64,000 bases of DNA from Candidatus Bathyarchaeota archaeon (GTDB lineage: Archaea; Thermoproteota; Bathyarchaeia; 40CM-2-53-6). A model generated the notes under the pieces. The model had not been told where the DNA came from, ran no database searches, and saw nothing but the letters and a program-made list of their open reading frames with translations. Positions 1 through 64,000 of the stretch are shown here, in pieces. Location of the stretch: the NCBI GenBank assembly GCA_963753065.1, contig CAVWAQ010000002.1:535-64534 (forward strand). The letters run 5' to 3'. The position numbers and the translations under genes were made by a program. Positions within the stretch are counted from its first letter, which is position 1, and each line of letters starts with the position of its first letter.

Positions 1-1741
1 TGTTCTCATGCTCGCTGTCACGAACGTTAACCCCGATCCTTGTCAGCTGGTCCCGGATCTTTGATGGAAGCTCCATGTTCGACACGTAGACGCAGCGTCT
101 ACCAAGCAGGAGCGAATCCGCTAGGATGTTCAGCATAAGCAAGCTCTTCCCACTTCCTGACGCACCGACAATCATTATGACAGCACGCTCTGGGATGGTT
201 CCTCCGAGCAGCTCAGCTACTTGTTTGTAACTTCGTGTTCGCGTCCTGCGGCGGCTCACCGCCCACGCCCCGAGGATAGCAACAATCACGATACATACGA
301 TCGCCAATATCTCCGGCGGGATGGGCAGCTCCAACGCGGTTGCGCTCTGGTCGATCGAGTGAGTCACATTAGTAAAGTGCGTCACTCCGATGAGTGAGGC
401 TACTCTGACCTCGTAGCTCCCCAATGGAACAGCCGCAAAGTGCACTATTCCATTCTGGTCGCTGCTGCCTGAGGCGACAGAGGTTCCATTCAGATACAAG
501 CTCACCTGAGCTCCCATAACTGGGATGCTCAATGGCTGGAGCCTCACGGCAAAATTCCAATCATACAGGGGGGCCATGAGTTGTAGCGTCACGTCGGATT
601 GCACCTCGACTGTGCGCGAGATAATTACTAGCCCGTTCCTCTGCGCACGCAGAATGAGCGGGCCCGTGTCGAGACTCGAGGGTACCAGAGAGGACGCCAT
701 CCCCATAGAGTCGGTTTGGGCCTCGCCAACAAGTTGGTCACCTACGAAGAGCGAGATATTGACACCGGGAAGTGGCTTGCTCTTTGAGTCGAGCAACATG
801 ATGGTGAGAGTGTAGAAGTTAGTGATCGTGACGCGTGTCGATGTCGTGAAAACCCTGTGTGATACGTCGCCCACACTAACGGTGAAGTTGAAGTGCCCTG
901 CCGGAATCGTTATCGGAAGAGCATACTCAAGACGGAACGGTGTCTCCGTCTGAGATGTCAAATTCATCGGCATATCCTTTAGAAACGGGAACCCGGATGA
1001 GTTTGTGACCGTGAGTAACGCAGTCCGTATGTTGATTCCGCGAAAAGGATCCTCAATAGTCACTCGCGCGGTGACGTTGGCCATCTTCGTATCGTTCTCG
1101 GGGAAAATCGTAGAGGCCCTTCCAGCGGCATCAGTAACTTTCAGATCCACTATCGGGGTTGTCTCCACATCAAGCACAACGCGCGTCGATGTGGAGGGGC
1201 TATCCCACAGCAGATTCACCGGCACTCCTGCGTTCGATGAGAATCGGATATCCAGTCTGAGAGCCGAACCTGAGGAAACTTTGTAGTCCGCAGGCCCAAG
1301 GCCGAATATAACATAATAGGGAGCGGAAGGCACCACGATATTGACGGATTCGGACCTGATCTCGATCAAAGATCCGTTGGCCTTCAGCTCAGATATTGCG
1401 ACCCTAACTTCCCCTCGGACATTCTGTTGCGACCCAAGCCAGACGTCCACTTCGATGTCTCCCAGCAGGTGCAAGGGGGCCGAGAGTGAGGGAACGAGTG
1501 TGAAATTCAGGCCTTCACGCAGATCGTCTCTGTGTTGTGTGGTGGTGTTGCCGATCAGGCTGAGCACTCTACCTTGCACGGATACTGCTGACGGATCCGT
1601 GTGAGCATACAGCGTGATCTGGATAGTTGTGGCGTCTGCATTTGCGAGATGGAGCTGAGGCTGCCACATCGCCAATGCGACAATCAACACTAGAAGGACA
1701 GCCTTGGAACGCATGCTCCGATCCGCCGCTAAGATGGTCAT
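1..1741 (-). CDS. Membrane-anchored KaiC/RecA-like ATPase with a large extracellular region (3' end runs off the window)
   Basis: It is not in the ORF track because it is truncated at the window edge. My hand translation from ATG (complement 1741-1739) stays open to position 1. It shows an N-terminal signal/TM (AVLLVLIVALAMW) and about 430 aa of extracellular sequence with two CarboxypepD_reg-like beta-sandwich repeats (PLPGVNISLFVGDQLVGEAQTDSMG; GAQVSLYLNGTSVASGSSDQNGIVHFAAVPLGSYEV). A TM follows (ILAIVCIVIVAILGAWAV), then a cytoplasmic Walker A (VIMIVGASGSGKSLLMLNI...RRCVYVS) typical of KaiC/RadA-type ATPases. Confidence 0.7.
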   Translation of the reverse strand, partial: MTILAADRSMRSKAVLLVLIVALAMWQPQLHLANADATTIQITLYAHTDPSAVSVQGRVLSLIGNTTTQHRDDLREGLNFTLVPSLSAPLHLLGDIEVDVWLGSQQNVRGEVRVAISELKANGSLIEIRSESVNIVVPSAPYYVIFGLGPADYKVSSGSALRLDIRFSSNAGVPVNLLWDSPSTSTRVVLDVETTPIVDLKVTDAAGRASTIFPENDTKMANVTARVTIEDPFRGINIRTALLTVTNSSGFPFLKDMPMNLTSQTETPFRLEYALPITIPAGHFNFTVSVGDVSHRVFTTSTRVTITNFYTLTIMLLDSKSKPLPGVNISLFVGDQLVGEAQTDSMGMASSLVPSSLDTGPLILRAQRNGLVIISRTVEVQSDVTLQLMAPLYDWNFAVRLQPLSIPVMGAQVSLYLNGTSVASGSSDQNGIVHFAAVPLGSYEVRVASLIGVTHFTNVTHSIDQSATALELPIPPEILAIVCIVIVAILGAWAVSRRRTRTRSYKQVAELLGGTIPERAVIMIVGASGSGKSLLMLNILADSLLLGRRCVYVSNMELPSKIRDQLTRIGVNVRDSEHEN

Positions 1742-1746
1742 GGGTT

Positions 1747-1774
1747 ATCCACATATAACGCTAGCATTGTGGAT
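1747..1774. promoter_or_regulatory. Palindromic operator-like site in the divergent KaiC-like intergenic region
   Basis: ATCCACA-N14-TGTGGAT is a perfect 7-bp inverted repeat enclosing TATAA and a GCTAGC palindrome. A second GCTAGC lies at about 1814-1819. The site sits between the divergent start codons at 1741 (-) and 1844 (+). Confidence 0.35.
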
Positions 1775-1843
1775 ATGCGCCGTCCCGACTCAAATTCTTA
1801 TTACGAGCGAGGCAGCTAGCGTTCACGGTCGCTGCGGATAGCA

Positions 1844-2599
1844 ATGGAGCGCGTTTCATCCGGAGTCAAGGGATTGGACGAGATCCTAGAGGGAGGGTTC
1901 CCCAAGGCAAGGACGATCCTCATCGTGGGAAGCCCAGGATCAGGCAAGACGATTCTCGCGATCCAGTATCTGCGGGCTGGGGCCCTGAAGGGTGAACGTT
2001 CGATCTACGTCACATTCGACGAGAGGCCAGAACAGGTCAAGGAGAACATGTCTGCTTTCAGCTGGGACTTGGACGGGTTGGAGGGGGAAGGCAAGATCAT
2101 GTTCGTCGACGCGACTCCCTTCCGAAGGATGAAGGCGACCTCGACGATCGGGCCCGACGGACGACCAGACATACTCGCTCAGGATGCCTTGCCTGAGATC
2201 ACACTGCGTGCGCTCGTTGAGACCGTGAGGCGTCTTGCTGAGGAAGAGGGTGTGACGAGACTCGTCGTTGACCCGATTACTTCTCTTTCGGTTCGATATC
2301 AGTCGCCGATCAAAAGAAGGCGGGCGATGCTTATGCTCTTCGATGCTCTCTCGTCGACCGGTGCGACATGCCTCGTTAACAGCGAATTGAGAACTTCCAT
2401 GCTGACTCGAAGGTTCCAGCTTGAGGAGTATCTGTCGCAGGGCGTCGTGCTCATGCGAACGGGCATTCATGAAGGTAACGTCGTCAGGGCAGTTCAAGTG
2501 GAGAAGATGAGAGGCATCGCGCACGATACCCAACTGCGCCCATACACGATCGGTCAGAACGGGATCGAAGTCTTCGCGAAAGACAAAGTCTTCAAATGA
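1844..2599 (+). CDS. Single-domain KaiC-like (RecA-superfamily) ATPase
   Basis: The 251-aa ORF has GVKGLDEILEGGFPKARTILIVGSPGSGKTILAIQYL (Walker A) and a Walker B-like RLVVDPITS. This is the typical archaeal KaiC/RadA-like architecture. Confidence 0.85.
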   Translation: MERVSSGVKGLDEILEGGFPKARTILIVGSPGSGKTILAIQYLRAGALKGERSIYVTFDERPEQVKENMSAFSWDLDGLEGEGKIMFVDATPFRRMKATSTIGPDGRPDILAQDALPEITLRALVETVRRLAEEEGVTRLVVDPITSLSVRYQSPIKRRRAMLMLFDALSSTGATCLVNSELRTSMLTRRFQLEEYLSQGVVLMRTGIHEGNVVRAVQVEKMRGIAHDTQLRPYTIGQNGIEVFAKDKVFK

Positions 2600-2739
2600 C
2601 CACATAGGGCGAGCACAAGCTCTTGTTTCTAGAGATGAGCAAGCGGGGCCCTCAATAGTCATGTAGAGCCACAGCATGGAACTTGATTCTCTTCGCTTGG
2701 GTGGGCATTCCGTTGTTGCGGTTCCACCTGCATTCATCG
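2597..2739. repeat. Rearranged fragment (copy C) of the hairpin-unit/structured-element family
   Basis: 2597-2632 (TGACCACATAGGGCGAGCACAAGCTCTTGTTTCTAG) resembles the left half-unit and junction of copies A and B on the + strand. 2683-2739 carries the conserved core GGTGGAACCGCAACAACGGAATGCCCACC in the opposite orientation. It begins at the TGA stop of the KaiC-like gene. Confidence 0.6.
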
Positions 2740-2800
2740 TTTTTCTAGAGAAAAAGGTACGTACGGTGGATGCCTCGAGGAATCCACCGTGAGCAGAGGT

Positions 2801-3529
2801 TCACTCAGGTTCGTTCTTTCTGTGTACTCTGGCAAAGACTACGACAGCAAGTACTGTAAAAGTCACGATCAACCAGCTGCTTGAGAACTCTGGGACTGGA
2901 GTGCCGGTGATTGTGACTGTTTGCGTATAGCCTGACCTTGCAACTGTCGTCACCGGTGATCCGCTCTCTGGAGTTGCAAGCGACGGACCCCAAGTGTAGG
3001 TCCCGGCTGTCGAAGGATTAATGAAGAAACCTGCCACACATACGGAATCCAGATACACAGCATTTCCGACCATGGTTTTTGGAATCTGGAAGACCATTTT
3101 GCCTGGCGTAGTCGGAGTAGGCTCGGTCAGTTCCATGTAAGTGGTGTACGTAATGATCACCACGCTGACCGTCGTAACGAAGTGATCTGGAGTGGTTGTG
3201 GTCTTAACGTTGAATGGAGCGCTTAAGGCGCCGCCGGGCTGACCCGCTGTGCCTGTTATGATCGTGATTCCCGACGTACTTGTGATGTATGTAGGGTTGA
3301 TTGAGTATCCGGCTGGAATGACCACGGAGAGGCTAGCGAGAGCCATTTTGCTGTCTGTGTTCTCAATGTGAAACTTGTAGACCGCATCCGTTGCCCCTGG
3401 CTGGGTCGCATCCGTTGCCCCTGAGGTAGTCACATCAAGCGTTGGCGTGGTTGCAAAATCCGCGAGAGCATACGGAGTTACGGCGAGAAGCATCAGGATC
3501 GTCACTATCAGAAGAGTGATTCTCTTCAT
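2801..3529 (-). CDS. Secreted surface protein with a PEF-CTERM-like sorting signal
   Basis: The 242-aa ORF has an N-terminal signal peptide (MKRITLLIVTILMLLAVTPYALA). Its C-terminus is tripartite: TPVPEF, then a TM (SSSWLIVTFTVLAVVVFA), then a basic tail (RVHRKNEPE). Confidence 0.75.
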   Translation of the reverse strand: MKRITLLIVTILMLLAVTPYALADFATTPTLDVTTSGATDATQPGATDAVYKFHIENTDSKMALASLSVVIPAGYSINPTYITSTSGITIITGTAGQPGGALSAPFNVKTTTTPDHFVTTVSVVIITYTTYMELTEPTPTTPGKMVFQIPKTMVGNAVYLDSVCVAGFFINPSTAGTYTWGPSLATPESGSPVTTVARSGYTQTVTITGTPVPEFSSSWLIVTFTVLAVVVFARVHRKNEPE

Positions 3530-3927
3530 AGTGTTTGTTCACCTCCCTACAACCTTGAGGAATATCTTTGCTTTCACTCGCTGTCTGTCTATGACCCCAA
3601 TGTCACTATTTATGACCTTGCGTGTCTGCTTGATCAGGTGAATTGAACGGGGATTCGAGATACCGGCCCTTCGAAGCGCCATTCCATGTCTCATGTAGTG
3701 TGGGTCTCAGGGTGCACAGGCAGATCAAGCAACGCCGGCCTTGAAACGAGCTAAGCCCTGGATTGTTTGTGTGATGCGACGCGAAAAGGGCATAATCAAG
3801 AGACCTAGATAGAACAGTAACGCGAATGGATCAGCGAACGTAGCGACACGGCTCCGCCACAGATCCTACTGCACGGCTTCGTCGTTGAATACGCTGTAGT
3901 CGACGACGAGCTTGTTGTGGTGCTCGA

Positions 3928-4296
3928 TTATGAGCTCATGCTTGCCGTAACAGTCACCGTGCTTGTGCTAGTCGTATACTGCACCGTGGTCCAGACACCG
4001 TAGGCTAGGCTTGTCAGAATGGGCCAGATGGTTGAGATTGTCCAAATGGTCGTGGTCGTATAGATGATTGTAGTAACAGTGGCATTGGACGCCTACTGAG
4101 CAAACAAAGACGCACCAGCATAAACTCCCGACCCGGCCGAAAGCATGACCGCAAGCATCAGCAGCACCGCCACTAATGCCGAACGCCCTGGCTGACTACC
4201 GGAAGCATGATCGTCAGCTTTGTTCTTCAATTCTTTCTCCTTCTCTTTTCTTCCCGAAGTCACTTGTTTGACTCGAGTTCTTGCCTGAGCGTTCAT
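3928..4296 (-). pseudogene. Truncated, nonsense-interrupted paralog of the N-terminus of the LamG surface protein at 44155-45111
   Basis: ALVAVLLMLAVMLSAGSGVYAGASLFAQ-TAG-ASNATVTT...YGVWTTVQYTTSTSTVTVT parallels VLMAVLLVLVVLLSLGSGLYAGASFFPQQASNVTTT...YGVWTTVQYTTSTSTVTVT. An in-frame TAG replaces a Gln codon, and the copy ends before the LamG domain. Confidence 0.6.
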
Positions 4297-4514
4297 CTAA
4301 CGGCGCTTCCGACCAGTGCCTCGGACAGAGTGGCTGTTCTATCCTCGGACTTCTGCGACTCTGCCCAGATCTCCAAAGTATGACGGGTATTGTTCTCTGC
4401 TGAACGCTATCCATGCTGCTCTCCGAATCCATATGCGGTTCGTTACTAAACGCTCTTGTAGTTGACACATCCCGGGGGGTAGAACAGTGGTAGGTGTCGC
4501 GAGAAACCCTTAAC

Positions 4515-4898
4515 TGATTCTCTTCGCGACTGAAGTCGCGGAGATTCATGCTTCCACCGCTGGTCCTTTGTTGGGTGGGCATTCCGTTGTTGCGGTTCCA
4601 CCCGCATCCATCCCAGCGCAGAAGCATAGGCCAAACCATCGGCCTGACGGCGTACCCGCCGCAGCGAGCCGCCATATTCACGACGCCTCTACCTACTCGA
4701 GCCTGCCCCGCCTATTTTCGGTTGAGAGCCTTTTTCGAGCCTTCGGACATCTCAACCACATCTGAGCCTACTGTCCCTTTTGGGATTGTCTCATTCGGCC
4801 CAGGAGATCCGGTGTGTGCGAGACATTTAAGCTGCAGGGGCTCGCTTACTCCACACCTAAAGTCGCGAGCTTGCGCTCCCCCCATTATGGTCAACTAT
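4515..4898 (-). repeat. Copy A: hairpin repeat unit interrupted by a structured insert of about 325 nt (candidate non-autonomous mobile element or ncRNA)
   Basis: The minus strand reads TGACCATAATGGGGGGAGCGCAAGCTCGCGACTTTAG | GTGTGGAGTAAGCGAGCCCC...GGTGGAACCGCAACAACGGAATGCCCACCC...GGAAGCATGAATCTCCGCGACTTCAG | TCGCGAAGAGAATCAG. The last ~190 nt are about 90% identical by eye to 58290-58466. Confidence 0.7.
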
Positions 4899-4927
4899 GC
4901 GTCAGCGTTCAGGAGAGACGAAGCGGT

Positions 4928-5767
4928 TTGAAGCTCAGGAACAGGTTGACGCTTTTCTTTGTCATCTACATCATTGCACTAAGTTTTGTTCCTCTGCTTC
5001 ATGATACGCTCCTTGCTCAAGGGAAATGGCTTGGGTACGGCACAGGCGCCTACCAGTATCAGAGCCAGAGCTACTTTGTCCTCTTCAATGATCCGTACGA
5101 TGGCAGCAGCAAACCGCACATCCATGTGAACCCAAGCTTCGCGCCCGCCAGCCGGATCAGCCTGATCGAGTTCAGCGATTGGACGTCTTGGGTGAATGGT
5201 TACAACCTCTTCAATGATTTCAATGTGACGATGCGAGCAAGTCCCCAGACGCTTGACATCACATACAGTGGGCCTGGACTGGTCCTCCACAAGTACATCG
5301 AGATGTCATCGGATGCGGTGAAGGTCATAATGCAGTCCGAAAAGGAGTTCACTGCTCACGTCGAGATGTGGAGATGGGTGATGACATCCATAAACGGGAT
5401 ATCGATAAAGGATGTAGCGAAGCCTCTGGTGATCGCTCCGACGACTTTGCTCGAGTTCACATTTTCGGATGACGGTCTCCCGGGCCTCGGACATGGACGT
5501 ATCGTGATGTCTGCTGTGCCATCTCAGATAGAGATCTGGCCTTACGAGAATGGCTTCAACAAGATCACCGTTGACTTCGTGAACAGCATGATGTCATTCA
5601 CGGTGTCTGGCTCGATGGAGGCAGTCGGAACACCGTCACTGGAGTGGAACTATTCGCTGCTACCCTATGTTCTGCCGGTCGTATCGGTAACGGTAGTCGC
5701 GCTGTACTTGTTGGTCGGTAGGTATGGAAGAACGATCAAGAATCGTGCTGCTAGCCGCGGCAATTAG
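4928..5767 (+). CDS. Membrane-anchored extracellular protein (hypothetical)
   Basis: This is the ORF 4814-5767. The likely start is the in-frame TTG at 4928, giving MKLRNRLTLFFVIYIIALSFVPLL as a signal anchor. There is a C-terminal TM plus basic tail (LPVVSVTVVALYLLVGRYGRTIKNR). The upstream part of the ORF overlaps repeat copy A. Confidence 0.6.
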   Translation: MKLRNRLTLFFVIYIIALSFVPLLHDTLLAQGKWLGYGTGAYQYQSQSYFVLFNDPYDGSSKPHIHVNPSFAPASRISLIEFSDWTSWVNGYNLFNDFNVTMRASPQTLDITYSGPGLVLHKYIEMSSDAVKVIMQSEKEFTAHVEMWRWVMTSINGISIKDVAKPLVIAPTTLLEFTFSDDGLPGLGHGRIVMSAVPSQIEIWPYENGFNKITVDFVNSMMSFTVSGSMEAVGTPSLEWNYSLLPYVLPVVSVTVVALYLLVGRYGRTIKNRAASRGN

Positions 5768-7073
5768 ACTGGCGATCGCGCCCTTCTTCATGCACGCGGG
5801 CGACGTTGGCACAATCTACGAATCCTGCGTCATGGTGCTCAAAGGCGCGAATATCTTCGACTTCGTCTACGCAAAGACTATGCAGATGCAGACCACAACG
5901 GGTCTGCCAGTATTCTTTGAAGGGTACGCGTACCATCCGCTGCTGATCTACTTCTTCGCCCCATTCTATTGGCTTTTCACGTTAATCGCGGGACAGGGTC
6001 CCGTCATGATTGACGGGCACTATCCTTCGCTTCCCGTGCTCATCTACCCGTGGACGCCGGTGCTGCTTCTGATGCTCAAGATTCCGATCATATTGGCAGA
6101 TGTGCTCGTCGTCTATATTTTGGCAGCCAAGGACCTGAGAAAGGCGAAAATCTATGCCTTCTGCCCGTACGTAATATTCATCGGCGTGGTGTGGGGCATG
6201 TTTGATGCCCTTGTCGCCCTGTTCCTTCTTCTATCCTACCTCACGTCCTCTAGGAACAGCTTCCTGTCCGGATTCTTCTATGGTTTGAGCCTGATGAAAC
6301 TGTACACGGTCGTCCTGCTGCCGTTGTACGTGGTTCGCCTTTTCGGAAAATGGAAAGCATTCAGCGCATTTCTGACTGGGTTTGTTGTGACGTTGCTCCC
6401 GGTCGTCTACTACCTGATCGTGAGCCCGGTCTCCATCTGGAATGTACTGGTCACCTTTCAGGGTGGGAGGCTCATGGGCGGCGTCAACTTGTACAATTTC
6501 ATCTGGGTTGTTCAAGATCTGCGATTCGATCTCGCTGTGTCGATGATCCCGAACGTCGTTCTCGTCGTTGCTCTATTGTGTCTGATCGTCAAGTTCGGCA
6601 GGAACGTCCCGCTCCTGCAATCAACTCTGATGATAATGTTTGCGTATTTCCTTTTTGGGAAAGTCATAAACGAGCAGTTCCTCGTCGCAATCTTCCCGCT
6701 AATGCTGCTCTGCAAGGAATGCGACCATAGGCTATGGGTCGCACCGTTCGTCTTCATTTTCCTGCGGTCGCCTTTCTACTACTTCATGCTCCCGATACTT
6801 TGGACGAGCCCCGTCTTCTATGGGTACTATCTTCAGGCAGATGAGGTATGGAGGCAGCTTCAGGCCGCGGGATACCTGCAGATACCTATGTACGCAGTCG
6901 GGATTGCGTTCTCACTTTTGATCTTCTGGAATCTCCTGCGGGTAATTGACGCAACACGCGGTGGAATCTCCTCGACACCTGGAGTAACAGGCCCGATGGG
7001 ACATCGTGCCTACGACCGCGTGCTGAAAAGGGCGCGGGGAGTGTGGGAAAACTCAATCTTAAACCGGCCTTGA
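5724..7073 (+). CDS. Polytopic GT-C-type glycosyltransferase-like membrane protein (DUF2029/GT87-like)
   Basis: The 449-aa ORF has more than 10 predicted TM segments. An N-terminal loop motif, GANIFDFVY...GYAYHPLLIYFFAPFYW, resembles the G-x-N-x-Y...Y-x-P pattern of DUF2029/PMT-like GT-C enzymes. Confidence 0.65.
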   Translation: MEERSRIVLLAAAIRLAIAPFFMHAGDVGTIYESCVMVLKGANIFDFVYAKTMQMQTTTGLPVFFEGYAYHPLLIYFFAPFYWLFTLIAGQGPVMIDGHYPSLPVLIYPWTPVLLLMLKIPIILADVLVVYILAAKDLRKAKIYAFCPYVIFIGVVWGMFDALVALFLLLSYLTSSRNSFLSGFFYGLSLMKLYTVVLLPLYVVRLFGKWKAFSAFLTGFVVTLLPVVYYLIVSPVSIWNVLVTFQGGRLMGGVNLYNFIWVVQDLRFDLAVSMIPNVVLVVALLCLIVKFGRNVPLLQSTLMIMFAYFLFGKVINEQFLVAIFPLMLLCKECDHRLWVAPFVFIFLRSPFYYFMLPILWTSPVFYGYYLQADEVWRQLQAAGYLQIPMYAVGIAFSLLIFWNLLRVIDATRGGISSTPGVTGPMGHRAYDRVLKRARGVWENSILNRP

Positions 7074-7150
7074 ACTGGAGGAAGTAGCTCATAGATGCAC
7101 TAAAAGATAATTAGGATCATCTGAGACCTGTTCGGATGTAGCCTCGGGTT

Positions 7151-7387
7151 TTGGAGCTGCAGCAAGTGGCCAAGCAGGTCTTGGAACGAACAAGCGAGAA
7201 GAAAACGCTAGAGGAAATTCTTGTACGAGTCAAAGCATTGCAGGATGCGCTTGAAGAGAACGAGATCGAAGCCATCTTGCGCGATCCCAAGTACAGGAGA
7301 GCACTGCGAGAAGCTGAGGGGGATGTCAAGTCTGGCAAAGAACGCCCCCTGCAGAGTTTCCTCAAAGACCTGAGTAAGAGAACTTGA
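7151..7387 (+). CDS. Type II antitoxin (small helical protein upstream of the RelE-like toxin)
   Basis: The 78-aa ORF has a TTG start and its stop overlaps the toxin start by 4 nt (7384-7387), which is typical TA operon geometry. Confidence 0.6.
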   Translation: MELQQVAKQVLERTSEKKTLEEILVRVKALQDALEENEIEAILRDPKYRRALREAEGDVKSGKERPLQSFLKDLSKRT

Positions 7388-7650
7388 CTCGAACGTACAG
7401 GATCCTGGTAACAAGTCGTTTCGAGAAAGACATCAGAAGATTGCCAAGTAGTGTGCAGCGCAGGATATCGGAAGTCTTGGAGCTAGTGGCACACAACCCT
7501 TTCGCCTTTGAGGTTCTCAGCGGGGAATTCAAAGGCTTGAGGAAAGTTCGGATCGGGGAATATCGTCTTATCTACAGAATCGACTCCGACAATGAAAGCA
7601 AGACAGTCCGTCTGCTGTTTATTGCCCATAGGCGCAGCGTCTATCGCTAG
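7384..7650 (+). CDS. relE: RelE/ParE-family type II toxin
   Basis: The 88-aa ORF has YRILVTSRFEKDIRRLP...LRKVRIGEYRLIYRIDSDNESKTVRLLFIAHRRSVY, matching the RelE/ParE signature (RxGdYRiiY...hRk.vY). Confidence 0.8.
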   Translation: MTRTYRILVTSRFEKDIRRLPSSVQRRISEVLELVAHNPFAFEVLSGEFKGLRKVRIGEYRLIYRIDSDNESKTVRLLFIAHRRSVYR

Positions 7651-7836
7651 ACCTCTCTGTCCAAAGGCGTTCGAAAGCAGTCCTAGCGTCAAAGGTCGAA
7701 ACGTTGAATCGCAAATGACCGGCATGAAAACAAGACGAATCTGACGGCCTGCGCAGATTCAAGGCACCTAAGTGGCTACCACTTGGCGTATCGGACAAAG
7801 GCTTCTCTCGGGAGGCCCATAGTCAGGGATAATCGA

Positions 7837-8451
7837 TCAGGAGCCCATTGAAGTTGGCTGGGCGTTCTCGCGTAAGGTCCGCATTCTCCGCATATAGTCC
7901 ACGGAGAAGCATGCCATCGCAAAGATGAGCACAACCAGCTTCGCTGCGAACACTACGTTGATAGCGTACGGGTTGGCTGGCCACCAGTTCACGATAATGT
8001 CGGGATTCTGCAGTCCCTGAACCGCTAGCCCTGCGGACCATAGAACGATCTGATACAGGACCTCGAAGCCGCTCATCATCACAAAGAACCACGCCACGAC
8101 GTACAGGAGTTCGAAAAGGTTCTCCCCCATTCTGAGAAATCTTGTTTTAGAGATCGGTGAGCTCAGGCCGAGCGCGAAGGAGACGAAGAACAGGTAGGTG
8201 AACAAGGTGATGGGTTTGATGACGAACCCCGGAAGGTAGATCTCGGCAAGCACCAAGTTCTCACCTACTACATACGGAGCAGTCACCTTGACAGAGTAGC
8301 TCAGCAGTACCGCGAACGCAAGCAGTCCAAAGGCCATCGAAAGAATGTTGTTCAACTCTCTAGGTACAAGTGAGCCTGCAACTCGACCGTTCAGAGATCG
8401 AACCCCGGCTCCGGCGTTGCTTTCGATTCTCTTCGAGGTTCCCTGCTTCAT
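7837..8451 (-). CDS. Integral membrane protein (hypothetical)
   Basis: This is the ORF 7837-8514. The internal ATG at 8451 avoids overlap with the upstream gene. There are about 5 hydrophobic segments. Confidence 0.5.
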   Translation of the reverse strand: MKQGTSKRIESNAGAGVRSLNGRVAGSLVPRELNNILSMAFGLLAFAVLLSYSVKVTAPYVVGENLVLAEIYLPGFVIKPITLFTYLFFVSFALGLSSPISKTRFLRMGENLFELLYVVAWFFVMMSGFEVLYQIVLWSAGLAVQGLQNPDIIVNWWPANPYAINVVFAAKLVVLIFAMACFSVDYMRRMRTLRENAQPTSMGS

Positions 8452-8482
8452 CTTATAGGCGCTCCTCACCCACTCGGCACGG

Positions 8483-9400
8483 TCAGAGATTAAACCGTTG
8501 CGAGAGCCTCGCATTTGATGTGCAAGGTGACATAGTCACGGAGAGACATGCCTCTTGAGAAGGCGTGGCGCGTTGTTCGATGATACGTATTCTGGGAGAG
8601 GATGTCGTTGAAAGGAAGGGCAACGTTGAAGCACGATCTTGTGTCGAGGTGAGGGTCGTTTTCTTCGTCGCAGAGAATCCATGAACATATGCAGTGTGCC
8701 AGCCCGTCGCTGAGGCTGTTACACTGAAGATAATGCTCAGCCGGATTTGGTCTGGTGGATTCCATTGAGCATTCCTGTATTGTGCAACGAGATCAATCGA
8801 GTGATATCCCCATTCTCCCATTTGGGTTTGAAGGAAGATAGTGCGATGGGTCGGCGAGATGCTCGCCTCTGCTGCTGTCTCCACGAAGACAAAGTCGAGT
8901 GTGTGCGTTCCGTCGTTGGTCTCGATCTCAAGGATGCTGCCTTGCTCTGATATGGGTCCCTTGCATGCGCAAGAAGCTTGAAGGAGGACCCAAATGCCCA
9001 CATCTTCGTCGAACAGGGCCCGCGCTCTGATGCCATCAATTGTCTGTCCCAAGCGAACGTAGGTCAAATTGTTGTCCGAGCCATCTTGGAAGATTTGGAT
9101 CTCGAGAGCTTTCTTGTCATCGGCCACAGTCTGCTGTAGCAGGATTTGGTCTCCGACGCTTTTTTCGTATTCAAGTTCCCATATCATCGGTGTCTTGCTG
9201 CCAAGCGTGGGATTCGAACCCCAGAGGCTGAATTCAGGATCCAAGATTGGTGGCGGGTACTCTGTCTTGGCCTGTAGATTAGTGAAAGCGAATCCGGCTA
9301 CGAGTATTAGGATGACTGCTGATAGCGGGGCCGTTAGCTTCCTCACATGTTTCAAGTTGCTTGCACCGTTCTCGTCTTCGCCTGCTCGGATTTGTACCAT
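8483..9400 (-). CDS. N-terminally anchored extracellular protein (hypothetical)
   Basis: This is the ORF 8483-9496. The likely start is M33 (9400), followed by a TM (LTAPLSAVILILVAGFAFTNL). It is in the same operon orientation as the GT-C gene upstream. Confidence 0.5.
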   Translation of the reverse strand: MVQIRAGEDENGASNLKHVRKLTAPLSAVILILVAGFAFTNLQAKTEYPPPILDPEFSLWGSNPTLGSKTPMIWELEYEKSVGDQILLQQTVADDKKALEIQIFQDGSDNNLTYVRLGQTIDGIRARALFDEDVGIWVLLQASCACKGPISEQGSILEIETNDGTHTLDFVFVETAAEASISPTHRTIFLQTQMGEWGYHSIDLVAQYRNAQWNPPDQIRLSIIFSVTASATGWHTAYVHGFSATKKTTLTSTQDRASTLPFLSTTSSPRIRIIEQRATPSQEACLSVTMSPCTSNARLSQRFNL

Positions 9401-10608
9401 AGTATGATCGAGACGAGCATGAGCGGCGTCCAATAGATGATGTAATTTGTTAGCGCCCTGTATGAGAACCACAAGGCAATCCCTGGGAAGATCCAAAACG
9501 CAAACCGCAACTTGTCAAAGTACACATAGTAGTTCACAATCAGCACCAGAAAAACCGACGCGAAGACCACTGTGTAGAAGATCTTGCCCACCGGCAGTAG
9601 ACCGACTTCTGTGAGCGCCGAAAGGCCTTGGCTATGTATAACCAGATCCGCGGTCATTGGAGTCAACACATTCCCAAACCACGCGGTTGGACTCGGAAGC
9701 ATGAACGGGAGGTTGATTGCAAGAAACACAGCAACCGTCGTTGCTGCGAACTTCATGGCAGGCCAGAGTCTCTTGCGTAGACGCTTGCTCTCGTCGGTCT
9801 TGATGAGGTAAATCAGGAGAAAGGGTGCTATGAACCAGGGTGTCTGCTTCATCGCACATGCTAATCCATAGAAGAGCCCGAGGGCAAGGGGTCTCTCTAG
9901 GCAGAACGCTGCGAACAGTAGCGGCAAGACCCATAGCGCGTCCGATACGCTGGCGGCGGTGAAGTTTATCATGAGATCCGAACCCGCGAACAGAGGAAGC
10001 AACAGCATGGGCCTCAGCTTTCTCGGTCCTTTCAGGTAGAGTGTCAATACGACGCCGACTTCGAACAGGACGAGGACCCATCGCATGTCTCGCAGGCCCA
10101 GCAGCACGAATGGCACGAACACGAGGAAATGCAGTGCTGGGTACTGGAAAGTCATGAGATAAGTTCCGGAGGTCAGCGGGGTAAGGTCGGACGGTAGAAC
10201 CTTGAACAAGTCCAGTGCTTTCGTCATGTCTTGCGTGTACGGGTTCGCGCCTTGGTTCACGAACAGTATCGCCGCGTAGTGGCTGAATGCGAGAACGTCA
10301 GTCCTGTATGCGCCTGCGTAAGAGATCTCTGCCACAACATAGACGCTGGTGACCATTGCCAGTAGGAGTGGAAGCAGGGGAAGGTCCCGAAACCTGAGAA
10401 CCACGCTGCTAGGCAGCAATGACATTACAAAGACGAGCAGAGATACCGCGTAGATGACAAGGGTGAGAACGATGACTTCAGGGCGACCGTTGCCTCTGTT
10501 GTAGTCCTGGAAGCCTTCGTAGAGGGCGAACTGGGCTGAGAAGATGAATGCGAGCCTGAGTATGAATACCTCATCGATTGAAGCGAAAGGCGAGTCCGGT
10601 TTCGTCAC
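9352..10608 (-). CDS. Polytopic GT-C-type glycosyltransferase-like membrane protein (DUF2029-like)
   Basis: The 418-aa ORF has many TM segments. The motif QGANPYTQDM...FQYPALHFLVFVPF resembles the DUF2029/GT-C loop motif. Confidence 0.65.
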   Translation of the reverse strand: MTKPDSPFASIDEVFILRLAFIFSAQFALYEGFQDYNRGNGRPEVIVLTLVIYAVSLLVFVMSLLPSSVVLRFRDLPLLPLLLAMVTSVYVVAEISYAGAYRTDVLAFSHYAAILFVNQGANPYTQDMTKALDLFKVLPSDLTPLTSGTYLMTFQYPALHFLVFVPFVLLGLRDMRWVLVLFEVGVVLTLYLKGPRKLRPMLLLPLFAGSDLMINFTAASVSDALWVLPLLFAAFCLERPLALGLFYGLACAMKQTPWFIAPFLLIYLIKTDESKRLRKRLWPAMKFAATTVAVFLAINLPFMLPSPTAWFGNVLTPMTADLVIHSQGLSALTEVGLLPVGKIFYTVVFASVFLVLIVNYYVYFDKLRFAFWIFPGIALWFSYRALTNYIIYWTPLMLVSIILWYKSEQAKTRTVQAT

Positions 10609-10617
10609 TTCTGTTCC

Positions 10618-11367
10618 TTAGCCTCCTCTCTCTTCGTCTCCTTCGCCATTGTCGCCATCACTTGTCTTCATACGAGTTCTCGTCTTCCTTCGGGCAAGTG
10701 TCAGTATGGTTTCTAGGATCGGGAAGTTCAGCAGGACCATCACAAGTATGCCTAATGTGAGCCACGTGACCACGATGCTGCTTTCAGCTCTTCCGGGCTG
10801 GAAGAAGGGTTGAGGGGACATGACTCGTTTGACCTGCTGGGTCTCCCCGGTTGCGACAATGATGTCGCGCCATAATGTTCCGCCATTGTCCTGGTTCACT
10901 ATCTCGAAGCTCGTCGTGCCGTTTCCGCCTGTCATTAGCCATATGTAGACGCGAGGAAGATCGGTGTTGACCTCCAGTATCAGGTCGGCATAGATTTCGG
11001 TATAGTTGAAGTTATTGAGGCCTTTGAAGAAGGCCACCATGTCGCCTTTCCGTGCTACGGTTGAATTAAATTCTGTGTCTGGCCACGCGATCTTACGTCC
11101 GACGTAGAGTTGGTCATTCGAGTCCTTTCCTTCCAGCCATCCGCTGCTGACCACGGTCCTGATTCGGAGGCCGTTGGAATTGGTGCCGTTGAGATCGTCG
11201 AAGAGAAGCCGGCCCCAGTCCGCGGTAGAGCGGATAATGACTCTGGTAGGGGAAGCCTCTTGCCACTGATCCTCGATGATCTGCGCCGAACTCGCTGAAA
11301 AAGCCTGAGAGATGATGAGGACTGCAAATCCGAGGACGAGGCATCTTCGAATATTAGGAGATAACAT
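10618..11367 (-). CDS. Secreted, C-terminally anchored protein immediately downstream of the archaeosortase-like gene
   Basis: The 249-aa ORF has a signal peptide (LVLGFAVLIISQAFSASSAQ). Its C-terminus has a hydrophobic stretch followed by a basic/acidic tail (ARRKTRTRMKTSDGDNGEGDEERGG). Confidence 0.6.
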   Translation of the reverse strand: MLSPNIRRCLVLGFAVLIISQAFSASSAQIIEDQWQEASPTRVIIRSTADWGRLLFDDLNGTNSNGLRIRTVVSSGWLEGKDSNDQLYVGRKIAWPDTEFNSTVARKGDMVAFFKGLNNFNYTEIYADLILEVNTDLPRVYIWLMTGGNGTTSFEIVNQDNGGTLWRDIIVATGETQQVKRVMSPQPFFQPGRAESSIVVTWLTLGILVMVLLNFPILETILTLARRKTRTRMKTSDGDNGEGDEERGG

Positions 11368-11440
11368 GTCGGAGGATTACACTCCATCAAGTTCATTTTC
11401 ATCCATCTGAAACGGCAACTCTCCGAGGCCCAACATCGGT

Positions 11441-12457
11441 TCAGGTGCCTCCGGATTCTGGAACAGTGCATTTCGCTCGTGCTGTGAGCCTACTCTCAAT
11501 ATTGAGTACAATGATGATGAAAGCGAGAATCCACAGAGGGAAGAGGAACTCGCCGATTGAGTTGTGAAATGCATCCAAGTCCGCTCCCGACGTCGCATAT
11601 ACATACGCATAGTATGCGATGATAAATATCCTAGTAACGTTCAGGAATATTGTGCCTGCCACACCTGTGATCGCGTACACCAGTTTTCTCTTCGCTGGCG
11701 CGACCAGTCTAGCCGCAAGAAGGATCATCACTAGCGAGTAGATGAGCATGCTTTGAACTCCCACACTCGGCCAGAAGACGTACAACCGGTAGGTTCCATG
11801 CTTACCTAGTATGGTCAGCATGTTGCCGATTCCATAGATGGGCAACCCGAAAATCTTGGAGAGTAACGCGACGCCAGCAACCACGAAGTTCGCCCAGAAC
11901 TGTAGCGGGCCGAGTGAGCCATAGGGAAAGAATGCGTCGAGAAGGTACATTATCAGCATCCCTGCGGAGAAGACCACCGCAGCGAGGATGCTCAGAATTG
12001 ATCTTGCGCCGAAAAATGCTACTGCGAGCCCCATGACATACAGCGTCAATACCATGTAGTCGACAGCCATCAGCCAACTGTTGCTGACTTCTCCTGATGC
12101 GCCGAGGATTCGACCAGCCCAGTAGACAGAATCCGTGAACTGCCCAACAGCAGTAATCGCACCAAAGTAGAAGAGAGCAAGACCAACCAGGATCACTATT
12201 GCTATCTTTCGGGTCCTGTTCAAACGAGGTTTGGCGATCTTTCGGAAATCCATCAACTCGAATGCTAGGAAAAAGAGAACGAAGAAGAGGCCTCCTCTTC
12301 CAAGCTTTCCAAAGCCCGCCCAGCTCAACCCGAATGTGTCAGGTGCAAACGCGAAGGCGACCAGGATTGGAATGGCTGAGAGGACAAGGAAGAGGTCGGC
12401 CAGCTTGAGTTGGTGGGGCAGTCGTCGCCTAACGGATCCTATCAGAGCCCGCATCAT
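11441..12457 (-). CDS. Archaeosortase/exosortase-family protein, Ser variant at the canonical Cys position
   Basis: The 338-aa polytopic protein has exosortase-domain motifs with the expected spacing. These are WP-S231-VGVQSM (canonical C-[SA]-G-[IVL]-x-S-[LM]), N-V-T-R276-I, and F-H298-NSIG. The S231 codon is AGT (complement 11767-11765), one transversion from TGT. Confidence 0.7.
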   Translation of the reverse strand: MMRALIGSVRRRLPHQLKLADLFLVLSAIPILVAFAFAPDTFGLSWAGFGKLGRGGLFFVLFFLAFELMDFRKIAKPRLNRTRKIAIVILVGLALFYFGAITAVGQFTDSVYWAGRILGASGEVSNSWLMAVDYMVLTLYVMGLAVAFFGARSILSILAAVVFSAGMLIMYLLDAFFPYGSLGPLQFWANFVVAGVALLSKIFGLPIYGIGNMLTILGKHGTYRLYVFWPSVGVQSMLIYSLVMILLAARLVAPAKRKLVYAITGVAGTIFLNVTRIFIIAYYAYVYATSGADLDAFHNSIGEFLFPLWILAFIIIVLNIESRLTARAKCTVPESGGT

Positions 12458-12619
12458 GCCGCCACCGTTTCAACCATTCCGCAGTTATGTCGCAGATGAC
12501 GCATGGAAAAGTCAACCCTCATTTAAGGCTTGCAACTGAGATGGATTCGTATCCGACCATCGTAATTCGATATGGGCTGTCAACAGCAATGGACCAACGC
12601 TGGCTCCGCATGGGTGGTC

Positions 12620-14155
12620 TCAAGTTGAGAGCGAAGGCACACCGGTCAATGGAGAACTGCGTCTGCGACGTAATGAGATCACGACAAATACGACGCTTGC
12701 AAGCAAGATTGCCAGACTCGCGACGAAAAGCGCTTGAAGCCAAAGAATGTTCATGCCGTTTTCTGCAGGCTTGATATCTTCCCAGGACGCTTGGATGTTC
12801 TTCGAGCCATTGACGAGGACACTAGATGATGGTGAAGAGTCGTTCGAATCGCCTAGCCAGCCGACGAACACGTGCGTCACTTTGTCTGTCACTACTGGGG
12901 GCGTCACGCGGAAGGTTGCAGTCGAACTCTCATCATACCATCCTGCTCCTGATGCTTGGCCTATGGGTGATGTGACGTTCAAGTAGTATTGCTTGCGATA
13001 GATGGCAAGCAGACACACGTCACGCGATATGGACAGCTGCAGGATCGAGGAAGCAGATGAAACATTCCACTGTTCGAATACTGCCCGTGCCGTGTTTCCC
13101 ATCATTATGACAGGCGGCACCGAGATAGTGTGCTCGCCTCGGGTTGCATTCAGCGTTATCTCGCCACTTGATCCCGTGCGAAACGCTTGGCCATCGAATC
13201 CCACGATCGCATTCGGGTATCCGACGATTACGTGCGTCGAGAACGAGTCCGTCACATCGACAGAAACGTCTCTGAGGCCATCCGCGACAATGGTCCAGTT
13301 CCCGCCCACTTGGATCAATGGGATCAGGCTCAAGTGGGCTGTTCTCGGATTCTCGCCTGACGGGACAGTCGTGAGAAGATATGTCTCGCCTTGTCCACTG
13401 AGTTGTTTCTCGGCGACCGATACTACGGACATTGCGTCTGTATCAAAGGCGAGTACTGCGACAGTTGAGTTTGACGGTAGGTCGTAGCGTAGTTGTGCAG
13501 TGATCGCGAACGCTTCTCTTGTTCCCACCTTGCTCGGTGCACGTGCAGCTACTATAGTAGCATTCAGGGGCGAATGTATCTGCGTGCTAGCTGTGTGGTT
13601 GAGTGCAATTCTCGAAATTTGCTCTTTCTCTCGCTCAAATTGTAGGCTCTTGCACGTTTCGATGAACTTGATGGTAATCAGGGTGGCTCTGCTGTCGTAT
13701 TCTCCCGAATCCATTATTGTCCACACTTCGTGCTCGACGTCAGGAATCAGATGATACTCTCTGTGGTACCATGATCCGTCTCGCCATCCTTCTTCCGGTG
13801 CATTTGCAAAGAAAGCTTGACCCGACGCAGTGAACTCCGGTGCGATCCTATCGCCATATAGTAGGAGAAGGCTTGCGCGTAGCGATTTGGCTTGGGAAGA
13901 CACCCCTTCGTCGATCTTCGTCGTGATTATTATCAGGCCATTAGGGCTGGTCCAATCTTCGGGGCTGACGACGATGAGCTCTTTGGCGGCGACCATTGCT
14001 CCGACCGAGTAGCCGACAACGTACATGTACGTGTATCCTTGTTCGTGGGCCCACGATTGGATCTTCTTGATGAAGTCGTATGATCCAGGGTAAGGCTCGC
14101 AGAAGATAGTTCGATTCAACGTCGTGTCCACATTACGTATTGACTCCTCTCTCAA
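12620..14155 (-). CDS. Anchored surface protein: alpha/beta-hydrolase-like domain, beta-sandwich region, InlB-B-repeat-like domain and C-terminal TM
   Basis: There is a nucleophile elbow (VVGYSVGAMVAA). A B-repeat-like segment is YYLNVTSPIGQASGAGWYDESSTATFRVTPP...FVGWLGDS. The C-terminal TM plus basic tail is LFVASLAILLASVVFVVISLRRRRS. The N-terminus appears to continue in the 3' part of ORF 14133-15497, in another frame. Confidence 0.6.
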   Translation of the reverse strand: MREESIRNVDTTLNRTIFCEPYPGSYDFIKKIQSWAHEQGYTYMYVVGYSVGAMVAAKELIVVSPEDWTSPNGLIIITTKIDEGVSSQAKSLRASLLLLYGDRIAPEFTASGQAFFANAPEEGWRDGSWYHREYHLIPDVEHEVWTIMDSGEYDSRATLITIKFIETCKSLQFEREKEQISRIALNHTASTQIHSPLNATIVAARAPSKVGTREAFAITAQLRYDLPSNSTVAVLAFDTDAMSVVSVAEKQLSGQGETYLLTTVPSGENPRTAHLSLIPLIQVGGNWTIVADGLRDVSVDVTDSFSTHVIVGYPNAIVGFDGQAFRTGSSGEITLNATRGEHTISVPPVIMMGNTARAVFEQWNVSSASSILQLSISRDVCLLAIYRKQYYLNVTSPIGQASGAGWYDESSTATFRVTPPVVTDKVTHVFVGWLGDSNDSSPSSSVLVNGSKNIQASWEDIKPAENGMNILWLQALFVASLAILLASVVFVVISLRRRRSSPLTGVPSLST

Positions 14156-15497
14156 GCGCCAGAACGTCGTAGTGCTCTGCTAGATCTTGGATGAAACGGA
14201 TGGTGTTGTAGGACTCGAATTCGTAAGGGTTCACTAGGAAAGTCGTAGACTCGATGGTTCCGCCACCAAGCCATATCAGGAGAGTATCACTCGCTGTTTG
14301 CTTCCAGTGGTACCAGGTCGCGTCGCCGATGGTGACGCTCTCTGGTTGACTTGGGTTGGACGCTTGAGCCGGATGAATCGTTGACGAGTGTCCGGCCGCT
14401 ACGAGGAAGATCAGCATTACAAGGGTAGCCCTCGCATGAGCCTTTCCTCGGAGCAGGTTGCTTCGCCTGCCGGCGTGAGTTCTTCTCCAAATAGTGACCG
14501 CTATTGCCACAAGGATCGTTGAGCATGCAAGGCAGGTCATTGACGCAATTTCGAGTTCAGATGTCACCGTCACTGAATGGCTACCTTCCGACCAGTTCGC
14601 GACAACAGTCCTAGGCCCATCCATGAGGAGCCATCCAACAGGAGAGCTTGAATCTGAATCGCCTGACCAGTGAGTGAACTCGTGCGATCCTTGCGTGGTT
14701 GATGATTGTCCGACGAGGCCAGAGTCGATGACAGCGAAGGTCGCGTTCGCGCTTGCGGGATACCAGCCGGAACCAACAGTCCGGCCTACGGCGGATTCCA
14801 CGCTGAGAAAATACTCTGTCAAATAGATCGCAGAGAGGTCAAGGCTGTCGGTCAGGTAGATTCTCCTCGACGAAGCACGTATTCCGTCGCTCCAGTGGTC
14901 AAACACAGCTCGTGTTCCCATCCCTTGGGTGAGAGATGCCTCGATGTCGATCGTGTGGTAACCGCGTGTTGTCGTGATCTGAACACCCTCGAGGCTGAGT
15001 TGGTGCGAGACGCCGTCAATCGTTGCTGCAGATGGGATAACATTCGATGCGAGAACGAGAGTGATGCTGGTAGGATCTGAGACTGTGATCGCAAATGGGA
15101 ATGTTGCTCCTTTCTGATTCGCGTACCACCCCTCATGCCACCAGACTCTGACAGTTGCTACGAGCAGCCAAACGCCGGGTTGCTCTCGGCCGGTAAAGTG
15201 GAAAGTGAACACGTTTCGTCCAGATGGTATGATCAGTCCCTTTGACGCGAGCACGAAGTTCGTTGCTTTGTCCAGAATTGCGATGTCTGTCGAGTATCGT
15301 TCGGAGTAATCGACAGCAACTGTCACGACCAGGTCCTCGTTTGGCAAGATTCTGGAGGGTGCTTCTACACCCGTTATCTGAGCCACGGGGAGCTTCTCTA
15401 GAGCCCATGTTGCTGCGGTGTTCGACAGCGCTGCAAAGACGAGAATAACCGCGATCACGAGAACCTTCTTGTTTCTGGCTCGCGTCGTGGTTGGCAA
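14133..15497 (-). CDS. Anchored surface protein paralog (beta-sandwich + InlB-B-repeat-like + TM) reading through into the start of the next gene
   Basis: There is an N-terminal signal anchor and a B-repeat-like segment (YFLSVESAVGRTVGSGWYPASANATFAVI...FTHWSGDS). A TM with basic stop-transfer follows (CSTILVAIAVTIWRRTHAGRR). A second signal-like segment (LVMLIFLVAAGHSSTIHPAQA) and hydrolase-like sequence then follow with no intervening stop codon. Confidence 0.6.
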   Translation of the reverse strand: MPTTTRARNKKVLVIAVILVFAALSNTAATWALEKLPVAQITGVEAPSRILPNEDLVVTVAVDYSERYSTDIAILDKATNFVLASKGLIIPSGRNVFTFHFTGREQPGVWLLVATVRVWWHEGWYANQKGATFPFAITVSDPTSITLVLASNVIPSAATIDGVSHQLSLEGVQITTTRGYHTIDIEASLTQGMGTRAVFDHWSDGIRASSRRIYLTDSLDLSAIYLTEYFLSVESAVGRTVGSGWYPASANATFAVIDSGLVGQSSTTQGSHEFTHWSGDSDSSSPVGWLLMDGPRTVVANWSEGSHSVTVTSELEIASMTCLACSTILVAIAVTIWRRTHAGRRSNLLRGKAHARATLVMLIFLVAAGHSSTIHPAQASNPSQPESVTIGDATWYHWKQTASDTLLIWLGGGTIESTTFLVNPYEFESYNTIRFIQDLAEHYDVLALERGVNT

Positions 15498-15740
15498 TCG
15501 GACATTGTGAACCTTTTTCCCTTGCAGAATAATCTGCAGTAGCAGTAAATCAATGAATCCGACGAAGGTCTATCTATCCACGAGGGCTGGTAGCACCTCC
15601 GCTATCCATTAGTAGACGCAGCTTGTAGAACTCCATCCCGTCACAACCAGCTCCGCAATACAGCCGCAAAGAGAGAATATGATCATGTCTGACTGACGCC
15701 GATCAAACACAGGCCCGGTCGTTGCGGGAGCTCTGCTTGG

Positions 15741-17339
15741 ATGTTGCCGGACGAAGGGAAGTCGCTGCGGCCTGTGAATTCGGAGCGAGCGTCTATTCGA
15801 CTCGTGCACAAGGCTACGATGTTCTCATGGTTATGGAGAGACTATGCGGATGGCCTGCGGTACCATGCGCGTAGGCTGAATGGTCATCAAGTGATGATTC
15901 TCGCCGCTGACAGATCACTCGTCGATCTTGATGCTCGGAAAGGCGCGATGGGCGAGTTCATCGTGGAACGGCTGCTGACACCATATCGTCCGTTACAGAA
16001 TGCAGAGCTACTTCACTCAATCGAGGTCGACGCGAAGGAACGAATTCTCCGTGAGGAGCTGACGGAGCTGGTCCTTGAATACGGAGACATGGCAAGGGAG
16101 CTGTCGATTCAAGAAGAGTATCTGATGCTTGCTCGAATCAGGAGGCGCGCAAGAGTGTTCTTGTCTGCAGCAAGGACTTGTTCGCTCCTGCTCGATCGGT
16201 CTGTTCGTGAGGCGAACCTCAAGAAGATGACGCCAGGTTACCGGAGCGCAATACAGAGACTCATTGATGCAGGAGTTCTTCGAGAGGAAGGCCCTGCCTA
16301 TTCTCTCGTAGATTCGTTCGTTGATCGTTCGCTCAGAAGACACCCCGCTAGGAAGGTCATCAATATTGTGCAAGCAGGAAGGCGAACGCTCCAAGCATAT
16401 CTAGCACATGGGAAAGCTACATACTTGACTCCGGACATTCTAACAAGAGAACTCGTATCTTCACTTGAGGCGGGCCTTCTCGGCGAGTTTCCATCGGAGA
16501 CTCTTGAGGATCCCAAGAAATACTTGTCTTTGAAGACGACGACTGGCCTCGTTAGTCTCGCGGAAAGATTCTCGATCGAGAAATTCGCAGGCCAATTCAG
16601 GCCGGGCGTGATCGTCACAGTTACGCCGCTCGGGAACGCTCTGAATGAGGTATACCTGATCACAGCGGGCAATGAGCGGCTCGTAACGAAGAAATTCACA
16701 GAATGGCAGAACTTCAAGTGGTTCACTCTTGGCCTCGTCTCGCTCGGAACGCAGTTCTTCTCCGTCTCGGGAAAGGCCAGACTTGAGAACGAGTATGCCG
16801 TCAATCGGTTGTTGTCCAGGCATCGAGTGCCAGTCGCAGAAATCTTGCACATCAGTTTGCCGGATCGCGTTCTTGTGGAACGTTACATCGAAGGAATCTC
16901 GCTGGTCGAACTCGCCAAGAAGGCTGTGTCGAACAAGTCACTTTCTGAGCAGGACCATGCCGCCGTGTCCAAGGTCGGTTCGATACTGGCTAGAATGCAT
17001 GCAGCTGGTGTAGCCATGGGAGATTCCAAGCCAGAGAACTTCCAATACGGAGTCGACAAGGAGGTTTACTCCCTTGATCTCGAGCAGGCAAGAAAGTCAG
17101 GAGACAAGGCATGGGATGTTGCAGAGTTCCTCTACTACTCAGGCCATTATGTGTTCCCCACGATGCTTTCAGCCGGTTTCAAGGAATACGTCGAGGCCTT
17201 CATTCATGGTTACCTGGCTAAGGGAGACCAGAATGTACTGAAGACTGCGGCTGGCGCTAAGTATGGGCGAGTTTTCTCGCTTTGGACCCCTCCACTTGTC
17301 ATTCTCGAAATATCGAAATCCCTGAGAAGTGCTGCTTGA
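15741..17339 (+). CDS. Protein with a C-terminal Bud32/RIO/Kdo-like small kinase domain and an uncharacterised N-terminal region
   Basis: The 532-aa ORF has kinase-like motifs in its C-terminal third: LVTKKF (VAIK-like Lys), LVERYIEG, HAAGVAMGDSKPENFQY (catalytic-loop-like D-x-K-P-x-N) and YSLDLEQA (DFG/DLE-like). Confidence 0.55.
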   Translation: MLPDEGKSLRPVNSERASIRLVHKATMFSWLWRDYADGLRYHARRLNGHQVMILAADRSLVDLDARKGAMGEFIVERLLTPYRPLQNAELLHSIEVDAKERILREELTELVLEYGDMARELSIQEEYLMLARIRRRARVFLSAARTCSLLLDRSVREANLKKMTPGYRSAIQRLIDAGVLREEGPAYSLVDSFVDRSLRRHPARKVINIVQAGRRTLQAYLAHGKATYLTPDILTRELVSSLEAGLLGEFPSETLEDPKKYLSLKTTTGLVSLAERFSIEKFAGQFRPGVIVTVTPLGNALNEVYLITAGNERLVTKKFTEWQNFKWFTLGLVSLGTQFFSVSGKARLENEYAVNRLLSRHRVPVAEILHISLPDRVLVERYIEGISLVELAKKAVSNKSLSEQDHAAVSKVGSILARMHAAGVAMGDSKPENFQYGVDKEVYSLDLEQARKSGDKAWDVAEFLYYSGHYVFPTMLSAGFKEYVEAFIHGYLAKGDQNVLKTAAGAKYGRVFSLWTPPLVILEISKSLRSAA

Positions 17340-17352
17340 TTGATGAGTTGCC

Positions 17353-18003
17353 ATGGTGCGGATTGAACCCGACCGTCAGTTTCGAGCAGCGATATTCGAC
17401 CTTGATGGCACTCTGACCGATACTCGAAGTATCTGGCAGCATCTTCACGGGAAATTCGGGACTTTGGATGTGGGAAGAAGAACGGCTGAGATGTACCAGG
17501 ACGGACGAATAGACTACGTTGAGTGGGCAAGGCTAGACGCGGCATGTTGGAAAGGCATCTCCTTGGTCGACCTCCTTCCAGCTCTGAGTGAGATCCGCTA
17601 CACGCCCGGCGCGCCTGAGCTCATGGAGCAGCTCAGAAATCATGGGATTCGAACAGGAATTGTAAGTGCAGGCCTGTCGATACTGGCTGACAAAGCCAAA
17701 GTTGACTTGAACGCCGATCTGGTGATCTCCAACGAGCTTAAGGTGATTAATGGAGTCCTAACAGGGGAGGTCGTCGTGCGAGTCGGGCCAGGCAACAAGG
17801 AAGCTGTCATTGAAGAAGCCGCATGGTTGCTGGGAGCCGACATGAAAGAGACAATCGTGGTCGGCGACAATCTGTTTGACCTTCCAAAGTCTGCCCGTCT
17901 CAAAGTAGCTTTCAAACCTGTCACGATACAGGCCAGAGCAGCGGCAGATGTCGTAGTTGAAGACGACGACATCCGAGCGGTTGCCGACCACATCTTCCAA
18001 TAG
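17353..18003 (+). CDS. HAD-superfamily hydrolase, subfamily IB (phosphoserine phosphatase-like)
   Basis: HAD motif I is AAIFDLDGTLTD, motif II is VSAG, and motif IV is VVGDNLFD. Confidence 0.8.
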   Translation: MVRIEPDRQFRAAIFDLDGTLTDTRSIWQHLHGKFGTLDVGRRTAEMYQDGRIDYVEWARLDAACWKGISLVDLLPALSEIRYTPGAPELMEQLRNHGIRTGIVSAGLSILADKAKVDLNADLVISNELKVINGVLTGEVVVRVGPGNKEAVIEEAAWLLGADMKETIVVGDNLFDLPKSARLKVAFKPVTIQARAAADVVVEDDDIRAVADHIFQ

Positions 18004-18108
18004 CTCTCTTGGAAGTGCAGTTCTACACGTTCTTGGCAAGTGTCATATCATTGCTGCAGCGTGTAGTCAGGCGAGATTCGTACAGGCTGACTGGGAGGGC
18101 AAGGAAGA

Positions 18109-18546
18109 GTGTCCGCTAAATGCAGTGGCGTCAACTACGCTCTCCGTTTTCATGAAAGGGCCATTCAGGTCCGGGCTAGACCATTCCGAGGCACAACTGT
18201 AGCCATAGAGACGGACAGAATCAAGTCGATCGAATTACTGAGAAAGAGCGTGATGCCTCCAGCGATGATTGGCGTCGTTTGTCTTTCATTAGGTCTGATT
18301 CTTGGAATTGCAGAAGACGAGTCTGTCGTAATTGTGCCAATTGGACTCCGCAGTGCATTGCAGTATCTGTTGATAGGAGCCGCTGCTATCTGCCTAGCAA
18401 TTCTGCTCTCCAGATGGTTCTTCAGCAATATGATCTTGAAGCGAGTCGATGCCCCACCGATCACCGTAAGGATGGTCCCAACCGGCAGCGCAAGGCGCTT
18501 CGTCATGCTGATCCAGGGCGAGACCCGCGGCGCCAAAGTGACTTAG
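18109..18546 (+). CDS. Small membrane protein (hypothetical)
   Basis: The 145-aa ORF has two hydrophobic segments (MIGVVCLSLGLILGI; LLIGAAAICLAILL) and fits a compact gene spacing. Confidence 0.45.
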   Translation: MSAKCSGVNYALRFHERAIQVRARPFRGTTVAIETDRIKSIELLRKSVMPPAMIGVVCLSLGLILGIAEDESVVIVPIGLRSALQYLLIGAAAICLAILLSRWFFSNMILKRVDAPPITVRMVPTGSARRFVMLIQGETRGAKVT

Positions 18547-18555
18547 CATGGAGGA

Positions 18556-19377
18556 TTGCTGTTGAGTCGAGAGTCGGAGAGAATCAAGGAAGGCGACAAG
18601 ATTCTCCTGTTCTGGGATCAACGAAGACAATGGCTTCTGAACGTGGAGAAGGAGAGGCAATTTCACACGCACAAAGGCGTCGTGAAACTGAGCGACGTGG
18701 TTGGAAAGAGGTACGGAGAGACCGTGCTGAGTTCGCTCGGGCTGGTTTTTCTGGTCTTACGGCCGACCACGTACGACTTTCTCGGTCATGTTGCACGTCC
18801 TACCCAAATCATGTACCCCAAGGACATTGGTCTCGTCCTGCTCAAACTCGGTCTCTCATCCGGCAAGATTGTCATCGAAGCAGGAACCGGTAGCGGTGCG
18901 ATGACTCTTGCAATGGCGAGCGCGATCAAGCCGGAGGGACATGTCTACTCCTACGAGATCCGCCCGAGTTTCATGGAGTCAGCTAGACGGGGCCTGAGGA
19001 GGGCCGGCCTTGACGAGTACGTGACGCTGGTACAGCGCGATGCAAAGGAGGGGTTCGAGCAGCGGGAGGTTGATGCAGCGCTCATCGACCTCGGGGAACC
19101 TTGGGCCGTGATTCCGCATGCGTGGGAGGCCCTGCGAGGAGGATCTCCAATCGGATCTTTCAGTCCGACGACGAACCAGGTGGAGCGAACAGTAATCAGT
19201 ATGCGTGGGAAATTCGCTAACATTCAAAGCCTCGAATGTTTCCTCCGCGAAATCCGTGCAGAAGAGGGCAAAACTAGGCCTGCGACGGTAATGACTGGAC
19301 ATACGGGTTACTTGACGTTCGCGAACAAGATCTATCCGTCTGAGCAGGAACGAGCCTCATCTCCGGAGCATGCGTAA
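18556..19377 (+). CDS. trmI: tRNA (adenine-N1)-methyltransferase, TrmI/Gcd14 family
   Basis: The 273-aa ORF has TQIMYPKDIGLVLLKLGL..GKIVIEAGTGSGAMTLAMA (SAM motif I) and the GHVYSYEIR..RDAKEG arrangement typical of TrmI. Confidence 0.85.
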   Translation: MLLSRESERIKEGDKILLFWDQRRQWLLNVEKERQFHTHKGVVKLSDVVGKRYGETVLSSLGLVFLVLRPTTYDFLGHVARPTQIMYPKDIGLVLLKLGLSSGKIVIEAGTGSGAMTLAMASAIKPEGHVYSYEIRPSFMESARRGLRRAGLDEYVTLVQRDAKEGFEQREVDAALIDLGEPWAVIPHAWEALRGGSPIGSFSPTTNQVERTVISMRGKFANIQSLECFLREIRAEEGKTRPATVMTGHTGYLTFANKIYPSEQERASSPEHA

Positions 19378-19707
19378 ACGTTTAATCAGGGCCCTGCTTC
19401 CAACTTGCGCCTCTAGGCGAAAAGGAATGAGCGCCGACATCAAACGTCAGCCACTAAGCCGGATTGTTCGGTTAGTCCTAACGATCGTGGGAGCATTGTC
19501 AATGGTTGCACCGTCCTACACGTTGTAGGTATTGAACCTGACCAGTCGTCTTCATACCAGAATGGTCGCAGCAATAATGCTTGTCTTCTCTTGTTGTTGG
19601 ATTCGTGCTGCTCTATCTTGCGTTCAGAGGACAGGAATCCCCAAGCTGACCGAAGCTAGCGTACATCCGTTTGCTTTCAGCGGGTGGACCGCCGTCGTCT
19701 TCCGTAT

Positions 19708-20523
19708 CTACAGTGACATGTATGACAATCCGGTCAATAGGGCAGCCAGTGCAAGTAGGACAAGCCACACCGGCTTGTTCCATCTGAACACCTTGAGGCC
19801 ATCGAAAACGCCGAATGGAATCAGGTTGAACAATGCCATGAATGCATTGATTGCTGCCCCAGCCAACATGGCCTCCAAGAGCCCAATTGGATGCAGCACT
19901 TCAGCCAGCCCAAGAAGCAAGCTCGCGATCAGAATGTTCACGGTCGGACCGGCCGCAGCTGTTCTACCGATTCGATCGGGAGTAGTATCGCCGGCAATTA
20001 CGACAGCGCCTGGCGCGATAATCTTCAGAGGCGACACAGCCGACAATAGCGTCAACACTGCGCCGAACGTGCTTAGTCTGAATTCTGCCCACATTCCATA
20101 ACGCTGAGCCACAGCCTTGTGCGTCAGCTCGTGAGTGATGAAACCGGCCGTGAAGAAGAAGACCGCCGCTGCGATGGCTAGCCAGTTCGAGAAGACCTGA
20201 GGCGCGAAGAAGGAAAGTCCAACTCCTGAAACGAGAATGACCCCGATCAGAATGTGCCTAACCTCTGTTGGGCTGAACCTGAAGACCGATCTGGTCGAGC
20301 GCACAGATGGTGCTCTGTATGCGCGAATATCGGGAGGCGTCATGGTGCTGAACAAAGATTGCCTGTGAGCGCGGACCCTCCAGTACTCTGAGCAGTTGTG
20401 GCTCTCGGGCAGTCTATGCTGGGCGCAGAAAGCGCCACCACAGAACGTGCAAATGAATGGCATATCGACTTCCATTGCGCACGTTTGGCATCTCAAATGG
20501 ATCACGTGCCGTCTGCATGGCAC
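19708..20523 (-). CDS. AN1-type zinc finger fused to an M50-like (site-2 protease family) membrane metalloprotease
   Basis: The N-terminal Cys/His cluster is CQTCAMEVDMPFICTFCGGAFCAQHRLPESHNC. HELTH (HExxH) lies within a TM segment, and there are multiple TMs. Confidence 0.75.
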   Translation of the reverse strand: MPCRRHVIHLRCQTCAMEVDMPFICTFCGGAFCAQHRLPESHNCSEYWRVRAHRQSLFSTMTPPDIRAYRAPSVRSTRSVFRFSPTEVRHILIGVILVSGVGLSFFAPQVFSNWLAIAAAVFFFTAGFITHELTHKAVAQRYGMWAEFRLSTFGAVLTLLSAVSPLKIIAPGAVVIAGDTTPDRIGRTAAAGPTVNILIASLLLGLAEVLHPIGLLEAMLAGAAINAFMALFNLIPFGVFDGLKVFRWNKPVWLVLLALAALLTGLSYMSL

Positions 20524-20970
20524 ACTAGCCGGCTCTTATTGGTTCCTAGTCCTCTGAGATCAGACAGATAGCAGGCATAGTCGGAACAGAGGAGACGGAA
20601 GAACGGATTATCTCAGTTACGTTCGTTCCCGCATTCGATCCCGCCGTGCTTCCAAGAAACACTAGCCCAATATCAAATAGGACTTCGACCATCCTTAGAT
20701 CTGGATAGAGCTTTCCCGCCCAGTTCAAAATGTTGGAAGACGCAGGGATTATTTGTGCTAGTGTTGTCCCGAGAATTCTTCCAGCCTTTCGGTTTCTCCG
20801 ATGAGGAGAATCGAGGCGAAGCTTAATGGGCAACTTACACCTGGGGAAACAACTCGACCTGAAGGCGGCCAGGAGACCAAGGTCTGACTCAAGCACGCTC
20901 GGCGAAGCGACAGCTCGATCATGGGAAATTAGGCAAGATCGAGGCTCTGGCTGCCTTTTCACCCGACGCG

Positions 20971-22278
20971 TTGGCCTCGATTGGCTACGCTGATCAAGAG
21001 GTCTATCTGGGGCTAGTTGTTGCTGGTGCCGTTGGGCTTTCGCAAGCGCTTCCTATCGCTTTGGCCATCACTGGACTCTTGGCGATTTTGGCTCTCTCAT
21101 ACACTCAGATTATCCACAGCTATCCGAGTGGCGGAGGCTCCTACGAAGTCGCTAGCAAGACGTTGGGCACCCTGCCTGGGCTCACGGCGGCGGCCGCATT
21201 GATTGTCAACTATCTGCTGAACGTAGCTGTAAGTCTGACAACGGGTGTTGACGCTATTGCGTCTGCCTTCCCTCAACTGTGGGCGTACAGAGTTCCCCTC
21301 TCCATCCTGCTTCTGTTGGGAATCACAGCTTTGAACCTGAGAGGAATGCGCGAAAGCGGCATCGTCATGGCGGTCCCGGTCTACCTGTTTGTCTTCGCAT
21401 ATCTGTGCATGCTGGGATACGGCGGATTCCATTTGGCCATTGGTGGGCAGGTTCCTCTATCTGAGACCGCCCCGCCAGCAGCTCAAGCTCTCACGATGGC
21501 ACTGTTGCTGCACACTTTTTCGACCGGATGCACGGCAATGACAGGAGTCGAAGCGATTAGCAATGGGGTCCCCTCTTTCCGGTCTCCTGAAACCAAGAAT
21601 GCTAGCCAGACAATGATTGTGATGGCGGTCTTGATGGGTGCCCTTTTTTTGGGGACGATCGGATTAATCCAGACTCTCGCCGTTGTCGCGGGGCCACAAG
21701 AAACGATACTTTCTGCGCTCGCGCACCGCCTAGTAGGCAGTGGCCCAGCTTATCTCATCATACAATCTAGTACACTGATAATGCTCACGGTTGGAGCCAA
21801 CACGAGCTTTGCTGGGTTGCCTCGGCTCATGAGCGTCATGGCGGGCGACGGCTTCCTTCCAAAGATGTTGACCAAGCCAAACTCACGGTCGGTCCTTGCG
21901 AATGGCATCCTCCTTTTGGCGTCGGCCTCTGCCGTCTTGATCGTGCTCTTCTCAGGGAGCAGCCACGCTCTGGTTCCACTGTTTGCAGTAGGCGTGTTTT
22001 TGGCTTGGACTCTCTCGCAGTCGGGAATGGTGATACATTGGAGGCGTCAGCGCGGCGGGAGATGGAAACTCAAAGCATTATTGAACGGCACGGGAGCTGC
22101 AGCGACAGCAGCAACCTTCGTGATCGTGGGATCAAGCAAATTCCTCGAGGGAGCTTGGATTGCCGTTCTACTCATTCCGATTCTCGTCATGATCTTTCTG
22201 TGGTTCCGTGCGCGCGCCAGACTTGATCGGCGATCATACTGGCAGGATCTCGAATTGTCAGGACTCGAACCCTCTTAG
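20971..22278 (+). CDS. APC-superfamily amino acid permease (N-terminus apparently disrupted)
   Basis: The 435-aa polytopic ORF has a TTG start. Homology-like sequence (KIEALAAFSPDALASIGYA) continues upstream to 20863 without a canonical start. An ATG at 20826 lies in another frame. Confidence 0.7.
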   Translation: MASIGYADQEVYLGLVVAGAVGLSQALPIALAITGLLAILALSYTQIIHSYPSGGGSYEVASKTLGTLPGLTAAAALIVNYLLNVAVSLTTGVDAIASAFPQLWAYRVPLSILLLLGITALNLRGMRESGIVMAVPVYLFVFAYLCMLGYGGFHLAIGGQVPLSETAPPAAQALTMALLLHTFSTGCTAMTGVEAISNGVPSFRSPETKNASQTMIVMAVLMGALFLGTIGLIQTLAVVAGPQETILSALAHRLVGSGPAYLIIQSSTLIMLTVGANTSFAGLPRLMSVMAGDGFLPKMLTKPNSRSVLANGILLLASASAVLIVLFSGSSHALVPLFAVGVFLAWTLSQSGMVIHWRRQRGGRWKLKALLNGTGAAATAATFVIVGSSKFLEGAWIAVLLIPILVMIFLWFRARARLDRRSYWQDLELSGLEPS

Positions 22279-22349
22279 TCTCCGCGGGATGTCGTTCCGT
22301 CTCACCGATCTTGGACTACGCGCGTGTGGCCACATTCGGTCGGATAGCC

Positions 22350-22613
22350 TCAGCCGGCTGTATCCTGACTAGATCGTTTCTGGTTGCGTGCGAATTCCCA
22401 TAACAATATGGGAAGGTTGTGGTGGATGAACTTCACCGCGGATTCGGACGGGTTCCTTTCGATGACACTGTGTATTATTCCGTCGAGTATCAGTATCTCT
22501 GGATGAGGCTTGGCTATAGGATGGATGAAGGCGTCGATCAGTCTGTTCAGTTCGCCCAGTGTGTAGATCTGCTTCTGACGCCGGGTGGTGGATGCTCGTC
22601 TTTGTCTTTTCAA
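22350..22613 (-). CDS. Hypothetical small protein
   Basis: The 87-aa ORF abuts the stop of the upstream gene (22614). I recognised no motifs. Confidence 0.3.
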   Translation of the reverse strand: MKRQRRASTTRRQKQIYTLGELNRLIDAFIHPIAKPHPEILILDGIIHSVIERNPSESAVKFIHHNLPILLWEFARNQKRSSQDTAG

Positions 22614-23267
22614 TCAGTTATCGCCCCAATTCGGTGGATGAAATGGGAGCCATGCCGATTTCGATGAGACTAGGATGGGACGTTCATGGCCGCAGTGGGG
22701 GCAGTAGATTTGATGCTTGAGCAATGGCGACTTGCAGTTGAGGCACTCAACTTGAAGTCCGGTTGGCTCCGTAGGGAGGAGCTTTCTTGGCCAGTCGATT
22801 TGTATGCCGCACTGGCTGCAGAAATCCTGGAGGAAGAAGTCCAACGGTTTTCCGCAGTTTCCACATTGTAGTCCTTCCGCCTTGAGACGGGTCTTGACAA
22901 TCGTTTTGATCGTATCCACTTGTTTCTCTAGGCCTGAGAATCTTAGGTGAGTTAGTCCGAAACCTGCAACTTCGCCCACGCCTAGAATAGCAAAACCATA
23001 CATGAGATTCCTAGTGTCCTTCTTGACACGACGAAGCTCTTCAGAATGATTGCCGTCTCCAAGCAGTTCCTTCCAGACCGTACTGAATCGCGGCTTGGTT
23101 GCCTTCAAGATATAGTATCCAGGACCGAACTTCTCCAGAACCTCTTCTGGCGTCAAGGGCTTGTCGAAAGTCTCTACTTTGATTAGGTGGCCCTCGCTGT
23201 TGCGCCGATGGAGTAGATACTTCTGAGGTTTCGTCTCGGCACTAGGTTGATGTTTGTCTTCTTCCAA
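22614..23267 (-). CDS. Double zinc-ribbon protein with one TM segment
   Basis: The zinc-ribbon motifs are CGNCGKPL...CSQCG and CLNCKSPL...CPHCG. The central TM is LMYGFAILGVGEVAGFGL. Confidence 0.55.
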   Translation of the reverse strand: MEEDKHQPSAETKPQKYLLHRRNSEGHLIKVETFDKPLTPEEVLEKFGPGYYILKATKPRFSTVWKELLGDGNHSEELRRVKKDTRNLMYGFAILGVGEVAGFGLTHLRFSGLEKQVDTIKTIVKTRLKAEGLQCGNCGKPLDFFLQDFCSQCGIQIDWPRKLLPTEPTGLQVECLNCKSPLLKHQIYCPHCGHERPILVSSKSAWLPFHPPNWGDN

Positions 23268-23818
23268 TTCGTCACCTTCGCATCAAGAAAAATGGGGAAG
23301 AGGTTGAGTTGTTGGATGAGCTGCTATTGATTCGGTGGCGGGTCAACGAGTTCGAGCAATTGCAGGACTGTTTGCTTGTCTCTCCCCAGCAGCTCTAACC
23401 CTGTTTTGAGTTCAGCCTCGCCCTGCTTTGCAAGCTCGCGAAAATGAAGTCCGAGGATGCAAATATCGCCTTAGGAAGGACAACATTTGTGATTGTGGAG
23501 GAAATAGCCGGAGCAAGCATTCTACGATTGCGTATTGCGTTGGGGGGAGAGGAGTTGCCGGAGCTAGAGGCTATGCGCTTGGGTTTGCTGCTTGGGCTTG
23601 CATCTAGCTGGAAGGGGTGGGAGGGGGGTGACCGGACGGCTAGGGTGAGTTCCACGGATTCCACGCGTGGAATTTCAACATGTTTGGGCATGGCTTGGAA
23701 TTCGGAGCTTAAGATCGCTCCGCGAAGTGTGGTTTTCTTCAGCAAGTTCAAAGAACTACGCAATCAGGACGCGATTCCAAAATCCAGAAAAGACAATGTC
23801 CGCCACCCACGATTCAAA

Positions 23819-24049
23819 TTAGGACGCCCGCTTGCCCCTTCTCAAAACGAGACCCATAGCGATCATAATCAAACCGACGATTAAGACAAAGGCACCGGCC
23901 ATCGGCCAAAACTGACCTGTCATGAAACGTCCTGGAATAACCCCAATGCCCTGAAGAAACCAAACGAGCCCAATGAGGGAAATTACTGCCCCAAACCAAA
24001 CGAGCCCAATGGTTTGGGTGATGCTAAGTCGCATACGAATGAACTCCAC
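23819..24049 (-). CDS. Small membrane protein (hypothetical)
   Basis: The 76-aa ORF has a GTG start and two or three hydrophobic helices. It is preceded by another ORF of about 56 aa with a signal anchor at about 24054-24222 (below the ORF-track cutoff). Confidence 0.4.
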   Translation of the reverse strand: MEFIRMRLSITQTIGLVWFGAVISLIGLVWFLQGIGVIPGRFMTGQFWPMAGAFVLIVGLIMIAMGLVLRRGKRAS

Positions 24050-24367
24050 CGATCAACGGGTTGTTGAGAACTTAACTCTGATGGTCTGGTTGAGCATTTG
24101 CGCACCAAGGTACAGATTGTAGGTACTGGTTGTTACTTGTGCGTTAAGCAGCAGAAACGACACGCTCAGAATCACCAGAGCGAGTATGATTGCGGATATC
24201 CTAACAGCCCTTGCGCTCGTCATGCAGGTTTACCCGCACTCTACGAATGACCGGAAACGCCAACATGAATCGAACGGTTAGAACAACGCCTTCGAGCAAT
24301 TAGAACAGAATTGCAAGCTGAAGATATGCTTTGTGCCGCCGGACTCGAACTGTCTTCGCTTCCGCTT

Positions 24368-24697
24368 TCAGAACAGTTCGCGTTCTTTGATTTTCGCCGC
24401 AAGTTTTGGCGGAGCGCGGATCGGCTTCAACTCCTCTCGAGGTCTGGTCGCAACTGTCTTCGTTTTCACGGTGAACGCACAAGTGCCGTTTGGTAGCAGT
24501 TTCCCTTTCTGACACTGTGCCAACTTGCAGGTTTGTGGTGTACATCTATCATCCACATCGCTGCACCACCCGTCGCCTTGCTTGAGGCTGAACTTGTGTT
24601 GGGAGCACTCGAAGAACATGCATGTATTGAAACACGGTTCCGAGGCAGGGGCATCATAGTGAGGAGGAAGGCCACGCATCATTGAAATCAACTCCAA
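24368..24697 (-). CDS. Cys-rich small protein (hypothetical)
   Basis: The 109-aa ORF has 9 Cys residues in the first 75 aa and a basic C-terminal tail. Confidence 0.4.
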   Translation of the reverse strand: MELISMMRGLPPHYDAPASEPCFNTCMFFECSQHKFSLKQGDGWCSDVDDRCTPQTCKLAQCQKGKLLPNGTCAFTVKTKTVATRPREELKPIRAPPKLAAKIKERELF

Positions 24698-24865
24698 AAC
24701 GAAAGAAGCCAGAATTGTAGGTTCGTGGTTTCGCTTGCATCACGTGTCTCAAGGCCTTATTACCCTTTCCTTCAAGAGCCGACCTATCTGCCGAGAATCA
24801 AAAGCGGCGGTTGGGACTAGGCTATATATCTGAACTGACAAGCAGGGTGACGAGGCAGCATAGGA

Positions 24866-25078
24866 GTGTCGAAGCATCAGAAAGAGTCAGCGCCGGTGAT
24901 CGTGAAGCACAAGCACTGTCTTATCTGCGCAACCCCGATCCCAATGAGCAAAGACTTTTGCAGCACGACTTGCGAAGATGAGAACAAGCGACTAGGTCGA
25001 CGACGCAAGTACACGTTCCTCTTGACTCTGGCGATGTTCCCTGTGCTCTTCCTGCTGCTCTTCGTGTTGCGCAGATAG
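24866..25078 (+). CDS. Zn-ribbon membrane protein (DUF2116-like)
   Basis: The 70-aa ORF has CLIC...CSTTC followed by a C-terminal TM (FLLTLAMFPVLFLLLFVL). Confidence 0.5.
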   Translation: MSKHQKESAPVIVKHKHCLICATPIPMSKDFCSTTCEDENKRLGRRRKYTFLLTLAMFPVLFLLLFVLRR

Positions 25079-25272
25079 TGAGTTCGCCCTGCAAGCGAAT
25101 CCCTATTGACAAGTTCACGAGCTAGATTCAATGGTGCTGCGCGACGCGAGAAGTTCTTAAAGCGTTCGATGGTTGCACGCGAGATCGTCATAAGTCTAAT
25201 ATACATTACGAGCCGTCATTCATTCTTCACTAGGGTCACGTGGACCCTACAACAAATAGAGGAAAATGAAAA

Positions 25273-26919
25273 TTGGCAACCGAAAAGAAAGTCTTCGTTA
25301 GAAAAGCTACAGGGCTCGTCAGAGAAATCGGATTCTGGACCGCAGCAATCATCGTCTTCTGCAACGTCGTCGGCCTGGGCTGGCAGAAGAGAGTCTTCCA
25401 GTTCACAGGACCCGCGATCGTGCCAGAAAGCAGCTATGTCCTAGGAATGCCACCAGTTACGATGTCCTTCCTGATCGTAGGAATCATCGTGCTATTGACG
25501 GTATTCATGTTCGCAGTGCTCTCAGCGGCAATGCCGAGGTCTGGAGGCGGCTATGTGTATATCTCGAGAATTACTCACCCAGTCGTCGGATTCTTGGCAT
25601 CGTGGCTCGAGTACTTCAGCATCACAGTCTCATGGGGTCAGATAGGAGTTGCCGTCTTTGAGGCCATTACTATCTACTCATGGCTTGCAGGCTGGTCAGC
25701 AAACTGGTACTCTCCCGAAGTCGGGTTCATCGGCGGCATGATAATAGTCGTCGTCTTCGCGGGCATTGCATACTTCGGCGCCTCGATGACTGGAAGGATC
25801 CTGCAAATCATGTTCTGGATCCCTGCAATAATCACCATAGTTCTCTATGGTTTCATGCTCTCAGCAACGCCAGCAATCATGGAAACAGGAGTGAAGGCCT
25901 TAACCGGCCTCTCGCCGACACAGTTCACTCAAATGGCTCTGGATCAGGGTATGGCAACTTCATTTACCGGTGGCTACTGGGGAGCAATGGCTGCCGCCAC
26001 AATTGGCACCTACTGGGCATTCATCGGATTCGCAGCATCAACGTTTGTCGGCGGTGAGGTCAAGGAGGCAGGCAAGGCGCTTCCTAGGACGCTCTTTGCC
26101 GCAAACATCATCATCATCCTGCTCTACGTCAGCATATCCTACGTGTCATCCCATGCTGCAATGCTCGTTGGCAAAATCGGTGACTACTCGTTCTTCAGCG
26201 CTTACGCGTTCTTGTCCTATGGTCCATACACAGGGGCGGGACTACCAGCAAATGTCGCCAGAGCCTGGATGCCGACCATTGCAGGATTCAGCGCAGCCGG
26301 CATGGGAGCGTACTGGTTCTTGGCAATCATCCCGATCTTCGCAGTGTTGTGGGTGGCGAACGACATCCCACCGTTCATCATAACCTCCTCGCGAATCATC
26401 TTTGCAATGTCATTCGACCGTGTGCTTCCGGAGAAGCTCTCAGAAGTCAACGAGAGATGGCACTCTCCCACCAATGCAATACTTGTCACGATGGTCGTCG
26501 CCTTCATCGGATGCTTTGCAGAGTCCGACATCCTAACCAAGTATATACCCGGCACCTTCATACAAGCCTACATAAACTCAGGCGGAGGAGTGACTGCAAC
26601 TGACATCTGGGACACGCTCTTCTTCCTACTGTCTTCCTTCGCAGGAATGCTATTGGTCTTCAGACGCAACGACATCTACGAGAAGTCGCCATTCAAACCA
26701 GGAAGATGGGTGGTTGCAGGCATTGGCCTGATTGCCACGGTGGCAAACATCTATCTGCTCTACCTCGTAGGAACAGGATATGGCGGCGACTATCACCCAT
26801 GGGTCTTCACCCTATTCCTATTAGTAGTGGGTGCCATCATCTACTACTACTACAGGACCAAAGGCAGCAGGACCGGAGTCGACTACGCGACGATATACGC
26901 AGAAATCCCACCAGAGTAA
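25273..26919 (+). CDS. APC-family amino acid/polyamine transporter
   Basis: The 548-aa ORF has about 12-14 TM segments and an N-terminal motif (RKATGLVREIGFWTAAIIVFCNVVGLG) typical of APC permeases. Confidence 0.85.
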   Translation: MATEKKVFVRKATGLVREIGFWTAAIIVFCNVVGLGWQKRVFQFTGPAIVPESSYVLGMPPVTMSFLIVGIIVLLTVFMFAVLSAAMPRSGGGYVYISRITHPVVGFLASWLEYFSITVSWGQIGVAVFEAITIYSWLAGWSANWYSPEVGFIGGMIIVVVFAGIAYFGASMTGRILQIMFWIPAIITIVLYGFMLSATPAIMETGVKALTGLSPTQFTQMALDQGMATSFTGGYWGAMAAATIGTYWAFIGFAASTFVGGEVKEAGKALPRTLFAANIIIILLYVSISYVSSHAAMLVGKIGDYSFFSAYAFLSYGPYTGAGLPANVARAWMPTIAGFSAAGMGAYWFLAIIPIFAVLWVANDIPPFIITSSRIIFAMSFDRVLPEKLSEVNERWHSPTNAILVTMVVAFIGCFAESDILTKYIPGTFIQAYINSGGGVTATDIWDTLFFLLSSFAGMLLVFRRNDIYEKSPFKPGRWVVAGIGLIATVANIYLLYLVGTGYGGDYHPWVFTLFLLVVGAIIYYYYRTKGSRTGVDYATIYAEIPPE

Positions 26920-26935
26920 GAGCTTCCATCCCCCC

Positions 26936-26958
26936 TTTCTTTTTTTCCTTCTTTTTCT
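26936..26958 (+). terminator. Oligo-T tract, candidate archaeal intrinsic terminator
   Basis: CTTTCTTTTTTTCCTTCTTTTTC lies 17 nt after the permease stop codon. Confidence 0.35.
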
Positions 26959-27030
26959 ATCCTCTTGAGCAACGCGTCTGCACGATGATCTGGGGTCGCG
27001 TTTCACTCAACTTATTATGGTCGACTTCGA

Positions 27031-27558
27031 GTGTGCTTGGCTAGGACCCATCTGGATGTGCCTTACTTGAGTTCAGAAGAACGTGCCATTGAGAAGCTTG
27101 AGAAACAGATGATGAAGGGCCGGGGAAGATGGGTCGCGGACTTCAACGAATCATTCTTGAAGTATCGAGTCGGAGACGTGACTTTCGATCTCTTCATCTC
27201 TGGGACCACGCGAATGAAGGGTTTCATCTTGTCTCGTCTATTCTCGTTCTTGCTGAATCCCAACTATGATGTGGGCTTTTTCGCAACATCTGTGGGCCAA
27301 GATAATGGACCGAATGAGAGAAAGCTTAGAAAATGGATTCTGGCCGTTAAATCTTGTATGGAAAAGTGGCGACGCCCGGGGATGAAGTGGGCGTGGCTAG
27401 TGCTTGTGGGCCAATCTCCCAATGAGGCCACCCAGAAATTCATGCGAGAGTCGACTGACCGCAGTGTAGGCGTCGCCTACGTCGATGTCAACTCGCGTAA
27501 AATCACAGGTGCAGACACATATCTCGGGAGGCAACTGAAGAGGTACATCAAGGTCTAG
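27031..27558 (+). CDS. Hypothetical protein
   Basis: This 175-aa ORF has no confident motif. It forms a tight two-gene unit with 27568-28002. Confidence 0.4.
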   Translation: MCLARTHLDVPYLSSEERAIEKLEKQMMKGRGRWVADFNESFLKYRVGDVTFDLFISGTTRMKGFILSRLFSFLLNPNYDVGFFATSVGQDNGPNERKLRKWILAVKSCMEKWRRPGMKWAWLVLVGQSPNEATQKFMRESTDRSVGVAYVDVNSRKITGADTYLGRQLKRYIKV

Positions 27559-27567
27559 GGGACAGGG

Positions 27568-28002
27568 ATGGAAGAGAAGCGTTCTCCAATTCAAATCTAC
27601 AATCTATTCAAGTCGTTCGTGGCGATGTTCATGATCCAGGCAGTGATCATCATGTTCACGCCTCAGCAAGTCGTAGCCCCAATCTGGTACCAGATTCTCG
27701 CCGTGAACTTTGTAGTCGCTGGCGTGCTTGGCTGGTATCTATACAAGCATTGGTACCACATGGTGTTCTCATACGATGATGCCGGATTCCGGTTGCAGAA
27801 AGGAAATAACACCCCCATCGATCACAGTTGGAAGGAGTTCTCACGAGTGTCCCTCGCCAGAGGCGAGTATGGTGAGTACACAGTCAGGCTGTACTCGGAT
27901 GATCAACCGACCGAGATACCGGTCTCTAAGCTGAGGCTGGAACCGTTTCAGTTCAGGCTCAGGGTAATTGATCTTGTGGCGAAGGCTACGGAGTCTTCCT
28001 AA
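27568..28002 (+). CDS. Membrane protein with two N-terminal TMs and a small soluble C-terminal domain (hypothetical)
   Basis: The 144-aa ORF has hydrophobic segments FVAMFMIQAVIIMF and ILAVNFVVAGVLGWYLY. Confidence 0.45.
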   Translation: MEEKRSPIQIYNLFKSFVAMFMIQAVIIMFTPQQVVAPIWYQILAVNFVVAGVLGWYLYKHWYHMVFSYDDAGFRLQKGNNTPIDHSWKEFSRVSLARGEYGEYTVRLYSDDQPTEIPVSKLRLEPFQFRLRVIDLVAKATESS

Positions 28003-28950
28003 CTATCCTTCTACTCTTTGCAGTCTCGTTACTTTGGCTCCGTCAAGCTCCACGAGGTACGCTCGCAGTATTCCCTCGCCGTATTCGCTGCCTGGATTGA
28101 CGCACTGTGTCCGTCCGATCTTGAGGTAGCCGGAGCTTTCGTGGATATGGCCATGAAGACCCAGCAACGGTTGGTACTTCTCGATGATCGCTCTCACAGA
28201 CTTTGAACCCACCGGTATCATCAGGGGTCTGCCAGAAACGTAGACGGGTGTCAAGTCAGGATTCAGTTTTGGAGCTGAGTCGATTTGAGAATCATATGGT
28301 GGGCAGTGGAGACAGAAGACTGCGGTTTCGAGATTCTTCACCTTGGCAACCGTCCTCTCAAGCTTCTCCATCATCACTTCCTCAGAACATTCGCGGGGCG
28401 TATGCCATGGTGTCGGATTGCTCCAACCGCAGCAAGCGACCTCGTGTTGATCATCTAGTGAGACAACTTCCTCCTCGCCATAGGTTACGTTCTTGTCGGC
28501 TCGTATCACATCATCGATGGCAAGGACATCATCGTTTCCCGGCGTCAGTATGACTCGGCATTTCTGGGGGACCTTCTCAGGCACGAGTTTCAGCCATTCC
28601 TTGATCACTTTGATCTGAAGTCCCTCGAAGACTTTCTCCCTCAAGTCCTCGTCTTCCCCGATTTTGGCTGCTTCTTCAGATGTGGTCTGGTAGGGCAAAT
28701 AGCTGAGTTTGCGTATCTTCTTCTCATACTCCGGGAGGTCGCTTTCCTTGAGGATGCTCGCTTCCCCGAACAATGAGGCATTGTAGCTCCCGTCCGCTCG
28801 CTTGTATATCGGGATGATCATTTTCCCAGTCATGTCGCCACTGATGACGAGCGCGTCAAGGTTGAAGATCTTTGCCGAATTCAGGAACTTTCTCCACACG
28901 ACCTCCGATCCGTGAAGGTCCGTAGAGAATAGGAATCTTACCTTAGTCAA
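28003..28950 (-). CDS. Calcineurin-like metallophosphoesterase
   Basis: The motifs are STDLHGS, VISGDMTGK, PGNDD, and GLHGHIHES. Confidence 0.8.
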   Translation of the reverse strand: MTKVRFLFSTDLHGSEVVWRKFLNSAKIFNLDALVISGDMTGKMIIPIYKRADGSYNASLFGEASILKESDLPEYEKKIRKLSYLPYQTTSEEAAKIGEDEDLREKVFEGLQIKVIKEWLKLVPEKVPQKCRVILTPGNDDVLAIDDVIRADKNVTYGEEEVVSLDDQHEVACCGWSNPTPWHTPRECSEEVMMEKLERTVAKVKNLETAVFCLHCPPYDSQIDSAPKLNPDLTPVYVSGRPLMIPVGSKSVRAIIEKYQPLLGLHGHIHESSGYLKIGRTQCVNPGSEYGEGILRAYLVELDGAKVTRLQRVEG

Positions 28951-28999
28951 CTCTGGGAATCCTCCATTGTCACCGGTTCGTTTTGGTGGCTATGGTGCC

Positions 29000-29797
29000 C
29001 TAGGACGACCCTGATAAGGTATCCCTTTGGACTTCCTCGACCACATTGTACCATTTCCTAGCAGTGCCGACTTTGGATCTCATCTTCCATTTCAAAGTCT
29101 TAGGCTCCTTCTCTATCGCATCACTAATCGCGGAAATCCTGCCTTCAATGTTCTTGCGGTCATCAACTGAAAGTCCCGGGCATTGGCCGACATAGTCGTG
29201 CAGTTTCTTCATATTCGTCGAGACAGTATAGTAGAATCCCCAATCGTCCGCGAGGGTCTTTGCGACGAGGTTTAGGTTAATCGTGTCATTGTCGACACTC
29301 CCCACTGGGTGTTCGCGTAGGAGTATGCACATGTCCGCCCAGTCCTTCTCGTTCATGTCGCAGATCTGCGCTTTCAGAAGGAAGAGTTCGGCCGGGGGGA
29401 CTGTCGGGTTATCGACCTCGAGCCTTCCTCTGAAATCTATGACATGGCACATTGGCAATATGTCGAGGAACACGTCGATTGCCTTGTTCCCATCCGCGTC
29501 ATTGAATATCTGTCTGTGCCGCCCTGCCCCACTTGTCATTGCGAGTGTGACGTATGGAGTGTAGCCCATGTCTTTCATGAACTGCCTGGTCAGCGGCCTG
29601 TACTTACTGTAGCTGACAAAGTCCATATCGTGTTTCGGTGCCCGCTTCAGCAACTCGTACATGTGGTCTGACCCGGGACAGTGCATCCGGATGGCGGCTC
29701 CTCCGAGGATACGAAGGAGGATCCCTCTTTGGGCTCCTTGGTCTATGATGCGGAGTATCTCTGCGCGGAAGTCAGCAAATGTCTTGAATTCACTCAT
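29000..29797 (-). CDS. Hypothetical protein, possibly nucleotidyltransferase-fold
   Basis: The 265-aa ORF has LRILGGAAIRMHC...HDMDFV, weakly reminiscent of G-G/S...D-x-D NTase motifs (AbiEii-like length). The similarity is weak. Confidence 0.4.
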   Translation of the reverse strand: MSEFKTFADFRAEILRIIDQGAQRGILLRILGGAAIRMHCPGSDHMYELLKRAPKHDMDFVSYSKYRPLTRQFMKDMGYTPYVTLAMTSGAGRHRQIFNDADGNKAIDVFLDILPMCHVIDFRGRLEVDNPTVPPAELFLLKAQICDMNEKDWADMCILLREHPVGSVDNDTINLNLVAKTLADDWGFYYTVSTNMKKLHDYVGQCPGLSVDDRKNIEGRISAISDAIEKEPKTLKWKMRSKVGTARKWYNVVEEVQRDTLSGSS

Positions 29798-30328
29798 TCT
29801 GGCTACACTTCTGGCTTGTCTTGGAGACTTCTACTATCTCTCCTCGGGATAGGGACTCCTAGGTGTATATAGAGGGAACGGATGACCTCCGACCCATCAC
29901 GTCGTGACGCGCGTTCCGCCCTTCGAGATTCCATGGTTTGGCTAGGTTCCAACAACGAGTTTCTGCGTTTAGAAGGTAACTCTGCGGTTGGTTTCTCGTA
30001 TTCAACAGACTCTCTTGTCGAAGACTGAACCGTTACGCGTCATGGGATGACTCTTCCCGAATCCGGATGAATGTCATCGTTCGACACGATGACTTTGGAG
30101 CCAGACGCTCGGCGAGGTTCCGGAGCTTCGATGATTTTCTCAGGCATATTTTACATGCGCCTGTAAATGCGTCTTGTCGTCGACATGGTCTAGTGATTCT
30201 TTCACGATAGAACAAGTTCGTTTGTCGACATCACTTCTGAGACATGAGGCTGCATATCGCGGGCTGTTGGTGCTCGAATCCTAATCTAACACGTCGAGGT
30301 GAATGATGCATCTCGGTGAATCAGCAAG

Positions 30329-31138
30329 ATGGGCGCAGCCTTTTCGAAGCGAATGCTTTCGTCTCGGGCCGACGCTCATCATCATGGGGTCGCGGCTGAG
30401 AAGTATCTGTGGTTGGTGTCGCTCGCTGGCATCTTCCTGATTTGGGAGGCCACTGTGCGTTTAGGAATAGTGCCTGGGTCAAAACTGCCGGCATTCACAG
30501 CAACTGTGGCAACTCTCGCTTCGTCCCTTCTTGATCCGCAGTTTCTGACGCGCGTTGCACAGAGCTTCCTGAACTTGACAGGTGGGATACTAGTCGCGCT
30601 CGCTTTGGCCTTACCCCTCGCCATCTTCGCGGGCTTACGGAACAGGTTCGACACGACGTTGACTCCGCTGGTGATGCTGGGCGGCGCCTTACCCGACATT
30701 GCCCTACTGCCTGTGCTGGTCTTGTGGATCGGGCCGGGCAACGCCGCTGCTATCACAATCGCTGCCTTCAGCGCTTTCTTCCCCATGTACTTCACAATTC
30801 GGGAAGGCACGAAGGACATTCCAAAGGATCTCTTCCACGTCGCCGCAGTCTTCAACACCGGAAGATTCGATACGTTTCGAAAATTGATACTGCCCGCCGT
30901 GTCTCCTCAACTCTTTACTGGATTGAGGTTGGCATACGACTTTGTGTGGGAGATCGTTCTCGCAATCGAGATCTTCTCCGGCGTGACCGGGGTGGGCTCG
31001 TACATATCAGGCGCAGTCGGGGCAGGTGATATCACACAGGCCTTCGCCGCGATACTTGCCGTTGGCGTGCTGGCCATCGTGATTGACAGGTTGCTTTTCG
31101 GCCGAGCTGAGAGATGGGTCAGGCGGTGGATGGATTGA
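30329..31138 (+). CDS. ABC transporter permease (NitT/TauT-type)
   Basis: The 269-aa ORF has 6 TMs and an EAA-like loop (REGTKDIPKDLFHVAAVFNTGRFDTFRKLILPAVSPQL). Confidence 0.8.
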   Translation: MGAAFSKRMLSSRADAHHHGVAAEKYLWLVSLAGIFLIWEATVRLGIVPGSKLPAFTATVATLASSLLDPQFLTRVAQSFLNLTGGILVALALALPLAIFAGLRNRFDTTLTPLVMLGGALPDIALLPVLVLWIGPGNAAAITIAAFSAFFPMYFTIREGTKDIPKDLFHVAAVFNTGRFDTFRKLILPAVSPQLFTGLRLAYDFVWEIVLAIEIFSGVTGVGSYISGAVGAGDITQAFAAILAVGVLAIVIDRLLFGRAERWVRRWMD

Positions 31139-31146
31139 GCTATCAG

Positions 31147-31962
31147 ATGGAGCTCAAAAACGTCTGCAAGGAATACGACCAGGCAAAGGGATCGATGCCT
31201 GCGATTCAGGACGTGAGCTTCGCCTTGAATCGAGGAGAATTCGCGTGCGTAGTCGGACCAAGTGGGTGCGGCAAATCAACACTTCTGAAAATGGCTGCAG
31301 GCTTGGACACGCCTACGTCTGGCGAAATACGATTCTGCGGGGAACCCGTCACAGGGCCCCACCCGAAGATCAGCATGGTCTTCCAGTCTTTCGCGCTATT
31401 CCCCTGGAGAACAGTTGCGGGTAACGTGGAGTACGGACTTGAAGCTCAAGGCATCCCCAGAGCTGAACGAGTCGACTCCGTCCAGAAGTACTTGGAGATG
31501 GTAGGACTTGCTGGGTACAGCCATCTCTACCCGAAGCAACTCTCAGGCGGAATGAAGCAGCGCGTGGGGATTGCTCGAGCCTTAGCCGTGGACCCAGAGG
31601 TGATATTGATGGATGAAGCCTTCAGTGCGATCGATGAATTCACGGCAGAGACACTGAGAGAAGAAGTCGCGGACATCCATGCTGAGACAGAGAAGACGTT
31701 CGTTCTGGTAACGCACAACCTCGTCGAGGCTGTGGAGCTTGCGGACAAGATCATAGTCCTCAGCTCAAGGCCCGCGCGTGTGAAGACGATAATGGATGTC
31801 AATTTGGATCGGCCAAGAGACAAGACTCACTCCGAGTTCATTCAAGCTCACAAGAGCATTTTCGCGCTCTTGAAGGAAGAGCTTGAGACCACGATCGCAA
31901 GGCACAGGGTGAAGAAGATCTCCGAATTCGAGAAGCTCAGTGACCTTGAGGCAAAGAGCTAG
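31147..31962 (+). CDS. ABC transporter ATP-binding protein (NitT/TauT-type)
   Basis: Walker A is GPSGCGKST, the signature is LSGGMKQRV, and Walker B is ILMDEAFS. The start is the ATG just after the permease stop. Confidence 0.85.
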   Translation: MELKNVCKEYDQAKGSMPAIQDVSFALNRGEFACVVGPSGCGKSTLLKMAAGLDTPTSGEIRFCGEPVTGPHPKISMVFQSFALFPWRTVAGNVEYGLEAQGIPRAERVDSVQKYLEMVGLAGYSHLYPKQLSGGMKQRVGIARALAVDPEVILMDEAFSAIDEFTAETLREEVADIHAETEKTFVLVTHNLVEAVELADKIIVLSSRPARVKTIMDVNLDRPRDKTHSEFIQAHKSIFALLKEELETTIARHRVKKISEFEKLSDLEAKS

Positions 31963-32013
31963 CCGCTACCTATGTACTGCGAATGCAGACGGTGAAACGT
32001 AAGGCGGAACAGT

Positions 32014-32361
32014 CTACTTGAGTTTGGTTCCACACTTCGGGCAGAATTTCCCCGTCAGCGGGACGGATGTTCCGCAATTCGGACAATTGTTCATCGGCGG
32101 GGGAGGAGGCAGGGCGGGTTCAGCCGTTTTCGGTAGCTCAATCTCTTTGCGGAGGAGCACAACGTCCAAGACGGATTGGATATCCTCCCATGAGATTTGA
32201 ATTTCCGATCTCGCCCTGGTCGTAACGATGAGGTTGAACTTCTTCTCTACGATGTTCACTCCAAGGTCCTTGACGGTTCCAACCGCGGAACCTTTGCTGT
32301 CGATAACTTGCATGCCCATGAACTTCTGGGCTGGGACGAACTCTCCCTTCTTTTCGCTCAT
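32014..32361 (-). CDS. PRC-barrel domain protein with a C-terminal zinc ribbon
   Basis: FMGMQVIDSKGSAVGTVKDLGVNI is PRC-barrel-like, and the C-terminus is CPNCG...CPKCG. Confidence 0.7.
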   Translation of the reverse strand: MSEKKGEFVPAQKFMGMQVIDSKGSAVGTVKDLGVNIVEKKFNLIVTTRARSEIQISWEDIQSVLDVVLLRKEIELPKTAEPALPPPPPMNNCPNCGTSVPLTGKFCPKCGTKLK

Positions 32362-32522
32362 AGTGATCAGTGATCAGAAGAATCGCGAAGTTGTCTATAT
32401 ATGTCTGATCAGGTAGCCTGCATGCTGATCCGATGTCGCGTCCTATATGAGCAAGTTCGTGGCAAGAAGGGATTTACAGCTCGCTCGGACTCTGACAGGC
32501 CAAAGCGGAGAGCAGTCATTCG

Positions 32523-33081
32523 ATGAATGCAGCCAATTTCTTCTCAGGAATTGCAGTCATCCTTGTTGGAGTATGCCTCTTCTTCGCGGGCCCTCAGCTA
32601 ATCCTGGTTCCATCGACACACGTTCAAGTCACCGAGCTGTTTCACGATGAAACACTCGCGGTAAGCGAAGTTGGGGAACGCTCTGCCCAACTCGATGAGG
32701 GAGTCACGGTCAACGGCACAGTCACAGTCAGCTCAGCTCTCACAGGAGGGCCCTCTGACATACCGATGTTTGTGGCGGACGACGCAAACTATCAGAAATG
32801 GTCCACTCATGGTAGCCCGACGTATGCATTCCAGAGAGATCTATCAAGTGGCCAGGATTTCTCCTTCACCGTGCCCCGGAACAGGCCTCTACCACTTCGT
32901 CTTCGACAATACAAACTCGCCGGTGAAAAAGAAGGTGACGATGACTGTGGATCTCCAGAAACAGGTCACGATCAACATGCCCGATGAGCGCATTCCATAT
33001 GTTGCCTACGGGGTCATGGCCGTCGGATGCTTGCTCACCGTGGTGGGGATTGTGCGAAAAACCCCAGTCCGCTGGGCATAG
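32523..33081 (+). pseudogene. Membrane-anchored protein split by a +1 frameshift in a C4 run
   Basis: ORFs 32523-32987 and 32671-33081 join if one C of CCCC (32874-32877) is removed, giving ...FSFTVP-GTGLYHFVFDNTNSP.... The product has an N-terminal and a C-terminal TM. Confidence 0.55.
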
Positions 33082-33159
33082 GCTGGGAGCGTCCTCGCAG
33101 AAGGTTCTAAATAGAATCTACACGTAAACGCTCCTCAAGAATGGAAGCGAGAATCAACA

Positions 33160-33450
33160 TTGAGTGGTCTTCTGAAAAAGAGAATCCAAGTTGATCGGAC
33201 TCTTGGAACGGTTGTCGGTGTCTCGGAAGGCACAGTTGTGAGCTATGCTGAGATTCAGAAGGGTCTGCACAAGTACATACATGATCACGGTCTCAGGACC
33301 GACATTCCGAAGCCAACAGCGCCTCCAGCCGTTCAGACTCCTGAACGCGAAGCTCCAGAGAGTCAGGCGCGTGGGGCCTATTGCATCTCGTGCGGCGAGG
33401 CAATTCCGAGCGGTGCAGTATACTGCGACCTTTGCGGAGTACCGCAGTGA
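33160..33450 (+). CDS. Small SWIB/MDM2-like domain protein with a C-terminal zinc ribbon
   Basis: TLGTVVGVSEGTVVSYAEIQKGLHKYIHDHGLR resembles the SWIB core (sR.ev.k.lW.YIk.n.L). The C-terminus is CISCG...CDLCG. Confidence 0.5.
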   Translation: MSGLLKKRIQVDRTLGTVVGVSEGTVVSYAEIQKGLHKYIHDHGLRTDIPKPTAPPAVQTPEREAPESQARGAYCISCGEAIPSGAVYCDLCGVPQ

Positions 33451-33532
33451 ATAGCCGTCTTCCTGGTCGCCGGGTTGACTATAGAAAACACGCCTTTGTG
33501 TTGTTGATTATTAGGTTCACGTCGGTAGATCG

Positions 33533-33542
33533 TATTTAAATA
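33533..33542 (+). promoter_or_regulatory. TATA-box-like element upstream of the HMG-CoA synthase gene
   Basis: TATTTAAATA lies 56 nt upstream of ATG 33598, and a GAGGA Shine-Dalgarno-like motif lies about 14 nt upstream of the ATG. Confidence 0.35.
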
Positions 33543-33597
33543 GGATTTGACGGGTTTAAGTGGCCTTCTAAGTTCTGAGTGAGGATTTCGATTTACG

Positions 33598-34965
33598 ATG
33601 AGTCATAGTGATGTTGGCATCGTAGGGTACGGGGTATACATCCCTATTCAACGAATCAGAACGGAGTTAATCGTCAAAGCCAGAGAAGCGAATAGGAAAG
33701 ACCTCCCTGACTTTCTGAAGAAGGTCAGAGATGGGCTCCTCCTACGATACAAGGCAATCGCGGGCATGGATGAAGATACGATCACGATTGCCTCAGAGGC
33801 CGGCCTGAACGCAATCACGATGGCGGGCGTCGACCCAGAGAAGATCGGTACTGTAGCCGTAGGCTCCGAGTCAAAGCCATATGCGGTTGGAACTATCGCC
33901 AGGCACGTCGCATCCTTCACAGGCATAGGCAGCAGAGTGTATGTCGCCGACCTGGAAGGCGCATGCAACGCTGGGATGCAGGCTTTGAGTTTCGTGCAAG
34001 GCCAAGTCGCAGACGGCAAGATCGATTATGGGCTCGCGATAGGAGCGGATGTTGCGCAGGCGCCCCAAGGTGATCCGCTCGAGTACGCATGCGGTGCAGG
34101 CGCTGGCGCGTTTGTGGTCGGCCGAGATGACCCTGTTGCGTCGATTGAAGACACTGCGGCCTACTCAAGCCTGACGATGGATTTCTGGAGACGGGACGGC
34201 ATGCCCTACCCGAGCCATTTCGGACGAACCACAGTCGAAGCCTACGTCAAGCACGTGATCGGAGCGATCGAACATCTGCTGTCAAGACATCCAGACTTGA
34301 AGCTGATGGATTTTGACTATCTCACATTCCATCAACCTTCCGGCTACATGCCGCTAAAGGCATGCAAGACGCTCTGTCAGGCAAAGATCGAGAGCTTAGA
34401 GGATCAGAGCGTTGAATCGAGGATTCACCTGACGCCGGAGTATGTTGAGGAGAAGGTCAAACCTTGGCTGAGAGTACTGGACACGGGAAACACCTATGCA
34501 GCATCCACTCCAATCGCCTTGTGCGACATCCTGGATCACGCAACTCCAGGAGAGAACATACTCGCGGTTTCATACGGCTCAGGAGCTTACACGATCGCGA
34601 CCTGGTTGAAGGTCCAAGAAGGCATACTAAGGAAGCGTGGCCGCGACTCCAACCGTAGAGCAGTATCTGACACGAAGACGAGAGATCAAGCTGGAGACCT
34701 ATCAAGATCATTTGAGGCAGAAACTGCGCATCGTGAGACGCAGGATCTCGCATCCTCGCATCATCGGCGAAATCGAAGCACTCGATGGCGGCCACATAAC
34801 CGCGACGCTATGCCATGGATGCGAGCGCGTATTCTACCCCGCTCGGGACAGATGTCTCGAATGGGACTGCAAGGGACCTGTGGAGCAAAGACAGTTTCCC
34901 GTTTCCGCGAAGCTTGTGTCATTCAGGAAGCTTCCGATCCAGAGGCGGCTCACGTCAAACTTTGA
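33598..34965 (+). CDS. Archaeal HMG-CoA synthase (thiolase-fold); the recognisable sequence ends near 34633 and the rest of the ORF is out-of-frame read-through
   Basis: The motifs are VGIVGYGVYIP, AVGSESKPYAV, LEGACNAG (catalytic Cys), TFHQPSGYMP and SYGSGA. After ...GILRKRG the translation becomes low-complexity and overlaps the DUF35 ORF. Confidence 0.85.
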   Translation: MSHSDVGIVGYGVYIPIQRIRTELIVKAREANRKDLPDFLKKVRDGLLLRYKAIAGMDEDTITIASEAGLNAITMAGVDPEKIGTVAVGSESKPYAVGTIARHVASFTGIGSRVYVADLEGACNAGMQALSFVQGQVADGKIDYGLAIGADVAQAPQGDPLEYACGAGAGAFVVGRDDPVASIEDTAAYSSLTMDFWRRDGMPYPSHFGRTTVEAYVKHVIGAIEHLLSRHPDLKLMDFDYLTFHQPSGYMPLKACKTLCQAKIESLEDQSVESRIHLTPEYVEEKVKPWLRVLDTGNTYAASTPIALCDILDHATPGENILAVSYGSGAYTIATWLKVQEGILRKRGRDSNRRAVSDTKTRDQAGDLSRSFEAETAHRETQDLASSHHRRNRSTRWRPHNRDAMPWMRARILPRSGQMSRMGLQGTCGAKTVSRFREACVIQEASDPEAAHVKL

Positions 34966-35161
34966 GATACTCTCGAAGGGAAAGGCCCTGATCGTTGATG
35001 CTGTGCCAGGAGAGGTCGTCAACGGCACGGAGCTTGAGGTCGTCATTCGCAAGCTGGATGACGAGGGCAGGAACGGCCTGATTATCTACGGACCCGCTTA
35101 CAGGCCCGCCTTCAGGACCACCATCAACAACAGCGAGAACAAGAGTGAAAGCAAAGCGTAG
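34637..35161 (+). CDS. DUF35 OB-fold/zinc-ribbon protein (partner of archaeal thiolase/HMG-CoA synthase)
   Basis: There is a rubredoxin-like C-x2-C...C-x4-C (CHGCERVFYPARDRCLEWDC) followed by an OB-fold-like region. The N-terminal ~35 aa (TPTVEQYLTRRREIKLETYQDHL) look like the normal C-terminal tail of HMG-CoA synthase. Confidence 0.8.
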   Translation: MAATPTVEQYLTRRREIKLETYQDHLRQKLRIVRRRISHPRIIGEIEALDGGHITATLCHGCERVFYPARDRCLEWDCKGPVEQRQFPVSAKLVSFRKLPIQRRLTSNFEILSKGKALIVDAVPGEVVNGTELEVVIRKLDDEGRNGLIIYGPAYRPAFRTTINNSENKSESKA

Positions 35162-35227
35162 CACGCTTACGTGGTATAGAGGCCCGCGTGGCAGCTAGCT
35201 CGCTGGGTCGTTGAGGGGGAGTCGATC

Positions 35228-36214
35228 ATGCTCGTCTCAGGAGTCGATGGCGGCGCCACCAAGACCGTTGCCGTCGTCGGAAGGCTTGATGGCACGCTGC
35301 TTGCTTCCGCTCGTGCTCCGTCTTCGAACTACCACAACATTGGCGTCCGGAAGGCCGCGAAAGCGATTCGCACAAGCGTCAACTCTGCCTGCAGACAGGC
35401 ACACGCACCAGCCAGCAACCTTGAGACAGTCGTGATGGGACTTGCAGGAATGGATTCCCCACGGGACTTCCGGTCAGGACAAAGAGTTGCCGATCTTGCA
35501 GATCTCGGGAAACAAAGATTTGTCGTACACGACTCGGTCATCGCTATCTACGCCGCCACCCTCGGCAGACCAGGGATCGTGGTAAATGCAGGCACAGGAT
35601 CCTTCGCCGCAGGAATCGGTGTAGACGGAAAAACGATTCGAGCAGGCGGCTGGGGCAACATCATCGACGACGAAGGAAGCGCATACCACATCGGCAAGCT
35701 CGGAATAAGAGCAGCCCTGCGCGCTCTGGACGGGGCAGATAGGGAGACAGCGATCGCGAGGCTTCTGGTTCGCAAGTTCAAGCTTCACGCTCTTGAGGAC
35801 ATAGTGTACGAAGTGCACAATAGACCCATGACTGTGGAGGAGATCTCCTTGATCTCCAAACTAGTCGCGCAAGCCGCCGTGAAGGGCGACGAGGCGGCCC
35901 GTAGTATTTTCGTGTATGAAGCGCGAGCTCTAGCGAGCCTCGTGTCCACGATCGCACGACGCCTCGACATGTCGAAGAGCAAGCCCGACATCTATTGTAC
36001 GGGAGGAGTCTTCAACGCAGGTCCAATGCTCTTGAACCCCTTCAGGCAAGAGCTCCGCAGAAATGTCCCGCGCTTCGTTCTCCGGCATCCGAGATTCGAA
36101 CCGTGCATCGGAGCCTTCATTCTCGCGCTCAAAGAACACAACGTGAAGATGCAAGGAGTCACCTTGGCAAATCTTGAATCTTCGTACGCTCGGCATGTAG
36201 TCAAGATGCGATGA
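35228..36214 (+). CDS. BadF/BadG/BcrA/BcrD-type ATPase (N-acetylglucosamine/glucosamine kinase-like)
   Basis: The sugar-kinase/ASKHA motifs are MLVSGVDGGATKT, NAGTGSFAAG, GGWGNIIDDEGSAYHIG and CTGGV. Confidence 0.75.
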   Translation: MLVSGVDGGATKTVAVVGRLDGTLLASARAPSSNYHNIGVRKAAKAIRTSVNSACRQAHAPASNLETVVMGLAGMDSPRDFRSGQRVADLADLGKQRFVVHDSVIAIYAATLGRPGIVVNAGTGSFAAGIGVDGKTIRAGGWGNIIDDEGSAYHIGKLGIRAALRALDGADRETAIARLLVRKFKLHALEDIVYEVHNRPMTVEEISLISKLVAQAAVKGDEAARSIFVYEARALASLVSTIARRLDMSKSKPDIYCTGGVFNAGPMLLNPFRQELRRNVPRFVLRHPRFEPCIGAFILALKEHNVKMQGVTLANLESSYARHVVKMR

Positions 36215-36279
36215 ATCGTCTGCCGGCGTAATGTCGTATATATCTCGCGGTCCCTCAGTGTCCGGGACGTGGGCTAGGC

Positions 36280-37359
36280 GTGCAGAAGGATCAGGGCTTC
36301 CATCACATGTTGCGGGAGATTCTAGAGGAGCCCACAGCCCTTCGCGAGACGCTTGCAAGCGTCGGAAGCAGCTGCAAGAAGATTGCGTCGGAACTGGCGA
36401 GAGAGAAGATGGGCCTAATCTACTTCTCGGGAAGTGGCACGAGCTATCACGCCGCGCTCGCGAGCCAGTATCTGATGTCGTCATCGAGTATCGTGCCATG
36501 CAACTCGATTCCCGCCTCTGAATTCGACGCTTGGGTCCGTGCGCCCCCAAGCACCGGGAATATTCTCATCGCGATATCGCAATCGGGGGAAAGTGTGGAC
36601 GTCCTATCTGCGGTGAAGACTGCAAAGAAGCGGGGAATCCGGTCAGTCGCGGTAACGAACGGATCCTCAAGCTCACTTGCTAAGGCCGCGGATTTCGCAG
36701 TACTGACTAAGGCCGGTCCGGAAAAGGCGGTCACAGCCACGAAGACGTTTGTTTGCTGTCTCGCCGCGAGCCTTCTTCTGGACTTCGAGCTGATGGAGGC
36801 CTCTGAATCCTATCTTGGCACCGACGCAGAGCTTCTGGTTCTTCGTCAGGAATTGGAGAATTCTCCTCAGGCAGTGCAAGAGACGATCAGGTTATGCACT
36901 GATCAAGCTAAAGTCACGGCGAACGCTTTCCGGGAGAAATCCCTCTTCTTCCTGCTAGGGAGAGGTGCCAACTATGTTACCGCTCTCGAAGGGGCATTGA
37001 AACTGAAGGAGTCATGCAACGTGATGGCCGAAGGGCACGCCGCCAGAGAATTCCTGCACGGCCCGATGCAGCTCGTGGATGAGAGCACACCTGTCGTAGC
37101 GATCTCCACGAAGAACGATCTTGAATCTCTCGAGCCGCTTTTGGAGAGTTTCAAGCGGTTAGGTGCGCCTATCTTGTGCGTAGTTGAGCTCGATGTCGCA
37201 AGGAGTAAAGAAGGCCAGTTGATGGTCGCGGGAGGTCTGTCTGAACCGCTAAGTCCGCTTGCATTTATAGTTCCGATTCAGCTATTTGCCTACTACAGCG
37301 CGGTCTCCAGAGGGCTCAACCCGGACAAACCCACGAAATTGACTAAGGTGGTAAGATAG
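36280..37359 (+). CDS. Tandem SIS-domain protein (GlmS isomerase-domain-like; candidate glucosamine-6-phosphate deaminase/isomerase)
   Basis: There are two SIS motifs (FSGSGTSYHAAL..ISQSGESVD; LGRGANYVTALEGALKLKE) and no N-terminal glutaminase domain. The start is GTG. Confidence 0.75.
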   Translation: MQKDQGFHHMLREILEEPTALRETLASVGSSCKKIASELAREKMGLIYFSGSGTSYHAALASQYLMSSSSIVPCNSIPASEFDAWVRAPPSTGNILIAISQSGESVDVLSAVKTAKKRGIRSVAVTNGSSSSLAKAADFAVLTKAGPEKAVTATKTFVCCLAASLLLDFELMEASESYLGTDAELLVLRQELENSPQAVQETIRLCTDQAKVTANAFREKSLFFLLGRGANYVTALEGALKLKESCNVMAEGHAAREFLHGPMQLVDESTPVVAISTKNDLESLEPLLESFKRLGAPILCVVELDVARSKEGQLMVAGGLSEPLSPLAFIVPIQLFAYYSAVSRGLNPDKPTKLTKVVR

Positions 37360-37360
37360 C

Positions 37361-38056
37361 TTGAAAATTGAATCTCTACTATTTTCGATAGATGACGTGC
37401 TATATGATACGTCCCAACAGCTGAGCGCTTCCAGAATGAGCGCTGTAATGGCGATGAAATCAGCCGGACTGCCCATCGACGTTGAAACAGCCTATCGGAA
37501 GCTGGATGAGATCGCTAAGGAGAGAGGCCCGGACGACACAAGACACTTCGACACGTTGCTGGAACGTCTAGGCCTCAAATGGAGCCCCGAGGTCATAGCA
37601 GCAGGCGTAGTCGCTTACCGTGCGACGAGCCCTATCTACCTGACGCCGTTCCCTGACACCGCCCCCACGCTCCTGAAACTCAGAGATGCTGGATACAAGC
37701 TCGGTGTCGCCTCGAAGGGCCGAGCCGTGAAGCAGTGGCAGAAATTGATCCAGCTTGGCTTGGAGTACGTGTTCCACGCCGTCACCATTTCCGAAGAGAC
37801 AGGATCCGAGAAACTCACCACGGACACACTATCTAGGACACTCGAGAGACTGGGCAACGTGAAGCCTGAACGGTCGCTCTTCGTAGGTTCCGACTTGGCG
37901 AATGAAATCGCACTTGCAAATGCGGCCAAGATGATCACCGTAAGGATCAAGACTGGAGCGCATCGAACAAGCACACCCAAAACTGCCGAAGAGAAACCGG
38001 CGTTTGAGATAAACAGACTGTCAGACATGTTCGAGATCCTACGGACGAGCACCTAG
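37361..38056 (+). CDS. HAD-superfamily hydrolase (phosphatase)
   Basis: The TTG start gives motif I as SIDDVLYDT, a degenerate DxDx(T/V). Other motifs are VASKG and VGSDLANE. Confidence 0.7.
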   Translation: MKIESLLFSIDDVLYDTSQQLSASRMSAVMAMKSAGLPIDVETAYRKLDEIAKERGPDDTRHFDTLLERLGLKWSPEVIAAGVVAYRATSPIYLTPFPDTAPTLLKLRDAGYKLGVASKGRAVKQWQKLIQLGLEYVFHAVTISEETGSEKLTTDTLSRTLERLGNVKPERSLFVGSDLANEIALANAAKMITVRIKTGAHRTSTPKTAEEKPAFEINRLSDMFEILRTST

Positions 38057-38419
38057 GATCGCAAGTTCGCTCCAACCGAGACTGATTGAGCTCGGGCTTA
38101 AGCACATATCCGTGTCGTCACCATACCAGTAGAGGCCGGGTCGGAAATCTTCAACACGGAGGCCGTTTCCAAGATGGCGCGCTCCTTGGAAAGGCGCGGC
38201 GTAGGTAGGTGCCTTCGTTTTGGTGTTGAGAAAGAAGGGCGTAGTGATGCGCGGGCTCACGGTGGCGAATCTTCAGGCCTCATGCGCGTAATCTGAAGGG
38301 CATATGCAGTAGATGGCGTGTCAGTTTCATCGCACATGTCTCGTCCCCTTCGTGTCCGCAAAGGCGACGAGGTAAGACTTAAGATTCCGTAATACTCCTG
38401 CCTGTGTAAGGGATGGAAT

Positions 38420-38650
38420 GTGACATACTCCAAAGTCACGAAGAAGGGCCAGGTAACCATACCGTCGTTTCTTAGAGAAGAGCATGGGTTCCAGGAGGGG
38501 GTCATTGTGGCTTTCAAGAACACGCGAGAAGGCGTCATGATAGAACCAGTGCGGGACATCGTCCAATCAGCGGGAGCTCTTTCCAAGTACGACAAAGCTG
38601 ACGAAGTGATTCGTGACCTACTTCGCGCGCGTGAACGGGAATTCAGGTAG
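38420..38650 (+). CDS. AbrB/SpoVT/MazE-type antitoxin
   Basis: KVTKKGQVTIPSFLREEHGFQEGVIVAF is the swapped-hairpin AbrB-like signature. Confidence 0.8.
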   Translation: MTYSKVTKKGQVTIPSFLREEHGFQEGVIVAFKNTREGVMIEPVRDIVQSAGALSKYDKADEVIRDLLRAREREFR

Positions 38651-38660
38651 CGCAGGCAAG

Positions 38661-39083
38661 ATGATTCTGGTCCTCGACACCACCTTCCTCATACTGCATT
38701 ACTTCTCAGATGACGAGGCAGTCTTAGCGAAGACACGCGAAGGGCTTAAAGTCTCTAGAAAACTCGGAAACAAAGGGATCCTGCCCACTATCGTTCTGGC
38801 AGAGTTCTACGCACAGACTTACAAGAGGACCGGCAGAGACGTTGCGGACAAGTACTTCAGAGAGGTTGTGAACTCAGGCCTTGACATTGCTTCGTTAACT
38901 CAAGACGTATCGTACCAAGCCGGGTTGCTAAGGGCGAAATATCAAGAGAAGGTGCCGTGGGGGGACTGCATCGTCGCCGCAACAGCTCTACTGAACAAGG
39001 CCAAGTTCGTCGTGACTGAAGATCTGCACTTCGCGGAGATCCGTGAGATAGAAGTGAGAAAAGCGTCCCAACTGCACCCGTAG
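38661..39083 (+). CDS. vapC: PIN-domain toxin (VapC-like)
   Basis: The PIN acidic residues are MILVLDTTFLI (first Asp), LAEFY, and GDCIVAATAL...VTEDLHF. The internal ATG at 38661 follows the antitoxin stop. Confidence 0.8.
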   Translation: MILVLDTTFLILHYFSDDEAVLAKTREGLKVSRKLGNKGILPTIVLAEFYAQTYKRTGRDVADKYFREVVNSGLDIASLTQDVSYQAGLLRAKYQEKVPWGDCIVAATALLNKAKFVVTEDLHFAEIREIEVRKASQLHP

Positions 39084-39109
39084 ACTCGGCGTGTGATCGA
39101 AGTCTGATC

Positions 39110-39260
39110 AAGGAAGTCGCTTAGCCGCTCGGCATTGGCAGAAACTGATTACTGATCCAACTGGGACTGGAGCGCATCGAACGAGCACACCGAAAGTCGT
39201 CGATGAAGAACCGGCGTTCGAGATAAGCAGACTCAGATACAGTCGAGATTGTCGGGCGGC
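39110..39260 (+). pseudogene. Internally deleted fragment of the HAD gene at 37361-38056
   Basis: GGCATTGGCAGAAACTGAT...ACTGGAGCGCATCGAACGAGCACACCGAAAGTCGTCGATGAAGAACCGGCGTTCGAGATAAGCAGACTC parallels 37731-37752 and 37949-38020 of the intact gene. Confidence 0.55.
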
Positions 39261-39440
39261 CCCACTGAGCTCATGCTCGCACCAGAGTACGCATGAAGCG
39301 AAGACCACCATCCTGTCTCCGATTCTCCGTTGAGAACCGTGTTACTCGCTTGTAACGATGTGCTGAACGAAACGCTAAATACGCTTGGTCCAACCGGTAA
39401 AGCTTCTCACTTCGACAGCCATAGGCAGCCGAGTATTTGC

Positions 39441-41916
39441 GTGAAAGACTTGCCTGGTAAGCGCCAACGTAGAGCCCCTTCATACATAGCGTTCTTGCTT
39501 CTTCTCCTACTCGCTCTTGTATTCTTCCCGGTCCACGTTCTCGGCAGCCAAGGAGCACTACCTGATTCGCAAATGGCAGCTCCGCTCCAAGCTGATGCTC
39601 AAACGATTGAACAGGCAACTCAGGCTTGCTTGACACCGTCCCCAGCTGACTATGCCACCGTTCAGATACGAGCTGCCAGCGCCAACGGCACGATAAGTGG
39701 TCATGTCATCCCAGATGTTGTAACGAGGAAGGCTGTGCAGAAGGGGAGGATGCCCCGCGATTTCATGTTCCACATCGAACTTGTGTTCAAGTTGAGAAAT
39801 CCGGATCAGTTCTCAAAGTGTCTAGCATCAATAAGCGACCCCTCTTCCCCCGACTATGGCCATTTTCTCAATGCGACCACGCTGGCGCCCTACATGCCTA
39901 CTCCCGGACAAAGAGCATCGATCATGTCGCATCTTTCTAGAATGGGACTCGACGTGACCGAAGGCGCTTCGCCCTTGGTTCTGAAACTCTCGGGGACCGT
40001 GAAAGCGATCGAGAAGGCCTTTGGAGTGACGATGAATCTATACGCAGAAAAGGCGAACGCGGGCTTCTACGCAACGGACTCAGACCCCATGATGCCACAG
40101 AACTTCGCATCTATGGTGAACGGGATCATGGGCCTAGACAATTCCACGCGCCCCATACCCGCGGAGCATCCCTGCTCTGGCCCCTACTGTCCCCAAGGAA
40201 TCCAAGTGGGATACTCGCTCTCCAGTCTCTTCGGAAATGGGTATGATGGAACAGGACAAAAAGTGGCAATAGTCGATGTTCCTGGCGACTCCAACATAAC
40301 GAGCACAATCAACACATACAGCACGATGTACGGCTTACCTTCAACCACGTTGGATATCCGCTATCCCGACGGACTACCTTCATCATATGACTCGAGCTGG
40401 GCTGTTGAGACGGCATTGGATGTTGAAGCAGTCCATGCCGTTGTTCCGAAGGCTGCGATCGTGTTGTTGTACGATTACGACCCAATGAACGCCATAGGCT
40501 ATGTGGCTGCCAAGCATCTTGCTACTATCGTTTCCAACAGCTGGAGATACGTTTGCGCGTCTAGCGTGCCTTGTAGCGACACTCAGCTTCCCTCATCATT
40601 CGTTGACTCCGTGCACAGTCTACTGGCCACTTATGCGGCGCAAGGGCTCACGATACTTTTCGCGTCAGGCGATGAAGGTGCAACGCCCGACGGCACCACT
40701 TATGGCACGGAGTTTCCCGCATCGGACCCGAATGTGCTGGCCGTTGGTGGGACTAACCTTGCCCTGTCTGGCTGTGGCTACTACACATGTTCTGGCTACG
40801 CTAGTGAGACGGGGGCCTCGATAAGCGGGGGAGGATACAGCGGGAACTTCGCAGAACCTTCGTGGCAGGCATCGACAATCGGTGCAAGGTCGGGGCGAGC
40901 GGTTCCGGATATCTCGATGATTGGTCAAAGCCCATACTTCTGGACCTACCTAACTGGTTCCGGGTGGTTCGGCGCGTACGGGACCAGCCTCTCCACCCCC
41001 CTATGGGCAGGGTTTCTGGCGATTGTTCTGCAGATGAAAGGAGGCAGCCCATTCGGTAACATCGATCCGTTACTCTACCAAACCGCCAGCAGCCCCTTGT
41101 ACTCGTCAATCTTCCATGATGTGACATCGGGATCAAATGGCTACTCCGCTGTGATCGGGATGGGATCCGGTTACGGGCTGGGGCACCCCGGTAGCGAGCC
41201 TTCTCGCGCCTGCGCTCGCAGGGCTCATAGTCACTTCAACTCTTACGTCTACATCGGCGTAACCTCGGCATCCTACTTGTCGCTGACGACAACAAGGACG
41301 ACACAAGCTACACTAGCACGGCCACGTCCACAAGCACGGTCCCCGCCGTCACTACTGTGGTCTTGCTTCCGTTAGTCATCACTTCAATTGTGCAGAGCAT
41401 CCAGTATCTAACTTCAATTCTCAGCACGACAGTTACGAGTTACACTGGCACTCAGGCTTCGACGAGTACGATCGTGGTTCCGACAACTGTTGTATTGGTT
41501 CCGTCTACACGACCTCAACCGCCCAAAGCACCCAATATCTAACCTCTACAACTGCGACTACGGTGACTGACTACACTGGCACGGAGACTCGACGAGCACA
41601 ATATTGGTGTCCAACAACGTTGTCTTGGTCCCGTTGACCGCGACCTCAACGGAACAGAAGTACACAGTATCTGACCTCAACTTCCACAACAACAGTGACT
41701 AACTACACAGACACGTCGACCTCCACAAGCACGAGCGTAGTCTACACAACCGTAACCGTGAGTCAAGGAGGAGCAGGAACTAACGCATCGAGTCCATTGG
41801 CCTATCTTGGCTTCATGTCAGTACTCGCTATCATGGCTAGCCACGGGGTCACCGCCGGCAGAAGTCGGAGGCGCCTACAAGATCGTCATCTTGCGAACAT
41901 CACCAAGGGTATCTGA
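39441..41916 (+). pseudogene. Secreted S53 (sedolisin/kumamolisin-like) peptidase with a Ser/Thr-rich repeat stalk and C-terminal anchor, broken by several frameshifts after about 41157
   Basis: A GTG at 39441 gives the signal peptide. Pro-kumamolisin activation-domain-like sequence is SDPSSPDYGHFLN...VKAIEKAFGVTMNLY. Catalytic-type motifs are ALDVEAVHA, FASGDEG and AYGTSLSTPLWAG. After GYSAVI the expected GWDPVTGWGTPVASLLAP is in the +2 frame (extra G in GGG at 41157-41159). The repeat stalk and anchor (ORFs 41357-41542 and 41695-41916) are in further frames. Confidence 0.7.
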
Positions 41917-42115
41917 GGGATGAGAGAACCAGCAGCTCCTCTAGAATCCCGATGGATTTGACAAAGCGGCACTGCGAAGCGACGGATTCGTCGGTAGGGT
42001 TCTCATCTCACCCTTCCTATCATTGCTGGGGCAAGTGCCCCCCCTTCACGTACTATTGTCTTGGCGCGCCTCTGATGTGAGCAGCGGAACGTGACCGGAA
42101 GCCTGTCGTCGCACG

Positions 42116-42520
42116 CTAGCGTTTCCCGCTGTGTAACACCACGTAGTGAGGCACATACAGTACCGTGACGTTGGCTGTCAGAATCGCATAGACTCTGTCT
42201 GGAGGGCCAAAACCCCCCATTATCTTGATCAAGAAAACATACGTATGCCCGGAGAACGGCATCAGCAGCAGATTCTTCCCCGGCTCGGGCCCCAACCAGC
42301 TGATGCTCAGACTCGGACCAATTAGGGATGGATAGAACTGCAAATCTACTATGTCGATTGCGATGGGCCATGGTCCACGGTTCTGCAATTCTAGCGTGAA
42401 ACATGCTGAATCACTGGGACAGTCGCTGTTCGTGCTTGGGTTGACAGCCAACGTGAGAACGTGTTCAGGGCTTCCTAGAAAGATCGGGGAAACTGCCCAT
42501 AGAAGTACTGCGCAGGACAA
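42116..42520 (-). CDS. Small secreted protein (hypothetical)
   Basis: The 134-aa ORF has a signal-like N-terminus (MSCAVLLWAVSPIFLG). Confidence 0.35.
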   Translation of the reverse strand: MSCAVLLWAVSPIFLGSPEHVLTLAVNPSTNSDCPSDSACFTLELQNRGPWPIAIDIVDLQFYPSLIGPSLSISWLGPEPGKNLLLMPFSGHTYVFLIKIMGGFGPPDRVYAILTANVTVLYVPHYVVLHSGKR

Positions 42521-42964
42521 TTATGAGGCCGACCACAGCTCTCTTCACAGTTGTCACACCTAGCGCATCGACGATACGTCCTCTGTCGCCTTCCCAGTAA
42601 TAGATGTATGCAGCTCTTCTGGCAGCATGCTAAGAGGGAAACATGGCCGCGTGTGCGGACCATTAGGCAGGCGCTGGAGAACTCCCGAAAAAAGAGGAGA
42701 CCAAGGAACACTCACGAAGCGAAAGAGTACCCGGGGAGAAGGTGGCCCACCGCCAGTAGCAGACCACCAACGCAACGGGCGGAATGACGAGACATTTCAT
42801 CCAACGCAGACAAGGCAGGCCAGACACGCAGACACAGCACACGAAAAGATCCCCCGAGAATTCCAGCACACGAGACCCCCCAAGATCATAGAACGTCGTT
42901 CGATACATACCAAGGTTTATCTGGGACTTCCATCAGTCCTCGACTAAGAGGGCATCGAGTATAA

Positions 42965-44158
42965 GTGATCCGTGCGAGGGCGGCGCTGAGCAGCCTCTGC
43001 TTCTTGATTGGTCTATTGATCGCGCTCAGCACGCTTAGTTTCCCCGTATACGCTGGCCTCCCAGATCTCACGGTTGACAGTATATGGCTTGAGAGAGCCT
43101 CAGCTCCTGGCGTGCCGGTGACAGGAACCGACTTGGCTCTTAACGAGTCATTCAACATAGTTGCAAGTATCAAGAACATAGGAAAAGAGGCTGCCAACGG
43201 GTACTATCTGGACGTGTACTATGACAGTAACTACGGTCGCGGCGGGCCGGACAACATTACAGCAGGCGAGGTCCAGCAATGGTATGTCGGGCCACTCACC
43301 GCCACGGCTGGCACACATAACACGACATGGGTCGTGGACCCTGACAATCAGATCACGGAACTGAACGAACAGAACAACGTGAAACAGTACACGTTCACCA
43401 TCGGATCCTCGCCAACACAGACAACGACCAATTCCACATCTGTCCCTGAGACAAACACCACATCCACGGCCACGGTTTCGGTAACAGTCATACAGAATTC
43501 GACTTCATACTCATATGGGGACACGACAACGACAGTTACGAGTTACAGCACGTCCACCTCCACAAGTACGATTCCGACTGTCACAACTGTCATCTTGGTC
43601 CCGTTGACGGTAGCCTCGACTGTCCAGAGCACTCAACTTCTGAATTCCACTCTCACAACGACGGTGACCAGTTACACAGGCACCTCGACGAGTACGATCC
43701 CGACTGTCACAACCGTTGTCTTGCTTCCGTCTACGGCGACCTTAGCCGTCCAAAACACTCAATATGTAACGTCAGTTCTCACAACGACGGTGACCAGTTA
43801 CACTGGTACGCAGGCTTTGACGAGCACAGTGATGGTTCCAACGACCGTCACCCTAGCTCCGTTGGCCACAACTTCATCAGTCCAAGCAAGGCAGGTTCAA
43901 ACGTCGACTGGTACCACAACGGTGACCAAATATACGACCGTGACGACAGTTGTCTACACGGGGACGTTGACTTCGACAAGTACGAGGGTGGTCTACACTA
44001 CAGCAACCAGTCTAGCTAGCGCTGGTGTATCGAGCCCCTTGGCCTACCTTGGGCTCATATCGCTGCTTGCTTTCACGTTTGGTAGGGTCATTGTTGGGAA
44101 AGGTTTGAAGATCCCGAAAGTGCGATCGTGGATGGGGAAGAGGTGTTCGGGTAATTGA
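42965..44158 (+). CDS. Surface protein: CARDB-like domain, Ser/Thr-rich tandem-repeat stalk and C-terminal anchor
   Basis: There is a signal peptide and CARDB-like sequence (LPDLTVDSIWLE...NIVASIKNIGKEAANGYYLDVYYD...NEQNNV). About 3.5 repeats of roughly 42 aa follow. The C-terminus is SSPLAYLGLISLLAFTFGRVIVGKGLK. Confidence 0.75.
   Translation: MIRARAALSSLCFLIGLLIALSTLSFPVYAGLPDLTVDSIWLERASAPGVPVTGTDLALNESFNIVASIKNIGKEAANGYYLDVYYDSNYGRGGPDNITAGEVQQWYVGPLTATAGTHNTTWVVDPDNQITELNEQNNVKQYTFTIGSSPTQTTTNSTSVPETNTTSTATVSVTVIQNSTSYSYGDTTTTVTSYSTSTSTSTIPTVTTVILVPLTVASTVQSTQLLNSTLTTTVTSYTGTSTSTIPTVTTVVLLPSTATLAVQNTQYVTSVLTTTVTSYTGTQALTSTVMVPTTVTLAPLATTSSVQARQVQTSTGTTTVTKYTTVTTVVYTGTLTSTSTRVVYTTATSLASAGVSSPLAYLGLISLLAFTFGRVIVGKGLKIPKVRSWMGKRCSGN
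43524..43990 (+). repeat. Tandem coding repeats of 126-135 bp (Thr/Ser-rich stalk)
   Basis: Units start near 43524, 43655, 43781 and 43916 (ACAACGAC[AG]GT[GT]AC[CG]AGTTAC...). Decayed copies of the same unit occur at about 41290-41760. Confidence 0.7.
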
Positions 44159-45111
44159 AGAAGAGCTGTGGAGCTGACGGCTCTGCTTCTTATGACCGAC
44201 GAAGCCGTTCCGTCCTGATGGCGGTGTTACTGGTTCTCGTGGTGCTGCTGTCTCTGGGTTCGGGTCTCTATGCTGGCGCCTCGTTCTTCCCTCAGCAAGC
44301 GTCGAATGTCACGACCACGACAACCCTCTTCACTACGACGACCAGCCTGACTACATCGACTATCTGGTCTACTGTGACAAGTGTGGTTTACGGCGTCTGG
44401 ACGACGGTCCAGTATACGACTAGCACGAGCACGGTGACCGTCACCGGATTCGACACCTACACAAAGCTACTATTACACATGGACGGGACGGATGGTTCCC
44501 AGACCTTTGTTGATAGCTCTCCTCAAACGCACGTCGTCACCGTGAACGCGAATGCGCGAATCAGCACGGCCCAGTCGGAGTTCGGTGGCGCAAGCGGCCT
44601 CTTCGACGGTTCCTCTTCTCTCTCGACGCCGGACTCGCCGGACTGGTACTTCGGCACTGGCGATTTCACGATTGATTTTTGGGTCAGATTCAATGCGTTG
44701 CCTAGCAATGGAAACTCCATGTCCATGTTTGCTCAGACTGTTGATCTCAACAACTTGCAGGAGTTTGAGGTCAAGAACGTCGGTGGAACGTACGTTTGGA
44801 GATACGTGGTCAACTCCGGTGGTAACCAGATCATTGCGATCGAGAACAATTCGCCAGGGTTGGCTACTAACACTTGGTATCATGTTGCCCTGGTGAGAAG
44901 CGGAACCTCTTTCATGTTGTTTCAGGCAGGCACACAATGCGGTGGAACCGTAACGAATGCGAATGCGGTACCCGATTTCGCTTCGAATGCTCGTATCGGC
45001 GCGATGAGTACTACGGCTCGCTTTTTCAATGGTTGGCTTGATGAGTATCGCATTAGCAAGGGCGTTGCTCGATGGACAAGCAACTTCACGCCGCCCACTG
45101 CACCGTACTGA
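44155..45111 (+). CDS. N-terminally anchored surface protein with Thr-rich stalk and LamG/concanavalin-A-like lectin domain
   Basis: The TM is VLMAVLLVLVVLLSLGSGLYAG. LamG (Laminin_G_3-like) motifs are LLLHMDG..G...FVDSS, DFTIDFWVRF, WYHVALVRSG and FNGWLDEYRISKG. Confidence 0.8.
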   Translation: MKKSCGADGSASYDRRSRSVLMAVLLVLVVLLSLGSGLYAGASFFPQQASNVTTTTTLFTTTTSLTTSTIWSTVTSVVYGVWTTVQYTTSTSTVTVTGFDTYTKLLLHMDGTDGSQTFVDSSPQTHVVTVNANARISTAQSEFGGASGLFDGSSSLSTPDSPDWYFGTGDFTIDFWVRFNALPSNGNSMSMFAQTVDLNNLQEFEVKNVGGTYVWRYVVNSGGNQIIAIENNSPGLATNTWYHVALVRSGTSFMLFQAGTQCGGTVTNANAVPDFASNARIGAMSTTARFFNGWLDEYRISKGVARWTSNFTPPTAPY

Positions 45112-45639
45112 ACTTAGTGAGCTACCGCGGTCACCTCGAACTTACCTGGCGCTTCATTGCATTTGGCATACCGACTGATGATCAGTTCCCTTTTTGGATA
45201 GTCGAGAATAGGTGCGGAATTGGTGCGCACAGGCCCGGACCCTCCTAGGGTGGTATACCCATGACCCTCCACGCTCACTGGCGAAACGCACAGATGCAGA
45301 AACTCGCTGATGATTGACATGGCACTCCCGAGGGTGGCCCATCTTGGGCCAAGGTGAGACGATACGGGTTAGAATGGCGATCTCTGAGTGCGTGCGGGCG
45401 GCTTTGGCGGCCCATTTGAGCACGATGAAACCGCAAAACAATGGTGGGATACATCCGAGATTTGAGTACATGAGACAAATGTGCCAGTTACCCTAGTTCC
45501 GATCACGCCATCAAGGCTGTGGCGCGCCCTTTCTCTCGGATTGCAGGGGGGAGAGAATTTGGGGGGACTGGCACCTTCCACTGCCGCGTGTTCTCAATAG
45601 TTGCGATCGTCGCGCGTTTCTCCGTTCTATTCTCCCCAA

Positions 45640-46620
45640 CGCATGTGCAGGCAGCTGAGCACTTCCAGAATGAGCACTGTGAGGGCGATGAAATCACCCG
45701 GACCGTCGACCGACGCTGAAACCGCCTACCGCAAGCTAGAAGATCGCTATAGAGAGGCCCGGACGACCCAGGACGCTGACACCTTGCTCGAACGCCTCGG
45801 CTTCAAATGAAACCCTGAAGTCATAGCGGCCGGGAAAGTCGCTTACCGTGCGACGAGTCCGATCTACTTGGTGCCATTCCCTGACACCGCGCCCAGGCTG
45901 CCGAAACTGAGCCGTTGGGTACAAGCTCGGCGTTGGCTCAAAAGGCCGAGCGGTGAAGCATTGGCAGAAACTGACCCAGCTTGGGCTTGAGCACATATCC
46001 AATGCCGTCACCGTACCAGAAGAGGCCAGATACCAAGCCCTCAGGACGGAGGCCCTTTCCAAGATGGCGCCCTGCTCGCCACTGCGCGTGCTCCTTATTC
46101 CAACTACTACAACCTCGTGAACGTGGAGGAGATCTTCGCCTTCTGAAGGTCAATTGGGCAGGCTGCGCTGAAGTGGCTCGTGATATCTTCGCACACAAAC
46201 GGCGTGTTCTGGGTAACTCGGTATCCGCGATCGCGAAACGCCTCGACATGATGAGAAGTTAACCCGACATCTTCTGCATGAGCGCAGTCTTCATGGCAGG
46301 CTAGGTAATCATGAATCCTTTCAGACGTGGACTTCGCTAGAGCGTCCTCCGCCTCACTACTCGATGTCTAAAACTCAAGCCTGTTGCCGACACGTATGTC
46401 TTGGCGCATAGAGGGAGGGGCGTAGTGATGCGTGTCCTCACGTTGGCAAATCCTCAGACTTCGCACAACATGCAGGGAAGATCAAGTAGACTGCCCGTCG
46501 GGTCCTCCCTTTCCTCGTGTCCATCGAGTCAAGTATCAGTTCGTCGCCGAAGTTCCCATGCTCGTATCAGCCGAATACTATCGTGCTTATCGTCATCTCT
46601 GTCCGAAAGCACCACTCATC
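45640..46620 (+). pseudogene. Mosaic of decayed fragments homologous to the HAD gene (37361-38056), its downstream region, and the 3' end of the kinase gene (35228-36214)
   Basis: 45640-46000 parallels 37418-37770 (translated: STSRMSTVRAMKSPGPSTDAETAYRKLEDRYREARTTQDADTLLERLGFK vs SASRMSAVMAMKSAGLPIDVETAYRKLDEIAKERGPDDTRHFDTLLERLGLK). 46225-46300 parallels 35955-36030 (CGCCTCGACATG...CCCGACATCT). 46410-46470 parallels 38235-38290 (GGGCGTAGTGATGCG). Confidence 0.6.
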
Positions 46621-47239
46621 GTTTCTTACTCGCCATTTCGCAACTTGTGTCAGACCAGAAGAGCAGTTTGAATGTTAAGCGGTTCGGCATAGTCAAGTAC
46701 TCTATCGGTCTTGCACCTAGGAGTCTCTGTCTAAGATTGTGGGCGTTCAGAGCGTTTCGATATTGGATGATACTTCGAGTCGCTACCCTTCTGCATTCTT
46801 CAAGTATTACCTTGCGTATTCGTCGAGGAAAGTAGTAGATCGTACCTGAGCATAGCGCTATATCTGCGGATCTATCTCTAAGCGGTATGTTAGTGATTGA
46901 TCCCAGAAGTGGATACACCTGTATTCCGTTCTGTGTACGTAGATTCTTCTTCAAGCGTTTGAGCATGGCGAGTGAGGCATCTAGGGCCACCACAGCTTTG
47001 CTTTTCTGCGCTAGCGGAATTGTACGCCTTCCGTATCCGGCTGCGCAATCTACAATCGTTGTGGTTTCGTCAATGCCTGGGAACGTTGTTTCGTCAAACT
47101 GTGGGTGATCGCTGCTTACTCCTATTGCTTCTAGGTCTGAGCCAGCTGCCGCTCTCTGCTCCCAGTAGTCCCTTTGCTCCTTGATTGCTCTCATGGTTTT
47201 CATTAGACCAGCCTCAGAAACCTCGCGTGATCCGTCCAT
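46616..47239 (-). CDS. Class I SAM-dependent methyltransferase
   Basis: Motif I is IVDCAAGYGRRT, followed by the post-I acidic VVALDAS. Confidence 0.75.
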   Translation of the reverse strand: MDGSREVSEAGLMKTMRAIKEQRDYWEQRAAAGSDLEAIGVSSDHPQFDETTFPGIDETTTIVDCAAGYGRRTIPLAQKSKAVVALDASLAMLKRLKKNLRTQNGIQVYPLLGSITNIPLRDRSADIALCSGTIYYFPRRIRKVILEECRRVATRSIIQYRNALNAHNLRQRLLGARPIEYLTMPNRLTFKLLFWSDTSCEMASKKR

Positions 47240-47700
47240 TGATTGATAGCGGAATCACGTGGCGTGGAACAGGAAATGCTTTGAAACTGTATCGCTTCTT
47301 GAAGAAGGCAAGAGTTCGATCGTCTAACATAGTCGTAGATGAGCTTCGATGCTTTGTTTCGAATGACCCAAGGTGCAATTGCAGATGTCATAGCATCACT
47401 TGATGTCCTACCGAAGTCACTGCTTCGACTTATGAAGCTGTGCTGAAGGGGTCTGCTGCAGATGAATCGTTACATCCATCAACATTACAAGGCGCGCGAC
47501 GGTGAAGCGGGTTCTCGCGGGATCGCCTTCCCATTTTTGCGACCAACAACTTCCAAGTCGAAACTGTTGACGAACGGTAAGTCCATATCATCCACGATGA
47601 AAGGGATGCGTTTGGTCGCGTAATATGTCTTGATCATTGAATCGCCTGCGGTTCGTCGAACAAACGGTCTAGCGGAGTCATCGTCTTTGCGGCTTGAGGG
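47240..47700 (-). pseudogene. Decayed fragments of a second copy of the acyltransferase-like gene at 48634-49392
   Basis: 47411-47437 (GAAGTCACTGCTTCGACTTATGAAG) is identical to 48851-48875. The translated remnant ...IYDYVRRSNSCLL resembles MYDYLGDDSLGFF. Confidence 0.4.
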
Positions 47701-47719
47701 TCATGTGTACCGCCAGATC

Positions 47720-48646
47720 CTATGGCGATTGTATTGCTCGTGCCTCTTCTCTCTCGTTATCTAGAAAGGAGACGATTTTCTCCGTACGAGCCAGAGCCAG
47801 AGTTCGGATCCCTAATTGAGCCGCGACGATCAGCGGATGCAGCCGGCTCGAAAGAACCGTGTCTGCTGACGATAGAACGTGCAAGATTCTCTCCACGTCG
47901 CTTGTCACTATTTCGCATTCGTGAGCTTGCGTAACCTGCCTGATGGCTGGGATGTCCTCTGGGTCAAAACAGGAAATGAAGACGTGCCTCACTGTTCTCA
48001 ATTCGAGAATTGATTTTACCGAATCTAGCCCAGCGAGTGCTGGGGGGGAAATGGCCCAGGCAAAGATCGGTAGGTTTCCGCTCGTTTTCTGCCGCACATA
48101 GCTTCCAAGAGTTGCTAGATCGAACAGTACATCGCTCCTCACCTTCACGTCTGACAGGTATCGTTGGCTTCTCTTGTCTCGCACATAGATTCCACTGAAA
48201 AACATCCCTGCAAGCCTCAGTAGAACTTTCGACAATGTTCTTCGCGGCTTGCTGTCTACGCCGACGCCGAGAGCGATAACTGGCTTTCCGAAGAGAGCGG
48301 GTAGGAGAGGCAGGCCGGCATAGTAGAGAATGTTGAGCGGGAAGACATCATTCCACAACCCACCTCCGCCAACAATGATTACGCTTGCTTTTCTAAATGC
48401 CAGAAGTAGATGCACCCAATCCACGCAGAGAAGCCCTAGAACGCTGAACCGTGTGGCGTAGGGAACTTGATATTTCCGCCACTCGATCGCAGGCACATGA
48501 TGCGTCCGCATCGTATGGTCCGCATCATCTGATAGAATGAGAACCTCGCCAGACACCAGGTGCTTTAGCATTGAGTCAAGGATTAGCTCATCACCAAAAT
48601 TGTTATGCCCAAACCATCCTAGAATGACCGTGCTCACTGCAACCAC
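47720..48646 (-). CDS. Polysaccharide pyruvyl transferase (CsaB-like)
   Basis: The N-terminal motif is ILGWFGHNNFGDELILDSMLKHL, and the length is as expected (308 aa). Confidence 0.75.
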   Translation of the reverse strand: MVAVSTVILGWFGHNNFGDELILDSMLKHLVSGEVLILSDDADHTMRTHHVPAIEWRKYQVPYATRFSVLGLLCVDWVHLLLAFRKASVIIVGGGGLWNDVFPLNILYYAGLPLLPALFGKPVIALGVGVDSKPRRTLSKVLLRLAGMFFSGIYVRDKRSQRYLSDVKVRSDVLFDLATLGSYVRQKTSGNLPIFAWAISPPALAGLDSVKSILELRTVRHVFISCFDPEDIPAIRQVTQAHECEIVTSDVERILHVLSSADTVLSSRLHPLIVAAQLGIRTLALARTEKIVSFLDNEREEARAIQSP

Positions 48647-49392
48647 CGTCTGAAAAAACGAAGGACGAGGCTGCCTCTAATACTTAAGGGAACGGCGTAT
48701 CGCGGAATCGGGAGGGGGCAAAATCCGTGACGGCGCTTAAAGAATCCAAGACTGTCATCACCCAAGTAGTCGTACATGAGCAGCTGTATCTGATTCTGAG
48801 TCGCCCACTCAACGATTCCCGCAAGGAGTCGATCATTCGGTTTCTTATCGAAGTCACTGCTTCGACTTATGAAGGATGCCACAATAGCGAAGCCCTCGCT
48901 CATTGACGGTATCACTCTCGCTGCGCCGACAATCCTATCACCTACGAGGCCACGAAAGAAAACAGACTCGTTGCGCCTGACCATGATCCTTTCCAGTTCA
49001 GCGGCATCAATACTGTGAAACGGGAAAGGCCGTCCTTGTCGTTCTTCAATCTCCGCGTATATTGAGGCAATTGCATCTGTTCCATCATCAACGGTACACT
49101 GCTCAACGCTTGTTCTCGAAGTGCGGATTGCGTGTCGAACACGTTTGTCGAGGCTTCCGTACCAACAATCATACGAATCGGGCAGTCGGAGGACAGCTAG
49201 AATGTTCCGTTTCAGGATCGTGTCGTCGGATGTCTGCCGTTTCACCCAATTCCGTCGCCAGTACGTGAATATGTCCAAGCCTGAGAGGTCGGTTCCCTGA
49301 GGAACGCCGTCCAAGTCAGTGAAGTATTCTTCCGTGTGATTGATTGATCCTAGCACAATTCCGTGCTGCTTCCATCTTTCCATGTGGATCAT
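48634..49392 (-). CDS. GNAT-fold/FemAB-like acyltransferase (uncertain subfamily)
   Basis: The 252-aa ORF has a C-terminal half (FFRGLVGDRIVGAARVIPSMSEGFAIVASFISR...KPNDRLLAGIVEWA) resembling the FemAB/BioF2-like acetyltransferase_6 fold. This call is from pattern only. Confidence 0.5.
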   Translation of the reverse strand: MIHMERWKQHGIVLGSINHTEEYFTDLDGVPQGTDLSGLDIFTYWRRNWVKRQTSDDTILKRNILAVLRLPDSYDCWYGSLDKRVRHAIRTSRTSVEQCTVDDGTDAIASIYAEIEERQGRPFPFHSIDAAELERIMVRRNESVFFRGLVGDRIVGAARVIPSMSEGFAIVASFISRSSDFDKKPNDRLLAGIVEWATQNQIQLLMYDYLGDDSLGFFKRRHGFCPLPIPRYAVPLSIRGSLVLRFFRRWLQ

Positions 49393-50129
49393 TCGTCCCA
49401 GAAGGCTGATGAGGGAAGAATGAGCGTGTCCAACAAAGATCTGAAGTCTCTATACTTCACAGAGTAACGGAAGACTCCCGACCTCTTGTTTGCAGCGTAG
49501 ATAGCCGCCTTTGATAGTGGCCTCCAATGTCGAGCTTTCGCGCTATTCACGACTGCGACCTTGAAGCCATGTTCCCTTCCAACCCTGTCGGTGGACTCGT
49601 CCTCATCATATACCAATCCAAGCGGCGTTCGCCAAACCATTGCGTGAAAACCGCCAATCTGTTTTAGCTTGGCAACAACGTAGAATCTGGCAGCACCCCA
49701 AGGCGTCGTAGGGATGAGGCTGGCCTTGCGAACCCATTTCATGCTTGCCATGTCCCGCACTATTCCTCCACAGGAGTAGCAGTCAGAATGCGTCCGCATG
49801 TATCCTAGGCACGATGTCACATATCCTGATTCGAGCTCAACGTCCGCATCCAAACGTATCAGGTAATCCGTATCTGGAAACTTCTGGAGGGCAAGATTGA
49901 AGTTCTCATGTATCCAGCTACGGTTATTGACTCCAGGCACGATGTCTACACGAAAGTCTCCCGTGAGCGAACCTAACGTCAGTCGTGTTTCGTCATTGCT
50001 GCCGTCATCTATTAGGACTATTCGTTTGCAGGTGCGTTTCTCCTCTGGCGAAAGTGATACCAGGCCCCGGAGATAGTATCGCACATAATTCGCATCATTC
50101 TTGAAGCTCGTGAAGATTTGGTAGCTCAT
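49389..50129 (-). CDS. Family 2 glycosyltransferase
   Basis: RIVLIDDGSNDET and the DxD-like RLDADVE are present. Confidence 0.75.
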   Translation of the reverse strand: MSYQIFTSFKNDANYVRYYLRGLVSLSPEEKRTCKRIVLIDDGSNDETRLTLGSLTGDFRVDIVPGVNNRSWIHENFNLALQKFPDTDYLIRLDADVELESGYVTSCLGYMRTHSDCYSCGGIVRDMASMKWVRKASLIPTTPWGAARFYVVAKLKQIGGFHAMVWRTPLGLVYDEDESTDRVGREHGFKVAVVNSAKARHWRPLSKAAIYAANKRSGVFRYSVKYRDFRSLLDTLILPSSAFWDE

Positions 50130-50649
50130 TCAAGCACCTCAAGTAATACAATAGGAACTCAGGGTAATCACCGTGGAACACGATCCATCCGCCTGGTTTG
50201 GGCTTTACTTTGCCCTTCACATAGTCTTGGTCCCACCAGTAGTATTCTCTTGGAATATCGAGCGGGGGGTTCCACTTTGGGGCCACGCCATCTGATACCG
50301 GAACATGCCAGTGATCGTGAACCTGGAAACCCAGCGATTCGATCCGACTCTTCAGGTCTGGAAAGACCTTCTGCACCTCAACATGTATGCCCCATTTCGC
50401 CTTGACTCCTAGAAGTCTGTCCAAGTGTGCCAGAAGAAGACAGTAGTCGTAGTTCTCCCGGTAGCAGTTCTGAACAAACTTAAAATCACGTAAGAAACGA
50501 AACTTCCTTGATGCTGATAGCCAATAGAGGAGGAGCTGAAACATCCTCTTCAAGGCGTACTTGTATGATGGGTACGGGCTGTCAAAATCGTGGAGAACAC
50601 GCAACTGATTCTTTGACAAAAGCTCGTCTATATCTTGTCTGGGCACCAT
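50095..50649 (-). CDS. Uncharacterised protein, paralog of 56766-57437 (weak NodB/CE4-like motifs)
   Basis: LRVLHDFDSPYPSYKYALKR...HDHWH...WIVFHGDYPEFLLYYLRCLNE aligns with VRVLHDYDNPYPSGRWALER...RHWHR...WLVFHCDYPHLLPHYVRCLYE. Confidence 0.55.
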   Translation of the reverse strand: MVPRQDIDELLSKNQLRVLHDFDSPYPSYKYALKRMFQLLLYWLSASRKFRFLRDFKFVQNCYRENYDYCLLLAHLDRLLGVKAKWGIHVEVQKVFPDLKSRIESLGFQVHDHWHVPVSDGVAPKWNPPLDIPREYYWWDQDYVKGKVKPKPGGWIVFHGDYPEFLLYYLRCLNELPNLHELQE

Positions 50650-50660
50650 TCTTACTCATC

Positions 50661-51010
50661 CTACTTCCAAGGCAATAAAATGGTCATTAAGCTGTCGCTT
50701 CTTCCCGCTGCATGACCCCCAATCTGGCATTCTACTAGTGGAAATCCAAGGGCATGCATTAGTGCTTCAACATGGTATCCTGATGCGTCTTGGTGGAACT
50801 CAGCAACGGATCTTAGTTCGCCGAGCTCACCTTTTGCTGTGCGGAACTGGAGCATACCGAACTATCAGCCCAAGAGTGTCTGACAAGAAACCTGCTTCTG
50901 AGAAAAGCAAGCTCTCGCAACTCCTCGATGTCGTGCGACCAAGTGATTGAACGCCCTTGGTCCAGAGCCATTTTGACAGGAATAGGAAGGGAATCACAAC
51001 TCAGTTCTGC
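50661..51010 (-). pseudogene. Possible remnant of a methyltransferase-like gene
   Basis: ORF 50661-50855 (GELGELRSVAEFHQDASGYHVEALMHALGFPLVE) resembles the C-terminal part of class I methyltransferases. The upstream frames are interrupted. Support is weak. Confidence 0.25.
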
Positions 51011-51196
51011 AGCGGTTCGACCGAGGTTTCGGTCTCAGGAAATGAAGTGAGGGCCCCTCGTCTGGCGTGAACCGAGCGCGCAGGAATCCACGCGTAGTTT
51101 GGACGTGCTCACATGAAGGAAGCGTGCCGGCAGAGAATTCCCAGACGCCATCATTTATCAGTCAGTCTACATCAGAACACTCGGAGCGTGTCGCGA

Positions 51197-51700
51197 ATGA
51201 GGCTACAGAGCTTGGCAAGTGCGACTTGGTTGTTCCGCGCGTGGTACTACTTCAGGCAAGGCTACTCGACCTACTTCACATTCCTCCTCGGGTATCTTAC
51301 AACACTCGTGACTCTCTACTATCTGGCAATCAAGAACATGCCGACGTTGCTCGGTCTTTTTCCACACTTCGAATGGTTTGCAGTTGTTGCTACAGTACTA
51401 GGAGCACCCACATGTGTCTTGGTCGGCTGGGTACATATCAAGCGAAGTAGGCTGCTCACTAGCGAGCTAGACATAGCAGCTGAGTCCAATCCATATCAAT
51501 ACAAACTCCCGCCGGGGTACACAAGGGAGGCCTATATGCCTGCCGTCTTGGCCCAGCTCAAGATCCTGCGAAGACTTGCGGAATCGAGCGCGCTTCTGAG
51601 CGATTCAGAACGAGCAGAAATAGGTGATTTGGAGAAGAAACTGACAACCCTAGTAGAGGGTGGATACTTGGGGCTTCCAAGGAGAAGTCTGAATTTCTAG
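51197..51700 (+). CDS. Membrane protein (hypothetical)
   Basis: This is the ORF 51113-51700. The internal ATG at 51197 precedes three hydrophobic segments, and the C-terminus is soluble and helical. Confidence 0.45.
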   Translation: MRLQSLASATWLFRAWYYFRQGYSTYFTFLLGYLTTLVTLYYLAIKNMPTLLGLFPHFEWFAVVATVLGAPTCVLVGWVHIKRSRLLTSELDIAAESNPYQYKLPPGYTREAYMPAVLAQLKILRRLAESSALLSDSERAEIGDLEKKLTTLVEGGYLGLPRRSLNF

Positions 51701-51981
51701 CAAGCCATAGATCGTCGAACCTTGATGAAGCAGCCCGTGTTATTCTCCAAATCAATTTCCTTTCACGTCCGAATCAAGTCTATTCATACTCAGCACAGTA
51801 CTCCTCATAGTCTGCGAGAGGGGCAGACGGTTTTGGCAAAAGCACCACAAGTCGCACATACTAGACCAATAGTACCATCCTATCACGGGAACGCTGATGA
51901 TCCGTAGCAGGAAGGTCACTTGCGTCGAGTAGCCGGCTCTGAACAGTGCCGCAGTCTAGGTGCATGTGCCAAATGACTTCG

Positions 51982-52905
51982 TCAAGGTCGTCTTCTGAGT
52001 ACTCTCTCCGTGATTCGCGTCAAGACTAGTCGCATGGTGTTCACCATTCTAATGTGCTGAGATTCTCGGATGAACTCTCGTAGGTCACTATCAAAGGGCT
52101 TTGAGTAGTCGCTAGTTGGCAAGAAGCCGGAGAGATATCCTGCAAGCATCTTAAGGTTCGCAGATGGATCCAACGGTTCACTTCTAGAGAGCATGTTCTT
52201 TGCCAGTCTGGCGAGCACGAAGAGTACATCGTATCCTAGGGTTTGCATGCCTCGTCCCCAGTTGAATGTCTGCGTCCCAGAATACGCTCTGGCGTGCGTG
52301 TAGTGCAGCTCTCTCACAGCCAATACTCGATAGCCTATCTGCATCGCCTTGTACAGCAGCCATGCTTCCCACCCGTATCTTTCTGGGTATCTACCTCCGA
52401 TTGTCTTCATGAAACACTCGCGGACAACGCGCCCTGCGCCTTGGGGGAGTCTCATCATATCAGGCGACGCTTTCATATTCCAGCCGCCTGATGCGATGAC
52501 TAGGGCGGGATCAGAATCCATGATCTTGAGCAATTCTGCGACATAGTCGCTCGGATAGATACAATCGTCTCCTGTGATCATGCAGTATTCGGGGATTCCT
52601 ATGTCCTCTGCTCTAGCATAGGCCATGTTGATCAGTCGAGGAGCTCTAAGGATGTTTCTTGTTTTACTCTCAGTCCTAACTATGGCAACCTTACTGCAAT
52701 TTCTGAGTATGGTCGGAGTACTGTCATTGGAACCATCATCTACTGCAACGATGAATTCTGCTTCCTTGGTTTGTTTCATGATCGATTCTAGCGTTTTACT
52801 CAGGGTTGCGGCGCCGTCTCGCGTATACAAGCAGATCCAGTATCGGCCGTTCTGGGTGTCGCGTGAATTGTGACCTGTAGCGTTAGACATGGCCAAGATT
52901 CTCAC
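51982..52905 (-). CDS. Family 2 glycosyltransferase
   Basis: FIVAVDDGSNDST and ITGDDCIYPSDY are present. It is a paralog of 54843-55826. Confidence 0.8.
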   Translation of the reverse strand: MRILAMSNATGHNSRDTQNGRYWICLYTRDGAATLSKTLESIMKQTKEAEFIVAVDDGSNDSTPTILRNCSKVAIVRTESKTRNILRAPRLINMAYARAEDIGIPEYCMITGDDCIYPSDYVAELLKIMDSDPALVIASGGWNMKASPDMMRLPQGAGRVVRECFMKTIGGRYPERYGWEAWLLYKAMQIGYRVLAVRELHYTHARAYSGTQTFNWGRGMQTLGYDVLFVLARLAKNMLSRSEPLDPSANLKMLAGYLSGFLPTSDYSKPFDSDLREFIRESQHIRMVNTMRLVLTRITERVLRRRP

Positions 52906-52918
52906 GAGCTATCCTCTG

Positions 52919-54739
52919 TCACAGGTCAGGGCAACTTGGCTGCTTTCCACGTTCTTCAATGAACATTCTATTCCAGTATTCGAGCCCGAGCATCGTCCAG
53001 GCCATGGCATACCAGCGCGTTCTTGACGGGTCTGGTGGTAACTGTATCTTCTCAAGGACCTTCGGATACCATCTAGCAGCGATTTGCGTCAAGGTCTTGG
53101 ATTCTGGCAGGTACTTCATTGCATACTCACCAAGGGCGCCCTTCCACCAGGAGTAGACATCAACACTGAAGCCCCACTTTGGCTTGGCGAAGCAGCTTTC
53201 CGGCAGTATTCCCTTCATTGCGGAACGAAGAAGAAGTTTCCCTGTGTCTGATGTCATTTGGTATTTGATTGGTACTCCGAGCATCAGTTCCACTAGGCTA
53301 TCGTCGAGAAGGGGAACTCTAACCTCAAGTGAGTGGGCCATGCTCATGGCGTCTTCCACGAGGAGATAATCATGTGGCAGTTTGGTATGAAATTCACAAC
53401 GGACAATTTTCTCTAGGAAATCACCCTTGCCTTGGAAATGTTCCTTTATGGATTCTGGAATTGTGGGGTCCAAGTCCGGTGGGGGGAAACCTGTGATTAT
53501 TGTGCAATAGGATTCGACTTCGCTGTTGAGTGCTTGGGCATATCTTGCCTTCTCTGTGGGAAGAACACGCGCCAAGGCTGCAAGTCTGTTAAGCGGAGAG
53601 AATCTCATTATGTTTGAGACTTGCCTGGCCCTTCTGAAACGTGCGGAGGTGGGATATCCACAGAAAATCTCATCCCCACCGAGCCCGCTTAAACATACCT
53701 TGCTGAATTTGCTTGCCGCTTCGTTGACAAACCAGGAATAAAGGTTGACCTTCGGCATTTCAGAGTGCCATATCATCCTTGGCAGAAGCTTCATGCCTTG
53801 ACTTGAGTCGATGAGGATTTCATGATGGTCCGTTCCGAACAACTCCGCGACTGCTCTCGCGTCTTTAAATTCGTCAGTATGCTCTCCAAACCCCATGCAG
53901 AAAGTGCGCAGTCCCTCGGGTCTGACCTTGCTTGCAAAAGCGACGACTGTGCTTGTGTCAAGTCCTCCGCTCAGAAATGCAGCTACCGGAACATCTGAAG
54001 TCTCCGTTTGCCTCAAAACAGAACTCCTCAATGCATTTCTGATTTCCTCGATTGCCGGATGATCGTCTCTGTGGCCCGCCGTTTTCCAATATGCTCCGGT
54101 GGTCATGAGACCGTTAGAGAGCTTCAAAAACGACGCGGGCGGCAACTGCTTGATCTCTTTGAACATAGACATTGGGCTCAGAAGATACCCGACTTCAAGG
54201 AGTTGCTCGACGGCTACCGGATTGACTGTTACGACATCCAGCACATCTGCGGCGAGTATTGCCTTGGCTTCAGACGAAAAAGCAAAGTCTAGATTAGCGC
54301 AAGTGTAGTAAAGCGGCTTGATTCCTACTCTATCTCTAGCAAGCATTAGCATCCGTTTTGTCGTGTCCCAGACGGAAAAGGCAAACATGCCTTCGAGTTT
54401 GCCTAACATCCTTTCTCCCCATTGCTCATAGGCATGTGCAATGACTTCCGTGTCGGAAAGGGAACTGAATCGATGTCCCATTTGCTGAAGAGTAGCCCTG
54501 AGTTCCCTGTGGTTGTATATCTCGCCGTTCAGAACCACCCACACGTTGCAGTCTTCAGTTGTTACAGGTTGGGCGCCGCCTTGAACATCAACGATTGCTA
54601 ATCTGTCACATCCTAGGGCTACATCATCGTCGACGTAGGTTCCGGTCTCATCAGGTCCCCGGTGCCTGATGGCATCAAGCATTCTGAGTAGTGTGTCCTT
54701 GCTGGCACAGTTACCGACTAGTCCTGCTATTCCGCAGAT
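52919..54739 (-). CDS. asnB: Asparagine synthase (glutamine-hydrolysing)-family amidotransferase
   Basis: The motifs are HRGPDE, LNGEIYN, and SGGLDTS (PP-loop). The ORF track starts at Met 54682, but the in-frame upstream sequence encodes CGIAGLVGNCASKDTLLR, with the nucleophile Cys at complement 54736-54734. That Cys is preceded by ATC and by GGAGG 9 nt further upstream. Confidence 0.85.
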   Translation of the reverse strand: MCGIAGLVGNCASKDTLLRMLDAIRHRGPDETGTYVDDDVALGCDRLAIVDVQGGAQPVTTEDCNVWVVLNGEIYNHRELRATLQQMGHRFSSLSDTEVIAHAYEQWGERMLGKLEGMFAFSVWDTTKRMLMLARDRVGIKPLYYTCANLDFAFSSEAKAILAADVLDVVTVNPVAVEQLLEVGYLLSPMSMFKEIKQLPPASFLKLSNGLMTTGAYWKTAGHRDDHPAIEEIRNALRSSVLRQTETSDVPVAAFLSGGLDTSTVVAFASKVRPEGLRTFCMGFGEHTDEFKDARAVAELFGTDHHEILIDSSQGMKLLPRMIWHSEMPKVNLYSWFVNEAASKFSKVCLSGLGGDEIFCGYPTSARFRRARQVSNIMRFSPLNRLAALARVLPTEKARYAQALNSEVESYCTIITGFPPPDLDPTIPESIKEHFQGKGDFLEKIVRCEFHTKLPHDYLLVEDAMSMAHSLEVRVPLLDDSLVELMLGVPIKYQMTSDTGKLLLRSAMKGILPESCFAKPKWGFSVDVYSWWKGALGEYAMKYLPESKTLTQIAARWYPKVLEKIQLPPDPSRTRWYAMAWTMLGLEYWNRMFIEERGKQPSCPDL

Positions 54740-54842
54740 CGATATTCGCCTCCGCTACATTGACAACGCTTTTGTCATTGGCTTTGTCAATCGATATGCT
54801 GACCAGCCAGACATGTCAGTTTTGCCACGCTATTGCCCGATA

Positions 54843-55826
54843 TTACCAAATTAGCGAGCACTGCTTCCACCGAAAAAGGCGTGAAAGGTAGGAGAGAGGA
54901 AATGCTAACGCATATCCAACACGGATGATCTGCTTTGCGGTCATATGGTCCTTGTACGCCTTGTCGTAGTCTGTTCTGCAATACGGATCAAGCCTCACAG
55001 TCGGATTCCAGAAGGTTTCGAAGTAGTCCCATGCCATTCTGATGGCATATCTCTTCGGGATAGACGCATTCCACAACAGATCAGAGAATAGACGTAGAAG
55101 AACATAGAGTGGATGGTATCCTAGCAGACGCATTCCTCTGCCCCATTCGTAGAAACTGTGCCCGCCAGTCGGCATGTCGGGCGTATCCTCCGGACTAGGG
55201 TGCCATGCCTCGATACCGAACCTTGTGAGCAATTCAAACCTGAGATCAGTATAGCATTCCAAACGGAAACCTAGTTGTTCAGCCTTGTGTAGTAGCCAGC
55301 TCTCGTAGCCGTACATTGTTGGAAAGCGAAATCCCAATTCCTTCATGACACGGAGTGTGACTAACCGTCCTGCACCTTGCGGAGCTTTCCGTCTGTCTAG
55401 CGGGAGTGGGACGCCCCAGTCTCCGCTTGCTACATCAATCCGATCCTCTGACATCCGGACGGCCAGTTTCTCTACGTAATCCCGAGGAAACACGCAATCA
55501 TCCGCGTGGAAGAAATAGTACTGGAAATCAATGTCCAATCCCCGCAATATGTCAAGTGCCTTGTTATAGTGGTGCACGATCACGACGGAGTGCTTATCGG
55601 GTAGGTCGTTCCTACACGCAATGAAAACCTCGGGGTATTCCTTGGCGTAGTCAACGAGTCGTTGCCATGTGCCGTCTCTGCTTCCGCCATCTACTGCGCA
55701 TACCACAGTTGGAGCGACGGTCTGTCCCATGATTGAGTCAATGGCGCGCTCGATTGTTTTCATCCCGTTCAATGTCGGGAGTATGACTGCGTAGCTACAT
55801 TGCACCGGAGTCCACCCCTCTGACAT
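54843..55826 (-). CDS. Family 2 glycosyltransferase
   Basis: AVILPTLNG...VVCAVDGGSRDGT and FFHADDCVFPRDY are present. Confidence 0.8.
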   Translation of the reverse strand: MSEGWTPVQCSYAVILPTLNGMKTIERAIDSIMGQTVAPTVVCAVDGGSRDGTWQRLVDYAKEYPEVFIACRNDLPDKHSVVIVHHYNKALDILRGLDIDFQYYFFHADDCVFPRDYVEKLAVRMSEDRIDVASGDWGVPLPLDRRKAPQGAGRLVTLRVMKELGFRFPTMYGYESWLLHKAEQLGFRLECYTDLRFELLTRFGIEAWHPSPEDTPDMPTGGHSFYEWGRGMRLLGYHPLYVLLRLFSDLLWNASIPKRYAIRMAWDYFETFWNPTVRLDPYCRTDYDKAYKDHMTAKQIIRVGYALAFPLSYLSRLFRWKQCSLIW

Positions 55827-56769
55827 TCTGCGTTCTTATTCCGTAACGTCCTAGAAAGTTGCGAATTTCACGATGCCACTGTTTGTCTAGGTCCAAGGTG
55901 TCAGTGCTTTTCTTCAGTGCTACATGCGGGTCCGATATCCTTTCCGTTGTGTCGTCGAAAACCAAGACATCATCTTCACCGTTCTTTGCGATCGACCATA
56001 TCCCTTGGGCATGATCTTGCCTGATAGTGATCTTCGCTCTTTTCCAAGCGAAGTATTGTTGCATGTCACCCATTATCCTGGTTACCCACCAGAGGCGCTC
56101 TTCTTGGTTCAGTGGCTTCGGGTAATCCGGTGCAGACTTTATCACCTTCGCCGGGATTCCCACTGCCAGCGAATGGGGCGGGATCGAGCTTCTAACGAGT
56201 GCTCTTGCTCCAATCGTGCTACCTTCTCCGATAGTCACATTTGGCATTATGAACACGTCCCACGGTATCCAAACGCCGTTACCGATTTTCACCGGTCCAA
56301 ATTCTATCGGGTACCCATTAAGAGGACTCTGCCACGAGCCGTGTGTAAAGAGCTTGCAGTAGCCTCCCACCCCAACGTCGTCTCCTATCTCAACGGGATA
56401 GGTTGTGTTGATGAAAGAGTGTGCCATGATGCTAGAACGTTTGCCCAATGACAGTCGCGAATCGGGAGAATCCATTCCTCCGACCGTGACGTCATTTGTG
56501 ATCTCGCTATCATCCGCCATTTCCAAAGTGCGAACACGCATCTGATTTCTGTGGCCGATCCAAACACGTTTGCCCAATTTGATTGTCTCAGCAATTATAT
56601 GTGTGCCAACCCCTACTCGCACGTTATCTGCGATTTCGACGTGTTCTGCCAGTATTAGTGATCCAAAACCTATCTTCGCTTTATGTCCAACATGACCTCT
56701 TGATTTCAGATACCCGATTTTCGCAGTACTTGGCAGATATGAAAACGCGTATCGGGTCAACGTGTTCAT
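55795..56769 (-). CDS. Hexapeptide-repeat (left-handed beta-helix) acetyltransferase
   Basis: There are repeated [LIV]-G-x4 hexads (IGDDVGVGGYCKL, IGNGVWIPWDVFI, IGEGSTIGARALV) and ...PHSLAVGIPAKVI. Confidence 0.8.
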   Translation of the reverse strand: MNTLTRYAFSYLPSTAKIGYLKSRGHVGHKAKIGFGSLILAEHVEIADNVRVGVGTHIIAETIKLGKRVWIGHRNQMRVRTLEMADDSEITNDVTVGGMDSPDSRLSLGKRSSIMAHSFINTTYPVEIGDDVGVGGYCKLFTHGSWQSPLNGYPIEFGPVKIGNGVWIPWDVFIMPNVTIGEGSTIGARALVRSSIPPHSLAVGIPAKVIKSAPDYPKPLNQEERLWWVTRIMGDMQQYFAWKRAKITIRQDHAQGIWSIAKNGEDDVLVFDDTTERISDPHVALKKSTDTLDLDKQWHREIRNFLGRYGIRTQNVRGVDSGAM

Positions 56770-57437
56770 TCTTTCTTCTCACCCGATTCGTCAGGTCGCC
56801 TGGGAACGAGCTCATAGAGGCAACGGACGTAGTGGGGCAAGAGATGTGGATAGTCGCAGTGGAAGACTAACCACTCGTCTTTCTGAGGCTTGCGTTGTCC
56901 GCAGGCATACTGAATGTCAAACCACCAATTGGTTTGAGGTACATCAAGTTCAGGCTGCCAATGAACCTCATTAGAGCTACGATGCCAATGTCTTACCGCG
57001 TTGAGTCCATGCCCGCGGAGCACGTCTGGCTGCAAATCCGGGTAAGCTTTCACAACATCGTCATTGATGCCAAAGATACTCTTGATTCCAAGCAAGGAGT
57101 CTATTTGATGAAGCGTCCACATGTGCTCGTAGCACTCATCATAGACGCTTCGGCAATATCGCCTCAGAAATGGGAGTTTCTTACTTACTGCATACAGGAT
57201 GAGTTTGAGGCCTCTTTCCAGGGCCCATCGTCCAGACGGGTATGGATTATCGTAGTCATGCAGAACTCTGACGCTCTTGATCATGTCTTCTCTCTCGATC
57301 TGTTCTGGTGTGAGCGTAGTAAGCCATATGCCAGAAGAGGAGCTGTGGCTGCAAGGAACAATATGTATGATGCCCATCTGCTTGACCTTTCCATGATCAT
57401 GTCGACACGGCGTATTGACTTGTGTTGTTGAAGCCAC
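56766..57437 (-). CDS. Uncharacterised protein, paralog of 50095-50649
   Basis: See 50095-50649. It is the first gene of the 57437-to-51982 minus-strand operon-like run. Confidence 0.55.
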   Translation of the reverse strand: MASTTQVNTPCRHDHGKVKQMGIIHIVPCSHSSSSGIWLTTLTPEQIEREDMIKSVRVLHDYDNPYPSGRWALERGLKLILYAVSKKLPFLRRYCRSVYDECYEHMWTLHQIDSLLGIKSIFGINDDVVKAYPDLQPDVLRGHGLNAVRHWHRSSNEVHWQPELDVPQTNWWFDIQYACGQRKPQKDEWLVFHCDYPHLLPHYVRCLYELVPRRPDESGEKKE

Positions 57438-57720
57438 GCATGTTTTCTGTGCACAGCTCTGGCAATCTCATTTGGATCTTGGTCGCTCACTTCACGCGGC
57501 TCTCCTTGTTTTCGGCTCGTTCTCCAATATCTTCTCTCCGAAAAAAAAGGATCTCATGAGGGCTTTCAAGAGTTTGCGGTGCGAACACTTATAAGGAGTA
57601 CCTAATCCTTCGCCGACTTAGTTAGGTCCACAGTGGAAGGTTCGCTGTTAGCCGTAACGTGTATGCGTGTAGGCCAACGCTCCTTTTCCCTGTCCTAGCG
57701 TAGAACGACTCTGACGCGAG

Positions 57721-57951
57721 GTGAATCTGTTAATGTCCGAGGAAAGATCCGGTGGCAGATCCTTCAACAAGCCAGTTGAAGAGGGCAAAGAGTACGAGGT
57801 TGACATCAAAGAGACCAGCCGCAAAGGCGACGGTGTCGCCCGCGTGGAAGGCTTCGTCATCTTCGTCCCCGAGACCAAGCCTGGTGACCACGTGAAAGTG
57901 CGTGTTACTCAGGTCGGCCCCAGATTTGCAACCGCCGAGGTCGTCAAGTAG
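57721..57951 (+). CDS. TRAM-domain protein
   Basis: PVEEGKEYEVDIKETSRKGDGVARVEGFVIFVPETKPGDHVKVRVTQVGPRFATAEV is the canonical small archaeal TRAM sequence pattern. Confidence 0.75.
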   Translation: MNLLMSEERSGGRSFNKPVEEGKEYEVDIKETSRKGDGVARVEGFVIFVPETKPGDHVKVRVTQVGPRFATAEVVK

Positions 57952-58036
57952 ACGCCTCCTACAAAAACCACCGAACGTTTCGGTGCTGCAATACTCCATT
58001 TTTTCTTTCGACCTATTATGCGTGGGCTGGCTCCCA

Positions 58037-58473
58037 TGACCATGATGAGAGCGCGTGCAAGCTCCTCTCTTCAGACATGGAGTAAGCGAGCCCTCAGCAG
58101 TCTCAAGCGAGCGGCAGCATAGCCCCCAAACGAGCCATTGAGACTCGCGACGAACAGCACCCTGAACGCCAATTGTGGCCACGGTTGAATACATGACCAT
58201 AACTGGACGAGCGCAAGCTTCCGACTTCAGTCGCGGAGACAATCAAATGCAGTCTCTTGGATGGATTGTGGCTTAGAGGCGCACCGGGACGCAGTTGGCG
58301 TCTTGAATATAGCTGCTCGTTACGGCGAGTATGCTGTCAGGCCGATGGTTTGGCCTATGCTTCTACGATGGGATGGATGCGGGTGGAACCGCAACAGCGG
58401 AATGCCCACCAAGCGAAGAGGATCATTGTGGAAGCATGAATCCCCGCGACCTTTAGTCGCGGAGAGAGTCAAG
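58037..58473 (+). repeat. Copy B: hairpin half-unit + structured insert (with a nested intact hairpin unit at 58194-58246) + terminal hairpin
   Basis: TGACCATGATGAGAGCGCGTGCAAGCTCCTCTCTTCAG | ACATGGAGTAAGCGAGCCCTCAGCAG...GGTGGAACCGCAACAGCGGAATGCCCACC...GGAAGCATGAATCCCCGCGACCTTTAG | TCGCGGAGAGAGTCAAG. It is collinear with copy A. Confidence 0.7.
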
Positions 58474-58771
58474 ATTCAAGCAAGCCTATGTTCTGTAACT
58501 TCCGGACTCTGGTTTCATGGCCCGAAGTTTACCTCGGGGAGCCTTGGAAGCTAAAGGAAGAATAGGTCTAGGTTGGGGATGTCAAGAGAGGGAGCGGGTC
58601 AATCTGTCAATCGAACGAGTTCTATTCTCGTGTGCACCCCGGACGGGACTCCCAAGTGTTCAGCTAGGGAAGACCGTCAGAGTGTCGTTGCGGAGGCATT
58701 CATGGGCTGAATCGCGAGGGAAGAGAAAAGGTTATTTGTGGTATTTTGGCATAGCTCTGGCTGGTGGTAAA

Positions 58772-59038
58772 ATGGCACAGGTCGTCGAAAGTGACGCGTC
58801 AGGAAGGATAGTAATCCCGAAGACCGTGCGCCAGGCGCTGGGAATCAAGGGGAGGACGCGGTTCCTGCTCGTGGAGCGGGGCGAGGGTCAACTGATGCTC
58901 CAAAAACTCGAGGTTGATGAGATTGCACGTAGACTTGAGAGGGAGCTCGCTGGAAAGGACATCGATGCCATTGTTCGAAAAGTCAGAGAAGAAGTCAACA
59001 AGAAGATCAAGACCCAGTATCCGGACCTTCTTCGTTGA
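58772..59038 (+). CDS. AbrB/SpoVT-type antitoxin
   Basis: The internal ATG at 58772 is preceded by GGTGGT. DASGRIVIPKTVRQALGIKGRTRFLLVERGEGQLML is the AbrB-like signature. Confidence 0.8.
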   Translation: MAQVVESDASGRIVIPKTVRQALGIKGRTRFLLVERGEGQLMLQKLEVDEIARRLERELAGKDIDAIVRKVREEVNKKIKTQYPDLLR

Positions 59039-59450
59039 CAGCAACGTCTTCATCGCCGCCATAAAGAATCCGAGGAAGCGCACACGGACGCTCGAGCTAC
59101 TCATTAGGATGATCGAAGATCCAAGCATCAGTCTCGTTGGAAACGAGCTCCTCACATATGAGATGCTGCGCTACGCGGAGCTCCTGAAGTCCCCTATTGC
59201 CGCGGCTCTCGTTGCTGCTCTCCTTGACAAGACCGCCATTGTCTCAGTCTCGGAGAACTATCGGAGGGTATGTACGGCTTATCTCAAGACGCCTGACCCA
59301 GCAGACGTGCTACACGCCGCAACATGTCTCCAGGCCGGCGCAGTGCTAGTAACGAATGACCGCCACTTCAGAAGAATAAAGAAGAAAGGCATAATCGATG
59401 TCTGGACAATTGCAGAGGCAATCCGAAGGTTGATTAGCTCTTCGGAATGA
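58965..59450 (+). CDS. vapC: PIN-domain toxin (VapC-like); start uncertain
   Basis: The PIN motifs are FFVDSNVFIAA, GNELLTYE, DVLHAATCL...VTNDRHF. The nearest in-frame ATG is at 58965, overlapping the antitoxin. Confidence 0.7.
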   Translation: MPLFEKSEKKSTRRSRPSIRTFFVDSNVFIAAIKNPRKRTRTLELLIRMIEDPSISLVGNELLTYEMLRYAELLKSPIAAALVAALLDKTAIVSVSENYRRVCTAYLKTPDPADVLHAATCLQAGAVLVTNDRHFRRIKKKGIIDVWTIAEAIRRLISSSE

Positions 59451-59627
59451 ATGCTCCGCCGCATCAGAATTGGCGAACGTTGCCTCCTCCTTCACTTTCG
59501 ATATCGATGCTCGTGTGGTAGAAGCCTCGGTGTCCAAGCCGTGTGAGACGTGCTGCCGAAGGCTCTCCGCGCTATGACTGCGGATCCCGTTCTTGGAATC
59601 ATATTGCATCAACTGGAGTTGCAGGTC

Positions 59628-59696
59628 CTGACCATAACTGGCCGAGCGCAAGCTCCCGACTTCAGTCGAGGAGAGAATCAACAGTTGTGTCGGTCA
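59628..59696 (+). repeat. Intact hairpin repeat unit D
   Basis: The sequence is CTGACCATAACTGGCCGAGCGCAAGCTCCCGACTTCAGTCGAGGAGAGAATCAACAGTTGTGTCGGTCA. The central hairpin is CTCCCGAC-TTCA-GTCG(A)GGAG. Outer short inverted repeats are TGACC/GGTCA and AACTG/CAGTT. It lies between convergent TA modules and overlaps the vapC stop codon (59694-59696). Confidence 0.6.
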
Positions 59697-60074
59697 ATCG
59701 AATAGCTTCAACTCGTGTGCTCTTAGGGGTTTGAAGTGTCTAAGGTTCAGGGTGTATAAGCTTGCTCCGTTGTTGATCGTCACGGCGGCTATGATCGCAT
59801 CTGTTCTACGTATGGTTGTGCCGGCTTTCTCAGTCTCCGCCTCCAACTTGGCGGATAGTTGCGCGTCTTCTTTTCCGAAGCTTAGCACGGGTAACTGTAG
59901 AACTTCTCTTACGGGTTTAGCGTATTTGTGCAAGCCGTACATGATCTCGTGGAGGTTTATCGCGGTAATGCTGATCTTGTCGTCACTTTCAAGGATCTTT
60001 CTCAGGGCTTCATCGCCCTTCCCGGATCGTTTGTCGAAGATCTCAATCAGAACGCCGGTATCCAGTACTACCAT
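59694..60074 (-). CDS. vapC: PIN-domain toxin VapC
   Basis: The PIN signature is MVVLDTGVLIEIF...ITAINLHEIMYG...DAIIAAVTINNGASLYTLNLRHF. Confidence 0.85.
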   Translation of the reverse strand: MVVLDTGVLIEIFDKRSGKGDEALRKILESDDKISITAINLHEIMYGLHKYAKPVREVLQLPVLSFGKEDAQLSAKLEAETEKAGTTIRRTDAIIAAVTINNGASLYTLNLRHFKPLRAHELKLFD

Positions 60075-60283
60075 GTTCTGCGCTCGACTCTATGAGTTTG
60101 GATTTCTGAAAGCATTCGCTCCTTGTCCGTGAATTCGACGCATCCCCTGAGCTTCTTCAGGAGTTCCGGCGTGCTGATGTCTTCGGTGAGCCTTTCGAAT
60201 AGTTTGCTGAAGCTTTCGTCTCTTCTCTTGACCGCCAGGAGCTTCCTGTAAACTTCATCGCGTATCGTTATGGTCTTCGTCAA
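60068..60283 (-). CDS. vapB: VapB-like antitoxin (small ribbon-helix/DUF217-like)
   Basis: The 71-aa ORF begins MTKTITIRDEVYRKLLAVKRRDESFSKLFERL and overlaps the vapC start by 7 nt. Confidence 0.75.
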   Translation of the reverse strand: MTKTITIRDEVYRKLLAVKRRDESFSKLFERLTEDISTPELLKKLRGCVEFTDKERMLSEIQTHRVERRTW

Positions 60284-60447
60284 GGCTCCTCAATGGAGCG
60301 GGGATGTTTAAACATAGATTTAGACCCACGACCACGCTTCGCGCCCAGATTTCGCGCTTAGCTTCTTCCATGGAAAATATGTGCGCGTCTATGATCATGT
60401 CGACTCTACCGCCATCGATCGCACGTATGACATCATCATAATTCGTA

Positions 60448-60499
60448 GCCACGACTAGGCGAGTGCGAGCTCCCGACTTCAATCACGGAGAGAATCAAG
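60448..60499 (+). repeat. Degenerate hairpin repeat unit E
   Basis: GCCACGACTAGGCGAGTGCGAGCTCCCGACTTCAATCACGGAGAGAATCAAG is the same unit with a weakened 3' arm. It overlaps the stop of the 60495-60749 gene. Confidence 0.5.
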
Positions 60500-60749
60500 A
60501 AGTGAGCGGCAGGCCTGCGCAGCCGACCTTGCCTCTTACTCGTCTGTTGAAGTTGGGGCAAGTGAAACATTCGACGAAGGATACTCTCTTCGCCTTGACT
60601 GGGCAATCGACAGCTTCCTTCTTCATCTTCGCTAGAGCTTTGCCTTTCACTGCGCCCTTGATCGCTTCGAGACTATCTTTGGGTGTAGGGATCGCCTTCG
60701 GAACCTCTATGACGTCAACTGTGTACTTGTCTTCTGGGATTTCGCTCAA
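60495..60749 (-). CDS. Small Cys-containing protein (hypothetical)
   Basis: The 84-aa ORF has the pattern CPVKAKRVSFVECFTCPNFNRRVRGKVGC. Confidence 0.4.
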   Translation of the reverse strand: MSEIPEDKYTVDVIEVPKAIPTPKDSLEAIKGAVKGKALAKMKKEAVDCPVKAKRVSFVECFTCPNFNRRVRGKVGCAGLPLTS

Positions 60750-60854
60750 GCCCGATCACTCAGATCCTCAGTGCATCATTCGGACTAGAGAGGCGTCAGA
60801 ATGGGTCGGGTCTTAAATGATTTCCGATCGTTCCCGTGCGGCCATCCTAATGCT

Positions 60855-61628
60855 TCATAGCGCTTCTCGGAAAAGATCACGGCTCCTATTCATCGCTAGC
60901 TTGGAACCGATGTTTCGCTTGCTCATGCTGATTCTCTTGGCACCCTTGATGATGGCTGCTGGGACTCCTTCTGCGCCTTGACCCATTACGAGTTCCGCGG
61001 CGCAGGCAAGCTCATCGGCGATCGATACGAACTTGAACTTCAGGATGTTGCCGAACAAGTCCTTGGCCCCACGGTAGTCAACAAACGGATTGAGTCCGCT
61101 CGTGCCGATCGCGAATTCGCTCTGTCCAGCTCTGAAGGGCCTACTGTACGTGTCAGTAACGATTACCTGCACGCGTTTTCCGGTTTGCTTCAATATTCGT
61201 TTCGCGATCCGCGCAGCTGATAGCTTCGGGTTCCAAGGTAGGAGACAGTACGTGTCGGGACCTTCCACATTGGATTTGTCGATGCCAGCGTTCAAGCACA
61301 CGATCCCGTGCTTAGTCTCAACAAGAAGTATCCTAGGCTTGGCCCTGATGACCCGACACGATTCGTTGAGGATCAACTGAACAAGCCGGGGATCCTTCAG
61401 GCATTTTCGTGCGATCTTGATTGCATGGGCAGATGGTTTGACTCCGGAGAGTCGACGGATCCGACCTTCCGATTTCGAGATGATCTTGTGACCAATGACG
61501 AGAACATCGCCATTCGCAATTCGGATATGAAGGCGCCTCGCCCTCTCTAACACCAGTTCGGCGATGTCATCCCCCGGCTTCACTAGCGGAAAACCCTTCA
61601 GCCCAAGGATTCTCACATCGCCTCTCAT
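60855..61628 (-). CDS. cofE: Coenzyme F420-0:L-glutamate ligase
   Basis: LGLKGFPLVKPGDDIAELV, GDVLVIGHKIISKSEGR, NAGIDKSN, VIVTDTYSRPFRAGQSEFAIG and ELVMGQGAEGVPAAIIKG are present. Confidence 0.85.
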   Translation of the reverse strand: MRGDVRILGLKGFPLVKPGDDIAELVLERARRLHIRIANGDVLVIGHKIISKSEGRIRRLSGVKPSAHAIKIARKCLKDPRLVQLILNESCRVIRAKPRILLVETKHGIVCLNAGIDKSNVEGPDTYCLLPWNPKLSAARIAKRILKQTGKRVQVIVTDTYSRPFRAGQSEFAIGTSGLNPFVDYRGAKDLFGNILKFKFVSIADELACAAELVMGQGAEGVPAAIIKGAKRISMSKRNIGSKLAMNRSRDLFREAL

Positions 61629-61689
61629 TCTTCATCACGGACTGCGCTCAAATCCTCTCGAATCACATCCTCCATATAGATAAGATAGA

Positions 61690-63109
61690 GGCTGGCCGAA
61701 AATTCATAGCGGTTGACTTGGTTGTGTCAACTGCGCTTCTTTTCGGTTTCTGGGCTCACTCGGTTCTGCGCCGAGTTCATCCCCAGCTTGGGCCAAGCCT
61801 ACTGTGGCCCTTCGGGTCGTGGCCAATGGCAAGAAACGCGACCCGATATTCAATGCGCCAACATAGTCCGCGTTGTAGATGAGCTCACAGCCCCAGCAGT
61901 GGAAGATGCTCTGCGTGGGACGGTCCGTGTTCCGTGAGCCGCAACGCGGACAAGTCATGCTCGTCCACCGCTCATCCACGACGCGGACGGGGATGCCGTG
62001 TTCAGCGCATTCTTCTTGGATGAAGCGTATGGCACGGCCATACGCCCACCCAGTCAACAGTCTACGCAGGTACGGCTTCCCGTTACCACGATATGCGCTA
62101 CGATACTTCAACAGCTTCGGGTGTCCGACCGCGACGAGCGTACGATTCGATAGATCCGCGACCTGTTTCGCCATGAGATGGTCATAGTATTCTGCCACGT
62201 GCATACGTTTGTGTCGGAGACGCTTCAGTGGTTCCCACTTTCGCGCCCGCTGCAGCTCCGCGATTCTGCGGTTCAACATTCGAAGACGGGCACGCTTCGT
62301 ACCACCCCGAACCGTCTTGAAGTCGTATCCTCCGAGCTGCTTCATGGCTACAGTTGCTACTGAGCGTTTCACGCCGAGGTCTATCCCGCGCACTGCATGG
62401 GCTGGCTGGTCGGGGACGCTGTACTCAACCTTCACATGAACGTAGTATTTGCCATCGCGTTTCACAAGCTGGAAGCTCTTCAAGTCACTCTTCGACAGCA
62501 GATCCAGATGGTACATCGCAGGATTCAGTGGAATTGTGAGCTTTGCGCCTCTTCGCAGCGTGGAGACACGTGCGACGCACGGGCATAGTTTCGCCCTCTC
62601 AGATTTCTCGATAGAGCCGAGTTGGCTGTCGAACCATATTGGAACCTTACGGCGCATGCCTTTCGTGAATGGCTTCTGGGGTTCACGTTTCAGCAGCCGC
62701 CGCAGCCATCGCCAATCTCCGTTCCGTCTCGCTTCGGCGACCTGCCGTCGCCATTTACGATGCAGTGTCCTGTAGCTGCTCCACATCCACTTCGTCGTAT
62801 CGTAGCAGCATTGAACCATATGTCCAGGCAGATGCGTCTCAGCCTTCACCTGTTCGTAGAACCGCGCCCTATCCGCATAGGTGCCTTCCAGGTTGTACTC
62901 ATCGAACCGTTTCGACCAGAGACAAACACCATATGTCAGTCGAGCCGTGAGCTTGTCGAGGATGCAGCGTTTCCGCTCCGTTAACGCGTAGTGAACCGGC
63001 ACACAAACAGTCTTGACAACCTGCAAGGCTGACAATTCCTTCTAGTTGAAGTTTAAATGGGCGAGAGATGAGTGAAGATTAACACGTCAGTGGCGATTTC
63101 CGGCCAGCC
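61690..63109 (-). mobile_element. TIR-bounded 1,420-bp element carrying only a tnpB gene
   Basis: GGCTGGCCGAAAAT (61690-61703) and ATTTCCGGCCAGCC (63096-63109) are inverted repeats matching at 13 of 14 positions. One lies immediately outside the tnpB stop and the other about 60 nt upstream of its start. There is no tnpA. An ATTTAAAC TATA-like box (complement 63058-63051) lies inside the element. Confidence 0.65.
61704..63035 (-). CDS. tnpB: TnpB (IS200/IS605 OrfB-family RuvC-like RNA-guided nuclease)
   Basis: The 443-aa ORF has a TTG start. RuvC-I is RGIDLGVKR, RuvC-II is VRVVDERWTS, the zinc finger is CPRCG...CWGC, and RuvC-III is NADYVGALNI. Confidence 0.9.
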   Translation of the reverse strand: MSALQVVKTVCVPVHYALTERKRCILDKLTARLTYGVCLWSKRFDEYNLEGTYADRARFYEQVKAETHLPGHMVQCCYDTTKWMWSSYRTLHRKWRRQVAEARRNGDWRWLRRLLKREPQKPFTKGMRRKVPIWFDSQLGSIEKSERAKLCPCVARVSTLRRGAKLTIPLNPAMYHLDLLSKSDLKSFQLVKRDGKYYVHVKVEYSVPDQPAHAVRGIDLGVKRSVATVAMKQLGGYDFKTVRGGTKRARLRMLNRRIAELQRARKWEPLKRLRHKRMHVAEYYDHLMAKQVADLSNRTLVAVGHPKLLKYRSAYRGNGKPYLRRLLTGWAYGRAIRFIQEECAEHGIPVRVVDERWTSMTCPRCGSRNTDRPTQSIFHCWGCELIYNADYVGALNIGSRFLPLATTRRATVGLAQAGDELGAEPSEPRNRKEAQLTQPSQPL

Positions 63110-63327
63110 TAAAGATGCTTTGGCGACTGGCGAATCGGGCGGGTCGTGGTTTCTGGCAATCGACGCTTGCAGAGTGGCTGCGTGTTCATGTGTTTCGGGG
63201 TTCGCGCCAAATTCCCTGCTCAGTCATATGGTTGGTCCAAGAAGAGCTTTTATGTGACTGAATCAGTGGAACGTCGAACTTCCACGAACAAGGTGTGGGC
63301 ATAAGTTTGGCATGGGCATTTGAGGAC

Positions 63328-64000
63328 ATGGCGCTTTGGACTATCCTGTTCATCGCGATAGCGGCTCTGGTTTATGCGTACCTGCTCTCGCGTCAGATTC
63401 GACGTGAGGACTCCGGTTCGGGCAAGATGAAAGAAGTTTGGCAAGCCATATTGAATGGCGCGAACGCCTACTTGAGGACGCAAATCAAGTCGATCGTGCC
63501 TTTCATAGCCATCTTAACCGTCGTGCTCTATCTCACGTCAGCCCTCGTGGGGGGACCCTTCAACATCTCCATCGGCCGAGCCGGCGCGTTCTTGATGGGG
63601 TCGGTCTTCTCAGCCTCGGTCGGCTACTTGGGCATGAATATGGCCGTTAGAGGAAACGTCCGAGTGGCCTCAGCCGCAAGGAAAGGCTTCCGCGGCGCCC
63701 TTAAAATCGCTTACAGGTCAGGCACAATAACGGGCATGCTGACCGACGGGCTCGGACTTTTCGGGGGAACGGTAATCTTCATGATCTACCGGCAATCGGC
63801 GCCGCAAGTTCTCCTAGGATTCGGATTCGGAGGCACGCTTATCGCACTATTCATGCGAGTTGGCGGAGGCATATACACAAAAGCCGCCGATGTCGGAGCG
63901 GATCTCGTCGGGAAAGTCGAGAAAAACATCCCCGAAGATGACCCCAGAAATGCAGCTGTCGTAGCCGATCTAGTCGGCGACAACGTTGGCGACTGCGCTG
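63328..64000 (+). CDS. hppA: Membrane-bound H+-translocating pyrophosphatase (5' part; runs off the window)
   Basis: It is not in the ORF track because it is truncated. My hand translation from ATG 63328 gives MALWTILFIAIAALVYAYLL...GANAYLRTQ...GFGFGGTLIALFMRVGGGIYTKAADVGADLVGKVEKNIPEDDPRNAAVVADLVGDNVGDCA, the canonical V-PPase motifs. Confidence 0.9.
   Translation, partial: MALWTILFIAIAALVYAYLLSRQIRREDSGSGKMKEVWQAILNGANAYLRTQIKSIVPFIAILTVVLYLTSALVGGPFNISIGRAGAFLMGSVFSASVGYLGMNMAVRGNVRVASAARKGFRGALKIAYRSGTITGMLTDGLGLFGGTVIFMIYRQSAPQVLLGFGFGGTLIALFMRVGGGIYTKAADVGADLVGKVEKNIPEDDPRNAAVVADLVGDNVGDCA

Follow-up and report, generated by a model that had tools for sequence, protein, structure and literature searches.

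A gene-less element in Bathyarchaeia that is very probably a PATE-like derivative of an IS608-type transposon

Introduction

The window analyzed here (the whole stretch of 64,000 nt from a Candidatus Bathyarchaeota contig) carries near its start a stably folding sequence of a few hundred nucleotides, and the question is what this sequence is and where it begins and ends. An earlier note on this DNA described a ~325-nt element lying between TTYAG and TCG in a pre-existing 53-55-nt hairpin repeat, with TTCAG as transposon-adjacent motif (TAM), the right 16 nt as guide-matched flank, and intact repeat units elsewhere as empty sites. It also suggested a non-autonomous IS200/IS605 derivative of the PATE type. 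PATEs (palindrome-associated transposable elements) are IS200/IS605 derivatives without genes, known from Haloquadratum walsbyi (PMC3119063) and from Geobacillus stearothermophilus (Meers et al., 2023, PMC10055086), and they often encode omega-RNAs, with TnpB acting in trans (Meers et al., 2023, PMC10055086). We find that the sequence, called copy A below, is very probably a non-autonomous IS200/IS605 (IS608-type), PATE-like element that retains both hairpin ends and the guide-RNA-encoding tail of tnpB. The proposed family is thus supported, and the boundaries, the target and the role of the repeat units have to be redrawn.

Results

Copy A proper occupies positions 4514 to 4889 on the minus strand (376 nt) and holds no intact gene. 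Exact deletion of these positions from the window gives the same junction reading as two orthologous loci, L138 and L139, which were reached by homolog search as orthologs of the flanking gene (86% amino acid identity). Their junction sequence, CGCGAGAAACCCTTAAGTCAACTATGC, is identical across the junction to the window minus 4514-4889, and in the sense of the element the empty site reads ...GCATAGTTGAC|TTAAGGG.... A third locus, L137, also fits the empty-site reading, one mismatch apart. The empty sites set the right boundary after 4514, and L138 and L139 show that copy A was inserted precisely, 3' of TTGAC, without target duplication. The 53-nt unit is absent from all three.

The target site TTGAC (core TGAC; 4890 to 4894, minus strand) flanks the left end and lies outside the element. 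Among 79 unique left flanks of the family, each of the four letters of TGAC is retained in 76-77, position -1 is random, and the logos show conservation setting in abruptly at the T of TGAC, which displaces TTCAG as the target. A subterminal imperfect hairpin begins 20 nt past TGAC (4849 to 4869, minus strand; family consensus CTCCCGAC TTCTG GTCG-T-GGAG). In copy A it is degenerate (CTCGCGAC TTTAG GTGTGGAG), with two of eight pairs broken and one G.T pair. In alignment A1, 95% of cells in this hairpin are paired, compared to 30-54% in slid controls, and two pairs are changed on both sides (CGAC/GTCG to TGTC/GACA) in four of ten sequences. The covariation runs across the left junction of the earlier note and joins the left unit piece and the first 9 nt of the supposed insert into a single hairpin; the matching right piece is unchanged. 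The GTGTG found there in copy A corresponds to GTCGTGGAG in the family consensus and is a mutated hairpin arm.

The tetranucleotide CAAG (4870 to 4873, minus strand), immediately 5' of the foot of the left hairpin, can be read as the left DNA guide. It is predicted to pair with the TAM TGAC in the register of IS608, where the first guide position pairs with the second target position and the second guide position with the first (PMC5934647). Relative to AAAG/TTAC in IS608, CAAG/TGAC differs by one switch on each side, a single matched change in the pairing register. An A/T-rich box, TTAAAT (4825 to 4830, minus strand), follows the left hairpin on its downstream side, and a TTTAA-like box occurs at the same place in all short subfamilies and in full-length copies. 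It is possibly an archaeal TATA box that would drive transcription toward the right end.

The right end repeats this architecture. A second subterminal hairpin (4522 to 4543, minus strand; family consensus CTCCCGAC TTCA GTCG-C-GGAG) is preceded by the 4-nt guide GAAT (4544 to 4547, minus strand) and followed by AGAA and then the end motif, which is transposon-encoded. GAAT and AAAG are the guides of IS608, so that the right guide is the same in both (PMC5934647). The family end motif, TCAA, is the right cleavage site of IS608; copy A has TCAG instead (4514 to 4517, minus strand), and its right hairpin has an extra G and a C.A mismatch. Family loci were collected by a right-end pattern that permitted TCA followed by A or G, and under it all of the unique right ends (111/111) end in TCAA, with random flank beyond. 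On paper, GAAT/TCAA and CAAG/TGAC both show the complementarity of guide and cleavage site that is typical of IS608. The left and right hairpins are near-identical and imperfect (21-22 nt), lie in direct orientation on the same strand, and are not accompanied by terminal inverted repeats. Damaging changes in both hairpins and in the end motif indicate that copy A is probably no longer efficiently mobile.

The two supposed junctions therefore fall inside the left-end and right-end hairpins, and the pieces of the unit are the transposon's own ends. In particular, the right piece of 16 nt combines the 3' arm of the right hairpin with the terminal TCAA position. TnpB guides are taken from the DNA that directly follows the right end on its 3' side (PMC8612924, PMC10055086), and by analogy the predicted guide would be the variable flank after TCAA. 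For copy A this is TTAAGGGTTTCTCGCG (4498 to 4513, minus strand), flanking DNA outside the element that adjoins TTGAC in the L138 and L139 empty sites.

The right part of copy A is a tnpB remnant of the last ~46 codons (4546 to 4687, minus strand), including the stop codon TGA at 4548-4546. Translation of 4687 to 4562 is 86% identical to TnpB residues 363-404 (tblastn). The earlier statement that no protein-coding signal explains the region needs correction: no intact gene is present, but the C-terminus of TnpB is recognizable. Codons 363-408 and the right end make up a 3' module (4514 to 4690, minus strand), presumed from its position and conservation to encode the scaffold of an omega-RNA (TnpB guide RNA). 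As had been proposed, the right end overlaps the tnpB 3' end, the segment from which TnpB guide RNAs derive. The ~175-nt module occurs a second time at 58297-58471, with 86% identity.

The module consists of a hairpin GGCC..GGCC, a long-range stem (4620-4628 with 4547-4555), an inner hairpin GGGTGG..CCACCC, and the right-end hairpin, and these stems agree between RNAalifold and the single-sequence fold. Paired cells amount to 96.8%, compared to 35-47% in slid controls, in an alignment of very similar sequences; a single pair shows a compensatory change (A-U to C-G, subfamily 2b), which is probably one event. The presumed omega-RNA region has no recognizable similarity to any Rfam family, and its subfamilies include 2, 2b, and "GGGAGCCATGAAG". 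The RNA fold of 4835 to 4514 has an energy of -132 kcal/mol (z = -3.5 vs. shuffles). Substitutions by codon position number 79/76/77 in the short family and 18/22/40 in tnpB-bearing copies. Judged by these counts, coding-type evolution is lost in the short copies, yet the module is their best conserved part, with column identity of 95-100% compared to 79-93% elsewhere.

Between the left end and the 3' module lies a conserved, structured middle domain of ~150 nt (4685 to 4835, minus strand), which is found only in the short elements and their derivatives. It had been described as variable, but it is ~85-94% conserved within the short family; it looked variable because copy B (below) is a different composite derivative. 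Its cells are 92.6% paired, compared to 27-55% in slid controls, and three pairs have compensatory changes among subfamilies. No relation to tnpA or tnpB emerged from tblastn comparison with TnpA and TnpB, in which residues 270-365 were covered as well.

Further copies were found on collection, far beyond chance. The ~380-nt form is represented by 39 distinct copies (~40 by size class) at unrelated sites in Bathyarchaeia MAGs and genomes and in metagenomes, and copy A is ~90% identical over its full length to the other 38. Elements with the same ends fall into classes of ~380 nt (40 copies), ~1355-1394 nt (14), and ~1720-1730 nt. The longer ones (1.36-1.73 kb) have a TnpB gene, joined in some by a gene for a Y1 TnpA. 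Three of them (L005, L007, and L013) are the full-length relatives anticipated earlier, with tnpA (PF01797, E = 2e-36) and tnpB (PF01385, PF07282) between the same ends; a 143-aa ORF of L007 matches PF01797 (Y1_Tnp) at E = 2.3e-36, and L005 and L013 match this ORF by tblastn. L011 and ~13 others carry tnpB only. The L011 TnpB matches PF01385 (E = 1.8e-14), PF07282 (E = 2.7e-18), and Cas12f/TnpB PDB chains (E ~ 2e-7). The TnpB domains are OrfB_IS605 and zinc-ribbon (TNB), with the motifs IDIG, GELTG, and HRDAV seen by eye. Copy A keeps both ends, lacks intact tnpA and tnpB, and has multiple dispersed relatives, as PATEs do. The family has the Y1 TnpA, tnpB, insertion 3' of TGAC free of target site duplication, and subterminal hairpins of the IS608 type.

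Neither a tnpA/Y1 gene (in copy A or elsewhere) nor a cognate tnpB was found in the 64-kb window, where the only TnpB-like ORF is 29% identical over ~200 aligned residues. A distant BLAST search of a phage collection with copy A gave no match. The tRNA scan of the window found none, so tRNA-linked integration was dropped.

Copy B (58037 to 58472, plus strand) is a composite of a 210-nt block (58037-58246), made up of a left end, ~100 nt, and a "unit," joined to a truncated tnpB 3' end with a right end (58247-58472). The block (58034-58246) recurs in L102 in other flanks with 92% identity. Positions 58228 to 58419 align to TnpB residues 340-403 (tblastn), with recognizable similarity only past the unit end at 58246.

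The outer pieces and insert of copy A on the minus strand read as described in the earlier note, and the intact 53-nt units are present on the plus strand at 58194-58246, 59629-59681, and 60446-60498, the last being diverged (77% identical to the reference unit). The first begins with the 5' portion of a left end, continues with one hairpin, and finishes with a right-end tail. In the unit model, left ends match positions 1-45 and right ends match 23-53, and the overlap is the hairpin. The numbers of solo units and right ends vary with the search pattern: 13 (plus four left unassigned by the classifier) vs. 106 with the strict pattern, and 19 vs. 122 with the relaxed one. Units L053 and L119 combine a left-type bulge T with a right-type tail, which points to crossovers at different points within the hairpin. 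The most plausible reading of the 53-nt units is that they formed when the two end hairpins, which are ~21-nt direct repeats, collapsed into one, and not that they are empty sites. Two other readings of the units were dropped: integron attC sites, as GTTRRRY-type core sites are absent and the ends are explained by the IS, and a CRISPR-like array, as unit spacing is irregular.

Discussion

The following mechanism is proposed for the family. An autonomous copy would supply TnpA in trans, which would bind both hairpins in single-stranded DNA. The 4-nt DNA guides (CAAG with TGAC, GAAT with TCAA) would lead TnpA to the cleavage sites, and the element would be excised and re-inserted by peel-and-paste. 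The right ~175 nt, once the last 46 tnpB codons and the right end, may yield a TnpB guide RNA through transcription that runs into the flank. With this omega-RNA, TnpB of full-length relatives could cleave the donor joint once it is empty (TGAC plus TTAAGGGTTTCTCGCG), which would favor retention of the element. The 53-nt units would remain after left and right hairpins collapse into one.

A possible but rather unlikely alternative is that the short copies are dead remnants, a recently spread IS200/IS605 deletion derivative whose conservation reflects youth and the end requirement of TnpA, with no RNA function. The ~90% identity of copies throughout fits this reading, as do the single compensatory pair of the 3' module and the damaged hairpins and mutated end motif of copy A itself, and the high conservation of the module could indeed stem from recent spread or from what TnpA requires at the right end. 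However, conservation is uneven and peaks in the 3' module, and the conserved stretch is ~130 nt longer than the ~45 nt that TnpA needs at the IS608 right end (PMC3201880). In several shorter derivatives the final ~116-130 nt survive, with the retained part opening at the 5' strand of the long-range stem or slightly ahead of it, though others are truncated further in. The compensatory changes at three pairs of the middle domain also argue against mere remnants. This domain is conserved and structured, and the model of an IS with an omega-RNA leaves it unexplained. One speculative and unlikely proposal is that the ~380-nt family is a "guide-only" selfish element, whose transcript would join a dedicated 5' domain, the middle domain absent from the parent IS, to the omega-RNA scaffold. 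If so, the middle domain might stabilize the RNA or help it compete for TnpB from autonomous relatives, and the element would ensure its own retention without encoding a protein.

It is improbable that the 53-nt units are REP-like repeats that move independently through TnpA or a RAYT-like enzyme, with the longer elements being units plus cargo. Solo units do occur at ~19 different flanks, always keeping TGAC at the 5' end and TCAA at the 3' end; in the window, two of them flank a vapBC-like cassette, and the 210-nt block ending in a unit is found at two sites. Like the repeats of REP/RAYT systems (REPtrons), they are short, intergenic, scattered single-hairpin sequences akin to IS200/IS605 ends. 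On the other hand, a single hairpin behind CAAG should, by the IS608 code, direct cleavage to TGAC and not to TCAA, so that right-end cleavage would be unexpected. In contrast to REP/RAYT systems, a Y1 RAYT gene between inverted units was not observed, the window included, and the Y1 genes that were found sit with tnpB inside directly oriented ends. The variable crossover point among units fits recurrent deletion, and the units look like end-collapse products of an active IS family rather than a repeat maintained separately. As a side possibility, such collapse products might represent an early stage of archaeal REP-like repeats.

The model of the earlier note, a ~325-nt insert within a pre-existing repeat, is highly improbable. 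It drew on the observation that the outer pieces rebuild a unit found intact three times in the window, and L109, which has a solo unit where the window has copy B's right end, can be added in its favor. Against it, the true empty sites hold no unit, an outcome that the note itself had listed among those speaking against its reading, the "unit pieces" are present in every copy at 79 unrelated left flanks, and the left piece covaries with the supposed insert as described above. In the 15 genome loci with copies from the genome scan, no intact unit was found. Moreover, a TTCAG TAM would turn the right-end junction itself (...GACTTCAG|TCGCG...) into a self-target.

A self-splicing element of the IStron type or an intron-like RNA without an ORF (group II-like, 5' GUGUG), to which the GTGTG after TTTAG in copy A and the stable fold of the region could point, has a negligible probability, as Rfam, including its intron models, gives no match at gathering score (whole window) or at E <= 10 (4400-5000), GUGUG is specific to copy A where the family has a hairpin arm, no RT or intron-encoded protein is present and full-length relatives carry TnpA and TnpB instead, and the insertions are DNA-level with TAM-defined boundaries.

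The IS608-type reading of copy A is also consistent with comparison to known systems. In IS608 of Helicobacter pylori, cleavage occurs 19 nt 5' of a 22-nt left hairpin, and TCAA lies 10 nt 3' of a 21-nt right hairpin (PMC3201880). The family resembles IS608 in hairpin size (22 nt left, 21 nt right, one bulged base each), an external target ~20 nt 5' of the left hairpin, the right guide and right motif, tnpA/tnpB order, and lack of target duplication. It differs in its left guide and target, in a shorter spacer past the right hairpin, and in its archaeal host. ISDra2 TnpB and its omega-RNA (reRNA) (Karvelis et al., 2021, PMC8612924) share the OrfB_IS605 and zinc-ribbon (TNB) domains, a TAM that equals the TnpA target, and a guide RNA expected to run from the tnpB 3' end and right end into the flank; the TAM is TTGAT in ISDra2 and TGAC in the present family.

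Like described PATEs, the copy A family has no transposase or nuclease gene, keeps both hairpin ends, has many copies that would have to be mobilized in trans, and retains the region encoding the TnpB guide RNA. Unlike them, it is hosted by Bathyarchaeia, it has a conserved, covarying ~150-nt middle domain without detectable relation to tnpA or tnpB, and, as only 32 nt separate the stop codon from the element end, its whole presumed scaffold overlaps what used to be tnpB codons.

PATE-like derivatives with omega-RNA regions are already known, and the finding is otherwise ordinary; the middle domain of the gene-less form is the sole feature that current models leave unexplained. The family adds an exactly bounded IS608-type group in the uncultured, little-studied Bathyarchaeia, with target TGAC, end TCAA, DNA guides, and three size classes. 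It can aid annotation and could yield compact archaeal TnpB proteins with a defined TAM and scaffold. It also advises caution in repeat analysis, as near-identical end hairpins in direct repeat can collapse to a "unit" that mimics an empty target site.

Two smaller fragments of the family lie near copy A. A tnpB 3' core fragment (residues ~388-405; 2685 to 2738, minus strand) includes a 42-nt fragment of the 3' module (2697-2738). A degenerate left-end fragment (2597 to 2650, plus strand), identified by its match to the left-end model, starts at the TGA stop of a KaiC-like gene (1844-2599), and L139 holds the same left-end fragment at 629-681.

Insertion Site and Boundaries of Copy A

Comparison with related loci fixes the ends of copy A, a gene-less element on the minus strand of the window. 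The adjoining gene (4928..5767; 279 aa, TTG start inferred) has orthologs in L137 (90% amino acid identity), L138 and L139 (both 86%), and others. The empty-site sequence in L138 and L139 is …GGTTGGTGTCGCGAGAAACCCTTAAGTCAACTATGCTTCAGCGTTCAGG…, and the window with 4514..4889 removed reads …GGTAGGTGTCGCGAGAAACCCTTAA|GTCAACTATGCGTCAGCGTTCAGG…, identical across the junction. Therefore, copy A spans 4514-4889 (376 nt, minus strand). TTGAC (minus-sense 4894..4890) lies on its 5' side, and the insertion was precise, with no duplication. The empty site in L137 is concordant, with one substitution in the target.

The layout that an earlier note described for minus strand 4898..4515, TGACCATAATGGGGGGAGCGCAAGCTCGCGACTTTAG + GTGTGGAGTAAGCGAG…GACTTCAG + TCGCGAAGAGAATCAG, was confirmed by reading. 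That note interpreted it as an insertion between TTYAG and TCG inside a hairpin repeat of about 55 nt (the unit, 53 nt in this analysis), with intact units elsewhere as empty sites. Neither reading holds: this point lies inside a covarying left hairpin, the outer "unit pieces" are part of the element itself, and the 53-nt unit is absent from all three empty sites (L137, L138, and L139). In all copies, homology starts at TGACCATAAC… and stops at …GAGAGAATCAA, and flanks are unrelated between copies. Left flanks pooled from all loci (79 unique) are random through position -1, beyond which each base of TGAC is kept in 76-77 of 79; TGAC thus replaces TTCAG, the previously suggested TAM, and the empty sites are joined after TTGAC. 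Right flanks (111 unique, same pooling) are random directly past TCAA, and the right piece once read as a guide match belongs to the right end of the element.

Copy A is 34 nt upstream of the inferred TTG start of the 279-aa gene (4890-4927, plus strand). It interrupts an A/T-rich CCCTTAAGTCAAC stretch that could be the promoter of this gene; an effect on expression is speculative. The region between the KaiC-like ATPase gene and the 279-aa gene (2600-4927) is a variable hotspot. It holds 135 nt in L137, a vapBC pair in L138 and L139, and a tnpB element of a different subfamily in L140; the window contains copy A, IS fragments, and an ORF of 242 aa (2804-3529) that matches no Pfam family.

End Hairpins and Similarity to IS608

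The left-end hairpin has the consensus CTCC-CGAC TTCTG GTCG-T-GGAG, and its right-end equivalent is CTCC-CGAC TTCA GTCG-C-GGAG; the two junctions of the earlier note fall within these hairpins. Across ten left ends, 95% of cells pair in the left hairpin, compared with 30-54% in slid controls. Two pairs are altered on both sides (CGAC/GTCG to TGTC/GACA) in L007, L011, L013, and copy B, a second, composite derivative in the window; the right ends of these four retain CGAC/GTCG.

Judged by sequence, the layout matches the IS608 paradigm (PMC3201880; PMC5934647). In IS608, the target and left cleavage site TTAC is outside the IS, 19 nt 5' of a 22-nt left hairpin with DNA guide AAAG, and the right cleavage site TCAA is inside the IS, 10 nt 3' of a 21-nt right hairpin with DNA guide GAAT (PMC3201880; PMC5934647). 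The copy A family has the same hairpin lengths (22 nt left, 21 nt right), right guide GAAT, and right cleavage site TCAA. The differences are the target TGAC, which lies outside the element with the left hairpin 20 nt further 3'; the left guide CAAG; and the position of TCAA, separated from the right hairpin by the 4-nt spacer AGAA. In the target complex of IS608, guide position 2 pairs with T-4 and guide position 1 with T-3 (PMC5934647). In this register, a single change, matched on the two sides, distinguishes CAAG/TGAC from AAAG/TTAC, which would provide independent support for TGAC as the target.

Relatives and Family Structure

One genome per species was scanned with an exact pattern from the core of the 3' module (the last ~175 nt of copy A). 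This identified 15 loci, all in Bathyarchaeia MAGs and 10 of them in a single MAG. Two kinds of match emerged when copy A was compared with these loci by BLAST: one over the full ~380 nt, the other to its first ~55 nt and last ~173 nt placed 1.36-1.73 kb apart (L005, L007, L011, and L013). In these four loci the interval encodes a 408-aa TnpB (PF01385 OrfB_IS605 and PF07282 TNB domains), and in L005, L007, and L013 it additionally encodes a Y1 TnpA (PF01797, E = 2e-36). The assignment of copy A to the IS200/IS605 derivatives was thus right: full-length relatives carry tnpA and tnpB between the same ends, the outcome sought in a check that the earlier note proposed. The alternative of an intron-like RNA is rejected; Rfam gave no match for the window at gathering score, and for 4400-5000 none of relevance at E <= 10. 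No tRNA genes were found in the window.

Scanning metagenomes for a right-end/unit pattern yielded another 120 loci. With left and right ends paired in all loci, the size classes are ~375-402 nt (40 copies, 39 distinct), ~1355-1394 nt with tnpB only (14 copies), and ~1720-1730 nt with tnpA plus tnpB. Copy A itself is worn. Of the eight left hairpin pairs, two are broken and one is G.T; the right hairpin contains a C.A mismatch plus an additional G; and the end motif is TCAG instead of TCAA. In a self-BLAST of the window, the final ~175 nt of copy A recur at 58297-58471 with 86% identity, and a 42-nt fragment matches at 2697-2738. The longer match is in copy B (58037-58472), in which a block of 210 nt, made up in order of a left end, ~100 nt, and a unit, is fused to a truncated 3' part of tnpB with a right end; the block recurs in L102 with other flanks.

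At least two more IS subfamilies have different tnpB 3' regions but terminate in the same GAAT-hairpin-AGARTCAA module as the copy A family (L025, L028, L036, L040, L072, L090, L103, and others; L001 7113-7144, L042, L047, and L068). Therefore, one TnpA type may serve several TnpB lineages. The 3' flank tttggcgtccacctcaatgt is common to members of two different IS subfamilies, a subfamily 2b right end (L036 459-484) and a 394-nt short element (L037 1073-1466); one site could have been used independently, or element bodies could have been exchanged between identical ends. Two ~170-nt mini-derivatives with different flanks (L012 987-1156 and 2019-2189) consist of just the last ~120 nt and a 35-nt left-end piece that lacks the 3' arm of the left hairpin. 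At 2597-2650 (plus strand), a left end of the copy A type of IS, now degenerate, starts exactly at the TGA stop of the KaiC-like gene (1844-2599), with the stop codon also serving as the TGAC target. The ortholog in L139 has this fragment at 629-681, suggesting an old insertion.

Coding Remnant and RNA Structure

The 3' module of copy A translates to the C-terminus of the 408-aa TnpB (86% identity to residues 363-404, 4687..4562, tblastn), and the frame runs to a TGA stop at 4548-4546. Over 45 codons of this tail, substitutions from consensus at codon positions 1/2/3 number 79/76/77 in 37 short elements vs. 18/22/40 in 12 tnpB-bearing elements. The short family carries a tnpB remnant without protein selection, and this remnant is its most conserved part (95-100% column identity).

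RNAalifold and a single-sequence fold (z = -3.5) both recover, in the 3' module, the right-end hairpin and an inner hairpin, together with a GGCC…GGCC hairpin and a long-range stem that pairs UAUGCUUCU with GGAAGCAUG (4620-4628 and 4547-4555). When the family and a second IS subfamily sharing its right end are considered together, pairing reaches 96.8% of cells, compared with 35-47% in slid controls. The only compensatory pair is A-U to C-G in six subfamily 2b sequences; we rate the structure as conserved and the covariation as thin.

The middle (4685-4835, ~150 nt), previously described as variable, is not: short elements are ~90% identical to copy A over the full length, middle included. It is confined to short elements and their derivatives, and searches found no similarity to tnpA or tnpB. 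Its pairing (92.6% of cells vs. 27-55% in slid controls) includes three compensatory pairs. This structured domain, which the IS/omega-RNA model does not account for, and the units, probably formed by hairpin collapse, are of modest interest. An A/T-rich box, TTAAAT (4825-4830), has a fixed position past the left hairpin in all subfamilies and full-length copies, and may be an archaeal promoter.

Proposed Mechanism

The boundaries, target, lack of duplication, paired end hairpins, coding relatives, and many dispersed copies are observed, as are the loss of protein constraint and retained nucleotide conservation in the short family. Meers et al. (PMC10055086) describe palindrome-associated transposable elements (PATEs) as often encoding omega-RNAs that TnpB acts on in trans. 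By analogy with IS200/IS605 biology (PMC3201880), copy A would have moved as single-stranded DNA by TnpA acting in trans. From TnpB biology (PMC8612924, PMC10055086), its right ~175 nt would be transcribed into the flank as an omega-RNA, with which TnpB of full-length relatives could cut the empty donor joint (for copy A, TGAC then TTAAGGGTTTCTCGCG) and so favor re-copying of the element.

The 64-kb window has no cognate tnpA or tnpB. Its sole TnpB-like ORF (61707-63035, minus strand, 443 aa) is 29% identical to the family TnpB over ~200 aligned residues. This ORF has a Cas12f1-like TNB domain (E = 1e-16) and adjoins a F420-0:gamma-glutamyl ligase gene (60858-61628), with no unit-type hairpin nearby.

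Solo Units and Other Repeats

Intact 53-nt units are present at 58194, 59629, and 60446, close to where the earlier note placed them; none were found in the 15 genome loci. Unit counts are pattern-dependent, with 13 units (and four unassigned by the classifier) vs. 106 right ends under a strict pattern and 19 vs. 122 under a relaxed one. Aligned to a model built from units, left ends cover positions 1-45 and right ends cover 23-53. The two overlap only at the hairpin, so a unit begins like a left end, has a single hairpin, and finishes with the tail of a right end. Most units resemble right ends in their loop (TTCA) and bulge (C or A). In L053 and L119, the bulge T of a left end occurs with the tail of a right end, implying that the crossover point varied from unit to unit. 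We read the units as deletion products between two ~21-nt direct-repeat hairpins. Mobility of the units in their own right is a minor rival: under the IS608 code, their single guide CAAG would match TGAC and not TCAA, and units would be expected to be immobile.

A PIN-domain (VapC-like) gene (59697-60074, minus strand) and a short upstream ORF are between the directly oriented units at 59629 and 60446, and in L109 another PIN gene stops 4 nt ahead of a solo unit. Other window repeats are unconnected with copy A. These are tandem ~126-132-nt repeats (41303-41733 and 43555-43866), probably coding repeats inside large ORFs, and a ~0.9-kb paralogous pair (37418-38281 and 45652-46462) that is 8.2 kb apart with 72-89% identity.

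Follow-up and report, generated by a model that had tools for sequence, protein, structure and literature searches.

Archaeosortases and exosortases are described as cysteine proteases or transpeptidases. To our knowledge, ArtA (HVO_0915) of Haloferax volcanii, which is associated with the PGF-CTERM signal, is the only archaeosortase that has been studied experimentally. Replacement of its Cys (C173S) reportedly abolishes activity; the expression "C173S" was not found in the literature searched. We take Cys173 to be the single conserved Cys of the family and therefore the counterpart of Ser231 in the protein described here, ArtA itself being outside our alignment. The target of ArtA, a polytopic membrane enzyme, is a tripartite C-terminal signal; the protein has a conserved nucleophile and Arg (PMC9263693, PMC6098224), and its activity requires Cys173, Arg214 and Arg253 (PMC9263693). 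The proposed intermediate is a thio-ester acyl-enzyme, with archaetidylethanolamine resolving it, and lipid attachment requires PssA and PssD (PMC7157517). The triad of the whole family has been described as Cys/Arg/His (bioRxiv 10.1101/2023.06.07.544157).

NCBIfam already contains a curated Ser-type subfamily, TIGR04297 (thaumarchaeosortase), together with a model for its cognate PEFG-CTERM signal (TIGR04296). This settles a question left by the first-pass annotation, namely whether a Ser-type archaeosortase subfamily had been described. The members from ammonia-oxidising archaea (AOA) that were tested carry the motif WPSAG and score 411-529 bits on TIGR04297 (cutoff 250), and the description of this model reportedly mentions the Ser. 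The term "thaumarchaeosortase" was not found in the literature searched. Another related system is that of archaeosortase C (TIGR03762), a Cys-type enzyme of methanogens, and its PEF-CTERM signal (TIGR03024), which shares a P-E-F core motif with the locus reported here. Rhombosortase, which acts on GlyGly-CTERM proteins, is a functional analogue: it is an intramembrane serine protease for a tripartite C-terminal signal, and a new lipid-like moiety is attached at the C-terminus of its products (PMC6219818; bioRxiv 10.1101/2023.06.07.544157). Its rhomboid-family fold is unrelated to the present protein, with which it has no sequence similarity, but it shows that such sorting is possible with Ser chemistry.

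The gene under study occupies positions 11441-12457 (minus strand) of the window, the whole 64-kb stretch of DNA analysed, and its translation is a protein of 338 aa. The first-pass annotation had assigned it to the archaeosortases, and profile searches bear this out: the protein scores 40.6 bits on TIGR04178 (cutoff 23), passes PF09721 marginally (26.1 bits; gathering score 25.7) and has TIGR04297 as its best-scoring curated model (148.3 bits, E=3e-43; cutoff 250). The match to TIGR03762 is weak and far below threshold (22.6 bits; cutoff 100). The protein is thus a member of the exosortase/archaeosortase superfamily, to which ArtA also belongs, and this assignment is far beyond chance. The polytopic, all-helical membrane architecture of the superfamily is present in an AlphaFold2 model (pLDDT 83, pTM 0.79), which contains 9-10 long helices, the family trait being about 8 transmembrane segments, and a short beta-hairpin immediately preceding Ser231. 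No solved relative was detected in the PDB, either by sequence search or by a Foldseek search with the model (best E-value 0.24, TM-scores ≤0.24). Scans of the window for tRNA genes and Rfam families gave no matches.

The motifs WPSVGVQSM, NVTRIF and FHNSIG begin at residues 229, 273 and 297, so that Ser231, Arg276 and His298 are located where they had been placed at first reading. The Ser231 codon is AGT (ACT on the plus strand, positions 11765-11767), which confirms the codon given earlier; Arg276 of the NVTR motif and His298 of the FHNSIGE motif are encoded at 11630-11632 and 11564-11566, respectively, also on the minus strand. These three residues are each invariant in 120 of 120 homologs, taken from independent assemblies (JGI, ENA, NCBI and Logan) and as distant as 56% identity. 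In a profile (HMM) alignment of 150 representatives drawn from 1.84 billion proteins, the Arg is present in 139 of 139 sequences covering its column and the His in 133 of 135, and the column of Ser231 contains 72 Cys, 56 Ser, 1 Asn and 1 Gly (130 covering representatives) within the context W-P-[CS]-[ASV]-G-x-x-S. In 20 of 20 Ser and Cys proteins checked, the residue of this column corresponds to position 7 of the TIGR04178 profile. As judged from these alignments, the Ser231 column is the catalytic Cys column of the relatives. The protein departs from the superfamily in having Ser instead of a nucleophilic Cys at this position; given the proportions of Cys and Ser in the column, Ser231 is a recurrent natural exception and no ground for exclusion. 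An alignment shift that would bring another Cys into the catalytic column, as the earlier reading had contemplated, was rejected. The only Cys of the protein is C330, in the C-terminal tail, where most homologs have Arg, and no alignment column contains Cys in at least 10% of the 120 homologs.

We consider it probable (about 0.7) that the gene encodes a functional polytopic sorting enzyme in which Ser231 has naturally and stably replaced the Cys, with Arg276 and His298 kept, and that it represents a Bathyarchaeia-specific lineage embedded in an island for surface-protein maturation. The mechanism that we infer is patterned on that proposed for ArtA, and the enzyme would recognise secreted proteins ending in (I/V)PEF-S/G followed by a transmembrane helix and an Arg/Lys cluster. 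With His298 as activator and Arg276 assisting, Ser231 would attack a peptide bond located at the PEF motif or close to it, and an oxy-ester acyl-enzyme would be formed, in contrast to the thio-ester proposed for ArtA. This acyl-enzyme could be resolved by an amine-bearing lipid, in which case the protein would become anchored, or by water. The enzyme would carry out these functions within a conserved island with genes for a secreted partner and a GT87-like glycosyltransferase, for two membrane proteins and a large surface protein, and for a KaiC-like ATPase.

According to the first-pass annotation, the Ser could be due to a sequencing error or to an inactivating mutation, or it could define a genuine Ser subfamily. 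The AGT codon is, as had been noted, one transversion from TGT, and a neighbouring gene is interrupted, at a distance of about 2.4 kb, by what is probably a 1-nt indel, so that an error or a recent mutation restricted to this genome could be imagined. Both are already refuted by the orthologs and can be regarded as practically impossible, since Ser is found in all 120 homologs and in all 80 genome loci, and the closest relatives have AGC or AGT, never TGY. The alignment of orthologs shows Ser in 15 of 15 Bathyarchaeial proteins (14 loci, 53-93% identical to the window protein, plus the window itself) and in 66 of 66 AOA loci (31-37% identity), the latter having been found by means of a peptide pattern that did not include the Ser. 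Thirteen of the 14 relatives are labelled as Bathyarchaeia or Bathyarchaeota MAGs; the other one (L009) is labelled Methylomirabilota, probably as a result of mis-binning. Within the Bathyarchaeial clade the codon is AGC in 12 loci and AGT in two loci and the window, and this variation of the third position while Ser is kept indicates that the residue is real and selected. On the evidence of alignments and codons, Ser231 is genuine and stable, neither a sequencing error nor a fresh mutation. A conserved Ser could still belong to a pseudo-enzyme that binds PEF-type tails, or that scaffolds or chaperones the membrane machinery of the island, without cleavage. In favour of this view, exchange of the nucleophile in the ArtA scaffold is reportedly not neutral, as mentioned above, and neither an activity report nor any other experimental data on a Ser-type member were found in the literature searched. 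Catalytic residues usually drift in pseudo-enzymes, whereas here Ser, Arg and His are kept down to 31% identity; a column with almost only Cys or Ser, and repeated switches between them, is the pattern expected if a nucleophile is required. We therefore see a loss of catalysis as rather improbable. It is even harder to accept that position 231 is merely structural, catalysis being due to Ser236, Ser241 or a water molecule activated by the His and the Arg. Ser- and Cys-type proteins alike have a conserved Ser236, and Ser241 is invariant in close homologs, but Gly replaces Ser236 in 9 of 128 representatives (the other 119 having Ser), which argues against this residue as the nucleophile, and ArtA is reported to need its conserved Cys173 (PMC9263693), presumably the residue of the Ser231 column.

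With respect to the origin of the Ser, the preferred reading of a functional Ser-type enzyme has to be set against thaumarchaeosortase. Both have the same architecture, the Arg, the His and the Ser column (WPSAGVHS in thaumarchaeosortase, WPSVGVQS in the window), and both groups encode, near the sortase, proteins whose tails are of the (V)PEF-G/S type. The window protein could thus be a divergent ortholog of thaumarchaeosortase, with the Ser having arisen once in an ancestor of Bathyarchaeia and Nitrososphaeria and with a low TIGR04297 score due to a narrow seed alignment. That TIGR04297 is the best-scoring model, that JGI labels these proteins thaumarchaeosortase and that both classes belong to one phylum in many GTDB-style classifications are in agreement with this possibility, as are the shared tails. 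However, several observations make a single origin unlikely. The window protein has the WPSxG motif of TIGR04297 but stays under its cutoff, and Cys-type proteins score as high as it does (127-172 bits); the model covers ammonia oxidisers of the Nitrososphaeria, whereas the close relatives of the window protein are Bathyarchaeial. The Ser codon is AGY in 14 of 14 Bathyarchaeia loci and the window and TCN in 66 of 66 AOA loci. These two codon classes are not connected by one substitution without leaving Ser, while the Cys codons TGY are one step from both. In other clades TCA and AGC alternate and the nearest neighbours are Cys relatives with TGC. Close pairs differ only in the state of the nucleophile, P0170 (Cys, TGC) and P0194 (Ser, AGC) being an example. 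In neighbour-joining trees, built with very divergent sequences, the two groups are separated by Cys-type proteins: the smallest clade that unites the window and AOA clades includes at least 3 Cys-type members in 100 of 100 bootstrap trees, and parsimony requires 8-15 Cys/Ser switches over 200 bootstrap trees. The codon split with TGC Cys relatives in between argues for repeated switching. The gene neighbourhoods also differ, the island of the window being missing from the AOA loci. On its sequence, the window protein is best placed in an uncurated, Bathyarchaeia-specific sister lineage of TIGR04297, that is, a new branch of a known Ser type. A broader interpretation, to which we would give even odds, is that the nucleophile has switched repeatedly and independently, from Cys to Ser or from Ser to Cys, in uncultured archaeal lineages, Bathyarchaeia and Nitrososphaeria among them, and that Ser-type archaeosortases are the result. 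The window protein would then belong to a distinct uncurated subfamily of Bathyarchaeia, with an origin separate from that of thaumarchaeosortase, its own PVPEFS-type signal and a dedicated island for glycosylation and partner proteins.

The first-pass annotation had described a secreted anchored protein and a GT-C enzyme after the sortase gene, and both are well founded. The gene at 10618-11367 (minus strand) encodes a 249-aa secreted partner, which has a signal peptide and an extracellular domain containing N-glycosylation sequons; a PQPFFxPGRxES motif is conserved, and the C-terminal transmembrane helix, with LNFPxLE, is followed by a basic cluster. A homolog is present immediately downstream of the sortase gene in 14 of 14 Bathyarchaeia loci, and also in the distant island of locus L081. 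This protein matches no Pfam or NCBIfam family; its role could be that of a dedicated substrate or of an accessory subunit. The next gene (9352-10608, minus strand) encodes a polytopic GT87-like glycosyltransferase of the GT-C type, with a score of 24.8 bits on PF09594 (gathering score 25); it is kept in 13 Bathyarchaeia loci, and its L081 homolog has a precomputed PF09594 match. The partner gene and the GT87-like gene are absent as an island from the 66 AOA loci, and no sortase gene neighbourhood is common to them and the window. Two further genes on the minus strand encode a protein with one N-terminal transmembrane helix (8483-9496; homologs in 11 loci and L081) and a membrane protein (7837-8514; homologs in 10 loci and L081). 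Since the former reading frame overlaps the glycosyltransferase gene, its translation probably begins downstream of 9496. When nine neighbouring ORFs were scanned against Pfam and NCBIfam, almost nothing was obtained besides the borderline GT87 match.

Upstream of the sortase gene, two anchored surface proteins had initially been recognised. An anchored surface protein is indeed encoded there, but by one gene: ORFs 12620-14155 and 14133-15497 are split by a probable 1-nt insertion near 14149, according to a DNA alignment with L001, and the corresponding protein is a single ORF in L001, L004, L006 and L014. This large protein (about 980 aa; 12620-15497, minus strand) ends in a C-terminal transmembrane helix and an RRRR anchor. 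The two halves were discarded as separate substrates, because together they make up a single frameshifted gene, whose product has a plain anchor of a transmembrane helix and RRRR and lacks a PEF motif. A KaiC-like ATPase with NCBIfam KaiC-domain matches (1844-2599, plus strand) is a recurrent neighbour of the sortase: its gene is directly upstream in L007-L012 and L083, and L081 and L085 have it in the vicinity. On the plus strand, at 15741-18003, the genes for a Bud32-like kinase-domain protein (15741-17339) and a HAD-IB phosphatase (17353-18003), with homologs in L004, L006, L014, L007 and L081, travel with the sortase island.

The candidate substrate of the sortase is a secreted protein of 242 aa encoded at 2801-3529 (minus strand), which was found in a tail search and had already been noted for its PEF-CTERM-like tail. 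Its C-terminal end (...PVPEFSSSWLIVTFTVLAVVVFARVHRKNEPE) consists of PVPEFS, a transmembrane helix and basic residues, and its only match to a curated signal is TIGR03024, far below the cutoff (16.6 bits; cutoff 23). In searches of the 64-kb window with an HMM of such tails and with a regular expression, no other PEF-type tail was detected. Tails of the PVPEFS kind are also encoded near the Ser-type sortases of L006, L007, L011, L012, L081 and L087. When PVPEFS, PIPEYS and VPEFG tails are considered together, each followed by a transmembrane helix and a basic cluster, they occur 0.05-9 kb from the sortase in the window, in these six loci and in L020, L021, L055, L073 and L075; none was found within 10 kb of the sortase in L004, L008 and L014, which have full flanks. 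In contrast to an AOA neighbour, which scores 17.8 bits on TIGR04296, the Bathyarchaeial tails (PVPEFS or PIPEYS) give no match to this model at E≤1.

Stable Ser-type lineages beside Cys-type sisters are variants supplied by nature, with which the acyl-enzyme model could be tested. If switching has been repeated, the family would be a natural experiment comparing thio-ester and oxy-ester chemistry in an intramembrane transpeptidase. Bathyarchaeia are abundant, largely uncultured archaea of soils and sediments, and the conserved island provides a concrete hypothesis for the anchoring of their surface glycoproteins. What is new beyond the existing catalogue is the AGY/TCN codon split with Cys relatives in between and the conserved island with PVPEFS-tailed proteins. 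The Bathyarchaeial lineage falls between the available models, and a dedicated one would correct the current labels: NCBI names a Bathyarchaeial Ser-type relative as a generic family protein, and JGI puts the thaumarchaeosortase label even on some Cys-type relatives.

The archaeosortase-family protein of the window is encoded at 11441-12457 (- strand; 338 aa). In the translated ORF, Ser231 lies within WPSVGVQSM (motif start, residue 229), Arg276 within NVTRIF (residue 273) and His298 within FHNSIG (residue 297), and the Ser231 codon is AGT (ACT on the + strand, 11765-11767), all precisely where the first-pass annotation had placed them. A single Cys is present, C330 in the C-terminal tail. Membership of the exosortase/archaeosortase family, also claimed there, holds: the signature model TIGR04178 scores 40.6 bits (cutoff 23) and Pfam PF09721 (Exosortase_EpsH) lies barely above its threshold (26.1 vs 25.7 bits). 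The NCBIfam models of ArtC, ArtD and XrtD give weak, sub-threshold matches. The AlphaFold2 model, built with 45 homologs in the input, is confident (pLDDT 83.1, pTM 0.79) and consists of bundled long helices and, immediately ahead of Ser231, a small beta-hairpin (residues 207-226). Neither sequence nor fold searches found a similar solved structure.

Of 209 matches obtained from 5.8 billion proteins, 120 were listed. In these, which are 56-100% identical and come from independent JGI, ENA, NCBI and Logan assemblies, Ser231, Arg276 and His298 never vary, nor does the surrounding W-P-S-V-G-V-x-S motif. When one genome per species was scanned, 80 loci were recovered, and Ser is encoded in all of them. 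Fourteen are close relatives (53-93% identity; 13 labelled Bathyarchaeia or Bathyarchaeota), and the remaining 66 belong to Nitrosopumilaceae, Nitrosotalea, Nitrosocaldus and similar ammonia-oxidising archaea (AOA; 31-37% identity). For the AOA this result is not circular, since their motif reads WPSAGV and they were found through a second scan pattern without Ser. The conservation of Ser in the 120 listed homologs and the 80 loci excludes a sequencing error or a private mutation; of the three readings offered by the first-pass annotation, the genuine Ser-type subfamily is the right one. A shift of the alignment to another Cys is also excluded, because the only candidate, C330, falls in a column that is mostly Arg among the 120 listed homologs; no column of that alignment has Cys in at least 10% of them. 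One close locus (L009, DATKOK010000106.1; 57% identity) is binned as a Methylomirabilota bacterium; its sortase, partner and GT87 island are the Bathyarchaeial ones, and the label is likely due to mis-binning.

The triad of the family is given as Cys/Arg/His (bioRxiv 10.1101/2023.06.07.544157), and the activity of Haloferax volcanii archaeosortase A (ArtA) requires Cys173, Arg214 and Arg253 (PMC9263693). A search with the family profile in about 15 billion proteins, clustered at 50% identity and represented by one sequence per cluster, gave 290 matches (E<=0.001). The best 150 of these were aligned to the profile, and the 130 that cover the nucleophile column carry Cys (72), Ser (56), Asn (1) or Gly (1), the context among aligned representatives being always W-P-[C/S]-[A/S/V]-G-x-x-S. 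In the same 150, the Arg276 column is Arg in 139/139 and the His298 column His in 133/135. According to hmmscan coordinates for 21 proteins, Ser/Cys is position 7 of the TIGR04178 model in 20, P0227 being left out for a spurious motif. The Cys/Ser tally and the TIGR04178 position together assign Ser231, by alignment, to the column of the conserved Cys. The Asn belongs to a 199-aa fragment (P0128, WPNVGVQS) and is one step from an AGY Ser; the Gly protein (P0140) has a degenerate motif and, in addition, Tyr in place of the family His. Both may be errors or decayed copies.

In a neighbour-joining tree (104 full-length representatives), Ser and Cys forms are intermixed. With the nucleophile column removed, Fitch parsimony on 200 bootstrap trees requires 8-15 Cys/Ser changes, 8 being the minimum in any replicate, whereas shuffled labels need about 34. 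The smallest clade uniting the window and AOA clades contains at least 3 Cys-type members in 100/100 replicates. Codon classes constitute evidence independent of the trees. Ser is encoded by AGC in 12 loci of the Bathyarchaeial clade and by AGT in two loci and the window, and by TCN in 66/66 AOA genes. Other Ser clades use TCA (P0126, P0134, P0165) or AGC (P0123, P0172, P0194), and their nearest Cys relatives (P0133, P0125, P0170) use TGC. No single substitution converts AGY to TCN or back without leaving Ser, while one step separates TGY (Cys) from either class; the argument is reportedly the classic "two serines" one of Brenner (1988). The simplest reading, which we put as an inference because the trees are distance-based and the sequences very divergent, is that Cys and Ser have switched repeatedly and that the Bathyarchaeial Ser arose separately from that of the AOA.

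In the model proposed for ArtA, Cys173 carries a thio-ester acyl-enzyme intermediate that the archaetidylethanolamine amine resolves (PMC7157517). By analogy, the attack on the substrate, near the PEF motif, would come from Ser231, His298 acting as base and Arg276 assisting, and an oxy-ester intermediate would form and then pass to a lipid amine or water. The joint invariance of Ser, Arg and His over deep divergence, the almost complete restriction of the column to Cys or Ser and the recurring switches between them support a functioning nucleophile at position 231; a conserved non-catalytic role of the Ser-type proteins appears unlikely. Rhombosortase provides a case of Ser chemistry able to drive an analogous sorting reaction (PMC6219818).

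A Ser-for-Cys archaeosortase is already catalogued, namely thaumarchaeosortase (TIGR04297) with PEFG-CTERM. On this model (cutoff 250), the proteins of Nitrosopumilus (L021), Nitrosotalea (L048) and Nitrosocaldus (L063) reach 529, 479 and 411 bits, and all carry WPSAGVHS; the family description reportedly notes the Cys-to-Ser replacement. The sorting signal has an NCBIfam model too, TIGR04296 ("PEFG-CTERM sorting domain-containing protein"), and PEFG-CTERM proteins are mentioned for ammonia oxidisers (PMC6593220; bioRxiv 10.1101/175141). The term "thaumarchaeosortase" was not found in the literature searched. Although TIGR04297 is its best NCBIfam match (E=3.3e-43), the window protein lies outside this model, with 148.3 bits against the curated cutoff of 250, and its host lineage is Bathyarchaeia. 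Cys-type relatives reach comparable scores (127-172 bits). JGI applies the label "thaumarchaeosortase" to many of these proteins, even the Cys-type P0125 and P0130, and NCBI names the Bathyarchaeial Ser-type P0126 "exosortase/archaeosortase family protein". The window protein is a new Bathyarchaeial member, not yet curated, and has a conserved island of its own; what is added to the catalogue is the evidence that Cys/Ser switches were repeated, the tails of PVPEFS type and the gene island.

The PEF-CTERM-like protein noted at 2801-3529 is a candidate substrate. It ends in a PEF-type tail (...TGTPVPEFSSSWLIVTFTVLAVVVFARVHRKNEPE); its only family match, PEF-CTERM TIGR03024, scores 16.6 bits, under the cutoff of 23. 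In three close loci (L007, L011, L012), large proteins encoded some 0.9 kb upstream of the sortase carry a near-identical tail, SNIPVPEFS(G/A)I..V.AFSALAASLYLLRRRR, and a large protein inside the island of L081, the locus of P0126, ends in the same SNIPVPEFS type. L006 has a PIPEYS tail, two genes adjoining the sortase in L087 (P0172 clade) end in VVPEFS and AIPEFP, and in AOA loci the distance between VPEFG tails and the sortase ranges from 55 bp to about 4.3 kb. No PEF-type tail was found within 10 kb of the sortase in L004, L008 and L014. An HMM built from these tails matches only the 2801-3529 protein within the 64-kb window.

The gene order described by the first-pass annotation, a secreted anchored protein and then a GT-C-type gene after the sortase, is kept in the close loci. 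A homolog of the 249-aa secreted protein (10618-11367, - strand) directly follows the sortase in 14/14, and the GT87-like polytopic protein (9352-10608) comes next in 13. Proteins at 8483-9496 and 7837-8514 follow wherever the contig extends that far, and beyond them lies a divergently oriented pair (5724-7073 and 4814-5767). L081, from a more distant Bathyarchaeial Ser-type clade, has the same genes in another order, together with a KaiC-like ATPase, a Bud32-like kinase-domain protein and a HAD phosphatase, all three also present in the window. No island neighbours were found in the 66 AOA loci examined. The 249-aa partner combines a signal peptide with a conserved extracellular domain that bears N-X-S/T sequons. 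Its C-terminus is highly conserved: RVMSPQPFFxPGRxES is followed by a transmembrane helix with LNFPxLE at its end and then by a basic cluster. The protein may serve either as a dedicated substrate or as a membrane partner. Conservation of its anchor (C-terminal 70 residues) is unusually high; the anchor looks like more than a passive one and may constitute a second signal, dedicated to recognition by the sortase.

The "two anchored surface proteins" reported upstream are a single gene for a protein of about 980 aa (12620-15497, - strand), split into ORFs 14133-15497 and 12620-14155 by a 1-nt insertion near 14149 (GAGAGAGGAG in the window vs GAGA-AGGGG in L001) and unbroken in L001, L004, L006 and L014. 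The split reflects either a genuine pseudogene or an error of assembly. The Bathyarchaeial MAG CAZJVZ01 holds the whole island twice (L001 and L004, whose sortases share 93% and 67% identity with that of the window), either as paralogous islands or through a mixed bin. The kinase-domain gene (532 aa; 15741-17339, + strand) pairs with a phosphoserine-phosphatase-like HAD-IB hydrolase (17353-18003, + strand), and this pair accompanies the island in L004, L006, L014, L007 and L081. The KaiC-like ATPase (1844-2599, + strand) adjoins the PVPEFS-tailed protein and is overlapped by a probably spurious antisense ORF (1940-2737). It recurs beside sortases of several Ser-type clades (L007-L012, L081, L083, L085), in several cases directly upstream. 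In L083, an archaeal contig, the Ser-type sortase (P0134) and its KaiC-like neighbour lie amid cell-division and cytoskeleton genes: two CdvA, a Vps4-like AAA ATPase, a CetZ tubulin and an actin homolog.

Follow-up and report, generated by a model that had tools for sequence, protein, structure and literature searches.

Two gene-less repeat copies in a Bathyarchaeota contig as probable IS200/IS605 derivatives with a tnpB tail and putative ωRNA

We identified two copies of a gene-less repeat, copy A (380 nt) and copy B (436 nt), in a 64-kb stretch of a Candidatus Bathyarchaeota contig (hereafter the window). Both ends are common to the two, and the copies are very probably PATEs, i.e., internally deleted IS200/IS605 derivatives that carry the tail of tnpB and, within it, a putative ωRNA (Table 1). 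This assignment draws on directly observed homology, element boundaries, target site, palindromes, and an extra constraint on the tnpB tail. An earlier note on this DNA had taken the pair for a non-autonomous mobile element that is present in several copies, its ends being conserved and its interior variable, which is supported by our analysis, and every string quoted in it recurs at the position it had given, with copy A on the minus strand. MAFFT alignment of the two copies matched the left ends and the 3′ block, and the middle parts were unrelated. The shared module comprises ~175 nt and is 86–89% identical between the copies; the previous estimate of ~190 nt at ~90% was thus essentially right and slightly generous, as gapped blastn aligned 176 nt at 85.8% (winB 261–435 vs winA 207–379) and a repeat finder returned an ungapped inverted repeat of 122 nt at 89% (4566–4687 / 58297–58418). 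A 29-nt core of the module occurs three times in the window (zero expected), the third occurrence being a truncated copy that is absent from the earlier note.

Table 1 Positions of the repeat copies, their parts, and related units in the window
Feature	Position	Strand	Basis or remark
Copy A, probable 380-nt PATE; TGAC at 4893–4890, putative ωRNA/right-end module at 4682–4514	4514–4893	-	R1 186.5 bits
Copy B, whole	58037–58472	+	
Target TGAC, adjoining left end of copy B	58037–58040	+	left cleavage site, predicted TnpB TAM; host-derived
Left end (LE) of copy B	58041–58092	+	blastn, winB 1–65 vs LE of L015: 89%
Left guide tetranucleotide CAAG of copy B	58058–58061	+	within LE
Degenerate left subterminal palindrome of copy B, CTCCTCTC-TTCA-GACATGGAG	58062–58082	+	followed by conserved TAAGCGAGC
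Interior of copy B, source not found	58093–58193	+	~100 nt
Nested 53-nt terminal-only PATE	58194–58246	+	repeat family D7; LE and RE blast matches
Terminal ~225 nt of parent element in copy B	58247–58472	+	holds TnpB remnant, scaffold, and right end
TnpB C-terminal coding remnant, ~56 aa, GHRDAVGVLNIAARYGEYAVRPMVWPMLLRWDGCGWNRN..., including RuvC-III Asp motif	58261–58428	+	tblastn
Predicted ωRNA scaffold and right end (RE) of copy B	58302–58472	+	covariance model R1
Right guide GAAT of copy B	58438–58441	+	within RE
Right-end palindrome of copy B	58442–58464	+	within RE
Right cleavage site TCAA of copy B	58469–58472	+	within RE
Predicted guide segment of copy B ωRNA, in flank	58473–58488	+	position adjoining RE boundary
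Truncated third copy of module core, internal deletion joining to ...GAGAATCAA	2689–2739	-	R1 46 bits, model positions 70–120
53-nt terminal-only PATE	59629–59681	+	D7, 92% to nested unit; LE and RE matches
Diverged 53-nt terminal-only PATE	60446–60498	+	D7, 77%; RE match; R1 12 bits

Scanning one genome per species for exact matches to GGAACCGCAACANCGGAATGCC (22 nt) returned 23 loci, 16 of which, from seven Bathyarchaeia MAGs, carry the whole module; in all 16, similarity stops abruptly after ...GAGAGARTCAA. Seven bacterial matches (L007, L010, L013, L016, L017, L020, L021) were discarded as chance, having only the 22 nt in common, within conserved protein-coding context. The module forms the 3′ terminus of an ORF of 408–435 aa with Pfam OrfB_IS605 and Cas12f1-like_TNB domains in L005, L008, and L019, and the tnpB ORF terminates in ...CLDCGLEGHRDAVGVLNMAARCGEYAVRPMAWPMLLRWDGCRWNRNNGMPTQQRIGVEA*. 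On related Bathyarchaeia contigs the block constitutes the terminal ~190 nt of an IS200/IS605-family element of 1.36–1.74 kb, spanning the last ~55 codons of a 408-aa tnpB ORF and the right end. L008 additionally encodes a 143-aa tnpA directly upstream of tnpB (Pfam Y1_Tnp, E 2.3e-36), which is broken in L005 and L019 and absent from L015. The OrfB_IS605 ORF and the Y1 tnpA beside the module identify the parent as an IS200/IS605-family insertion sequence and the module as its tnpB tail plus right end, not as a free-standing new RNA module. Both window copies are too short for a transposase gene; what they encode is the C-terminus of TnpB, with 42–56 residues left and 79–90% identity, the remnant in copy B being 79–83% identical to the TnpBs of L005, L008, and L019 (tblastn, E 1e-23 to 1e-25).

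The parental TnpBs are homologous to solved TnpB/Cas12f chains, and their HRDAVG motif lies opposite ADYNAARNIA of a solved homologue in the PDB alignment. D186, E279, and D359, in the motifs IDxGV, IGEL, and HRDAVG, are invariant in four aligned TnpBs; going by TnpB/Cas12f motifs, we take them to be the RuvC Asp/Glu/Asp residues. A protein-based metagenome scan found at least 322 relatives, and the 80 of these 322 that were compared are 74–100% identical. At least 12 metagenomic loci among the 80 compared contain tnpA, with the HUH motif (PDHxH) and the C-terminal Tyr intact in most. The TnpA of two identical elements (L008 2140–2568, minus strand; L024 2073–2501) has DQLH in place of the HUH motif DHLH of other copies and, judging by this substitution, may be catalytically impaired. 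The block is multi-copy, with three occurrences in the window, and a single fragmented MAG contributed as many as 12 loci; viral contigs gave no match. No cognate tnpA or tnpB was found within the 64-kb window. A second, unrelated TnpB gene is located at 61704–63035 (minus strand; 443 aa, Cas12f1-like TNB domain); it was rejected as the cognate protein on account of ~29% identity and a 3′ region that does not match the module.

The limits of the element run from TGAC| to TCAA|, with random flanks beyond, as seen in sequence logos (50 distinct flanks on the left, 89 on the right); TGAC is kept in 48–50 of the 50 distinct left flanks and is preceded by random sequence. The LE (TGACCATAACTGGNCGAGCGCAAGCU + palindrome + UAAGCGAGC) and RE (GAAU + palindrome + AGARUCAA) were located in all loci by blastn-short. 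There are no terminal inverted repeats, and both ends have a subterminal imperfect palindrome with one extrahelical base in its 3′ arm, which reads CTCC-UGUC/CGAC-loop-GACA/GUCG-(U)-GGAG on the left and CUCC-CGAC-UUCA-GUCG-(C)-GGAG, in direct orientation relative to the left one, on the right. The left palindrome occurs in two compensating versions, CGAC/GUCG and UGUC/GACA. In the right-end palindromes at 4514–4545 (minus strand) and 58442–58464 (plus strand) of the window, in L018a, and in L068, an extra G pairs the otherwise bulged base (CTCC-CGAC becomes CTCCGCGAC), which reflects either variation between lineages or the disappearance of the extrahelical base. At L054 the element interrupts a PIN toxin gene. 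The GTTGAC|ACGAAC junction of the in-silico empty site restores the N-terminus VDTNIF, with which the protein aligns to the Pfam PIN profile from position 3 onward; this match is destroyed if TGAC is omitted. This reconstruction identifies TGAC as host target and places the insertion 3′ of TGAC without target duplication.

Elements with these common ends fall into size classes of ~1740 nt (tnpA and tnpB), ~1360 nt (tnpB only; the commonest class with 26 copies), ~380 nt, ~165 nt, and 53 nt. Five 53-nt units were counted, three in the window and two elsewhere; the intact unit that had been reported within copy B is real and has the two further copies listed in Table 1. The two palindromes together form a direct repeat (CUCCCGACUUC...GUCGNGGAG), and a deletion between them gives exactly TGACCATAACTGGNCGAGCGCAAGCTCCCGACTTCAGTCGNGGAGAGAATCAA, the 53-nt unit. 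To judge from this correspondence, the unit is a derived form in which the LE is fused to the RE across the shared palindrome. Such a collapse has a precedent in Haloquadratum, where repeat-mediated deletion from one near-terminal palindrome to the other reduces 1.5-kb IS605-type elements and PATEs to terminal-only PATEs of 52 bp, short forms that may themselves be mobilised (Dyall-Smith et al., PMC3119063).

Copy B contains a unit of this kind with its own TGAC (58194–58197), the 5′ part of an LE, one palindrome, and AGACAATCAA. Homology to tnpB restarts directly 3′ of the nested unit in the nhmmer profile search, so the unit marks the border between recognisable and unrecognisable sequence. 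The interior at 58093–58193 had no match to the full-length elements (n = 37, nhmmer profile) or to other loci (blastn, tblastn); it aligns weakly and collinearly to L019 and is possibly a decayed tnpB zinc-finger region. The architecture of copy B is unique among the >100 loci. Its left palindrome, read from the sequence, has one stem mismatch to the CTCCTGTC consensus; copy A has a weak left palindrome and a mutated right cleavage site (TCAG, not TCAA). Because of these damaged ends and the lack of own proteins in the window, both copies look impaired as transposons and their present-day activity is doubtful.

Copy A represents a family of ~380-nt elements. Over its full length it shares 89% identity with L001 from a Bathyarchaeia MAG, and the ~380-nt form, with a common interior that does not stem from the insertion sequence, recurs at about 10 separate loci across several MAGs, which means that the short form itself must have spread. 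The same short form at several loci was seen for this family and for the 53-nt units, and not for copy B. Within the ~380-nt family the module is 90% identical vs 71% for the interior, and the ~150-nt interior has no relation to the parent element. Eight predicted pairs with compensatory changes are contained in this interior (window 4688–4837, minus strand, and homologues L001, L003, L009, L011, L012, L014, L023, L068), which may, according to the predicted pairing, be a structured RNA or a single-stranded DNA cargo.

The module appears to be under a constraint beyond that of the coding sequence. Pairwise identity at third codon positions of 37 full-length elements ranges from 0.55 to 0.78 along tnpB and reaches 0.91 in the final 150 nt, a rise that argues for non-coding constraint overlapping the ORF end. 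RNAalifold predicted two 5′ hairpins, a 10-bp closing helix (AUGCUUCUAC/GUGGAAGCAU) around a GGGUGG...CCACCC hairpin, and the right-end hairpin, and the helices previously pointed out (GGGUGG...CCACCC enclosing CCG...CGG; AGGCC...GGCCU) are present in this fold. In 100 distinct copies, 97.4% of cells are paired in the predicted fold; its frequent variation is AU/GU or GC/GU, with G·U tolerated on the tnpB strand only. Double changes were found at 12 pairs vs 1.6 in shuffles; as the alignment (A7) was fitted to the model, they support the fold but do not prove it, and the nearly invariant scaffold makes for a thin covariation signal. In the window, a covariance model built from the module alignment (R1) detected both full modules, a fragment, and the hairpins of the three units, and it gave 108 matches in the loci; copy B was matched over the full length of the model with 175 bits (E 3e-42). 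The module lies on the tnpB strand and extends from the tnpB 3′ end to the RE boundary. As position, strand, and constraint match those of TnpB ωRNAs, we read it as an ωRNA scaffold, and the module most likely encodes the scaffold of a TnpB guide RNA. We infer its transcription, its use by TnpB, and any present-day mobility from sequence features. High conservation of the module in the PATEs could be due to gene conversion from full-length copies or to recent origin, not selection.

None of the 4227 Rfam models (release 15) reached the gathering threshold anywhere in the window, nor was there a match at E<=10 within 57900–58700; Rfam models are expected to include the IS605-orfB and HEARO motifs. 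A tRNA and tmRNA search found none, and two proteins encoded in the window had no identical entry on record. Neither copy's predicted guide matches a second target elsewhere in the window. A group II or group I intron, considered because of the GUGUG start of copy A and a GNRA hairpin, was dropped, as the start of copy B differs and the block is tnpB coding sequence.

Several other repeats and mobile-element remnants were recorded in the window and at related loci. A diverged left end (plus strand) at 2597–2739 faces an inverted 51-nt module fragment ~30 nt away, forming a head-to-head remnant pair, and the TGAC of this left end overlaps the stop codon of a KaiC-like ORF (1844–2599). Copy B and two 53-nt units are interleaved with a toxin-antitoxin cluster at 58517–60300, which consists of a MazE/AbrB-like and a PIN gene (58517–59450) and another PIN gene (59694–60074, minus strand); the related insertion sequence in L054 also lies within a PIN gene. 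The module and a ~430-nt PIN gene remnant form tandem arrays of diverged copies with a period of 617 nt (three copies in L054, 1730–3128; two in L067, 3592–4376), and these arrays probably arose by unequal crossing-over between modules. Further repeats comprise a ~0.85-kb duplication of a HAD-hydrolase gene end and adjacent sequence (37418–38281 and 45652–46462; 8.2 kb apart, 72–84% identity) and short dispersed repeats of 69 nt (37951–38019, 39165–39233, 50845–50913) and 43 nt (47395–47437, 48832–48874, 4249–4273).

The window copies closely resemble the PATEs of Haloquadratum walsbyi and Geobacillus stearothermophilus (PMC3119063; PMC10055086), which are likewise gene-less, have similar near-terminal palindromes at both ends, lack inverted terminal repeats and target duplications, and originated from IS605-type elements by core deletion. 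Terminal-only forms have nearly the same length (52 bp in Haloquadratum, 53 nt here), some known PATEs keep a C-terminal tnpB coding region or an ωRNA, and nesting in other IS605-type elements occurs as well. PATEs 'often encode ωRNAs' for use in trans (Meers et al., PMC10055086). The elements described here differ in their hosts, which are soil and sediment Bathyarchaeia, in their unrelated sequence, in the target TGAC, and in the ~380-nt family with its foreign interior and some compensatory base changes.

Mechanistically, the reference for single-strand transposition in the IS200/IS605 family is IS608 of Helicobacter pylori, in which tnpA (Y1) and tnpB have the same orientation, as here, and which has the same type of imperfect subterminal palindromes with an extrahelical base and the same guide/cleavage pairing logic; the family described here is known from sequence alone. 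In IS608 the left cleavage site TTAC is recognised by the guide AAAG and the right cleavage site TCAA by the guide GAAT (PMC5934647), where cleavage position 1 pairs with guide position 2, position 2 with position 1, and position 4 with position 4 (PMC5934647; PMC3201880). Right guide and right cleavage site are identical in the two systems, whereas the left guide and target are CAAG and TGAC here. In a test on the sequence, CAAG predicts T-G-x-C under the IS608 scheme, in agreement with the observed TGAC. The left cleavage site and the left palindrome are 20 nt apart here vs 19 nt in IS608 (PMC3201880), and TCAA end and palindrome foot 8 nt here vs 10 nt (PMC3201880), for which counting conventions may differ. 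TnpB ωRNAs such as that of ISDra2 (PMC8612924) also lie on the tnpB strand, overlap the ORF 3′ end, and run to the RE boundary, take their guide from the flank, and have a TAM equal to the transposon target motif, the latter two features being predictions here. The module differs from such ωRNAs in having no sequence or Rfam-model similarity to them and in standing without its protein in the window.

The parent element carries tnpB, encoding an RNA-guided RuvC nuclease, and in some copies tnpA, encoding a Y1 HUH transposase, between an LE and an RE with similar bulged subterminal palindromes. TnpA cleaves 3′ of both the target motif and the right-end motif and thereby excises the top strand as a circle, which is reinserted 3′ of a target motif (PMC3201880, PMC5934647); TnpB and its ωRNA cut the emptied, TAM-flanked donor site, and recombination restores the element (PMC10055086). 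The element described here inserts 3′ of TGAC, presumably as single-stranded DNA, and ends in TCAA without target duplication. Its ωRNA would extend at the 3′ end into the flanking DNA, and this extension would direct TnpB to the vacated site next to TGAC, allowing an excised element to be regained. We infer TGAC as the TAM and the 16–20 nt after TCAA as the guide. Copy B is composed of a left end, ~100 nt of interior, a nested 53-nt element 3′ of an internal TGAC, the tnpB tail with the putative ωRNA, and a right end, and the 53-nt units would be leftovers after core loss between the directly repeated LE and RE palindromes. As the window holds no matching tnpA or tnpB, mobility or guide function would need proteins in trans.

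The two readings that start from the hairpins or from the block itself have little to recommend them. The earlier note had placed the junctions inside a hairpin unit, which would imply that a non-autonomous element was inserted in the loop of a pre-existing 53-nt hairpin repeat, with the half-units as the split target and the intact unit in copy B as a nested or recombined target. The left and right half-units do rebuild a 53-nt unit, but every one of the >100 copies has them, full-length tnpA-tnpB elements from unrelated genomic surroundings among them, and hence they are mobile DNA, namely the LE and RE palindromes of the element itself. Moreover, flank conservation ends at TGAC and TCAA, outside the half-units, the insertion in L054 interrupts a PIN gene and not a hairpin unit, and the left-end palindrome is a complete covarying hairpin in its own right; we regard a hairpin target as highly improbable. 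Even less credible, to the point of being negligible, is that the block represents a separate gene for a structured RNA, regulatory or housekeeping, that stands beside the repeats by coincidence. The stable predicted fold and its conserved helices are what such a gene would offer, yet the block is in frame with tnpB and forms its end, exists in multiple copies, is always followed by the RE palindrome and TCAA, and has no match in Rfam.

More weight is due to the possibility that copies A and B are pseudogene debris, decayed in place from full-length elements and never mobilised in short form, and that the module has no remaining function. The unique architecture of copy B, the damaged ends of both copies as read from the sequence, and the lack of cognate proteins in the window are in its favour, but it does not accommodate the ~380-nt family of copy A, whose shared foreign interior recurs at about 10 loci in several MAGs, or the higher identity of the module than of the interior within that family. 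For the two copies together we consider decay in place possible, though unlikely; for copy B alone it is plausible. Going further than the PATE reading, the gene-less copies might be kept for working ωRNA modules, i.e., as orphan guide-RNA genes with flank-derived guides that act with TnpB in trans, with the interior of the ~380-nt family possibly an added structured RNA domain and the 53-nt units perhaps mobile. We regard this scenario as rather improbable.

With the assignment of copies A and B as IS200/IS605-type PATEs, puzzling repeats of an uncultured archaeal lineage can be attributed to a well-understood transposon family, and the region becomes annotatable, with TGAC as the target and TCAA as the right end, together with a C-terminal pseudogene of tnpB and a putative ωRNA. 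Copy B is an ordinary, already described kind of mobile-element relic, and the window copies add a further natural example of ωRNA-bearing, protein-less derivatives, not a new type of element or RNA. The parent elements belong to a large IS605 family of Bathyarchaeia that comprises at least 322 metagenomic loci. With its ends defined and its TAM predicted, this family may be of interest for the mining of compact TnpB editors.

Follow-up and report, generated by a model that had tools for sequence, protein, structure and literature searches.

Hairpin-containing repeats in the same orientation lie between two toxin-antitoxin (TA) operons near the end of the window, i.e. the whole 64,000-nucleotide stretch of DNA from a Bathyarchaeota archaeon that was analysed. 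An earlier note had compared this layout with the cassette arrays of integrons, with the repeats as attC-like sites and the TA pairs as gene cassettes, or with mobile TA cassettes bounded by MITEs. What are these repeats, and how did they come to lie between TA genes?

Repeat units and genes of the island

A repeat search of the window placed three direct copies of 53 nt in one family: unit B1 (58194-58246), unit D (59629-59681; 92%) and unit E (60446-60498; 77%), all on the plus strand. A second family, of 22-nt tails, added positions 58451-58472, which belong to a related hairpin end at 58441-58472. With up to three mismatches allowed, the core pattern occurred three times in the window and not once in 100 shuffled sequences, so that the units are real. 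The hairpin of the units amounts to a single stem of 8 bp. The central hairpin ascribed to every unit was found in B1 and D but not in E, the stem of which is broken by ATCAC in place of GTCGN. When folded as single-stranded DNA, the small hairpins of the three units were no more stable than shuffled sequence (z = -0.2 to -0.55); the sole hairpin that folded better than shuffles was that at 58441-58472 (z = -4.0), the end of which lies at 58472 and not at 58473 as first given. The conserved part of unit D ends at 59681; the 'GTTGT' box and outer inverted repeats described for this unit are located beyond that point, in unique flanking sequence absent from the other units. Motifs similar to GGAGAGAATCAA at 18213-18224 and 18576-18587, corresponding to an implied further element 'A', showed no similarity to the insertion sequence (IS) or the MITE described below and are probably due to chance.

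Positions 58037-60498 form an IS-riddled mosaic at a single TGAC site between a TRAM gene and a small gene. In the alignment of L003 (960-1110) with window positions 57935-58040 and 60490-60560, L003 has an uninterrupted empty site, TTGAC/gacgatagcgg, while in the window 2462 nt are present between TGAC (58033-58036, plus strand) and gaagtgagcgg, with no target duplication. The left edge is followed by LE0 (58037-58101, plus strand; hairpin CTCCTCTC TTCAGA CATGGAG), the left end of a tnpB-carrying subfamily, which is 90% identical to L005 1445-1512, a segment that immediately precedes a complete tnpB. The stretch from LE0 to unit B1 (58102-58193, plus strand) is common only to the syntenic strains L107, L035 and L087. 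B1 is followed by a 5'-truncated IS remnant (58247-58472, plus strand; 89.6% identity to L005 2597-2804) which comprises a relic of the tnpB C-terminal coding region (approximately 58262-58419; zinc finger, including CGLEAHRDAVGVLNIAAR; 75% over 64 amino acids in tblastn against TnpB), the region expected to contain the omega-RNA scaffold, and a genuine right end with GAAT guide, hairpin (58442-58464) and TCAA (58469-58472). Further downstream, a vestigial right-end tail (GGAGCGGGTCAA) is followed by degenerate sequence from the 3' end of vapC, and both together (58590-58685, plus strand; repeat family D7) align locally with 59669-59755. The second copy of this gene end reported at 58604-58640 is genuine, and longer than claimed.

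The predicted TA genes were borne out by Pfam. An AbrB/MazE-type antitoxin gene (58772-59038; PF04014) and a PIN toxin gene (PF01850; open reading frame to 59450) are encoded on the plus strand, and vapC (59694-60074; PF01850) and vapB (60068-60283; PF02697) on the minus strand; the PIN and vapC genes converge towards unit D. Unit E interrupts a small conserved gene, negative in the Pfam search, of which a 3' fragment is present (60284-60445, minus strand; including YDDVIRAIDGGRVDMIIDAHIFSMEEAKREIW); homologous fragments occur in L001, L071 and L078. The island ends on the right with the TCAA of unit E, from which the small gene at 60495-60749 (minus strand) derives its stop codon. Searches of the window gave no Rfam match at gathering thresholds and, with ARAGORN, no tRNA; exact-protein look-ups for CofE and VapC returned no match.

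A Bathyarchaeia IS200/IS605 family as source of the units

The units are remnants of an insertion sequence of the IS200/IS605 family, one that abounds in Bathyarchaeia, and not integron sites. Comparison with genomes and metagenomes of related Bathyarchaeia showed that the 5' part of the unit corresponds to the left end (LE) of this family, and the 3' part (a half-hairpin plus AGAATCAA) to its right end (RE). Directly 3' of TGAC, the LE consists of CATAACTGGGCGAGCG, CAAG, the hairpin CTCCCGAC TTCTG GTCGTGGAG, and TAAGCGAGC. The RE is composed of GAAT, the hairpin CTCCCGAC TTCA GTCGNGGAG, AGAA and the terminal TCAA. Both hairpins are subterminal, nearly the same and in direct orientation, and terminal inverted repeats are absent. 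Each unit of the window lies just 3' of TGAC and is a 49-nt hybrid, with the LE part reaching to the hairpin and the RE part extending from there to TCAA. In B1 (TGAC 58194-58197, hybrid 58198-58246) the identity of the 5' part to the LE of L009 and L001 is about 90%, and the 3' part agrees with the RE of all loci; unit D is composed likewise (TGAC 59629-59632, hybrid 59633-59681). Unit E is an old hybrid: transitions have eroded its TGAC and LE part, whereas the RE tail GGAGAGAATCAA is intact. The 5' part is similarly decayed and the hairpin identically broken in unit E of L107 and L113.

Some copies of the family carry tnpA and some tnpB, and there is also a MITE of about 376 nt. A genome scan with the hairpin-tail pattern yielded nine loci, all from Bathyarchaeia. 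At every locus the motif forms the terminus of a conserved element, which in L005-L007 directly follows coding sequence for the zinc-finger/RuvC region of TnpB. Positions 1441-2772 of L005 correspond to OrfB_IS605 with a TNB domain (PF01385 and PF07282), the stop codon being located 31 nt before the TCAA end. An open reading frame for a Y1 transposase (Y1_Tnp, PF01797) directly follows the LE in L047 and L126 (E = 2e-16), and another lies beside tnpB in L045 (E = 1e-24). In the window itself, tblastn with TnpA fragments did not detect tnpA. A complete MITE is present at 4514-4889 (minus strand), preceded by TGAC (4890-4893) and composed of LE, an omega-RNA-like region and RE. Its identity to L009 265-640, and to dozens of copies from metagenomes, is 91%; copies of the MITE, which has no coding capacity, number more than 40, with identities of about 90%. 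The complete copy in the window indicates that the family is dispersed in the source genome.

Conservation begins exactly at TGAC and ends exactly at TCAA. In 60 non-redundant LE flanks the information content of TGAC was 1.9-2.0 bits; it was about zero upstream of TGAC in these and in 23 hybrid flanks, and also past TCAA in 27 non-redundant right flanks of hybrids. In L137 and L130 an empty site is present (atcT(G/C)AC/gactcaagc), and L037 holds a 49-nt hybrid exactly between the two halves, again without target duplication.

In IS608, the guides AAAG and GAAT, located 5' of each hairpin, pair with the cleavage sites TTAC and TCAA, respectively (PMC3201880, PMC5934647). By the same rule the LE guide CAAG, located 5' of the hairpin and 20 nt from TGAC, is predicted to pair with TGAC, and the putative RE pair GAAT/TCAA is identical to that of IS608. 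The family further shares with IS608 of Helicobacter pylori and with ISDra2 the Y1 HUH transposase and tnpB genes in its members, and with IS200/IS605 elements in general the subterminal hairpins at both ends, the lack of terminal inverted repeats and of target duplication, and insertion 3' of a fixed tetranucleotide. It differs from IS608 in its target, TGAC instead of TTAC, and from both elements in (i) its archaeal host; (ii) its nearly identical LE and RE hairpins with an identical arm of 11 nt; (iii) a shared LE module that precedes several different interiors. As the target of the family, TGAC is likely to be the target-adjacent motif of TnpB as well. The ends, target and MITE of this family are now defined for the annotation of Bathyarchaeia genomes, and the known working of IS200/IS605 transposons is unchanged by the finding.

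Origin of the hybrids and strain variation

Metagenome loci contained 66 LEs and 56 REs, together with 38 hybrids. Hybrids carried the RE bulge variants A and C at frequencies close to those in REs, both tail variants were found among the hybrids, and the LE-RE crossovers were mostly located in the identical 11-nt 5' arm. The comparison contigs are metagenome assemblies, in which some joins at repeats could be chimeric, and the key variants recur in independent samples. Assembly chimeras were rejected as the source of the hybrids, as the 11-nt run of identity between LE and RE is far shorter than assembler k-mers and the same variants were seen in independent samples.

Hybrids, LEs and REs are scattered beside genes of all kinds. 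With a crude choice of open reading frames and small samples, TA-type Pfam families accounted for seven of 35 open reading frames beside hybrids and about eight of 46 beside intact LEs, i.e. they did not differ. In this comparison, which was made within the IS family only, TA genes constituted about 17-20% of the neighbours of hybrids and intact ends alike, and no special link between units and TA genes was seen.

Related strains differ in the TA pairs that they carry. vapBC is missing in L087, L103, L029, L076, L134 and L135, and AbrB-PIN in L107. Variants without one TA pair retain one unit, and in two of three event types the surviving unit is an internal chimera (L029/L076 and L107). The crossover of L029/L076 falls within the longest identical run of D and E (14 nt), and that of L087/L103 within the second-longest run (12 nt) or at the 3' end of the unit. 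Crossovers that can be placed thus lie in the longest identical runs, which fits homology-driven rather than site-specific recombination; judged by their sequences, the chimeras would be compatible with either deletion or insertion at a unit. AbrB-PIN is 98-99% identical in other contigs and occurs in at least four different contexts. The block, including its non-coding flanks, is 92-99% identical between contigs the core genes of which are 88-90% identical, and this hints that it may move more actively than random recombination would allow.

Given the nearly identical hairpins at both ends, we propose, from sequence patterns, that recombination between LE and RE over short homology, or replication slippage, repeatedly collapses an element, or the DNA between two elements, into a hybrid; with an 11-nt identical arm, such collapse appears to be frequent. 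TA operons would be ordinary neighbours, the insertion sequences having landed in TGAC sites between them. The repeated ends would then provide portable homology by which AbrB-PIN or VapBC could be deleted or re-inserted in unit-by-unit recombination, and neighbouring genes added, removed or reshuffled in related strains. This would produce a cassette-like presence and absence of genes with no need for a dedicated cassette recombinase. The process is analogous to the formation of solo LTRs and to the translocatable units of IS26, in which recombination between direct repeats at the ends of mobile elements leaves one hybrid repeat, and in which repeated copies act as portable homology for the deletion or relocation of intervening DNA. 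Here, in contrast, the shared repeat is only a hairpin of about 21 nt, so that the process must rely on microhomology or slippage and not on long-homology recombination.

The hybrids retain the LE-type guide CAAG without the RE guide GAAT, and by the IS608 code their TCAA end can probably not be cleaved by TnpA; they are most likely immobile scars. The idea that the TA genes are true cargo, enclosed by one genuine LE and one genuine RE, found no support, as unit E has an LE-type 5' part and not the RE guide. The picture that emerges, which we regard as very probable, is that of a Bathyarchaeia IS200/IS605 family, both ends of which share one hairpin, that keeps collapsing to 49-nt scars. Scars, MITEs and full copies together would represent portable homology that reshuffles accessory genes, including TA pairs, among close strains.

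Alternative readings of the units

The hybrids might instead be working mini-transposons, minimal forms of the PATEs, that are moved in trans by the Y1 transposase of the family, such that two direct units mobilise TA genes in the manner of a composite IS200/IS605 element. Hybrids are indeed numerous (38 against 66 LEs) in many different flanks, L037 and L137/L130 form a clean pair of filled and empty sites, AbrB-PIN is better conserved than the core genes and is found in several contexts, and TA pairs are separated by hybrids in L078 and L089 also. We nevertheless regard this reading as unlikely. A unit has only one hairpin and an LE-type guide, and by the IS608 code its TCAA end lacks the GAAT guide. 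The full diversity of RE variants and the several crossover positions point to repeated formation rather than amplification of one lineage; after loss of a TA segment the units are internally chimeric in two of three event types, and the neighbours of hybrids are mostly ordinary genes. The pair of filled and empty sites would be equally expected from insertion of a full element followed by collapse, and in L136 and the window this very site is taken up by a MITE as well as by a genuine RE. PATEs are known as MITEs of IS200/IS605 elements in Haloquadratum walsbyi (PMC3119063) and Geobacillus (PMC10055086). The element of about 376 nt at 4514-4889 resembles them in having LE, a region similar to an omega-RNA scaffold, RE, no gene and dozens of copies. 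The 49-nt units are far shorter, consist of the 5' half of an LE and the 3' half of an RE, and look like collapse products; with one hairpin only, they do not qualify as two-ended PATEs. The alternative of MITE-bounded TA cassettes came close to the truth in so far as the units derive from IS or MITE ends and related strains lack single TA pairs with breakpoints inside the units, but the crossovers look homology-driven and a link to TA genes is not apparent.

A very unlikely reading is that the units were co-opted as RNA signals at the 3' ends of TA operons, i.e. as terminators, processing sites or mRNA stabilisers, like REP sequences of bacteria. REP elements descend from ends of the IS200/IS605 type, the genes on either side of unit D are convergent, and unit E provides a stop codon. 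Yet no T-run follows the hairpins, a scan for terminators and promoters found nothing at the units, hairpin stability does not exceed that of shuffled sequence, in each of the three strains with unit E its stem is decayed and no compensating change is seen, and the position of units relative to genes varies. As in REP/REPIN-RAYT systems, short hairpin repeats related to IS200/IS605 ends are dispersed between genes. In contrast to these systems, however, the units occur singly and as direct repeats, not as doublets, adjoin the TGAC target, coexist with active parent insertion sequences and MITEs, and bear no sign of a host function. A RAYT gene was not seen, nor any similarity to Y1 transposases in the window.

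Very unlikely as well is that the single-hairpin hybrids serve as recombination sites of the Y1 transposase in an integron-like system. As each hybrid keeps the TGAC cleavage site and the cognate LE guide, two units could synapse LE-to-LE; TnpA would cut 3' of both TGACs and release a single-stranded circle of one unit plus the TA genes, leaving one unit behind, and in the reverse reaction the circle would be inserted at any resident unit. If true, this would be a cassette system run by an HUH transposase in place of a tyrosine recombinase.

The integron or CALIN reading is almost certainly wrong. In its favour, small TA operons are set apart by units that all point the same way, strains differ in which single TA segments they carry, and integrons and CALINs with an abundance of TA cassettes do exist in archaea (PMC9668308). 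The units are, however, homologous to the LE and RE of an IS200/IS605 family. The flanks of the 27 non-redundant units are not conserved outside TGAC...TCAA, which leaves no room for R''/R' boxes: of the proposed boxes, ATAAC belongs to the IS itself, internal to its left end, and GTTGT is confined to the unique flank of unit D. Neither R''-L''/L'-R' palindromes nor a GTTRRRY core is present, and a single 8-bp stem no better than shuffles takes the place of a long palindrome spanning the site. Pfam detected no tyrosine recombinase (PF00589) among the 30 window ORFs of 200-455 amino acids, and thus no IntI of the type the earlier note had proposed to look for. Hence a false lead, that of an archaeal integron-like array without an integrase, is removed, which should be useful for scans for attC-like repeats. 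Units occur beside genes of all sorts irrespective of cassette content. Comparison with related genomes did reveal the absence of single TA pairs; the crossovers that can be located (two of three event types) lie inside a unit, in identical runs. In L130 and L137, both TA pairs are directly adjacent with no unit between them.

Repeat units and ends of an IS200/IS605 family

A repeat search of the window detected a 53-nt direct-repeat family with three copies, at 58194-58246 (unit B1), 59629-59681 (unit D, 92%) and 60446-60498 (unit E, 77%), and a fourth copy of the 22-nt unit tail at 58451-58472, in the related hairpin end B2 (58441-58472). The core pattern CTCCCGACTTCAGTCGNGGAGAGAATCAA, with at most three mismatches, matched three times in the 64-kb window and never in 100 shuffles, which confirmed the repeat units described in an earlier note. 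Their hairpins are small and, B2 excepted, fold no better than shuffled sequence; the stem of unit E is broken. The gene content reported between the units was also found, namely, on the plus strand, an AbrB/MazE-type antitoxin next to a PIN protein (58772-59450) and, on the minus strand, VapC (PIN) together with VapB, a member of PF02697 (59694-60283). The outer inverted repeats and the GTTGT box, previously regarded as site features of unit D, fall in its unique flank.

Around the beginning of the PIN domain (~59031), the PIN ORF (58914-59450) offers no ATG, GTG or TTG; upstream, the sole start is the TTG at 58914, with an implied 125-nt overlap with abrB, and public calls of the same gene range from 113 to 161 aa. 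Tail-like motifs GGA(C/G)AGAATCAA at 18213-18224 and 18576-18587, on either side of a small membrane-protein ORF, showed no similarity to the IS or the MITE and probably resemble the unit tail by chance.

When the hairpin-tail pattern was scanned against one genome per prokaryotic species, nine loci were recovered, all in Bathyarchaeia MAGs and seven of them on separate contigs of one MAG. At all nine the motif forms the final ~30 nt of a longer conserved element, which in L005, L006 and L007 lies directly 3' of the region that encodes zinc finger and RuvC-III in a 443-aa TnpB. A 5'-cut counterpart occupies 58247-58472 in the window and comprises a tnpB C-terminal relic, the expected omega-RNA scaffold region and the right end (RE). 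Its counterpart at the left end (LE) was seen in L009 and L003 and reads TGAC, CATAACTGGGCGAGCGCAAG [CTCCCGAC TTCTG GTCGTGGAG] TAAGCGAGC. Since B1, D and E agree with the LE over their first 35 nt (5') and with the RE over their last 18 nt (3'), each unit is an LE/RE hybrid around a single hairpin. The units are relics of IS200/IS605 ends, probably products of LE/RE collapse, with no special tie to toxin-antitoxin (TA) genes. The integron reading of the earlier note is rejected; no tyrosine recombinase was found among 30 window ORFs, and no tnpA was found in the window. The note's alternative, MITE-bounded TA segments, came close.

Target site, guide code and origin of the hybrids

Sequence conservation starts exactly at TGAC and stops exactly at TCAA, with an information content of about zero outside these limits (60 non-redundant left flanks, 27 right flanks). 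The empty site in L137 and L130 reads ...atcT(G/C)AC-gactcaagc..., and L037 carries the 49-nt hybrid exactly between the two halves. Similarly, L003 has the empty site ...TTGAC-gacgatagcgg; in the window, TGAC and gaagtgagcgg are 2462 nt apart (58037-60498). These two comparisons identify TGAC as the target, without duplication.

IS608 recognises its cleavage sites through guide tetranucleotides located immediately 5' of the two hairpins, AAAG for TTAC (LE) and GAAT for TCAA (RE); the LE site and the hairpin foot are 19 nt apart (PMC3201880, PMC5934647). The RE of the present family has GAAT directly before the stem and a TCAA end, both identical to IS608. In the LE, CAAG precedes the stem at a distance of 20 nt from TGAC. 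The published pairings (guide base 1 with site base 2, guide base 2 with site base 1) were applied together with an inferred pair of guide base 4 with site base 4, which fits both IS608 pairs too. CAAG would then pair with TGAC as G:C, T:A and C:G, a specific reading of the sequence which predicts a TGAC target, and the flanks confirm this target. Hybrid units have kept the LE guide and miss GAAT, so that their TCAA end should go unrecognised.

A metagenome scan with the LE pattern yielded at least 120 loci, with 66 LEs, 56 REs and 38 hybrids among the matches listed. Interiors following the 55-nt LE module vary between copies: the interior of a gene-less, ~376-nt MITE is by far the commonest form among the matches listed, other copies carry tnpB genes of at least two lineages, and L047/L126 a Y1 transposase gene (PF01797). 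The MITE is present in dozens of copies of ~90% identity in metagenome contigs from freshwater sediment and has no Rfam family. A complete copy (LE, omega-RNA-like region, RE ending TCAG) is located in the window at 4514-4889 on the minus strand, preceded by TGAC (to 4893). Two more pieces of the family are located where a KaiC-like gene (1844-2599) ends 3', namely a decayed LE behind TGAC (2596-2659, plus strand) and part of the RE region in inverted orientation (2684-2738, minus strand).

An 11-nt stretch, CTCCCGACTTC, is common to LE and RE, as are GTCG and GGAG after it. RE bulge variants A and C are, among the matches listed, about as frequent in hybrids as in true REs, both tail variants (AGAATCAA and AGAGTCAA) occur in hybrids, and the hybrid loop is mostly of RE type, with an LE-type loop or bulge in a few. 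This mix is what many separate LE x RE joining events, located in the longest identical run, would produce. Most simply, the joining would take place at the hairpin, by replication slippage or by recombination through microhomology. Amplification of a single hybrid lineage was also considered and is at odds with the bulge, tail and loop variants. A notable feature of the family is that one hairpin is common to both ends, as a consequence of which the genome is littered with 49-nt recombinogenic scars.

Toxin-antitoxin segments and history of the island

In L137 and L130 (an NCBI MAG), the AbrB-PIN block lies upstream of the TRAM gene and behind another AbrB-PIN pair, with a bare T(G/C)AC alone in between; units are therefore not needed between TA pairs. 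Nor are they TA-specific, since TA-type Pfam families account for 7 of 35 ORFs adjoining non-redundant hybrids versus ~8 of 46 adjoining intact LEs; the other neighbours include glycosyltransferases, dehydrogenases and transporters. Runs of TA-type pairs (PIN, VapB-like, nucleotidyltransferase, AbrB-like) with hybrid units between them were seen at L078 3599-6977 and L089 9033-10813; the layout of the window is thus not unique.

Among metagenome relatives, L113 and L132 are arranged as in the window. AbrB-PIN is present and VapBC absent in L087, L103, L131, L134 and L135, where unit D leads straight to the small gene, and in L029 and L076, which have another junction. In L107, unit B1 runs directly to vapC and AbrB-PIN is absent; in L067 and L133, unit D is joined ~100 nt into vapC. 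This is the comparison that the earlier note had called for, and single TA pairs are missing from some strains. The surviving units are of three kinds, of which two are chimeric internally, combining D 5' and E 3' sequence in L029/L076 and B1 5' and D 3' sequence in L107. The D/E crossover lies inside the longest run identical between D and E (14 nt) in L029/L076; in L087/L103 it lies either inside the next longest run (12 nt) or at the 3' edge of the unit. These positions point to homology-driven exchange within units, not fixed-edge cleavage. The chimeric junctions would fit either loss or gain of a TA segment.

In L130, L137, L037, L108 and L136, the AbrB-PIN genes are 98-99% identical, the non-coding flanks of the block (58474-59459) 92-98% and neighbouring core genes 88-90%, and the block occurs in at least four different neighbourhoods. 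This suggests recent spread of the block. Given such conservation in multiple contexts, a small probability is retained for transposase-assisted movement of unit-bounded DNA.

The island (58037-60498) starts with a tnpB-subfamily LE (LE0, 58037-58101), ends with the RE tail of unit E, and occupies one TGAC site which is empty in L003. It comprises, in this order, (i) B1, a hybrid joined to the middle of the tnpB relic, a fusion that would be best explained by nested insertion and subsequent LE x RE collapse; (ii) B2, a genuine RE whose TGAC site is empty in L130/L137 and hybrid-bearing in L037; (iii) an RE-tail relic with a vapC end (58590-58685); (iv) the two TA pairs, separated by unit D; and (v) a gene fragment on the minus strand (60284-60445) cut by unit E. 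The gene fragment encodes part of a small conserved protein (...WYDxHWN...YDDIxRAIxDGRLDxxIDEHxRYMKET...) without a Pfam family which is also present in L001 (6144-6400), L071 and L078 and recurs beside ends of this IS family. Since AbrB-PIN is upstream of the TRAM gene in L137 and downstream in the window, the arrangement in the window seems to have resulted from recombination between IS copies that occupied different TGAC sites.

A small cysteine-containing gene (60495-60749, minus strand) is terminated by a stop codon that the TCAA of unit E provides. The gene encodes 84 aa as compared to a 94-aa ORF in the empty-site genome L003; hence, the insertion replaced its C-terminus.

Other mobile elements nearby

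A second, unrelated tnpB element at 61688-63111 (tnpB ORF 61704-63035, minus strand) has 15-bp imperfect terminal inverted repeats (AGGCTGGCCGAAAAT / ATTTCCGGCCAGCCT) and an apparent 6-bp target duplication (AAGATA / AAGATG), and is precisely missing from L067, L087 and L103. Inverted repeats and target duplication are unexpected for IS200/IS605-type tnpB elements. One strain, L107, carries an insertion of 359 nt only a few bases ahead of LE0 (~7105-7465 in oriented coordinates; window ~58030). This element ends in inverted repeats, CTGTTAAC...GTTAACAG, and comes with a duplication of GGTTCC; its presence is a further sign of an intergenic insertion hot spot.
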